Made by a program: the position numbers and the translations under genes
The notes under the pieces: model-generated
Seen by the model: the letters and a program-made list of their open reading frames with translations, nothing else
The model's database searches: none
What the model was told of the DNA's origin: nothing
From: a virus
Lineage: Duplodnaviria > Caudoviricetes
Length of the DNA: 29,506 nucleotides
Reading direction: 5' to 3' (one strand)
IMG/VR virus record: IMGVR_UViG_3300020402_000839
Coordinates: 1 to 29,506 of that record
Shown: in pieces, positions 1-29,506 of the stretch
Position numbering within the stretch: the stretch's first letter is position 1
How the letters are laid out: each line of letters opens with the position of its first letter

Positions 1-1607
1 GCTCGCTCAGCTGCATCCTTAGGCACTCTGCTCAGCGCCCGAACAGACCTTGCCGCATTAATCAACGAGCTCGCGCCCCGGCTGTCCTCAGCGGTCGCGT
101 CCACACCGTTTAGTTTGCGTGTATGATGGATCATCTCGATGGCACAGTTGGCGTCCTGAGCAATCGCTTTCCACATATCGACGACCTCACCGACCGCCTC
201 GTTAGCGTTCTCAGACACACTATGCGTATGGATAAACGGATCGATTATCATAACGTCTATTTTTTTAGAATCTATCTCTCGAAGGACGCTGTCGTAAACT
301 GCATCGACCCGCATCACTTGTCCTTTTATCTCTTGCGCCATGAGCAGCCGCTGGTCTCTTCCGCTGTCCAGTAGGAGCCTGTCTTCTATGTGCTCTTGTG
401 TGATGCCGTAATGCATCGCTGTCGCCTCGACCCGGCGTGCAATCTCTTCTATTGGGTCCTCAGCATTGAAGTACCAGACCCGGTAACGATCGAGCAGCGG
501 TTCATTTTTCCTGAGCAGATCTTTCCCTGTCGCCATAGATAATGCTTCGACGATAGCGAGCTGCGATTTCCCAATCCCCCCAGGTGATATGGTTGCTGAC
601 AAAAACTTTCGGATGTAATGGCTACCGTAGATCCATTCTCTCGGTGGCAGTGATGCCCCGCCTGTTAGCTGATAGCCTGATGCGGTGATCCCGGAATGCT
701 GATCAGCCATAGGCTCGATTGGCATCATCCCCTCTTTTTCCCAGTCCGGGTCGTCCAACGGATCGCCATTGTCTAGCAGGCGATTGATCTTGCGCTGCGT
801 CGATAGGATCTTTGCCATCATCATATCAATGCCCCGGTCGTCATCGTCGAGGCTTTTGCCCTCGCGTGCTGCCACTTGTGCTTCGTACTCAGGCCATGCG
901 AGCTGTATCCATTCTGGTATGGTTGGCGTTTGACCTGCCTCTCTGGCAAACTGCATCCCGATCCAATAAACAATTGACGCCATGAGCGCTTCTCGACCAT
1001 CTATTTGTTTGAACTCTGCGTTCAGTTCGATCACTTCGCCTGCTTTACTTTCGACCAATCGACGGCTGTCGTTTTGCAATGCGGTGACGAAACGCCTAGG
1101 CGCTGGCGGCAATATCGGGTTGTCGAAAATCGATTTACCTTCGACCCATTGATATCGCTTACCCTCTTTGTTGCGTGACGGCGGGGCTAAGATAAAGTTG
1201 CCGTAAGATCGTGTGTCGATGTATTTAATGCCGAGGATATCTCGGTTGCCAGCTACCTTTTCAGTGAGCCCTAGATATATATGTGTGCCGCCTCTGGGTG
1301 ACCGCACTGTCGGTGCGTCCTTGTAGTCGATATTGTATTCCATGCACATTTGGGCAAAGTCCTGTTGGACCTGCGCCCCTTTGTAGCCGTCAACATCAAT
1401 CGCCAAGAAATTCTGCTCGGCTGGGTGCAGCCCAATATTGGCGTCAGGGTTTGCGGTCCAATAGTCGCGGATTTGTTCTTCGGTCCACGGCTCCTCTTGC
1501 ATCTCTTTCCACTTAACCGCTGGGAACTCTTTCTCACCCGGTCGCAGTGGTATGGGACTAAAACCACGACGACGATATTCCAGCGCTGCTTCTAACAGCT
1601 CACTCAT
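1..1607 (-). CDS. Bifunctional primase-polymerase (Prim-Pol) fused to an AAA_25/RepA-type helicase; 3' end runs off the window
   Basis: Not in the ORF track because it is open at the edge. Manual translation from ATG 1607 gives MSELLEAALEYRRRGFSPIPLRPGEKEFP...NPDANIG...FLAIDVDG...TVRSPRGGTHIY (Prim-Pol motifs), then REWIYG, Walker A SPGGIGKS, YFNAED, Walker B VMIIDP, IHHTRK and RGASSL. No stop before base 1. Confidence 0.9.
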   Translation of the reverse strand, partial: MSELLEAALEYRRRGFSPIPLRPGEKEFPAVKWKEMQEEPWTEEQIRDYWTANPDANIGLHPAEQNFLAIDVDGYKGAQVQQDFAQMCMEYNIDYKDAPTVRSPRGGTHIYLGLTEKVAGNRDILGIKYIDTRSYGNFILAPPSRNKEGKRYQWVEGKSIFDNPILPPAPRRFVTALQNDSRRLVESKAGEVIELNAEFKQIDGREALMASIVYWIGMQFAREAGQTPTIPEWIQLAWPEYEAQVAAREGKSLDDDDRGIDMMMAKILSTQRKINRLLDNGDPLDDPDWEKEGMMPIEPMADQHSGITASGYQLTGGASLPPREWIYGSHYIRKFLSATISPGGIGKSQLAIVEALSMATGKDLLRKNEPLLDRYRVWYFNAEDPIEEIARRVEATAMHYGITQEHIEDRLLLDSGRDQRLLMAQEIKGQVMRVDAVYDSVLREIDSKKIDVMIIDPFIHTHSVSENANEAVGEVVDMWKAIAQDANCAIEMIHHTRKLNGVDATAEDSRGASSLINAARSVRALSRVPKDAAER

Positions 1608-2115
1608 CGTTTACCCCATTGTGATAACGGACAACCGGCTCACCCTTGTGCCGTCTGTCCCAAACGAGCCAATTATAATTGTGAATTGGGTGCGCTGTTC
1701 GATCTTCCGGGGCGGTCCACCACGGCCTGAACGTCAGTATCGTTTTGCCAGCAAATGGTGCTTCCATCATCCATTGCCGGGTGACGGCTGTATCCCATTG
1801 GACCCGGAGCAGGGCAGCACAGAAATCGATGACGCCATCTTTTACTAAGGTGATGCATTGCCCCATCAGTTCATCAACGAGCCCTCGTTTATATGGCGGG
1901 TTGGTCAGGATGGCATTTGGTGCGCCAAGCAAATCTCTCAGGTTGCCGTTGACCGCTGGGTACAGTGGTGTCGGTTCAGCGCCATGAAATGGATCGATGC
2001 AGGGTGTAGGAATGTCCCATGTCGCGTTGATCGCAATGACGCAGCGTTCATCAATTGTTGGATAGTGGTCATCTGGGTTGCGGTCATATTGTGAGTGGAC
2101 GTAGGCGCTACGCAT
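1600..2115 (-). CDS. Small phage DNA amino-methyltransferase-like protein (N6A/N4C)
   Basis: DDHYPT near the N-terminus, degenerate motif I CIDPFHG, catalytic-type ILTNPPY, C-terminal YNWLVW. ATG at 2115 overlaps the upstream stop (track starts at 2124). Confidence 0.7.
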   Translation of the reverse strand: MRSAYVHSQYDRNPDDHYPTIDERCVIAINATWDIPTPCIDPFHGAEPTPLYPAVNGNLRDLLGAPNAILTNPPYKRGLVDELMGQCITLVKDGVIDFCAALLRVQWDTAVTRQWMMEAPFAGKTILTFRPWWTAPEDRTAHPIHNYNWLVWDRRHKGEPVVRYHNGVNDE

Positions 2116-2476
2116 CGTCTGCACTCAGAAAGTGACACCATTTTTGGTACATCGGGATAAAATCGTCGAGCTTGAGCATCACCCAACTGTCGCCTGTCGC
2201 TACTCTATTTCTCCGTGTGATAACGACCGGGATTTTTGTATCACCAGCTGCAGCCGTTGCCTGTTCCATTGCGGGTCCGGGTGTAAACCGTTCTGTTCTT
2301 TTGGCTTCAACGGAGAGGTAGCGCAGACCTTCAAGGTCGCCCTTGCCGGTGTGTATGCCGCCACCTGACAGCGGTGTCCTAGTGACGACCTTGTCACCGC
2401 CATGCATCATCTGGTTGAAATACTCAGCGAGCTCTCGCTCGTAATCGTTACCTTTTCTTTGAGCAGGGCTTGCCAT
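2108..2476 (-). CDS. Holliday junction resolvase-like PD-(D/E)xK nuclease
   Basis: RKGNDYERELAEYF...RTPLSGG...GDL...SVEAKR...QA...PVVITRRNR; RBS GAGGAG upstream. Confidence 0.8.
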   Translation of the reverse strand: MASPAQRKGNDYERELAEYFNQMMHGGDKVVTRTPLSGGGIHTGKGDLEGLRYLSVEAKRTERFTPGPAMEQATAAAGDTKIPVVITRRNRVATGDSWVMLKLDDFIPMYQKWCHFLSADDA

Positions 2477-2498
2477 GTCTTCTCCTCATCAGGCAGAT

Positions 2499-2562
2499 TT
2501 CCAGATGGTGGAATCCGTAACATCACCCACATGATGTCGTCAATGCCGGGTTGACATTGACA
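2499..2562. promoter_or_regulatory. Divergent promoter/operator region between the replication block and the repressor
   Basis: Inverted repeats TTCCA-N5-TGGAA (2499-2513), ACATCA-N6-TGATGT (2520-2537) and GTCAATG-N9-CATTGAC (2539-2561); TTGAC boxes on both strands, including tandem TTGACATTGACA at 2551-2562. Confidence 0.5.
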
Positions 2563-2639
2563 ATTTCTTTTGAGCATTTTGAGAAAGTATGAGAGCCTAT
2601 GATAACCTATTGGGGGAACTTTTTTTTGAGGGAAGGTAT

Positions 2640-2984
2640 ATGTCAAATGACCAAAAACGAGAGTCAAAGTGGAAAAGAATACCACCGACTCCAGAGCGTC
2701 GCGCTCTCGCCGCTCGACTCAAGGTGCTACGGCAAATGAACGGGTGGAAGCAAGAAGATGCTGCCCGGGAACTTGGCTGGACTTTGAACAGCTATGGCGA
2801 CATAGAATTGTGTCGCAAGAGAGTACACACAGATCAATTGCTCATGTTGGCGAAAGTGTTTGAGGTTACACCTAGCTGGCTCCTTACGGGGTCAATCAAA
2901 GATCTCTCTGATTCAGCTAGAAGACGAATTCAGAATGATGTGTTTTTTAATCTATCCGAAAAGCAAGGACAAAAAAATGAGTAG
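2640..2984 (+). CDS. XRE-family helix-turn-helix transcriptional regulator (probable repressor)
   Basis: LAARLKVLRQMNGWKQEDAARELGWTLNSYGDIELCRKR...LLMLAKVFEVTPSWLLTG; RBS GAGGGAAGG before ATG 2640. Confidence 0.88.
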   Translation: MSNDQKRESKWKRIPPTPERRALAARLKVLRQMNGWKQEDAARELGWTLNSYGDIELCRKRVHTDQLLMLAKVFEVTPSWLLTGSIKDLSDSARRRIQNDVFFNLSEKQGQKNE

Positions 2985-3540
2985 AGTAAATAATAAACAA
3001 AATATAACTGATCACAAATTTTGCCCAAGTTGCAATTCAGATATTCCGTTGCATATGTTAGGTGCAGATTATTACATTTTTATCTGGAATGTCCCTCTGG
3101 ATTATGCAGACAGTGTGGAAGAGTTGGCAGAAAAATTCCATGCTAAGTATAAATCCGGTCATTATCCTTTGTATTCACCGCCAAAGTATCGCGGTGTATA
3201 CCGGAACCCTAAAACGGCAATGTGGGTAGTAGCATCAGCGTTTTATTGCGGCAAACCAAAAGGTAACGTGACTACAAGAGAGATGTTTAACAATGTACAA
3301 CATAGAATTGCGCATTTTGCTGTTTTTTCTGAGACAGCAGGCATTCCTTCTTCTCTTGAGTGCATTACAAACGGCGTCAATTTTCGCGATCATTGTAAGC
3401 ACATTAGAGATGCAATTGAAATGCTTGAATTGGAATACGACGAAACTGGGCGTGAAAGTCTGTTGCCGATTCGGGCTAATCTGCATCGCATTTCTGATTA
3501 TAAACCACATTTAAAAATTATAGATAACGACGACCGCTAA
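2977..3540 (+). CDS. Hypothetical protein coupled to the repressor
   Basis: AAGGA RBS and ATG 2977 overlapping the repressor end; 187 aa; CPSC motif near the N-terminus; no family recognised. Confidence 0.7.
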   Translation: MSRVNNKQNITDHKFCPSCNSDIPLHMLGADYYIFIWNVPLDYADSVEELAEKFHAKYKSGHYPLYSPPKYRGVYRNPKTAMWVVASAFYCGKPKGNVTTREMFNNVQHRIAHFAVFSETAGIPSSLECITNGVNFRDHCKHIRDAIEMLELEYDETGRESLLPIRANLHRISDYKPHLKIIDNDDR

Positions 3541-3573
3541 TAGTCAGTTAGAACCGCGGAAAACAAGGACTTA

Positions 3574-3620
3574 TGGCTGGGCCATTGAAACTCAGCCACT
3601 TGTTCTTTTTATTTATTTTT
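3574..3620 (+). terminator. Probable intrinsic terminator
   Basis: Stem TGGCTGGG/CTCAGCCA (3574-3598) followed by a T-rich tract. Confidence 0.55.
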
Positions 3621-3632
3621 GAATACCGACAT

Positions 3633-3662
3633 TTGCCCGATATCAGGTTTTGTGCCTATTAT
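3633..3662 (+). promoter_or_regulatory. Candidate sigma70 promoter for the early rightward operon
   Basis: TTGCCC-N18-TATTAT just upstream of a strong RBS at 3676. Confidence 0.4.
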
Positions 3663-3689
3663 CCATGACAACTTTGGAAGGAGTTAACA

Positions 3690-3788
3690 ATGTTTTGGAA
3701 AAACCTTTTAGTCGATCTGATCGGATTTGTAACACTGCTTGGGTGCTGCGCACTTTTCATATTTTATTGCTGGCTTTTAGTCGGCTGA
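3690..3788 (+). CDS. 32-aa hydrophobic single-TM peptide
   Basis: RBS GGAAGGAG at 3676-3683; MFWKNLLVDLIGFVTLLGCCALFIFYCWLLVG*; below the ORF-track size cut-off. Confidence 0.7.
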   Translation: MFWKNLLVDLIGFVTLLGCCALFIFYCWLLVG

Positions 3789-3793
3789 TGAAC

Positions 3794-3869
3794 ACCGAGC
3801 TCTGCTCCTTCCGCAGCTTACTCGGGCGCAGCGAATATAAAGAGAGGTCCTGCGATGCCTGAGCTCGGT
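3794..3869 (+). ncRNA. Candidate structured regulatory RNA (branched, with anti-SD loop)
   Basis: Closing stem ACCGAGCTC/GAGCTCGGT; inner hairpin CTGC-TCCTTCC-GCAG; second hairpin CTCGGGC-GCAG...CTGC...GCCTGAG. Confidence 0.5.
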
Positions 3870-3914
3870 TCGACATATACATGGGGCTAAGGACCTCACC
3901 GAGGGAGTTTTTTT

Positions 3915-4721
3915 TTGGCATATTTCAATCCACAAGATAAACGTCTCAAAAAAGCCTTAGAGCGATTTGAGATCAAAGCATGGTCTTTCAGTACCTTGGA
4001 GATGTGGCGTGACAGCCCAGCGCGGGGTCTGATGAAAGCGCTCGATCTACCAGGCGACCCGGTAGGTGTTGCAGCTATTGTCGGCAACGCAACGGAGAAG
4101 GGCATCGAGCTGGCACTGACCGGCACACCGTTAGATGTTGCTGTTGATCTTGGTAACGAAATGCTCACTGAGTTTATGGCTTTCGAAGAGCCAGACGATA
4201 TTGCTGACTTGACAAAGAAAACTGGTCAGCGAATCCGCACCGGGTACGATAAGCTAAAAGAATTCGGCGTGCCGAAGTGTCAGGTGAAAATAGAGTACCA
4301 GCCAGACTGGTCGCCAATCCCTATTCTTGGCTATCAGGATTTTGTATTTGAGGATCATGGCCTTGTCGTTGACTGTAAAGCGCCGGGCATGAAGCCGAGC
4401 GCATCAAAGGTCGACTCGTATATGCGCCAAGGGGCGATTTACACCCAAAACACAAATAATAAGTTTGCAACGCTCGCAGTGCTGCCTGATGGCAAGCCTC
4501 GAGGCGCTAAGGCTATCGGCCCTCGCTCGCATTGGTTCGATCTAGAAGACGCAGCACTGCCACTCGAAGAGGTCAAACATACAATCGGTGCGATCTGCAA
4601 GATCTTAACCATTAGCGACGACCCGCAAGAGATCGCCGCGCACATCATTCCAGATTACTCACATTTTCGGCTGAACGGCGTGGTCACCCGGCAGTCTGCC
4701 AAAAAATTATTTGGCTATTAA
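3915..4721 (+). CDS. PD-(D/E)xK exonuclease (RecB/Cas4-like phage recombination nuclease)
   Basis: WSFSTL...P, GNATE, ILGYQDFVF...VVDCK, RQGAIY (QxxxY). TTG start with GAGGGAG RBS; adjacent to an SSB-like gene. Confidence 0.8.
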   Translation: MAYFNPQDKRLKKALERFEIKAWSFSTLEMWRDSPARGLMKALDLPGDPVGVAAIVGNATEKGIELALTGTPLDVAVDLGNEMLTEFMAFEEPDDIADLTKKTGQRIRTGYDKLKEFGVPKCQVKIEYQPDWSPIPILGYQDFVFEDHGLVVDCKAPGMKPSASKVDSYMRQGAIYTQNTNNKFATLAVLPDGKPRGAKAIGPRSHWFDLEDAALPLEEVKHTIGAICKILTISDDPQEIAAHIIPDYSHFRLNGVVTRQSAKKLFGY

Positions 4722-4750
4722 ATCAACCGACCATATGAAAGGGAAACAAA

Positions 4751-5332
4751 ATGAGCTTTGATGATTTTTTACAGGAAGCATCATTCACTAATCTGAATTG
4801 GAACGGCAGCTCGGGCAAGCTTCGTGTCAGGGCTGGCGGGGAGCAGAACGAATTGAAGCTCCCGCAAACTTTTGTTGTCGATCCTAAAACGAGTCAGTAC
4901 GGCTGGCGTGCTTGGGTCCCGCAGCCAGAAGGTAACAAAAAGCCTTTTGATCAGCGTGTAGCGTTTACTGAAAAGATGCCAGCTAAGAGTGCCGACTCAA
5001 CGGTAGCTGCACTAGAGGCTAAGACATTTTTCTTTCAGTGTTATCAAGATGAATGGGATGATTTGGCGTCAGGCGTAATAGAATGGGCAGCTGATCAGAA
5101 GACAGTATTCAAGCAGCTCATTCCACTGGGCCGCGAGCTGCAAAAAATTCCAGAAGCAGAACGATCGAAAAAAGCAGTAGAAGTAACGATCACTGGTAGT
5201 GAGAAAGTTGGTGCTAACAAAAACCCTGCGCCAGCATTTACCATGAAGGTGGTTAAGAGACCCGCTGCTTTTGACGAGGATCCAGTGAGCTGGACAACAA
5301 CTTCGCCAAGTGACGATGGCGACTTCGGTTGA
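4751..5332 (+). CDS. Probable single-stranded DNA-binding protein
   Basis: Follows the exonuclease; YGWRAW, PAF...VKRPAAF and an acidic aromatic tail SDDGDFG. Confidence 0.65.
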   Translation: MSFDDFLQEASFTNLNWNGSSGKLRVRAGGEQNELKLPQTFVVDPKTSQYGWRAWVPQPEGNKKPFDQRVAFTEKMPAKSADSTVAALEAKTFFFQCYQDEWDDLASGVIEWAADQKTVFKQLIPLGRELQKIPEAERSKKAVEVTITGSEKVGANKNPAPAFTMKVVKRPAAFDEDPVSWTTTSPSDDGDFG

Positions 5333-5452
5333 CACGGATGGTCTGTGTCTGCCCCCGGTGATGGTTTCCATTTTTCCAACTGTCGGCTATTGCCGGGGGA
5401 TCTTCAAACGCCCGGGCGAGTGTATTAATGCACATCAGTGACTCGTCCGGGC
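5331..5452 (+). other. Three tandem RNA hairpins
   Basis: GACACGGA/TCTGTGTC (5331-5349); CCCCCGGTGATGG/CTATTGCCGGGGG (5352-5399); GCCCGGGCGAGT/ACTCGTCCGGGC (5410-5452). Mismatches are G-U compatible on the + strand. Confidence 0.55.
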
Positions 5453-5646
5453 AAATGAGCCCCTACCGAAGACTAATCATTTTCGATGGCGACGATGGTC
5501 CAGAGCTACGGTGTTACAACCCCCAAGATCGAGAACCGATCTTTTCGGTCAAGCTTACAAACAATGAACTGATGAAACTTAGCATCGAGATGCTGACCAT
5601 TCGCAAGCGCCAAGACCACAAGGAACAATTAGAGAGGATGAAATGA
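5428..5646 (+). CDS. Hypothetical protein (alternative start 5455)
   Basis: ORF in the early operon; stop overlaps the next start (ATGA). Confidence 0.6.
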   Translation: MHISDSSGQMSPYRRLIIFDGDDGPELRCYNPQDREPIFSVKLTNNELMKLSIEMLTIRKRQDHKEQLERMK

Positions 5647-5801
5647 AGCAAAAACATTTGAGGCAAATTTTTTGGGAAACGGACCACAAAAATCGGTTCG
5701 CAATTCTAGCAAAATATATTTCACGATATCATCGCTCCACAGTCGAAAAGCTTTTGCGTGACAAAATTAACAACAATGTAGTGGAAATGAAATGCGACTA
5801 A
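5643..5801 (+). CDS. Hypothetical protein, 52 aa
   Basis: GAGAGG RBS and ATGA coupling; MKQKHLRQIFWETDHKNRFAILAKYISRYHRSTVEKLLRDKINNNVVEMKCD*; fills the gap between neighbours. Confidence 0.6.
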   Translation: MKQKHLRQIFWETDHKNRFAILAKYISRYHRSTVEKLLRDKINNNVVEMKCD

Positions 5802-6019
5802 GAGATTTTGGCAAAAGTTACGCAGATCCACGGCCTGATCCAACGATTTTAGATGTTGAACCGAGATGGATCGATGAGCTGTTCTGCATCATGTTGTACG
5901 AGCGAGACAGCAACGGCGAGACGGTACACATAAGACGCCTAGAGATGGACAAAGATCAGGCTGAGCAATTTACATCAGCGGTCGTCCGGGTGCTAAGACA
6001 AAATAGGGAGAGGGATTGA
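5792..6019 (+). CDS. Hypothetical protein
   Basis: Overlaps both neighbours in a tightly packed operon. Confidence 0.6.
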   Translation: MRLRDFGKSYADPRPDPTILDVEPRWIDELFCIMLYERDSNGETVHIRRLEMDKDQAEQFTSAVVRVLRQNRERD

Positions 6020-6231
6020 TGTTTAAAGCGACCATTGTTCTTATTTTCGCCAACCATTGGCTGTATCCGATTGACTCTCTGCCAAACTACCACAGTGCCA
6101 ATGAGTGTTATTACTCAATGCAGCATCACTTGGCGTCACTGCCAGAAGAATTAATTGATGCCGGGCTCGGAGTTTACTCAATGGAGTGCGAGTTCGTTCC
6201 TATGCCACGTAACAACCCTAGGAGAAGTTGA
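6016..6231 (+). CDS. Hypothetical protein with hydrophobic N-terminus and two cysteines
   Basis: GGGAGAGG RBS; FKATIVLIF; YHSANEC...MEC. Confidence 0.6.
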   Translation: MMFKATIVLIFANHWLYPIDSLPNYHSANECYYSMQHHLASLPEELIDAGLGVYSMECEFVPMPRNNPRRS

Positions 6232-6437
6232 TGCTTGACGATCATTTGTATGACTTAAAAGAAGTTCTGAAACGATACCCGGTCTCGCAGGCCCAATGGT
6301 ATCGCGGTATGAAAGATGGACGGTATCCACCAGGCGAAAGAAAAGGGGGGAGACGTTTCTGGTCTCCCCGCGAAATTAAGAAATTAATCGTTAAAGGTGA
6401 GTATCACTGGCAGAGAGAGCGTGCCGCCAGTGAGTAG
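6228..6437 (+). CDS. AlpA-family excisionase / recombination directionality factor
   Basis: LYDLKEVLKRYPVSQAQWYRGMKDGRYPPG...GGRRFWSPREI matches the AlpA pattern; convergent with the integrase. Confidence 0.8.
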   Translation: MMLDDHLYDLKEVLKRYPVSQAQWYRGMKDGRYPPGERKGGRRFWSPREIKKLIVKGEYHWQRERAASE

Positions 6438-7639
6438 TCTTCAACCAACTTTCTACGCATTTTCATACCGTTTGCAGTATTGTACGCTCGCTCCACTTCA
6501 GTGCCTACGGCATGAGCGAGCTGCAGCTCCACTGCATCATTCTCATAGATATATCGGTCGCTATCGTCGAGCTGGTCCTTAGACCAAGTCTTAAACGTAC
6601 CCCTGGCCGTTCCATGCATAACAGCCTTGCCGCCATTGGTCGCTGTACCTAATGGGTAGTAGCGGTCGATCGAAGTGTTCAAAGATCTTATGTCTAGAAA
6701 GCCTCGTCTGCCCTCAGTAACGAAAATATAATCGTGACCAATGCTTGCTCTATTTCTTGGCGCTTCAAGTTGCCATTGCTTCAGAAGTTCGATGACGCGA
6801 GAGCTCAAAGGCATCACATGATCTTTATCGGATGACTTCAACCGTGCAGCTGGGATGGTCCAAGTAGCGTTATCGAAATCGATCTCGTCCCATTCGCCAA
6901 GGGTTATTTCAGAGGGTCTTTTGTTAGTAAGCAGAATTATTTCAGCTGCAACTTTGTCACGTTTTTTCAACTGATTGTTGCCGTCCAAATTAGCAAGCCA
7001 TTGTTGTAGGTCAGCAAATGATAATTGACCTAAATGTTTAACCGCACGCTTTGCTTTTTTAGGCAACGTTCTTTTTATCTCTTCCATCTTTGTTGAGACA
7101 GGAACGTCTGCGTCGATTTCGCTAACGCCAAAATACCAAACGGCCGCGATGTTGCTGAGCCGCTCCTTAGCGGTAGGCATATCCCAGAATGGTAATATAG
7201 CTTCTTTGATATGTGTCTTTTCAACTGATGCCATTGGACGGTCGTTAAATTCATCGGTCATATCCGTTATCACGACCTTGCGCATTTTCTTGACTCGACC
7301 GGGAGAGATATCGTTACGCTGGCTTAAGTATTTTTCTGCCGCCTCTCTCCATGTCATCGTTTGATACGCAGACCTTTTTATTGCAGTTGGCAAGTGCTCA
7401 CCGTTCGCCAACAACTTGTTGTAAAGAGATCCAGTGGTCAAAGCATCGTGCAACTCCATACCTTGTGACGACCCTAGGGTGATCACCATCTTCTTGCGAT
7501 GCTTCATTTTACGATAGATAAAAGTTTTGAAGTTAGTGGGTGTTATGTTCACCCACACGTTATGCCCGACAGCTACCCTATACGGCTTAGCCTTTGGCTT
7601 AAGGCTGTCAAACTTTGCTTGTGTCATTACTTGTGCCAT
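6404..7639 (-). CDS. int: P4-like tyrosine integrase with N-terminal arm-binding domain
   Basis: LKPKAKPYRV...KTFIYR...ITLG arm domain; catalytic set TNKRPSE (R), WDEIDFDNATWTIPAARLK (K), HGTAR, QLAH, VERAYN (Y), RRKLVEDY. Confidence 0.93.
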   Translation of the reverse strand: MAQVMTQAKFDSLKPKAKPYRVAVGHNVWVNITPTNFKTFIYRKMKHRKKMVITLGSSQGMELHDALTTGSLYNKLLANGEHLPTAIKRSAYQTMTWREAAEKYLSQRNDISPGRVKKMRKVVITDMTDEFNDRPMASVEKTHIKEAILPFWDMPTAKERLSNIAAVWYFGVSEIDADVPVSTKMEEIKRTLPKKAKRAVKHLGQLSFADLQQWLANLDGNNQLKKRDKVAAEIILLTNKRPSEITLGEWDEIDFDNATWTIPAARLKSSDKDHVMPLSSRVIELLKQWQLEAPRNRASIGHDYIFVTEGRRGFLDIRSLNTSIDRYYPLGTATNGGKAVMHGTARGTFKTWSKDQLDDSDRYIYENDAVELQLAHAVGTEVERAYNTANGMKMRRKLVEDYSLAARSLCQ

Positions 7640-7815
7640 TACTCTGCTCCCTCTTGTGCTTCTTTCTTTGCTCGCGCCACTTCTAGTTCTGTTAAATTTG
7701 CCGCTAGGTCTTCAGCCATCGAAACGCACTGAGCTGCCTTTTCTTCAGTCGGGGCCGTGATCGCTAACTGCAACGCTAATACTAAGGCTTCATAATCGCT
7801 GGTAGGTTTTGTCAT
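7639..7815 (-). CDS. Hypothetical helical protein, 58 aa
   Basis: AAGGGAG RBS; MTKPTSDYEALVLALQLAITAPTEEKAAQCVSMAEDLAANLTELEVARAKKEAQEGAE*; TAATG coupling to int. Confidence 0.75.
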   Translation of the reverse strand: MTKPTSDYEALVLALQLAITAPTEEKAAQCVSMAEDLAANLTELEVARAKKEAQEGAE

Positions 7816-7829
7816 TGTTTGCTCCCTTG

Positions 7830-7852
7830 AAAAGTGAGGGGCCGAAGCCCCT
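7830..7852 (-). terminator. UUCG-loop hairpin, terminator-like
   Basis: Minus strand AGGGGC-TTCG-GCCCCT followed by CACTTTT, between ORF 7858-8154 and the gene preceding int. Confidence 0.55.
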
Positions 7853-7857
7853 ATCAG

Positions 7858-8154
7858 TTAATCGACTTTACTTACTCGCGCTACATCGCAATGCTTTGCG
7901 TAGAATTCATCGTCCCAAACTGCATATGGCACAAAAGAAATTTCGTATTCGGTCACTGGCTTTGACTTACCGCCAAAAACGTTTTCAATGATTTGCACTG
8001 TGTAGGCTTCATAGCCGCTCTCACATATGCCCTTCTTGATAACGTGACCAATAAGATAGCTATCTGCGCGGTCAGGTGTAGGTGCGAAATGGTAGGCTTT
8101 GATTACATCACCAACATTGGCTACGTTGCTATGATTGATTTCTGTGTATGACAT
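7858..8154 (-). CDS. Hypothetical phage protein
   Basis: AAGGGAG RBS; 98-aa ORF; no family recognised. Confidence 0.75.
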   Translation of the reverse strand: MSYTEINHSNVANVGDVIKAYHFAPTPDRADSYLIGHVIKKGICESGYEAYTVQIIENVFGGKSKPVTEYEISFVPYAVWDDEFYAKHCDVARVSKVD

Positions 8155-8194
8155 TTTTGGCTCCCTTTTTTGTCATCCGTTGTTTCTACAGATA

Positions 8195-8223
8195 TATATA
8201 ATATCTCGGGATACGTTTTGCAA
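8195..8223 (-). promoter_or_regulatory. Candidate sigma70 promoter for the operon leading to int
   Basis: Minus strand TTGCAA-N17-TATATA about 40 nt upstream of the start at 8154. Confidence 0.5.
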
Positions 8224-8229
8224 GGGGTC

Positions 8230-8600
8230 GTGACACATTTCTGTACAAATTTTCCAAATAATTGAGAATTCATGAGAAACCATGAGAATGTATGATAATA
8301 CTACCGGTGCATAATTATGCAATAGTATCAATAGCTTAAGAATCCATGAGAGTATATGAGAATATATGAGAGTGTTTTAGATACAGCTAATGTAGGCGTA
8401 CATCATGCCTACGTCTATAGGCATAAAGTGTTTATTATCAGATACTTAAAGGGTATTTTTTGGATAGCTTGCCATTTGTCTGTACAAATTACTTATCCCG
8501 GCTATTCCAGAGCTCAAATAACTGAGTTATTTGTTTTTTCATATGTTGGATATCAACGCTTTGCCTAATTATGCTGTATACGATTCCCCCGATAACAGCA
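8230..8600. other. Candidate attP region
   Basis: AT-rich non-coding spacer between the int operon and the lysis genes; direct repeat TCTGTACAAATT (8240, 8479); IHF-consensus WATCAANNNNTTR matches (8326-8338, 8551-8563); inverted repeat GTAGGC-N9-GCCTAC (8392-8412). Confidence 0.55.
8261..8374 (+). repeat. Two arrays of 10-bp-phased YATGAGA repeats
   Basis: ATTGAGAATT CATGAGAAAC CATGAGAATG TATGATAATA (8261-8300) and CATGAGAGTA TATGAGAATA TATGAGAGTG (8345-8374); palindrome TGCATAATTATGCA (8308-8321) lies between them. Confidence 0.85.
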
Positions 8601-8651
8601 AAAGCGCCGAGTCCTAGGTTAAAAAGATCGACCCAAGAAACTCCTTCCATG

Positions 8652-9065
8652 TCACCCTCCCCGGATAAGGTCTGCGTTTCTTTCTGCTCTCCCTTTCACT
8701 TGTTTGGCGTATAAACTATCCATCAAATCGAATGCAGCCGCATCGTATGAACCTGCTTCCATGTTCGCCAAAAAGTTAACAAACTTGTCCAGCCGGTTCC
8801 CCAGATTAAATGACAGGTCGATCATAACGTGCTGTCGGTTCTCAGACAGATCTCGCCACCAAGGATATTTGCTATCTAGCCGATCACGCACTCTTCCAAT
8901 GTCATTTTCTAACAAATAGCGTGCTTCTTCCTCAGTGATGCCGCCCATACCTTCTTCAATCAATCGACCCACCCCAATAGTCGAATAACCGAGGTGGTCT
9001 TTATATGCGTGTAATACCATACCCTCATTTGCAATGAGCATATCGATCACTGTGTTCATGTTCAT
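8652..9065 (-). CDS. Endolysin, T4-lysozyme-like (GH24)
   Basis: NEGMVLHAYKDHLGYSTIGVGR carries the E-x8-D-x5-T triad; RQHVMIDLSFNLG; SLYAKQVKGRA. Confidence 0.92.
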   Translation of the reverse strand: MNMNTVIDMLIANEGMVLHAYKDHLGYSTIGVGRLIEEGMGGITEEEARYLLENDIGRVRDRLDSKYPWWRDLSENRQHVMIDLSFNLGNRLDKFVNFLANMEAGSYDAAAFDLMDSLYAKQVKGRAERNADLIRGG

Positions 9066-9463
9066 TTACTTATGCCTTTATATTTCTCAAAGCTTCTTAA
9101 ACCACCGAGCCCTAACATACCCATCAGCACTGGCATCATTTCGCCAAGGTCTAATGCCGGCAGTGCTACTAGGTAATCCAGCTGCGCGAGCACAAAAATC
9201 ATTATTGGATGGATCACATAATTGTAGGCCATTGCGACACCGCAGGTCCATCCAATGAACGGTCGCCAACCAGCGACAAAAATGTTTCTACTTTGAGCCT
9301 CGGCCTTATTAATCTCTAGCTGCCCCTTAGCGAGCTCCTGGGCGTGTCGCTCAGCCATTGTAGATATTTCATGAGCCAGCTTGTTCTTTTGATCTTTGTC
9401 TTCAATAAATTTATCGAGCAGCCCGGTGACAGGCTGCACTAAACTCCCGAGCAGATTAATCAC
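9062..9463 (-). CDS. Holin (3TM / GTA-release holin family)
   Basis: LLDKFIEDKD...QLEINKAEA...WRPFIGW...GMLGLGGLRSFEK; directly upstream of the endolysin. Confidence 0.88.
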   Translation of the reverse strand: MINLLGSLVQPVTGLLDKFIEDKDQKNKLAHEISTMAERHAQELAKGQLEINKAEAQSRNIFVAGWRPFIGWTCGVAMAYNYVIHPIMIFVLAQLDYLVALPALDLGEMMPVLMGMLGLGGLRSFEKYKGISK

Positions 9464-9726
9464 TTCTTATTGGCCCAGGTTGTGAACCCCATATAGGCTC
9501 CACATAGGGAACTTAGGGCGAAGTACATTGAAGATATCAATCCGCTAAGTGCTTTAATTCTATCGTCGCCAATAATTGGCGTACACATAACTATTGTAAT
9601 ACCAACCATCAAAACAAATGCAGATATCGCCATATAGCGTTGGGTCTCTTGCTTGTCGTGCGCATCGCTCGCCTGTTCTTCCTCGATGGATATTTTTCCA
9701 TCGCCGTCATAGTCTGTAGGGTTCAT
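9460..9726 (-). CDS. Two-TM membrane protein with EF-hand-like N-terminus
   Basis: DYDGDGKISIEE followed by two hydrophobic segments; lies in the lysis cassette. Confidence 0.75.
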   Translation of the reverse strand: MNPTDYDGDGKISIEEEQASDAHDKQETQRYMAISAFVLMVGITIVMCTPIIGDDRIKALSGLISSMYFALSSLCGAYMGFTTWANKK

Positions 9727-9727
9727 A

Positions 9728-9853
9728 TTAACCAGCCACCGCTATGATACCGACCATAACACAAAACAAAGACGCCATAGCTATGGCTACTTGCCATTTT
9801 AATGCAAGAGCTGAGAACCATGCATCAATCTTGCTCAAAATCTTCATTACCAT
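9728..9853 (-). CDS. 41-aa membrane peptide
   Basis: AGGAAAG RBS; MVMKILSKIDAWFSALALKWQVAIAMASLFCVMVGIIAVAG*; fills the gap exactly. Confidence 0.6.
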   Translation of the reverse strand: MVMKILSKIDAWFSALALKWQVAIAMASLFCVMVGIIAVAG

Positions 9854-10178
9854 CTTCTTTCCTTTCTTTTTTACTAGGGCGCACTCTTTCCTCTCCCTCA
9901 GGCACTAGCGTACAATTACCATCAGGATCTACCGCAAGAACACGAACACCCATCCATCGTTGTTCATTGCTCAAGGCTGCATATGATCTTTGTGTCTTGA
10001 TTTTTACGTCCACCAGCAAAACGATAGGGCGATTTTTCCCTCGCGATTTTACGGCCACTATATCGACCGGGCCATGTCCACTCACATTCGTTAACACGGT
10101 ATAATTTCGTGCAATAAAATATTTAACCGCACAAGCTTCTGCCCATGCAGCCGTTTGCAAATGATTGTCGCGAGTCAA
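9825..10178 (-). CDS. PD-(D/E)xK endonuclease-like protein
   Basis: AEACAVKYF...GHGPVDIVAVK...LLVDVK. Confidence 0.75.
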   Translation of the reverse strand: MTRDNHLQTAAWAEACAVKYFIARNYTVLTNVSGHGPVDIVAVKSRGKNRPIVLLVDVKIKTQRSYAALSNEQRWMGVRVLAVDPDGNCTLVPEGEERVRPSKKERKEDGNEDFEQD

Positions 10179-10387
10179 TGCAACTTATCCCAAACATACG
10201 CAGCTGCAGCTGCTACGGCTGACAGTACGGACCCCACCGTAATAAGTATGCGGATGCTCGATTTGCCGTAAGCAGAGTACTCAAGGAGACGATCTAACTT
10301 TAATTCAATAACCGCCAACCGTCGCTCTTGATCTGTGTTTCGTTGTTCCAGAGCAGCGATACGCTCATTGATATCAGCTTCCGACAC
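10175..10387 (-). CDS. Coiled-coil plus C-terminal TM protein (XhlA-like lysis accessory)
   Basis: GAGGAG RBS and GTG at 10387; ERIAALEQR...RLAVIELKLDRLLE then ILITVGSVLSAVAAAAAYVW. Confidence 0.7.
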   Translation of the reverse strand: MSEADINERIAALEQRNTDQERRLAVIELKLDRLLEYSAYGKSSIRILITVGSVLSAVAAAAAYVWDKLH

Positions 10388-10694
10388 CGGGTTTCTCCTC
10401 AGTTGATCCGCTTGATCCAAAATCAACAATACATCCCATTGGTGGCAACTCGGGCTTAATGACATAGGCCGTCCATCTTTCGGTATCTTTGTCTAATGTG
10501 ATGACAGTAACGTGTCCTAGTCGGCCAATACCTTTGAATACTGTCTTTTCATTGAACGTGTCGTGCAGGCGATCCATCAACTGTTGAGCTGGGTAACAGT
10601 GGGTGACTTGTGCAAATGCTGAGCTTGAGAACCACATAATTACAACAAACGCGAACAACAGCATCATCGCAAATGGTGGGCGATTGTTTGTCAT
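10374..10694 (-). CDS. Secreted/periplasmic hypothetical protein
   Basis: GAGG RBS and ATG 10694; signal peptide ending SSSAFA; two cysteines. Confidence 0.7.
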   Translation of the reverse strand: MTNNRPPFAMMLLFAFVVIMWFSSSAFAQVTHCYPAQQLMDRLHDTFNEKTVFKGIGRLGHVTVITLDKDTERWTAYVIKPELPPMGCIVDFGSSGSTEEKPGVGS

Positions 10695-10796
10695 TTGCAA
10701 AACCTCTACACAATTGCTATATATACAGGACGGCATTTGAACCTAGCTTGTGCGCCGTGGCATCCCGCCAAAAGCACTAAAGAAGGAGTGTTCATT

Positions 10797-11039
10797 ATGA
10801 AACACCAAAAAGCGAAAATTCGCGCCCTCACGAAATACAATAAACCTGTCGAAGACGCTTACTTTGCTAAGATAGAATTTACCGATCCAGACACTGGCGA
10901 AGCTTTATACGGAAATTTTAAGCTATGGCGCTGGTATAAACCGCCGCAGCATATACTTGACGATATTAATCAACGCCTCAAGTGTCCGATCCAGAATGTT
11001 GCCGGTAAAGTTGACCGCCAAGGCCGAGGACAAAAATAG
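10797..11039 (+). CDS. Hypothetical protein on the strand opposite the late operon
   Basis: AAGGAG RBS and ATG 10797; 80 aa; occupies an otherwise empty gap. Confidence 0.6.
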   Translation: MKHQKAKIRALTKYNKPVEDAYFAKIEFTDPDTGEALYGNFKLWRWYKPPQHILDDINQRLKCPIQNVAGKVDRQGRGQK

Positions 11040-13584
11040 CCGGTAATAATTCCTTAGTACCAACCGCTGCTCTTAACCCTTTGAGACCTTTCTCGCTAAC
11101 AATGCGTAACAAGTTTTGATGATCTTCTCTCAAAGTAAATTTGTTTTTAGCAGCGGTTTTTTTATTTAAATCTAATAAATCTTTTGCAGCTAAGCGTACC
11201 TCTTTATTGTCAAGCTTGTTAAAATCTTTGCTCGACAATTTGTTGAGATAGTTCATCATCTTGCGTACAACCGCCTGACTGCCCACGCCTGCTTTAAACT
11301 CATCTGTGTAATCAATGTAATTACCACCAACTTTTTCAACTGTTACTGGGCTGCGCGGTTGCTTTTGATCAGCTTGCAGTAGACCGACTACGCTCTCTTC
11401 TGTAGCTTCGTCCAATGGCGTTATCGTTGGCGAGTCAAAATCTAATAAACCGACACCTTTCCCTGTATCGACCGCGACTGTATTATCAGGAAGCAATGAC
11501 GCAACTTCTTGCATCGATGCGGTAGTAGCAGCCTTGTCGCGAGGAACAACGATTTCACCTTCTCCAATTTTCGCGCTCAATGCGGTATAGGGTGTACCCT
11601 CTTGCGCTAGGAGACCACCACGCAAACCGGCAGCTGCATCCAGCTTCGCACTGTCTTTAGCACCCAATGTCCCCGATTTAGTCAGGTTGGCAATTGTTGG
11701 CGCATTAGCTAGTGGGTTAAATTGTGGCACATTAGTATCGTCAACATACATACCAGTGCCGCGCACCGTTCTAGCCGTATCTAAACCGAGCCCCTTGTTT
11801 AAAACATCTACTCCCCTAGGGTCGGTCATTGCCTTGAACGCTTGTTGGGAATAATTTTTGCGGATGTTTTCTGGCGCATCTGCCATCCCGCCAAGCACCC
11901 CAGTAGATCTGCCAGGCACTGCTTCAAATATATTGTTAACGACTGCCTCGTAATCTTTCATCGTAAGCGTCTTAACTGTACTGTCAGCGTTCCTTATTTG
12001 CGCCAGCTCCTGTAGACGCTGAGCTGCTTTCAATGCAGCGTTTCTTTCAGCCTTCGTTAAAGGTTGATCAGGTGGAAAATTAAACTCTTTTAATTTGCTG
12101 ACCTTATCTCCATAACCAGCCTCTGACAAAACGCCCCTGTACTCAGGCATCTGGAATAGCGTTGCAAAATCCGGGGTCGCCAAAATATCCTTACGTGTGA
12201 GCTTGTCTACCATCTCAGTAACCGGGATGCCTCTGCTCTTCGCGCCCTCTAATAATGCCATACCAGCGGTCCAGGCTGTCTCTTGCATCTCTCTCGGCGT
12301 TAGCCCTATAGAGTTACCCACCTGTCTGCCATACGCAGAAACAACATGGTACGCAGGTGGTCCTTTGCCGCCGCCTTGGAATAAACTTTGTTCAATGCCT
12401 GATATATTTGCCATCCAAGCATCGTTTGTATAACGATAAACATCGTCTGACAGATTAGCCATAAAACTATCGACCTTTGCGCCAGATAATCTTATGTCAC
12501 TAGGATCGACAGTAGACAGTGCGGTAACCGTATTGTTTTCCCATGCGCCTAATATTGAGTCGCGTCCTTTTTCTCCCTGCACGCTGTCACCCATAACGTC
12601 GAGAATTTTTTCTCTGCTAGTTGGTCTACCGGCAGCGGTCCAGTTTTTCCAAATATTAAGCGAATTAATCAAATTAGATTCTACGGATGTTTGCGGTGAC
12701 GTTGCAGCTAACAAAGCAGCAAACCTTGGCGCATCGTCGCCAAATACATCAACAAGCGCTTGAGTAGATGCGCGATACCATCCTCGTTTAGCACCGCCTA
12801 TTTTGCCAAGTGCTGTCATTTCTTTGGCTGGCGGTAAAACATCTAACAATCGTTCAGCTGCTTCGATGTTTTTCTGTGACCCTATTAATTGTGTAACCTC
12901 GCCAGGCAACATAAATCGACTGGCTTTATAAACAGATGGGTGTGTGGTTTTTAGTGCATTTATTTTTTCTAGTTGTTTCGGTGATAACTCTGCTCGCTGC
13001 ATAGCAACCAGCTCTTTATCCGTTCGGCCCCGAATAGGTTTTTGACCAGAGACAAGATCGCCTACCGGGTCGCCCATTTGTATGTCACTGAACCCGGGTT
13101 GCGGCTCGACTGCAGACGGCTGTACAGGGCCGGGAGCTGTTGGATTATCAACAAAAGACTCAGATTTTAAAATTTTGTTTGTGTCAGGTGTTTTACCACC
13201 GCCAGTCACACCTCGGGATATGTTCTTTGTCGCACGCAAAGGATTTGACATCATTTTAATCATCGTGCCTGCAGCCATTAAAGGCGGGAACATTTGCGCA
13301 ACATCGCCAACCGTACCTATACCCTGACCCAATGCATAAGCATAATCTTGGTTCCGAATGCTATCTAACAATGACGGCATAAACGGACCACCAGTGTAGC
13401 CCGGACCGGCTGGGTATTTCCCTATTGCGTCTGTAATGCCTGAGCCGGGCAAAAGATAACCTGCCATGTGAGCAGCGTGACCGGGTACGTTAACGCCGAG
13501 CAGTTGTTGGTTCACGCTAATCATATCTGGCCGGGTTCCGAGCAGACCTACTGGCGCTAATCCGTATTCGTCTCTGAATGTCAT
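10978..13584 (-). CDS. Large internal virion/ejection protein with an embedded enzyme-like domain
   Basis: 868 aa; last of four large helical proteins after the tail genes; central GWY...AATSPQ...KVDSF...NL...TNDAWM...Q..AW block. Confidence 0.65.
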   Translation of the reverse strand: MTFRDEYGLAPVGLLGTRPDMISVNQQLLGVNVPGHAAHMAGYLLPGSGITDAIGKYPAGPGYTGGPFMPSLLDSIRNQDYAYALGQGIGTVGDVAQMFPPLMAAGTMIKMMSNPLRATKNISRGVTGGGKTPDTNKILKSESFVDNPTAPGPVQPSAVEPQPGFSDIQMGDPVGDLVSGQKPIRGRTDKELVAMQRAELSPKQLEKINALKTTHPSVYKASRFMLPGEVTQLIGSQKNIEAAERLLDVLPPAKEMTALGKIGGAKRGWYRASTQALVDVFGDDAPRFAALLAATSPQTSVESNLINSLNIWKNWTAAGRPTSREKILDVMGDSVQGEKGRDSILGAWENNTVTALSTVDPSDIRLSGAKVDSFMANLSDDVYRYTNDAWMANISGIEQSLFQGGGKGPPAYHVVSAYGRQVGNSIGLTPREMQETAWTAGMALLEGAKSRGIPVTEMVDKLTRKDILATPDFATLFQMPEYRGVLSEAGYGDKVSKLKEFNFPPDQPLTKAERNAALKAAQRLQELAQIRNADSTVKTLTMKDYEAVVNNIFEAVPGRSTGVLGGMADAPENIRKNYSQQAFKAMTDPRGVDVLNKGLGLDTARTVRGTGMYVDDTNVPQFNPLANAPTIANLTKSGTLGAKDSAKLDAAAGLRGGLLAQEGTPYTALSAKIGEGEIVVPRDKAATTASMQEVASLLPDNTVAVDTGKGVGLLDFDSPTITPLDEATEESVVGLLQADQKQPRSPVTVEKVGGNYIDYTDEFKAGVGSQAVVRKMMNYLNKLSSKDFNKLDNKEVRLAAKDLLDLNKKTAAKNKFTLREDHQNLLRIVSEKGLKGLRAAVGTKELLPAIFVLGLGGQLYRQHSGSDT

Positions 13585-13588
13585 TACA

Positions 13589-15874
13589 TCACCTTGCTAT
13601 TGGCGGCTCAGCCCGATTACTCTCTGCACTACTTCCACCGCCGCCAAGAGCAGCTGGAACGAGTGGGAGACGGCCTCGAGGATCTCTTGGATTTAACATT
13701 CGTCTAGCCTGCCTAGCGCCAACAACTTTTTCGGCTGCGTCTAAGCCAACTCTTGTTGCTACCCCGGCTCCTAGTCCTTGCGTAAAACCGATCACTGTAA
13801 AATATTGTTTTGCAAAATCCCTAATGGCTGTGCTCATACCGGCAGTTGTTCCAGAAGGGTTAGTTGTCGGCCTTATCGCACGTTCTGCAAGACCGGCAAA
13901 CCTGCGCATCTTTGCTAGCTCGTCAGGTGTGTACAATAGTTTAAGTGCCGTTAAATTTTCTTTCAGCGCTTTTTGGAACGCTGTAACAAACTTTTGTGGA
14001 CTCATTCTTCTGTTGCCGCCCTGCACACTGTCAGTAACTGCCTTATCAACAATCGTGGTCCAGCCCATCTCGCGAACCTCTGCCATGCCTTGATCGCCAA
14101 GTGCTTCTTGCAGCTTAGCTATAACTCTAGAAGAGTTACTTGGGTATATTCTCGTTAGTCCAAATAATCCTTTTGCAACTTCCTCAGGCGTGGTTCTAGG
14201 GTCGAGCAATTTTTGTATAAATTTTCCACCTGCATCACCACTGCTAGTAACGCCAAACTTTTGGCGATAGTTGGCCCACAGACCTCTAGCACGTTTGAGC
14301 TGGTTGATGACCTCTGTATCACCTTCGACCATAGACTTTTCGATTGCGCTATCCATCCAGCTGTCAAAATCGTTTCTTAACGAAATTAGCATGGTTTGTT
14401 CTTGCCCGGTTGCGCCATCAATCTGCTTGTTCATAATTCGTCTAAACCGTTCGAGCTCTGGCAAGAAGAACGGAGTTTTTCTGCGCTCAACAATTTTTGG
14501 CGAAAATCTCTTTAACGCATTAATTAAGTTAGCGACCCTTGGTTGTAACTTAGGGTCATAACTAAAACTAAACTCTTCGCGGAAATTATTAACCATTTGA
14601 TTCCGCATATCGATAACAGACTGCCCTTGAAACGTAGGTTGATCAGCTATTTTCACTTGTTCAAAAGCATCACTTCCTTCTTTCCTTGCAGCCTCTGCCG
14701 CTTGTTGCACCCTTGTCTGTAATGCTTCAGCTGCACCCCTTGTGCCACCCATCCTAGATTCAATATTTAATTCGTCAGCTATATCGTCAGCTGCCCTTGC
14801 TAAATTTTGTTGTTGCGTTTCATCAGCTGCCAGCATTGCTCGTTGTGCATCGTCAGTGCTTGCACCTTGCATCGCCAAGCTTTCGCGCCTCAACTGAGCT
14901 GGGTCTTGTGTTCTCTGACCTCTTGATAATGGCACGTTGAATTCACCTGCTTGCGTCATGCCAGCTGCAACACTTGGCGCTTCTTGGCTATAACGGTCTG
15001 AAGCATAGCGTAAGTTAGCTCCAAAAATTTGCGCCTCAGCTGCGCCTAAATCATCCGGGTTCAAGTTAGCCTGACGAGCTGCAGCCTCACCCTCAGGAGT
15101 CAGCCTACCATTACGGTAAAATCTTCGATTACCAAACAAAGCACGCCAGCCTCTTAATACAACTGGTGCAAGTACTTCGCCAAACATACCGCCAAGACCT
15201 GCCATGCCTGCTCGACCAATATCGACGCCTTGATCGCTTCCAAGTTGTCCAGCTGCTACATCTTGCGCAACTGACGTTCCAGCAAATAACGGTATCGATA
15301 TGCCTGCTCTCGCAAACAAGCCTGCAAACGTAGAGGCTATTTTGGCGGCAGGGTAAAATTGAGCAAGGTCAGCTACAAACTTTGCAGCGTCTGAAGATGA
15401 CGCCCCGGGTCGGTTGATGTAGTATTTATTGTTATTCCATTCAATGACCGGGTTGTTAAATTTATCGACGCTTACTTTTGCGCCGGGTAATGTTTTTTCT
15501 GCAACATCTGCAATGGCAAACGGATCTGGAGTCAAAGCATATGCGCCAGCTATTCTTGCTGACTGACCAAGCGTTGTTCCTTCTAAGTTGTCGCCTAGCT
15601 CACCTGACTCAGCAATCGCTGGGTCGTAACGTCCTTCGCCTGTAAACGATTTTTCAATGAACTCAGCTGCATCGCCAACCATACCTCTAAGATCTCTTGC
15701 GCCTTTTTCCAATGACGATAGGCCGCTATCAGTAAATCTCTCTAGACCACCTTTTCTCTTTGCTTCTATTTGTGCAATTATCTTCGGGTCTGTTACAGCC
15801 GTCCTCGTTTGACCACCGCCAGTTCGAGCTGCTTCTAATTTTTTCAGTAGTTCTGGGTCGGTCACTTCTTGCAT
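13589..15874 (-). CDS. Internal virion / DNA ejection protein
   Basis: 761 aa, Ala/Gly-rich and helical; EVTDPELL N-terminal motif, VPLSRGQRTQD, NPSGT; position typical of P22-type ejection genes. Confidence 0.7.
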   Translation of the reverse strand: MQEVTDPELLKKLEAARTGGGQTRTAVTDPKIIAQIEAKRKGGLERFTDSGLSSLEKGARDLRGMVGDAAEFIEKSFTGEGRYDPAIAESGELGDNLEGTTLGQSARIAGAYALTPDPFAIADVAEKTLPGAKVSVDKFNNPVIEWNNNKYYINRPGASSSDAAKFVADLAQFYPAAKIASTFAGLFARAGISIPLFAGTSVAQDVAAGQLGSDQGVDIGRAGMAGLGGMFGEVLAPVVLRGWRALFGNRRFYRNGRLTPEGEAAARQANLNPDDLGAAEAQIFGANLRYASDRYSQEAPSVAAGMTQAGEFNVPLSRGQRTQDPAQLRRESLAMQGASTDDAQRAMLAADETQQQNLARAADDIADELNIESRMGGTRGAAEALQTRVQQAAEAARKEGSDAFEQVKIADQPTFQGQSVIDMRNQMVNNFREEFSFSYDPKLQPRVANLINALKRFSPKIVERRKTPFFLPELERFRRIMNKQIDGATGQEQTMLISLRNDFDSWMDSAIEKSMVEGDTEVINQLKRARGLWANYRQKFGVTSSGDAGGKFIQKLLDPRTTPEEVAKGLFGLTRIYPSNSSRVIAKLQEALGDQGMAEVREMGWTTIVDKAVTDSVQGGNRRMSPQKFVTAFQKALKENLTALKLLYTPDELAKMRRFAGLAERAIRPTTNPSGTTAGMSTAIRDFAKQYFTVIGFTQGLGAGVATRVGLDAAEKVVGARQARRMLNPRDPRGRLPLVPAALGGGGSSAESNRAEPPIAR

Positions 15875-17268
15875 TAGTTTTCACCCATAGGATAATATTT
15901 GCCGCCAATAACTTGATAGGTTTTTTGGTTGTCACCCTCTCCAATGGTTACTTGCTCAAATTGCATGTCAGTTGGAGTTGCTCGAGATGCTGCATCTATT
16001 TCTTTTCTAATGTCGTCGCTAATTACATTGCCCATCTTGTCTATCTGTTGCTTATAAAAATCATCAAAAGTTTGACCAGCTGCATTTCTTGTTTCTGGCG
16101 AAGGTGGTTTTCCTTCTATAAATCTTTTCTGTTGCCAATCAGCTAGCATTTTTTCTTTAAGCATAGCTCTTTTAGCGATAGCATCTTTTATTTTTACAAT
16201 GGCTCTTATGCCACCCGGGGTCATTGCTAATGTTGGCACATTTCTTTCGACGTATGCTCGCTCACCCTCTGAAATAGCACCGGTAAAGTTCTGCAATGCA
16301 TCGAAAACAAACCCAGCTGCAATATTCGCAAATGTTTCGCCTTTAGCAATCTGGCTCATGTCCATAATGCCAAGCTTATCTAACAATGATTTTGGCGCAC
16401 CGATTAGGTCGGCAAATTTGCCTATAGTCATATTAGTTTGAGCCAGCATTCCGGGTGTAAAACCCTTATCTAGAAGGTTTATTATTCTTCTATTGTTAGA
16501 AAGTGTTTTTCTAGCGGCGTTACCACCTTGTCTAGTTTCTACTATATATTTACTTCCAACTCCCCCCATATCCTTGTCAAATTGTGTTTCATATGGTCTA
16601 GGTGGAGCAGGGGGTCTGCTTTCTTTCCTTAACGCGACCCGGCGCTCATACGTTGGCATATACTGTATTTTTGATTCGCCAAACTCGTTCATAGAAAGTC
16701 GGTAATCTCTTGGATCAATACCTTGCTCTCTATAGTCGAGAGGGCCAGCCGGTTTAAATCGTTGTTTGCCCTCATATTCAAGTTGCATCCTTTTCAGTTT
16801 TTCCGCTTGTCCTAATTGTCGTTCGCGAAAATCATTCATAAACTGATTCTGTTCCTGTCTTGCCAACAAGTTGACCATGTCCATTCCTTGCTTGGCTACT
16901 GTTGTGCCGGGATGTTGTGCAAGAACACGTTGCAACATTGTCGAAGTTACTTGTGGAGGAGATGGGTTTACGCCATCAAAATCTAATTCACTCATTTGTG
17001 GTTCGTATAATGCGGATACAGCATCCTTAGCCGCACTCTCTTTTTTCATCTGACCAATGTCGCCAAGTGCCTTGCCTAGTGCGCTGAGCCCCTGACCCAT
17101 GCCTCTACTAGGCGGCTGGACAATCGGTCTAGGCGCAGCAATTCGAGCAGCCTGACCCCTTGGTGCAGCCTGAGCCAGCTCGCGCATCTTCCGAGCTCGC
17201 AACGACTCTTGTTGTTGCAGCTGAGCGTTTGCTACGAGATTTTGGAGTAGTGATTGTGGTACAGCCAT
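15874..17268 (-). CDS. Internal virion / DNA ejection protein
   Basis: 464 aa; Q/A-rich N-terminus; FTGAISEGERAY...PTL motif; coupled to its neighbours. Confidence 0.7.
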   Translation of the reverse strand: MAVPQSLLQNLVANAQLQQQESLRARKMRELAQAAPRGQAARIAAPRPIVQPPSRGMGQGLSALGKALGDIGQMKKESAAKDAVSALYEPQMSELDFDGVNPSPPQVTSTMLQRVLAQHPGTTVAKQGMDMVNLLARQEQNQFMNDFRERQLGQAEKLKRMQLEYEGKQRFKPAGPLDYREQGIDPRDYRLSMNEFGESKIQYMPTYERRVALRKESRPPAPPRPYETQFDKDMGGVGSKYIVETRQGGNAARKTLSNNRRIINLLDKGFTPGMLAQTNMTIGKFADLIGAPKSLLDKLGIMDMSQIAKGETFANIAAGFVFDALQNFTGAISEGERAYVERNVPTLAMTPGGIRAIVKIKDAIAKRAMLKEKMLADWQQKRFIEGKPPSPETRNAAGQTFDDFYKQQIDKMGNVISDDIRKEIDAASRATPTDMQFEQVTIGEGDNQKTYQVIGGKYYPMGEN

Positions 17269-18299
17269 TAGTCGATCGCCTTATCCATCATCCAACGAAT
17301 TACAGATTTTACTTTCGGTTTGTTGCTTATGAACTTGGCGAAACGCTCGCCGTATTTCATGTAAGTATTAAAAAGCCAGTCAGGTGCTTCTCTAAACATC
17401 CAGCTCCTAAAATCGATCCATTTAGGATTGTCAGGGCCGTAACATTCTCTAGCTACCCAGCAACTCAAGGCTGCTATACCCTTCATAAAGCCGCCAGCTC
17501 CACTCAACAATCCACCTATATCCATGCCGCCCCCAGTAATTGGCGTTCTGGACACAGAGCCCATAGGCGTCATGCCAACTGCTTGCTGTCTCAGGTTCAA
17601 TGCCTGCAATGGATAGTTGAGCTCGTCTAAGAAACGCTTCTCTCTATCAGCAAACGATGCTTGTTGCAGTCCTTGGATTTGCTGTCCGATACCTGACAAT
17701 GCGCCAGCTGCTTCTAGACCCATGCGCTGGTTCGCGCCTGCTTGGTTGGTCAATTGAGACGCACCCTGCATGAGCTGCCCTGTACCAGACTGACCTAGGC
17801 GTGCTGCATCTTGAAAGTTCTGCATCCTCAGCTGACCGGTTGCATTCGCCAATCGATCTAAATAGTTACGATTGTTTTCTGCCTCAACGAGCGCAGCTCT
17901 ACTACCGCCAAACGGTGACTGCAATCTGGCTGTAGCGTTCATCGCATCACGCTCTCGTCGCAGGTCACCAGTTAAATTATCGATGACATCTTCAGTGAAT
18001 GCATTCTGATACTTACCCATCATCGTTTCTGGATTTGTAATAGAGTTGATGGCGGCAGCTGTAGCAGCGTTACCTGCTTGTTGTTGCGGCATCCGCATTG
18101 CATCCATACCACGCACCTGATTAAACGCAGCAATCTGATCCGGGGTAAAGCCTGCCAAGGTCGGACCCTCAAACCTATGATAAGGTCGGTTGGCTAATAC
18201 GGATGCTAGGCCGAGGTTACTATCGACAAAGTCCTGATACCTCGCTGGGATATCACTTGTACTTACCGCTGTCTTTGGACCGCCTTTACCCATGATCAA
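17268..18299 (-). CDS. DNA pilot/ejection protein (P22 gp7-like position) with C-terminal CWVAR domain
   Basis: MGKGGPKT start, AGFTPDQ, FGGSR, Q/G/A-rich body; ends in CWVARECYG...W..FR.W...Y.KYGE. Confidence 0.7.
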   Translation of the reverse strand: MIMGKGGPKTAVSTSDIPARYQDFVDSNLGLASVLANRPYHRFEGPTLAGFTPDQIAAFNQVRGMDAMRMPQQQAGNAATAAAINSITNPETMMGKYQNAFTEDVIDNLTGDLRRERDAMNATARLQSPFGGSRAALVEAENNRNYLDRLANATGQLRMQNFQDAARLGQSGTGQLMQGASQLTNQAGANQRMGLEAAGALSGIGQQIQGLQQASFADREKRFLDELNYPLQALNLRQQAVGMTPMGSVSRTPITGGGMDIGGLLSGAGGFMKGIAALSCWVARECYGPDNPKWIDFRSWMFREAPDWLFNTYMKYGERFAKFISNKPKVKSVIRWMMDKAID

Positions 18300-18645
18300 T
18301 TTTCCTCTCTAAATACGCATATGGTTGCGTGTAATCTTTCAAAACTCTTGCCCAGCCGTGACGACCAGCGATGACAACGGACAAACATTTTTGCTCTGTT
18401 GCCCATGCCTCAATATCTGGCAGCATCTCAAGCAGCTCGTTTAGCTCACCACCTGCCAGCCAAACTCTAACTTTTTTACCTGCCGGGTAATCTTCCATCT
18501 GCGTGACGATTGCGCTTTTTTCACCACACCATAACTGAGCCCGGTCATTGGCGAGCTCTCTTTCAACGTCTGTTATAGTGTGTGTGTCCTGATATTTTAT
18601 AGCCGCCTCTATAAGAGGCTTGGCATTCTCCCAGGCTCTCGTCAT
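18286..18645 (-). CDS. GNAT-like virion assembly protein (P22 gp14-like position)
   Basis: AQLW...SAIVTQ...VWLAGG...IEAWA...C...GRHGWARVL. Confidence 0.7.
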   Translation of the reverse strand: MTRAWENAKPLIEAAIKYQDTHTITDVERELANDRAQLWCGEKSAIVTQMEDYPAGKKVRVWLAGGELNELLEMLPDIEAWATEQKCLSVVIAGRHGWARVLKDYTQPYAYLERKIDHG

Positions 18646-20732
18646 CGCAGCCTGTTTGTTTTTTCAAGATCGAGTTCAATACGACCGAGCCTGCCATCCG
18701 TAGGATTGCTTTGCCAATCGTATCTTAGTGCAATCTGCCGGGCTGTTATGCGGCAGTCTTTCTTAAGTGTCGATGTTGAAATATTACCAAGATCTGTTGT
18801 CGTTATGTTTGAGCTCTGAGGATAGTCTTTCGATAATATCTTAACATTTACACCGCCAGATAAATGGGCAAAGTCTGGAATGTATCGTTTGACAAAAGTC
18901 TGAGTTGTACCTTCAGCGGTATCGATCCAACCTGACTCTAAAAAGACACTTGGTATAGCTGAGCCGTTTGCGGTGTTACCTTTTTCCATAAGCTTCATTG
19001 TGCCGTCACTGAATGCCGCAATTGGATATTCTTCCAAGCCCCGGTCAACAAATGCTGTAATATCAAAAGTGCCGACCGTCCAAGTAAGCAGCGCATAGTT
19101 AAGACATATATAACGTGTGTTCTCAGTTACCCCTGCATCGCTAGTTGTCGGGTAAAACCAGTAAATTTCATTCTGACTATCAAGCGTACCCGCATGGATC
19201 AACGCTTCTTGTCCATCCGCTAAATTGTCAAACAGAAAATCTTTTACCGGGCAACTAATCGTTGTTGGCGTACCACCAGCCCAAAGCATAAATTCTTTCG
19301 ACGTTGATAGCCAATACACCGACCCAGAGTCACCAGCTCGAGCCCATGCGTTCTGTCCGACTAGACCGCAACCCGATCCAATTAATGTTGGTCTAAATAT
19401 CGTTGATAAGTTTGGTACAAATTGAATTGAAAATAATTCGTTCAAAGTCCAGACTAGATTGAGCCCCGGCATCGCGCAGCCAGCTACAATCCTAGATGTA
19501 CCGCCAAGAATAAAATCACCTGCAGTGTTTGTAGAAGAGGGCGTCCAGTCGCCAGTCGTCAAACCTTTTTCTTGGTCGGCAAATGCAACCGTTAGCGGAG
19601 AGAACGTTCCACTAGGTTGGTCACTCGTACCTAGTGCTACTAGGAACCTTTCTGGCGTCACCATGTGAGTAAGATTTTTAACTGGTGCATCTGTTACGGT
19701 CGCGCTGATTGATACAGCTCTGATAGAAGGGTTGTTGTCCCATCGGTACAGTGGGCTATTGATATAGTTGGCAATTAATATCTCGCCAAGATTGCTTAGT
19801 GTCCATGTCCGAGCAGTCGTCGCAACGCTTGAGCTCGGAGCTGAATAGTAACCTTGCGAATAACCTCCTGTCGAATAACCAGATGCTGACAAAGATGTTT
19901 CGTTGCCTACTGGAATCAAAAACTCTTCTCTTAACGAACCACCAGCACCCGACACTGATGCGGTTGCGTTGTTCTTAGCCTCTACTGTATATGTGTTTGC
20001 ATCGACCACCGTCACTTCGTATTGACGGTGACCAATCCATGTTACTGCACCACCGCCTGTTGCGTCATTTGTTGCAGCTGTATCGACCGCGACGATGAAC
20101 ATATCTGCGTCGATGACATAAACAGTCAGCGTTTTATTAATCTCAGATGCTGGGATGCCAGCAAACCCGGTAGCACCTGATATCGAAACAGCATCCCCGG
20201 TTGATAATCCATGTGCAGCGTTTTCAATGACTAATGTCTTCGCCTGGGCGATTGCTGTAATCTTGTCTGTAAATGAGCCACTTGAGCCTAGGTTGATGTC
20301 GCCAACGGGCGCTGCTTGGTCTAACAGAACATAGTCGCCACTGGTGGCTCCGTGAGTTGCAGAGGTTATTGAGACAGTCGGTGAACCACTTGTAGTTGTT
20401 ATAGCGTTGCTCAACGTCTGGTTGCTTCTTATTGGAGTAATCGGCCAAAGTAAAGCTCCTGTATAACAGTATAAATCTGAACTTGTGCCGACCGCTACCT
20501 GCCGCACATTTTCATTTGTTTCGTAGACATGGATTGTTCGCGCTTTCCCCCGCACATATCCAGATGTTGGTGCATCGAACAGATCCTCATACCCACCAAT
20601 GACCTCTGGCATCGTTCGATCTCCAACCCTGCGAAATCGTATCTTATCGCCATCGATCCAGCGTGACTCTGACTGCAACCGGCTGTTATCTTTGATGATC
20701 CCAGGCTTGATTGGTAATTCGATTATTGGCAT
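18642..20732 (-). CDS. Tail hub / packaged-DNA stabilisation protein (P22 gp10-like)
   Basis: 696 aa; PGI...RWIDGDKIRFR, beta-rich body, NEIYWFYP, ITARQIALR...GRIELD; internal duplicated HG(A/L)xxGD segments. Confidence 0.75.
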   Translation of the reverse strand: MPIIELPIKPGIIKDNSRLQSESRWIDGDKIRFRRVGDRTMPEVIGGYEDLFDAPTSGYVRGKARTIHVYETNENVRQVAVGTSSDLYCYTGALLWPITPIRSNQTLSNAITTTSGSPTVSITSATHGATSGDYVLLDQAAPVGDINLGSSGSFTDKITAIAQAKTLVIENAAHGLSTGDAVSISGATGFAGIPASEINKTLTVYVIDADMFIVAVDTAATNDATGGGAVTWIGHRQYEVTVVDANTYTVEAKNNATASVSGAGGSLREEFLIPVGNETSLSASGYSTGGYSQGYYSAPSSSVATTARTWTLSNLGEILIANYINSPLYRWDNNPSIRAVSISATVTDAPVKNLTHMVTPERFLVALGTSDQPSGTFSPLTVAFADQEKGLTTGDWTPSSTNTAGDFILGGTSRIVAGCAMPGLNLVWTLNELFSIQFVPNLSTIFRPTLIGSGCGLVGQNAWARAGDSGSVYWLSTSKEFMLWAGGTPTTISCPVKDFLFDNLADGQEALIHAGTLDSQNEIYWFYPTTSDAGVTENTRYICLNYALLTWTVGTFDITAFVDRGLEEYPIAAFSDGTMKLMEKGNTANGSAIPSVFLESGWIDTAEGTTQTFVKRYIPDFAHLSGGVNVKILSKDYPQSSNITTTDLGNISTSTLKKDCRITARQIALRYDWQSNPTDGRLGRIELDLEKTNRLR

Positions 20733-21473
20733 TTACATTGTCCAAAGTTGTCTATGTCCAGTGTTCCCGCCAGACGTTGCACCGCCTGTGCTGCCGCCCC
20801 ATGAGCCGCCAGCGTTGAAACCGCCAAAATTGTAGGCTGGAAATGATCCGAAACCACCAGCTACCGGCGTTTGACCTGGCGCATAAAACCCAGTGTAATT
20901 TTGACCCATGTTGCCAGACTGAGCATTTTGAGCACCCGATAGCAGACCGCCAAAAAAGTCACCATAATTTGACAACAATCCACCAAAATTATTTAGAGCT
21001 GTTTCGTAGCTTTGGTTGACTGCCTGCATGTTTGGCGTATTAGTGTTAGTTCCAGTAAAATTTTGATTAGCGTTGCCTTGAAAGCCAGAGTTGTTTTGTA
21101 TTGAGGCTGGGGGACCATCAAACGGAGATGGTGCAAAAGTACCCGCATTTGGAAATGTATAACCAAAGCCAGATCGGCCTTCATTCATCCCATAAAGATC
21201 AAAATGCTCTCGCGCTATTTGATCGACTCGATTTTGAAATGCTTGACCCGGGGCAATCCCCTCGGCTTGGGCGCGAGCTGTAGCATCTTGAAAAACATCA
21301 GGATTAGCAGCCAAATATTGCTGGCCCATTGTTAGGTTAGGATTGCCCGCCGTTGCTCCTGTGCCGCCTTGCGCATTTAATATGCCTGCTTGTTGATTGG
21401 CATATTGTTGGAATAAATCCATGTCAATTTGACCATCAGGTCCGGGGCGATAGGCGTCTGCCATTGAAATCAT
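20733..21473 (-). CDS. Low-complexity G/N/Q-rich virion-associated protein
   Basis: 246 aa; YLAANPDV...EHFDLYGMNEGR motif. Confidence 0.6.
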   Translation of the reverse strand: MISMADAYRPGPDGQIDMDLFQQYANQQAGILNAQGGTGATAGNPNLTMGQQYLAANPDVFQDATARAQAEGIAPGQAFQNRVDQIAREHFDLYGMNEGRSGFGYTFPNAGTFAPSPFDGPPASIQNNSGFQGNANQNFTGTNTNTPNMQAVNQSYETALNNFGGLLSNYGDFFGGLLSGAQNAQSGNMGQNYTGFYAPGQTPVAGGFGSFPAYNFGGFNAGGSWGGSTGGATSGGNTGHRQLWTM

Positions 21474-21479
21474 TACTGA

Positions 21480-21764
21480 CTACTCCTCTGGTTTTTCAGG
21501 CCAAGTTATATCTGTGGGAAAACCAGACTGCGCTGGCACATCGCGCAACGCTTGGCGGTATGTTCTCATTGCATCGCTCATGGTTACGTCACTGCTTGCT
21601 GTCCAATCGGTTTCTGCAAGTTTTGTATTCCGTTCAGCCCTAGCCATTTCTGCTAGTCTGTTATTTTCACCAGCCGCCCATTCTGCCTCAAGTGCGTCTT
21701 GTGCGGCTTCCTCTTCCGCAGTGAACGGAACTTCGCCATCAGGCGTTGCGTGTGTTCTTGCCAT
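21480..21764 (-). CDS. Tail fibre assembly chaperone
   Basis: RAERNTKLAETDWT...YRQALRDVP...WPEKP. Confidence 0.85.
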   Translation of the reverse strand: MARTHATPDGEVPFTAEEEAAQDALEAEWAAGENNRLAEMARAERNTKLAETDWTASSDVTMSDAMRTYRQALRDVPAQSGFPTDITWPEKPEE

Positions 21765-21774
21765 AATTAAATCC

Positions 21775-22599
21775 TTATGATTTTGCGAAACCGTATAGTC
21801 TAAACGTGCCTGTCATCGTTCCACTGCTTGCTTGAAACCTTATTCCTGTTTGTTCTGTCGTTGTATAATTTTGTAAAACAGTATGGATTATGTTTACAGG
21901 GATGTTTCCCCATCCAGAGTAACCGCTTCCCCAGATATATGCGTGTTTTGCGTCCGTCGATCTTGGGTTGAGAATATCAACTACAAAATTTGCTCGTTGT
22001 GCGACAGATCCAGTATTGTTTTGATATCGCGTAAAAACACCCCCACCGCCATAAAGGTACGTTGAGGTGTTATTACCATTCAGCCGTACATAGTAATTAT
22101 AACCAGTGTAACTTCCTGTACTTCCGCTAAATTCAAGACTTGCTTCATAATCAATGTCGCTAGTATTACCGCCAACATTATTAGCCACAATCCTGTAGTT
22201 GTCGTAGGTTGACGTAAACACGTTTGAGAAATCGACCGTTGTACTGCTAGTAGATACCACCTCGCTCAAGTAAGTCCATGCGCCGCCGCTTGCTGGTATG
22301 TCGCTCCAAGTCGTAACACCGTTGCCGTCTGTCTTCAAAAATTGATCAACATTACCGTCATTCGGTGGAAGCGTTATTGAGTGGTTCCCCGAAAATGCAC
22401 TATGGGCTGGCGCTTTGAGCGAAACATAATGAGCGTTTCCTACTTCGCAATAAAGGCGTAGTTCTGATTGTGACCCAGTATTTTTGACCCCAAGCACACC
22501 ATCAGCTATAGAGTTTGACCCCATTGTCAAATCGCCTTGGAGTGTTGGCGAGGTGTCTACTGCAAAATTGTTACTGGCAACATCTCTTGCGCGGCTCAT
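21775..22599 (-). CDS. Short tail fibre protein
   Basis: MSRARDVA start, LKAP...ITLP...QFLKTDGNG..TW, C-terminal TGIRF..SSG..TGTFRLYG; precedes the chaperone. Confidence 0.78.
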   Translation of the reverse strand: MSRARDVASNNFAVDTSPTLQGDLTMGSNSIADGVLGVKNTGSQSELRLYCEVGNAHYVSLKAPAHSAFSGNHSITLPPNDGNVDQFLKTDGNGVTTWSDIPASGGAWTYLSEVVSTSSTTVDFSNVFTSTYDNYRIVANNVGGNTSDIDYEASLEFSGSTGSYTGYNYYVRLNGNNTSTYLYGGGGVFTRYQNNTGSVAQRANFVVDILNPRSTDAKHAYIWGSGYSGWGNIPVNIIHTVLQNYTTTEQTGIRFQASSGTMTGTFRLYGFAKS

Positions 22600-22871
22600 T
22601 ATTCACCTTCCTCTGGCTCTGGTAACTCGTACCAAGGACTCCATACTGAATTTGGACAATTCATTAACCACTCAATCGTTTCGTCTTGACTTTTAAATTC
22701 AGCTAAAGTTTCTGGACAATATGTTCCCAGATCTGTGCGGAAGGTTTTTACTGGTGTTTCGCCTTCCTCTACAATAGTTTCTAGCGCATGGGTTGAAGAT
22801 CCATCCTCATGGAAAGTTGATGTAATATTATACTCAACCGCGTTGTATACTCTATTAGGCATCGCTCTCAA
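22599..22871 (-). CDS. Acidic hypothetical protein in the tail fibre cassette (start may be 22862)
   Basis: About 90 aa, coupled to its neighbours. Confidence 0.65.
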   Translation of the reverse strand: MRAMPNRVYNAVEYNITSTFHEDGSSTHALETIVEEGETPVKTFRTDLGTYCPETLAEFKSQDETIEWLMNCPNSVWSPWYELPEPEEGE

Positions 22872-23217
22872 CTCCTAATACATAACATTGTGAACCGCTT
22901 GGGCTATTTTTCATTGATGTTCCTGCAAGGAACGTATGCTCAACAGTGGTTATGGATCTATATTGGTTAGGTTCGGCCCCAACCCCACCGTAATATCGCA
23001 TTGTTGTGCTTGATGTGCCAGCTGTAGTTACTTCCATATAATAACCACCTAAACCGTATTGGTGACCAATATATCCGACGAATTTTCTTCCAGTTGGAAC
23101 AGTATAGGCCACCGCACTTGCCGTATTGTTCATTACGCAAATTTGTTTGTCTGGCGCTGGCTCTGTCGTTGTTGTTGTGGCGGCAACAGGGGCCGCATCA
23201 TCTACTGGTGTTAACAT
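22855..23217 (-). CDS. Small beta-rich tail-associated protein
   Basis: YTVPTGR motif; C-terminal YVLGVE. Confidence 0.65.
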   Translation of the reverse strand: MLTPVDDAAPVAATTTTTEPAPDKQICVMNNTASAVAYTVPTGRKFVGYIGHQYGLGGYYMEVTTAGTSSTTMRYYGGVGAEPNQYRSITTVEHTFLAGTSMKNSPSGSQCYVLGVESDA

Positions 23218-23228
23218 TTTTTGTTCCT

Positions 23229-24860
23229 TTACTGATCAGATAAAATCCCAGATATTCTCACCGATAATTTTGGCGCTATATTATATGCTCTTGCGGCTTT
23301 CTGGGTAGACGTTGGAACCGCCCAACCCATCCAAAAAGATCCATGATAATTAGTCAAACTTTCTGAGTCTGTCATGCCTGTGTCAACTTTTGTGGCTGTA
23401 GCATTAGTTAAATCAATTTCGTATAATTGATAGTTTGAACTATAATTTCGTGTATAAAGTTTTAGACCTTCATAATATTTATTCCAGTCATTTTTAATCG
23501 TAAAACCAGTTAACGCACCTGACATTGTGCCGAAATCAAAAGCGCCATTTGACGAACTGTAATTAGCGAAAAAACTAGTGTTAAAACCTGCATCAGCCGC
23601 AGAAGCTCCCGCAATCATATAAAGTCCATACCCCTGCATTGAGCCTTGGTCTAAAAGACCCTGTGAAGCGGTGTTATCATATTCTTGGCGAGTAAACGTC
23701 CACGCATATATGCGAGAAGCATCTTGAGCAAAAATATAATAACGCTCTTTGGTAGCATCATATGTCATCTTCATAGCTACTTGATTGTTACTAGTGTATG
23801 AGTGCATAATGTAGCCTAGAGACCAAGCTGAATTAGTATTGTTGCCAAAAGGATCTGTGCCAGAACTGTGGTTATTGTTTCTTATCCAAATCCATTTTAG
23901 ACCAGTATTATTATAATCGTGAGTTGGTGTGGTTGTTGGAATTTCATAGAGAACAAATTTCTGATTGCCCTCTGAATTATACCCAATAAATTTTTTGTCT
24001 AAATAACGATCATAATAGAAAAAACATTTACGATTATCATAAGAGGTTTGCGAGGATATTTGCTGGTTTCCACTATAGACCCAAGCACCATGAAAGTAAT
24101 TTTGACCAGATGAACCGCCTTGCGTTGCCGAAGGTGTTAAATCAGATTTATCTAAATCGAAAAAACTAATTTGATGATCGTAACTACCATCCCGCATAAA
24201 ATAAATGTAACGCTCACCATCAAAAAATGGGGTTCCATAGCTCGATTGGTAATACCCATATTCAGAACCAGTGTCGGCATTTACTAATGAAAAACCGCAA
24301 GAGTTGGATCCACCTTGTCGAAAATAAATAGCCAGATTTATGCCATTAGCGTTAGTGTGATATACAACATAATTTTCGATCTGAGCATTCATCGGAAGAC
24401 TTGGACTGTGTGTAGTAGATGTATTAATGTACGTGTTTTCAGTAATTGTATCTTGTACATTATTAACAAATGGTTTGCTGTGTTGTTGCCACTTGTTCAT
24501 GCTACTACTGCTGTTAGCACGACTAAGCTGAAATCTTTGATCGAGGTAAGAAATCGTCTTAGCGGTCGGGCGTATGGATAAGGTGCTATTTGCGTCCATG
24601 ATTGCAGACCCACTTAAGCCAAGTCTGTCTCTTTTCGCACATACGCCAAGGTTAACATATTTGCCATTATTAAAATCTGTCGTAAGGCCAATAGTTGCCG
24701 TTGCTTCTATCGCCCCTGCATTATAGCCTTGTGTACCCTCTATCGATTTTATGACGTAGTGAGTGGTTCCATTAGTAGTAAGCGCATCCCAGCGAGTACC
24801 CGCCTCGATCTCCGCATCGGTAAACTCTTTGAAAGCCAGTTGTTTAATTTGATCTGCCAT
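23229..24860 (-). CDS. Putative receptor-binding / tail-associated protein
   Basis: 543 aa, rich in N/S/Y/G, AT-richer DNA; directly after the main tail fibre. Confidence 0.6.
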   Translation of the reverse strand: MADQIKQLAFKEFTDAEIEAGTRWDALTTNGTTHYVIKSIEGTQGYNAGAIEATATIGLTTDFNNGKYVNLGVCAKRDRLGLSGSAIMDANSTLSIRPTAKTISYLDQRFQLSRANSSSSMNKWQQHSKPFVNNVQDTITENTYINTSTTHSPSLPMNAQIENYVVYHTNANGINLAIYFRQGGSNSCGFSLVNADTGSEYGYYQSSYGTPFFDGERYIYFMRDGSYDHQISFFDLDKSDLTPSATQGGSSGQNYFHGAWVYSGNQQISSQTSYDNRKCFFYYDRYLDKKFIGYNSEGNQKFVLYEIPTTTPTHDYNNTGLKWIWIRNNNHSSGTDPFGNNTNSAWSLGYIMHSYTSNNQVAMKMTYDATKERYYIFAQDASRIYAWTFTRQEYDNTASQGLLDQGSMQGYGLYMIAGASAADAGFNTSFFANYSSSNGAFDFGTMSGALTGFTIKNDWNKYYEGLKLYTRNYSSNYQLYEIDLTNATATKVDTGMTDSESLTNYHGSFWMGWAVPTSTQKAARAYNIAPKLSVRISGILSDQ

Positions 24861-24875
24861 TTTTTGTTCCTCTCT

Positions 24876-26615
24876 CTAGGCAAATTTTAACGTAGAAGCG
24901 ATGCTTGATCCCGCTGGGGCATTTACCCAGGTTGGAGCAGAGCCAGTTCCGTTCGTTTGTAAAAATTGCCCGCTAGTTCCCGCAGCAAGATGGGCAGTCG
25001 TGCTCGCCGCACTTTGATACAAAATTCCTTGTGCCGCTCCGCCAGAAATATTGGCTACAGCGCCAGTTGGCTGCACGTAACGATTATCACTTTGCGTTTT
25101 CGTATACATATCAGCCAATGCGAAAGTGCCATAGGCGACAACATCAACCGTATCGTTAACAGCCGCGCCAGTTGCCAGCACAATATTAGTTCCGCTCGTT
25201 ACGGTCACGTCTGTGCCGTTCACCAATTTTATACCGTTAAGGTAAACATCCACAAAATTAGGGTTATAAGAAATAGCCCCTGTAGCTGGGAATGTTGTTT
25301 GATTTGCTGTGGCTACATAACTATGTCGATCAACTGTGCCGTTTGTCGCTGACCCCGCATCTTCCCAAGAAGATCCATTATACACGCGAAGTTTTGACGC
25401 TGAGGTTACAAACGCTAAGTCGCCAGCGCTAAGGGCATTCCCGCCACCGTCTGTAGTGGGGTTGTTTGTGCTAATTTGATAAGTGTTACCAAATGCGTTT
25501 ACGTCTGTAAGATTATTAGCGACTGTATTAACTGATGTTATCGAGCCGCCAACATTATTTACATTGCTTATATTTGTCCCAACGGTGTTCACATTTGCGC
25601 TATTGCTATCAACGGCTGTCACCGCGCTCGATATATTATTTACGCCTGTAACATCTGACGCTATGGCGTTTACCCCTGATACGTCACTGGCAATCGCGTT
25701 TACGCCTGTTACGTCTGAAGAAATTCCAGCAACGGTGGTTACGTTTGCCGATATACCAGCAACGGTGGTTACATTTGATGACACTGCATTCACACCAGTA
25801 ACGTCACTGGCAATAGCATTTACACCAGTTACATCGCTGGCTATACCAGCAACGGTGGTTACATTAGCATTGATACCGGCAACGGTATTTATATTAGTGG
25901 CATTGCTAGCTACAGAATTTATGTTTGTAGCGTTTGAAGACACATTTCCAATGTTGGTTTTGAGCGGGTCTGTATTTACAGCCGTTACGTCTGACGCTAT
26001 CGCGTTGACTCCGCTGACCGCGCTAGAGATGCCAGCTACAGTCGTCACATTCGACGCTATCGCATTCACCCCGGATACATCAGAGGCTATCCCATTGACC
26101 CCAGTCACTGCAGATGAAATTCCAGCTACCGTTGTTACATCGCTAGAAATACCAGCGACAGTATTTACTGAGGCAATATTTGCAGCCACTGTCTGGACGT
26201 TTACACCATCAGGGAGCACCAAGACCGTTATAGAAGAGCTGCCATTGGTTCTTAAGTAACCAGTAAACGTATTCGCCAAAGTTGCGGTCGTTGAGCCATT
26301 GGAAAATGTAATCGTCTGCCCGGTAGCGTTTTCGATAAATTTAAAGTCATCTACAGCCGGGATATTTACCGTCACACCAGATGCAGGCGTGCCAGTAAAC
26401 TTAACAGCACGATACGCATGTTCATTGCCAACTACTGAATAATTTGTCGTGCCAAATGTATAGCTGGTCGATGTTCCGAGATCTACCTCAAGATAACCAG
26501 CGAGTACATCGACCTGATCGATGACACCGTTGATGCCGTTAGACAATCCCCAGGTGTTGAGGTTTTCGGATAGTGCTTGTTTTTTTAATTTTAGTCGCGT
26601 GGTGGGTGTAGCCAT
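24876..26615 (-). CDS. Tail fibre protein with 10-residue repeats
   Basis: N-terminal anchor ENLNTWG; many VTTVAGISSD / VTGVNAIASD repeats; ATANQTTF...VDVYLNGIKL domain; GTSGQFLQTNG...PTW. Confidence 0.85.
   Translation of the reverse strand: MATPTTRLKLKKQALSENLNTWGLSNGINGVIDQVDVLAGYLEVDLGTSTSYTFGTTNYSVVGNEHAYRAVKFTGTPASGVTVNIPAVDDFKFIENATGQTITFSNGSTTATLANTFTGYLRTNGSSSITVLVLPDGVNVQTVAANIASVNTVAGISSDVTTVAGISSAVTGVNGIASDVSGVNAIASNVTTVAGISSAVSGVNAIASDVTAVNTDPLKTNIGNVSSNATNINSVASNATNINTVAGINANVTTVAGIASDVTGVNAIASDVTGVNAVSSNVTTVAGISANVTTVAGISSDVTGVNAIASDVSGVNAIASDVTGVNNISSAVTAVDSNSANVNTVGTNISNVNNVGGSITSVNTVANNLTDVNAFGNTYQISTNNPTTDGGGNALSAGDLAFVTSASKLRVYNGSSWEDAGSATNGTVDRHSYVATANQTTFPATGAISYNPNFVDVYLNGIKLVNGTDVTVTSGTNIVLATGAAVNDTVDVVAYGTFALADMYTKTQSDNRYVQPTGAVANISGGAAQGILYQSAASTTAHLAAGTSGQFLQTNGTGSAPTWVNAPAGSSIASTLKFA
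25480..26200 (-). repeat. Degenerate 30-bp coding tandem repeat
   Basis: Recurrent units such as CCAGCAACGGTGGTTAC and ACGTCACTGGCAAT encoding 10-aa repeats. Confidence 0.85.
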
Positions 26616-26616
26616 A

Positions 26617-26886
26617 TTAACTCACAATCGCTCGGTCAGTTACTCGTCGCCAATTAGTGCCGTCACTGAATGCTAGAACGGCTCCCCCAGTTTCATTGTT
26701 TACAAAAATAATTTCGCCCGGCGTAGTCGCGGAAGGGAGCCCCGCAACGTCATGCCGAGCCACCCTCAAGACATTGCCTTGACGGAAGAACGACACCTCT
26801 AAACTTTCTAAAAGAGGCGTTAATATTTGCTGTACTTGCTGGCCCCATCTTTTCCAGTCAGGATAGATTGACGGATTTGGAATCAT
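26617..26886 (-). CDS. Small tail-associated structural protein
   Basis: Helical N-terminus, then LPSATTPGEIIFVNN...LAFSDGTNWRRV. Confidence 0.65.
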   Translation of the reverse strand: MIPNPSIYPDWKRWGQQVQQILTPLLESLEVSFFRQGNVLRVARHDVAGLPSATTPGEIIFVNNETGGAVLAFSDGTNWRRVTDRAIVS

Positions 26887-27515
26887 ACGATCGTTACCGC
26901 AACACTAGGTACAACTGGCGAACCGTTAAACCTTGCTCTGCTATCTTGACCTGCCAGCTCAGCTGCAGCTCGATCTAGCATTCCATACCAAGTTTGCAGC
27001 CTCGCATCTTCGCCAAGATATGGCGCTGTATGAACCAGCGTGCCATATAAGTAAATGTCCGGGTAATACGTCAGCAACCAGTTTGTATCGCTGTCATTTG
27101 TTAAGGCTGGCACTCGCTGGTAATAGCGTAGAACAGCGCCAGCTCCGCTGTTAGGTGGCGGTCCAATTTTTACCTTGTCGCCAATAATAGTGTAGTTAAT
27201 CGGCAGGCCAGTACTTGTGCTCGGAAACTTTGTCTCAAATCCAGATGCTGACAAAAACTCTAGATTGCTGCGAGGGCTCGACTGAAACACAAGTGTTCGA
27301 GCTGCAATAAAATCAGCTGGCAAACTTGCTTCGCCAGCTGCGTCAAATGTCAAAGTAGACGTTGTTTCCATAAATCGATTTTGAAACTTTGGATCACGAT
27401 TGACCATTGCTTCGCACAACGTAATTGAGTCAACAATCTGCGAAGTCATGTCATCGCGATTTAATGTGTCAGCGACTGCAGCTTTAAGCTGACCGTAATT
27501 TGACAATGCCATCAA
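26883..27515 (-). CDS. Head-tail adaptor protein
   Basis: ALSNYGQLKAAVADTLNRDD...LPADF...G.P..Y...TNWLLTYYPDIYLYGTL...PYL..DAR. Confidence 0.82.
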   Translation of the reverse strand: MMALSNYGQLKAAVADTLNRDDMTSQIVDSITLCEAMVNRDPKFQNRFMETTSTLTFDAAGEASLPADFIAARTLVFQSSPRSNLEFLSASGFETKFPSTSTGLPINYTIIGDKVKIGPPPNSGAGAVLRYYQRVPALTNDSDTNWLLTYYPDIYLYGTLVHTAPYLGEDARLQTWYGMLDRAAAELAGQDSRARFNGSPVVPSVAVTIV

Positions 27516-28794
27516 GCTTTTCCTTTATGCGTTTAGCAGCCGTTGCAGGCGTCCAATCGTTCATTACTTCAACTGATTTATAGAGCGGCATATTCATAAC
27601 TGTGTGACACCAGCTCGGCGCTTTTGATCCGAGCACTAGTGTTTGTACGCCAAGAGCACCGGCAAGATGCACAACTGTATTAGGCACACTAACAACAAGA
27701 TCCAGCTCGCTTACAAGTGCCGCTGTATTGTCATAGTCCAAAGCTCTGCCAGTAATATAATCAAACGCTTTGACGCTATGCTGTTCTGTATCTTCGTAAT
27801 GGGTATGTTCAAGCGAAACAAATTTAGCGTTGATGCGTTTGAAACTCGCCATCAGTTTTTTCAGTTCGACACTCCGCGCCATCGCACCAGTGTGTCGTAA
27901 TCCCCCAGTCCAGCTAATACCTATCTTTTGTTTTTTGCCTAATGAGCCAAGCAGGGCTCGCGTCATTAATCGACGCTCCGGGTCAGCTAATAAATAAGGG
28001 TGACCCCGGTAACTCGCAGCTGACGGTCTATAGTAAAGAGGCAGTGATCCAAGCGGAATTGAACCAGCATCAGCGGGAGCTCTCCAGCCGGGCTGCTCAT
28101 TGCTCAATGTTCCCATTACCTTTGCTTCGGGGAAACTGCGTCGAAACAGATTGGCTAGGCGCTCATCCACTTCGACCACTGCACCTTTTTTCACATCTCC
28201 AATTGCATCATAAAGACATTCGGCAAACATGATCTGGTCGCCTAGACCTTGCTCACCGTAAAAAACGACATCGCCACTATCGCCCGGCATCCATCTGGGA
28301 GCGTATGTATGGCGCTTGACACGATCGCCGTGTCCTTCGCCTTTGTTCCACGCTTCCCAGCCTTTGCGGTAATCGCCCCGGGCTAAATGTACAAATGCCC
28401 AGTTCCAATCCAGCTCGCGTGTGTCAGCTGCTTCGTATTCATCCTTAGTCATTTTGGCAAATGGCCTCATGAGCCATTCTGCAGCCTTGTCATGGTCGCC
28501 AATATTTAGATGCGCCAATGCAGCGTTATTAGCGGCCTGTACGTTCTTCGGGTTCTTGTTTGCCGCTGCTTCGTAAAATTCTAACGCCTCATTCCACCGA
28601 CCCATTGCAGCAAAAACTCGGCCTGCTTCATTCAACGTAAATTCGTTCTGTTCAATGCCAACCGCTTGGCTAAGAAATGCGTATGCGTGTCCGAGGTTGC
28701 CAAGTTTGAGGTAAGCCGCGCCAAGTTTTACGGCTGCTTGCCAGTTATCAACATCAAGCGATAATTCCTCGTCTAGCTGTTCAATGACATTCAT
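27484..28794 (-). CDS. TPR-repeat protein fused to a GT-B glycosyltransferase (GT9-like) domain
   Basis: N-terminal TPRs (LGAAYLKLGNLGHA, GRVFAAMGRWNEALEFY, ALAHLNIGDHDKA); EQGLGDQIMFA; KIGISWTGG; FVSL; TAALVSELDLVVSVPNTVVHLAGALG. ATG 28794 is coupled to the upstream stop. Confidence 0.85.
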   Translation of the reverse strand: MNVIEQLDEELSLDVDNWQAAVKLGAAYLKLGNLGHAYAFLSQAVGIEQNEFTLNEAGRVFAAMGRWNEALEFYEAAANKNPKNVQAANNAALAHLNIGDHDKAAEWLMRPFAKMTKDEYEAADTRELDWNWAFVHLARGDYRKGWEAWNKGEGHGDRVKRHTYAPRWMPGDSGDVVFYGEQGLGDQIMFAECLYDAIGDVKKGAVVEVDERLANLFRRSFPEAKVMGTLSNEQPGWRAPADAGSIPLGSLPLYYRPSAASYRGHPYLLADPERRLMTRALLGSLGKKQKIGISWTGGLRHTGAMARSVELKKLMASFKRINAKFVSLEHTHYEDTEQHSVKAFDYITGRALDYDNTAALVSELDLVVSVPNTVVHLAGALGVQTLVLGSKAPSWCHTVMNMPLYKSVEVMNDWTPATAAKRIKEKLDGIVKLRSA

Positions 28795-29135
28795 ATGTGA
28801 CCTGATCTTCTGCCAATCCGACCAGTCTGCACCCTGAGATATTTCCATTCCGGGTCATCAAGCTTTTTCATCAACCGAGCACCATGCTCACGATTGTAAA
28901 TGTCTAAACCTTCCTGCAGCCAAAGATGTTGAACACTTGGCGGTATGCGTGCAACTTCCCAGAAATGATTTTCTTTATCTCTCCCGGCTTGGTTGCCCTG
29001 TATGGATTTGTTTGCATCGACAATAAGGTCGGTATGTTTATAGACCGTTTTAACGTGCTGAGTCTGTGTGTCTTCGTCATACCAAAACAGCTCTACTTTT
29101 GTATTATCTTCGTCGAGCGGTCGCCATTTTTCCAT
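28791..29135 (-). CDS. Conserved-type hypothetical protein downstream of the capsid gene
   Basis: AGGGAG RBS; VARIP...W...G...KKLDDPEWKYLR. Confidence 0.75.
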   Translation of the reverse strand: MEKWRPLDEDNTKVELFWYDEDTQTQHVKTVYKHTDLIVDANKSIQGNQAGRDKENHFWEVARIPPSVQHLWLQEGLDIYNREHGARLMKKLDDPEWKYLRVQTGRIGRRSGHI

Positions 29136-29151
29136 AAAACTTTCTCCCTAT

Positions 29152-29178
29152 AAAAAAGAGGGGGATTGCTCCCCCTCT
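29152..29178 (-). terminator. Intrinsic terminator after the major capsid gene
   Basis: Minus strand AGAGGGGGA-GCAA-TCCCCCTCT then TTTTT. Confidence 0.85.
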
Positions 29179-29186
29179 CACAATTA

Positions 29187-29394
29187 TTAGGCTACTGTTA
29201 AGCCTACAATCTTGCCGTGCGCCTCAGGCGAAATTGGCAAGATCGAAAATTCAGCCACGATGCTGCGAGCGGTGGAGTCACCAGTCTTAGCCAATTCATA
29301 GCTTGTATATGGTCTTAGAAAACCAACTTGGACCATGTCCATGTCGATTAACAATCCAACATCAGATGATTGGAATCTGTTGCTTACGATCTTA
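29187..29394 (-). CDS. Major capsid protein (DUF5309/SU10-like), final exon
   Basis: KIVSNRFQSSDVGLLIDMDMVQVGFLRPYTSYELAKTGDSTARSIVAEFSILPISPEAHGKIVGLTVA*; tandem TAA TAA and a terminator follow. The frame hits a TAG 10 codons upstream of KIV. Confidence 0.85.
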
Positions 29395-29506
29395 CATTTT
29401 GTTAATTGCAGCTCGCTAAACTACAATCACCGAATAAACGGTGCTGACTATTTCTAGCCAGATCGGACTATATCATCACCCTTTGCAGGGGCTGGGCGCT
29501 TCGAGC
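29395..29506 (-). ncRNA. Group I intron, 3' part (continues beyond the window)
   Basis: Minus strand: GAAGCGCC...CCCTGCAAAGGG TGATGATATAGTCC (J8/7-P7' element); P9 CTGGCTA-GAAA-TAGTCAG; hairpins CACCG..CGGTG and ATTGTAGTT..AGCTGCAAT; AACAAAATG ending in the terminal G at 29395. Confidence 0.85.

Follow-up and report, generated by a model that had tools for sequence, protein, structure and literature searches.

Group I introns in the major capsid protein (MCP) genes of tailed phages have been described in crAss-like phages, in which they occur in the Delta and Zeta groups and may number several per gene (Yutin et al. 2021, PMC7886860, as far as the available text of that paper goes). According to the same text, those introns are recognised mainly by intron-encoded endonuclease domains, and they reside in gut phages of Bacteroidetes whose MCP is unrelated to the one considered here. 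The first-pass annotation of the present DNA had regarded a capsid-gene intron as unusual, a view with which the crAss-like examples disagree. The locus described below differs from them in its ORF-less introns of 261-299 nt, its SU10-type capsid gene, its uncultured marine podovirus-like phage of ~35-45 kb and an RNA contig that carries the exon joint.

Small ORF-less introns at several sites of one gene are also said to occur in Staphylococcus phage Twort, where the single gene orf142 reportedly harbours three ORF-less group I introns, all in one genome. In the capsid genes analysed here, by contrast, an allele holds at most two introns (4 of 13 full-length alleles), and five sites are distributed over different alleles. 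In collaborative homing, ORF-less group I introns are mobilised by free-standing endonucleases (review PMC3984707, in its available part). Here too an ORF-less intron occupies a conserved site between flanks that look co-converted; unlike in that system, neither the 39 ORFs of the 29.5-kb window nor 20 ORFs from the capsid surroundings of relatives yielded an endonuclease gene. In cultured phages (Ralstonia BOESR1, Pseudoalteromonas pYD6-A, DSS3_VP1, and Vibrio, Aeromonas and Twort-like Staphylococcus phages), DNA polymerase and terminase genes hold group I introns whose cores share 70-81% identity with that of the capsid intron across some 150-180 nt, in a different host gene and at a different insertion site; none of 265 matching records covered at least 80% of the capsid intron. 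Phage genomes with many introns, with metatranscriptome support for splicing, have been reported as well (PMC12880540, available part).

In the open-access papers searched, introns were described neither for an SU10-type capsid gene nor for this marine lineage. Papers on freshwater cyanophages (PMC8557907) and Certrevirus (PMC9769974) were set aside as capsid-intron reports, the introns in their available text concerning psbA and HNH genes, and so was PMC6669764, which merely speculates on a DNA polymerase intron. The window, by which we mean the whole linear virus record of 29,506 bases, very probably carries at 29506-29395 on its minus strand the 3′ end of an ORF-less 266-nt group I intron in an SU10-type capsid gene, predicted to be self-splicing and to give a 330-residue protein. 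This is an ordinary small phage group I intron in a host gene that is less common yet already documented, and existing knowledge of group I introns is unchanged by it. A small, common marine podovirus-like type nonetheless joins the phages whose capsid production depends on predicted RNA self-splicing.

The intron 3′ end and second capsid exon in the window

The intron part present in the window comprises the final 112 nt (positions 155-266) of the 266-nt intron, which is cut by the contig end. The features of this region are as follows (sites A to F are defined further below).

29395..29506, minus strand: intron 3′ part, comprising the P7.2 3′ strand, P3′, P8, J8/7, P7′, P9, P9.1, P9.2 and the terminal G
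29492..29498, minus strand: P3′ strand CGCCCAG, its 5′ partner beyond the contig end; paired in 7 of 7 aligned introns
29479..29490, minus strand: P8 hairpin CCCT-GCAA-AGGG, from the CM alignment of L002 and the MFE fold
29466..29478, minus strand: J8/7 and P7 3′ strand TGATGATATAGTC, the most conserved core element
29476-29464, minus strand: GATGATATAGTCC, the element named in the first-pass annotation
29444..29461, minus strand: P9 hairpin CTGGCTA-GAAA-TAGTCAG with a GAAA tetraloop, from the Rfam/CM alignment; a G-C pair is A-U in the site A intron
29428..29443, minus strand: P9.1 hairpin CACCG-TTTATT-CGGTG, from the MFE fold; a C-G pair is A-U in the site A intron
29405..29427, minus strand: P9.2 hairpin ATTGTAG...CTGCAAT, from the fold and the intron alignment
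29395, minus strand: terminal (omega) G; 3′ splice site between 29395 and 29394
29187..29394, minus strand: major capsid gene exon 2, consisting of T (third base of an Ile codon), 68 codons (KIVSNRF...GLTVA) and TAA
29156..29179, minus strand: terminator-like hairpin of 10 pairs followed by a T run, 8 nt after the capsid stop

Followed from 29506 towards lower coordinates, the minus strand opens with GCTCGAAGCGCCCAG, followed by the P8 hairpin; in the CM alignment the J8/7-P7′ segment is aligned to the Rfam consensus gAAGAUAUAGUC with posterior '*', and the 3′ end reads TAACAAAATG, with G29395 as its last base. The terminus AACAAAATG is shared by the window and the full-length relatives. All of the intron elements claimed in the first-pass annotation lie on the minus strand where it had placed them, and the in-frame TAG that it had noticed upstream of KIVSNRF is present at 29423-29421, ten codons before the K, as the nearest in-frame stop 5′ of KIV, with three further stops upstream. 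The fragment gave a partial match to Rfam RF00028 at 29444-29506 on the minus strand (24.9 bits, E 3.8e-4, model positions 183-253, 5′ truncated); this exceeds a chance match, and its score lies under the gathering score of 50 bits, the match being cut off by the record end. Relative to the full 266-nt intron of the related contig L002, 110 of the 112 nt were identical; one of the two differences falls in the P9.1 loop, and the other turns a G-U of L002 into an A-U in the window, in the first P9.2 pair.

The reading frame from T29394 runs (T)AAG ATC GTA..., translating as KIVSNRFQSSDVGLLIDMDMVQVGFLRPYTSYELAKTGDSTARSIVAEFSILPISPEAHGKIVGLTVA, and closes with TAA at 29189-29187. Exon 2 corresponds to residues 263-330 in the relative L073, whose 330-aa protein is uninterrupted. 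In the Pfam family SU10_MCP (PF17236), exon 2 of the window covers profile positions 227-292 of 292 (E 6e-13, 49.4 bits) and exon 1 of L002 covers 6-223 (E 4e-48, 164.8 bits), such that the two pieces abut in the profile at 223 and 227, both above the curated cut-off of 24.1 bits; PHROG 1328 'major head protein' agrees for the capsid gene. The capsid proteins of cultured phages are at best 42% identical, all 292 of 292 matching records being below 60%, and the nearest cultured phages are podoviruses of ~35-45 kb, such as Sinorhizobium phiM5, Methylophilales phage Venkman and Pelagibacter phage HTVC106P. Escherichia phage ECO319P1, considered as a split SU10-type capsid on account of two tblastn pieces, was rejected, as it has two separate annotated capsid genes without an intron.

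Full-length introns and the first exon in relatives

Searches of viral contigs with the exon 2 peptide returned 8 confirmed loci from 28 candidate stretches. In L002, whose exon 2 is 99% identical to that of the window, a full-length RF00028 match of 78.1 bits lies immediately 5′ of exon 2. Full-length matches of 74.5-83.4 bits were present at the window's site (hereafter site C) in 5 of 5 loci (L002, L004, L005, L007 and L009), which bears out the first-pass reading of a group I intron in the major capsid gene; the gathering score was also reached in all five of L078-L082. The site C intron measured exactly 266 nt in the five loci, starting with TTTTCGATAAATTAGTCCCG and ending in ...AAAATG, and exon 1 in these loci ended in ...GCTGGGAT (...GGGAT), hence with a U at the 5′ splice site. 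Exon 1 comprises 261 codons; the ATG-started ORF of L002 (4400-5194) reads ...ASVYISDFSGPAGI and then FR-stop inside the intron, the in-frame TAA lying four codons in. As had been anticipated from the window, exon 1 has an SDFG-like motif shortly before its terminal U (...VYISDFSGPAGI), and the P3-P7 core expected upstream of the window's edge was likewise found in the relatives, together with the 5′ capsid exon.

The longest stop-free stretch within the intron is 63 codons, and in 266 nt there is therefore no room for an endonuclease; the first-pass observation that no homing endonuclease was visible thus extends from the visible part to the full intron, which contains no ORF either. As judged from these relatives, the window phage's own copy is presumably intact; the 5′ 154 nt of its intron and its exon 1 lie off the contig.

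The exon junction was fixed with alleles that lack an intron at site C. For instance, L003 reads ...GGC ATT AAG ATT GTA..., L006 reads ...GGG ATC AAG ATA GTA..., and L073 encodes an uninterrupted 330-codon capsid ORF with ...SDFSGPAGIKIVSNRFQ... (AGIKIVSNRF). It follows from these sequences that an AT|T junction rebuilds Ile (GIKIV) together with the frame. The proposal of splicing after G29395, with a split codon of the form NT|T, is thereby narrowed to AT|T, encoding Ile, and alignment to the intron-less capsid homologues restores the reading frame at the predicted junction. Unless the introns are modelled, the capsid gene of this lineage gets called as two or three fragments, or is missed.

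Secondary structure, covariation and predicted splicing

The pairings expected around the splice sites of a group I intron were recovered in the relatives, with the exon end GGGAU pairing with AGUCCC in P1 (6 exon pairs, including a U.G wobble at the splice site) and 3 contiguous pairs in P10; P7 was near-invariant. P2 to P9, along with P9.1 and P9.2, were seen in both the CM alignment and the MFE fold, and the MFE z-score of the intron was -4.27, with 0 of 200 shuffles folding as well. Two additional hairpins, P7.1 (UCAC-GCAA-GUGA) and P7.2 (GAGCC-AAGC-GGCUC), are situated between P7 and P3′. P7.1 and P7.2 mark subgroup IA, the class typical of phages, and the intron is seemingly of IA type. 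Both hairpins are named as class features in the available part of a review (PMC3984707).

Covariation was assessed with 7 introns from four insertion sites, covering 69 pairs in 12 helices, with P7 drawn as a pseudoknot. Standard pairs occupied 86.5% of 468 cells, compared with 33-43% when the 3′ partners were slid by 1-3 columns, a comparison in which the share of paired cells favours the drawn structure over the slid versions because that structure was taken from one of the aligned sequences. Changes on both sides were found in 26 of 69 pairs, against 4-15 when slid, and no shuffle out of 500 equalled the real alignment in pairing, in covariation score or in compensated pairs. P3 and P4 showed pairing in every row, with compensation in 4 of 7 and 3 of 6 pairs, respectively. 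P7 did not vary in the 7 introns save for one cell and is therefore uninformative on covariation, and the pair counts for P2, P7.2, P8 and P9 are underestimates, as some of the MAFFT rows were out of register there. RNAalifold alone rendered P7 as two local hairpins; this version was rejected, and the canonical structure was drawn by hand from the CM alignment.

From these features we infer the standard group I mechanism for the capsid intron. The late capsid transcript would fold such that P1 pairs GGGAU with AGUCCC, with the U.G wobble at the splice site; free guanosine bound at P7 would attack after the terminal U of exon 1, and the freed exon 1 would in turn attack after G29395, joining ...GGG AU to U AAG AUC.... 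Ribosomes running in from exon 1 would be stopped by the in-frame TAA four codons into the intron. Some group I introns require protein cofactors, and the capsid intron might likewise be unable to splice by RNA catalysis alone, needing a maturase or chaperone from phage or host. All core helices are nevertheless intact, in a stable fold that includes GNRA loops, and no maturase-like ORF was found in the intron, among the 39 ORFs of the window or among 20 ORFs from relatives, so that we consider a need for such a helper rather unlikely.

Exon joining in environmental RNA

The L002 stretch 4400-5660 was partly present in 20 of the 21 public runs listed, these being marine or seawater metagenomes from 11 studies, with six recorded as RNA. 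Four runs were compared with this stretch, comprising X1 (DNA) and X15, X16 and X17 (RNA). The metatranscriptomes X15 and X16 derive from the sample that also gave X1 and, sharing it, are not independent of each other; X17-X20 had small word shares with the stretch. One 262-nt contig in each of X15 and X16 joined L002 position 5184 to 5451, skipping exactly 266 nt (ends TT..TG), with no mismatch in the aligned parts of 24 + 210 nt; the exon 1 side of the joint, at 24 nt, is shorter than the 31-nt guideline, and the first 3 letters of the contig are unaligned. The joined RNA is of the L002-type strain, which differs from the window's strain. Spliced RNA, which the first-pass annotation had suggested looking for, is accordingly represented by an exact joint with 24 nt on one side, and environmental RNA of this kind accompanies the capsid intron.

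Depth in the intron interior (bins 5217-5431) was zero in X15 and X16, a gap that on its own means little, since much of exon 1 was also uncovered. The DNA contig of X1 ran unbroken from 4400 to 5516 through the intron and contained no joint. In X17, an RNA run from another study, a contig spanning 5135-5350 continued unspliced from exon 1 into the intron of a variant site C allele; it shows 10 differences, 3 of which fall in the otherwise invariant 35-nt flank, and may be pre-mRNA or DNA carry-over. The joined form, whether taken as 24, 30 or 48 nt, occurred in none of the 97 DNA loci, among them the 8 distinct alleles lacking the site C intron, although this absence is weak evidence because contigs drop rare variants.

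The joined contig might alternatively represent a transcript, or contaminating DNA, of a co-occurring intron-less allele, the intron itself still being real. Eight of 15 distinct alleles do lack an intron at site C, DNA can be carried over into RNA libraries, and the exon 1 side of the joint extends for only 24 nt. Against this, the flanks of the carriers occur in none of the 8 distinct intron-less alleles and joined forms in none of the 97 loci; the RNA contig reproduces the carrier flanks without mismatch over its 24 + 210 nt, whereas the intron-less alleles differ from carriers at 9-13 of 35 upstream and 11-14 of 52 downstream flank positions; and the DNA run from the same sample, X1, contained the intron-containing form only. 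We hold this origin of the joined contig to be improbable, and splicing of the capsid intron is the preferred source of the joint.

Insertion sites and alleles

A metagenome scan retrieved 13 more close relatives, in which Rfam found 17 group I introns. Insertion sites were mapped on the intron-free L073 ORF, the capsid gene being 993 nt, and the following five sites were distinguished, with the intron lengths at sites E and F set so that each intron ends in G.

Site E, after nt 233: 299-nt intron, in L077
Site F, after nt 263: 265-nt intron, in L070 and L072
Site A, after nt 334: 284-nt intron, in L003 and L070-L072
Site B, after nt 351: 261-nt intron, in L005, L006, L074-L077, L081 and L082
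Site C, after nt 785: 266-nt intron, the window's site

At each of these sites, and likewise at two further ones in a distant clade given below, the last base of exon 1 is U and that of the intron G, and joining the exons restores the frame. Once identical sequences were merged, the site C intron was present in 7 of the 15 distinct alleles that reach the site and lacking in 8; the contigs of two of these seven carriers, the window and L014, stop within the intron. Among the 13 alleles covering all five sites, one had no intron, 8 had one and 4 had two.

A distant clade with SU10-type capsid proteins 35-37% identical to that of the window's clade has group I introns at two further sites, which are close to, yet distinct from, those above.

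AKRAA-ELK site (distant clade, junction AKRAA/ELK): L069 2861-3124, RF00028 109.5 bits
VYVG-DFG site (distant clade, junction VYVG/DFG): L068 3242-3535 and L054 from 1806, 56.9-61.2 bits

Where introns occupy both site F and site A, a mini-exon of 71 nt separates them, as in L070 (introns at 45-309 and 382-665) and L072 (879-1143 and about 1216-1499). The downstream protein of L003 is 100% identical to that of L070 and L072, and the site F intron is absent from L003.

The first-pass annotation had suggested that the intron could gate late expression, and one may accordingly picture it as a regulatory gate that times or limits capsid production and is kept for its benefit to the phage. The intron does lie in the gene of the most abundant late protein, and the in-frame stop four codons into it couples translation to splicing. 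The allele data speak otherwise: the site C intron occurs in 7 of 15 alleles and one allele is intron-free, among alleles 77-94% identical in DNA, whilst related introns occupy four other sites in different alleles. The intron-free L073 and the 8 of 15 alleles without the site C intron show that it is dispensable; as its presence varies from allele to allele, it is not a regulator that the phage requires. No regulatory feature came to light, and the flank mosaic described below fits a selfish, spreading element. The gating proposal is thus unsupported, and we judge it very improbable.

Contigs tend to break inside the intron. Breaks in the site C intron occur at nearly the same position from opposite sides, at intron position 155 in the window and 159 in L014 (3444), and they probably stem from branching of the assembly graph caused by repeated intron cores and mixed alleles with and without the intron; the contigs of L007, L008 and L009 end within exon 2. 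That the window's copy is a decayed or truncated remnant, with the capsid gene broken in the window phage alone and intact in relatives, can hardly be credited: the record does stop at intron position 155, leaving the 5′ half and exon 1 out of view, but the visible 112 nt have just 2 differences from L002 (one in a loop, one G-U to A-U in P9.2), exon 2 is an open frame whose protein is 99% identical to that of L002, and the L014 break at position 159 from the other side makes this an assembly break point and no biological end.

Probable mobility of the capsid introns

The exon sequences around site C form a mosaic. Carriers of the intron differ from each other at 0-1 of 35 positions in the interval -35..-1, and at 9-21 of 115 in -150..-36 and 17-31 of 155 in +53..+207. 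The carrier L002 and the non-carrier L003 differ at 5 of 155 distal positions in exon 2, compared with 12 of 52 and 10 of 35 positions next to site C. This pattern is the one expected from homing with co-conversion of the flanking exon, and its resemblance to that process suggests homing here; selection on splice-site context (P1 and P10 pairing) could explain only the nearest 6-10 nt. The capsid intron is best regarded as a selfish element, which some alleles have and others lack, and it probably spreads between co-infecting relatives by recombination that takes along ~35 nt of the upstream exon and ~50 nt of the downstream one.

Homing endonuclease Pfam families (E <= 1e-3) were detected in none of the 39 ORFs of the window, and homing endonucleases in none of 20 ORFs around the capsid gene of L003, L004 and L006. 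The sole nuclease-like match in this search was a RusA / PDDEXK_15-type resolvase (2111-2476, minus strand). Because no endonuclease was found, it is the flank pattern that argues for homing; a free-standing endonuclease could be encoded elsewhere in the genome, beyond the sequenced part.

Sites E, F, A and B lie within 120 nt of one another and each follows CGU, and the introns at F, A and B start with a similar guide region, GAGCG(C/U); a simple search resolved no guide-sequence pairing for the site E intron. Identity between the introns was 86-87% for E and F, 72-78% for E or F against B, 68-74% for A against the others, and 57-64% for the site C intron against those at E, F, A and B. The CGU sites and shared guides fit transposition to nearby guide-matching sites, which we offer as a lead, and reverse splicing is a published proposed pathway for such transposition (PMC1299323, in its available part). 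We can put forward only tentatively, and with more doubt than belief, that one small endonuclease-free intron family hops by guide-directed reverse splicing, both inside single capsid genes and from one to another in a marine phage population, with later spread by recombination, free of any intron-encoded nuclease, being recorded in the near-identical exon flanks of carriers. With 0, 1 or 2 introns per allele, five sites and co-conversion-like flanks, these genes provide a compact natural series for endonuclease-free intron movement.

Phage context and additional observations

Other genes in the window encode a primase/helicase, a lysozyme, an SU10-type adaptor and tail-fibre proteins, as well as the following.

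6404-7639, minus strand: tyrosine integrase
2589-2981, plus strand: HTH (repressor-like) protein
9065-9463, minus strand: three-TM holin (Pfam GTA_holin_3TM)

The tyrosine integrase and the HTH protein point to a temperate lifestyle. An SU10-type portal gene lies upstream of the capsid gene in relatives, and the initial description of the phage as temperate and podovirus-like is a fair one, given the integrase, the SU10-type capsid and adaptor genes and the portal genes of relatives. The family name GTA_holin_3TM hints at an alphaproteobacterial host.

Between the gene downstream of the capsid gene and the SU10-type adaptor, there is a conserved protein of 436-454 aa (window 27484-28848, minus strand), with relatives in L003 (2669-4030), L004 (6545-7906) and L006 (5871-7178). 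TPR repeats make up its N-terminal part, its C-terminal half is unassigned, and a protein of this kind is unexpected in a head-neck module. A tail-fibre-like protein of 579 aa (24876-26615, minus strand) has PHROG tail-fibre matches and contains a long run of imperfect repeats of ~8-10 residues (…VTTVAGISS(A/D)VTGVNAIASDV…).
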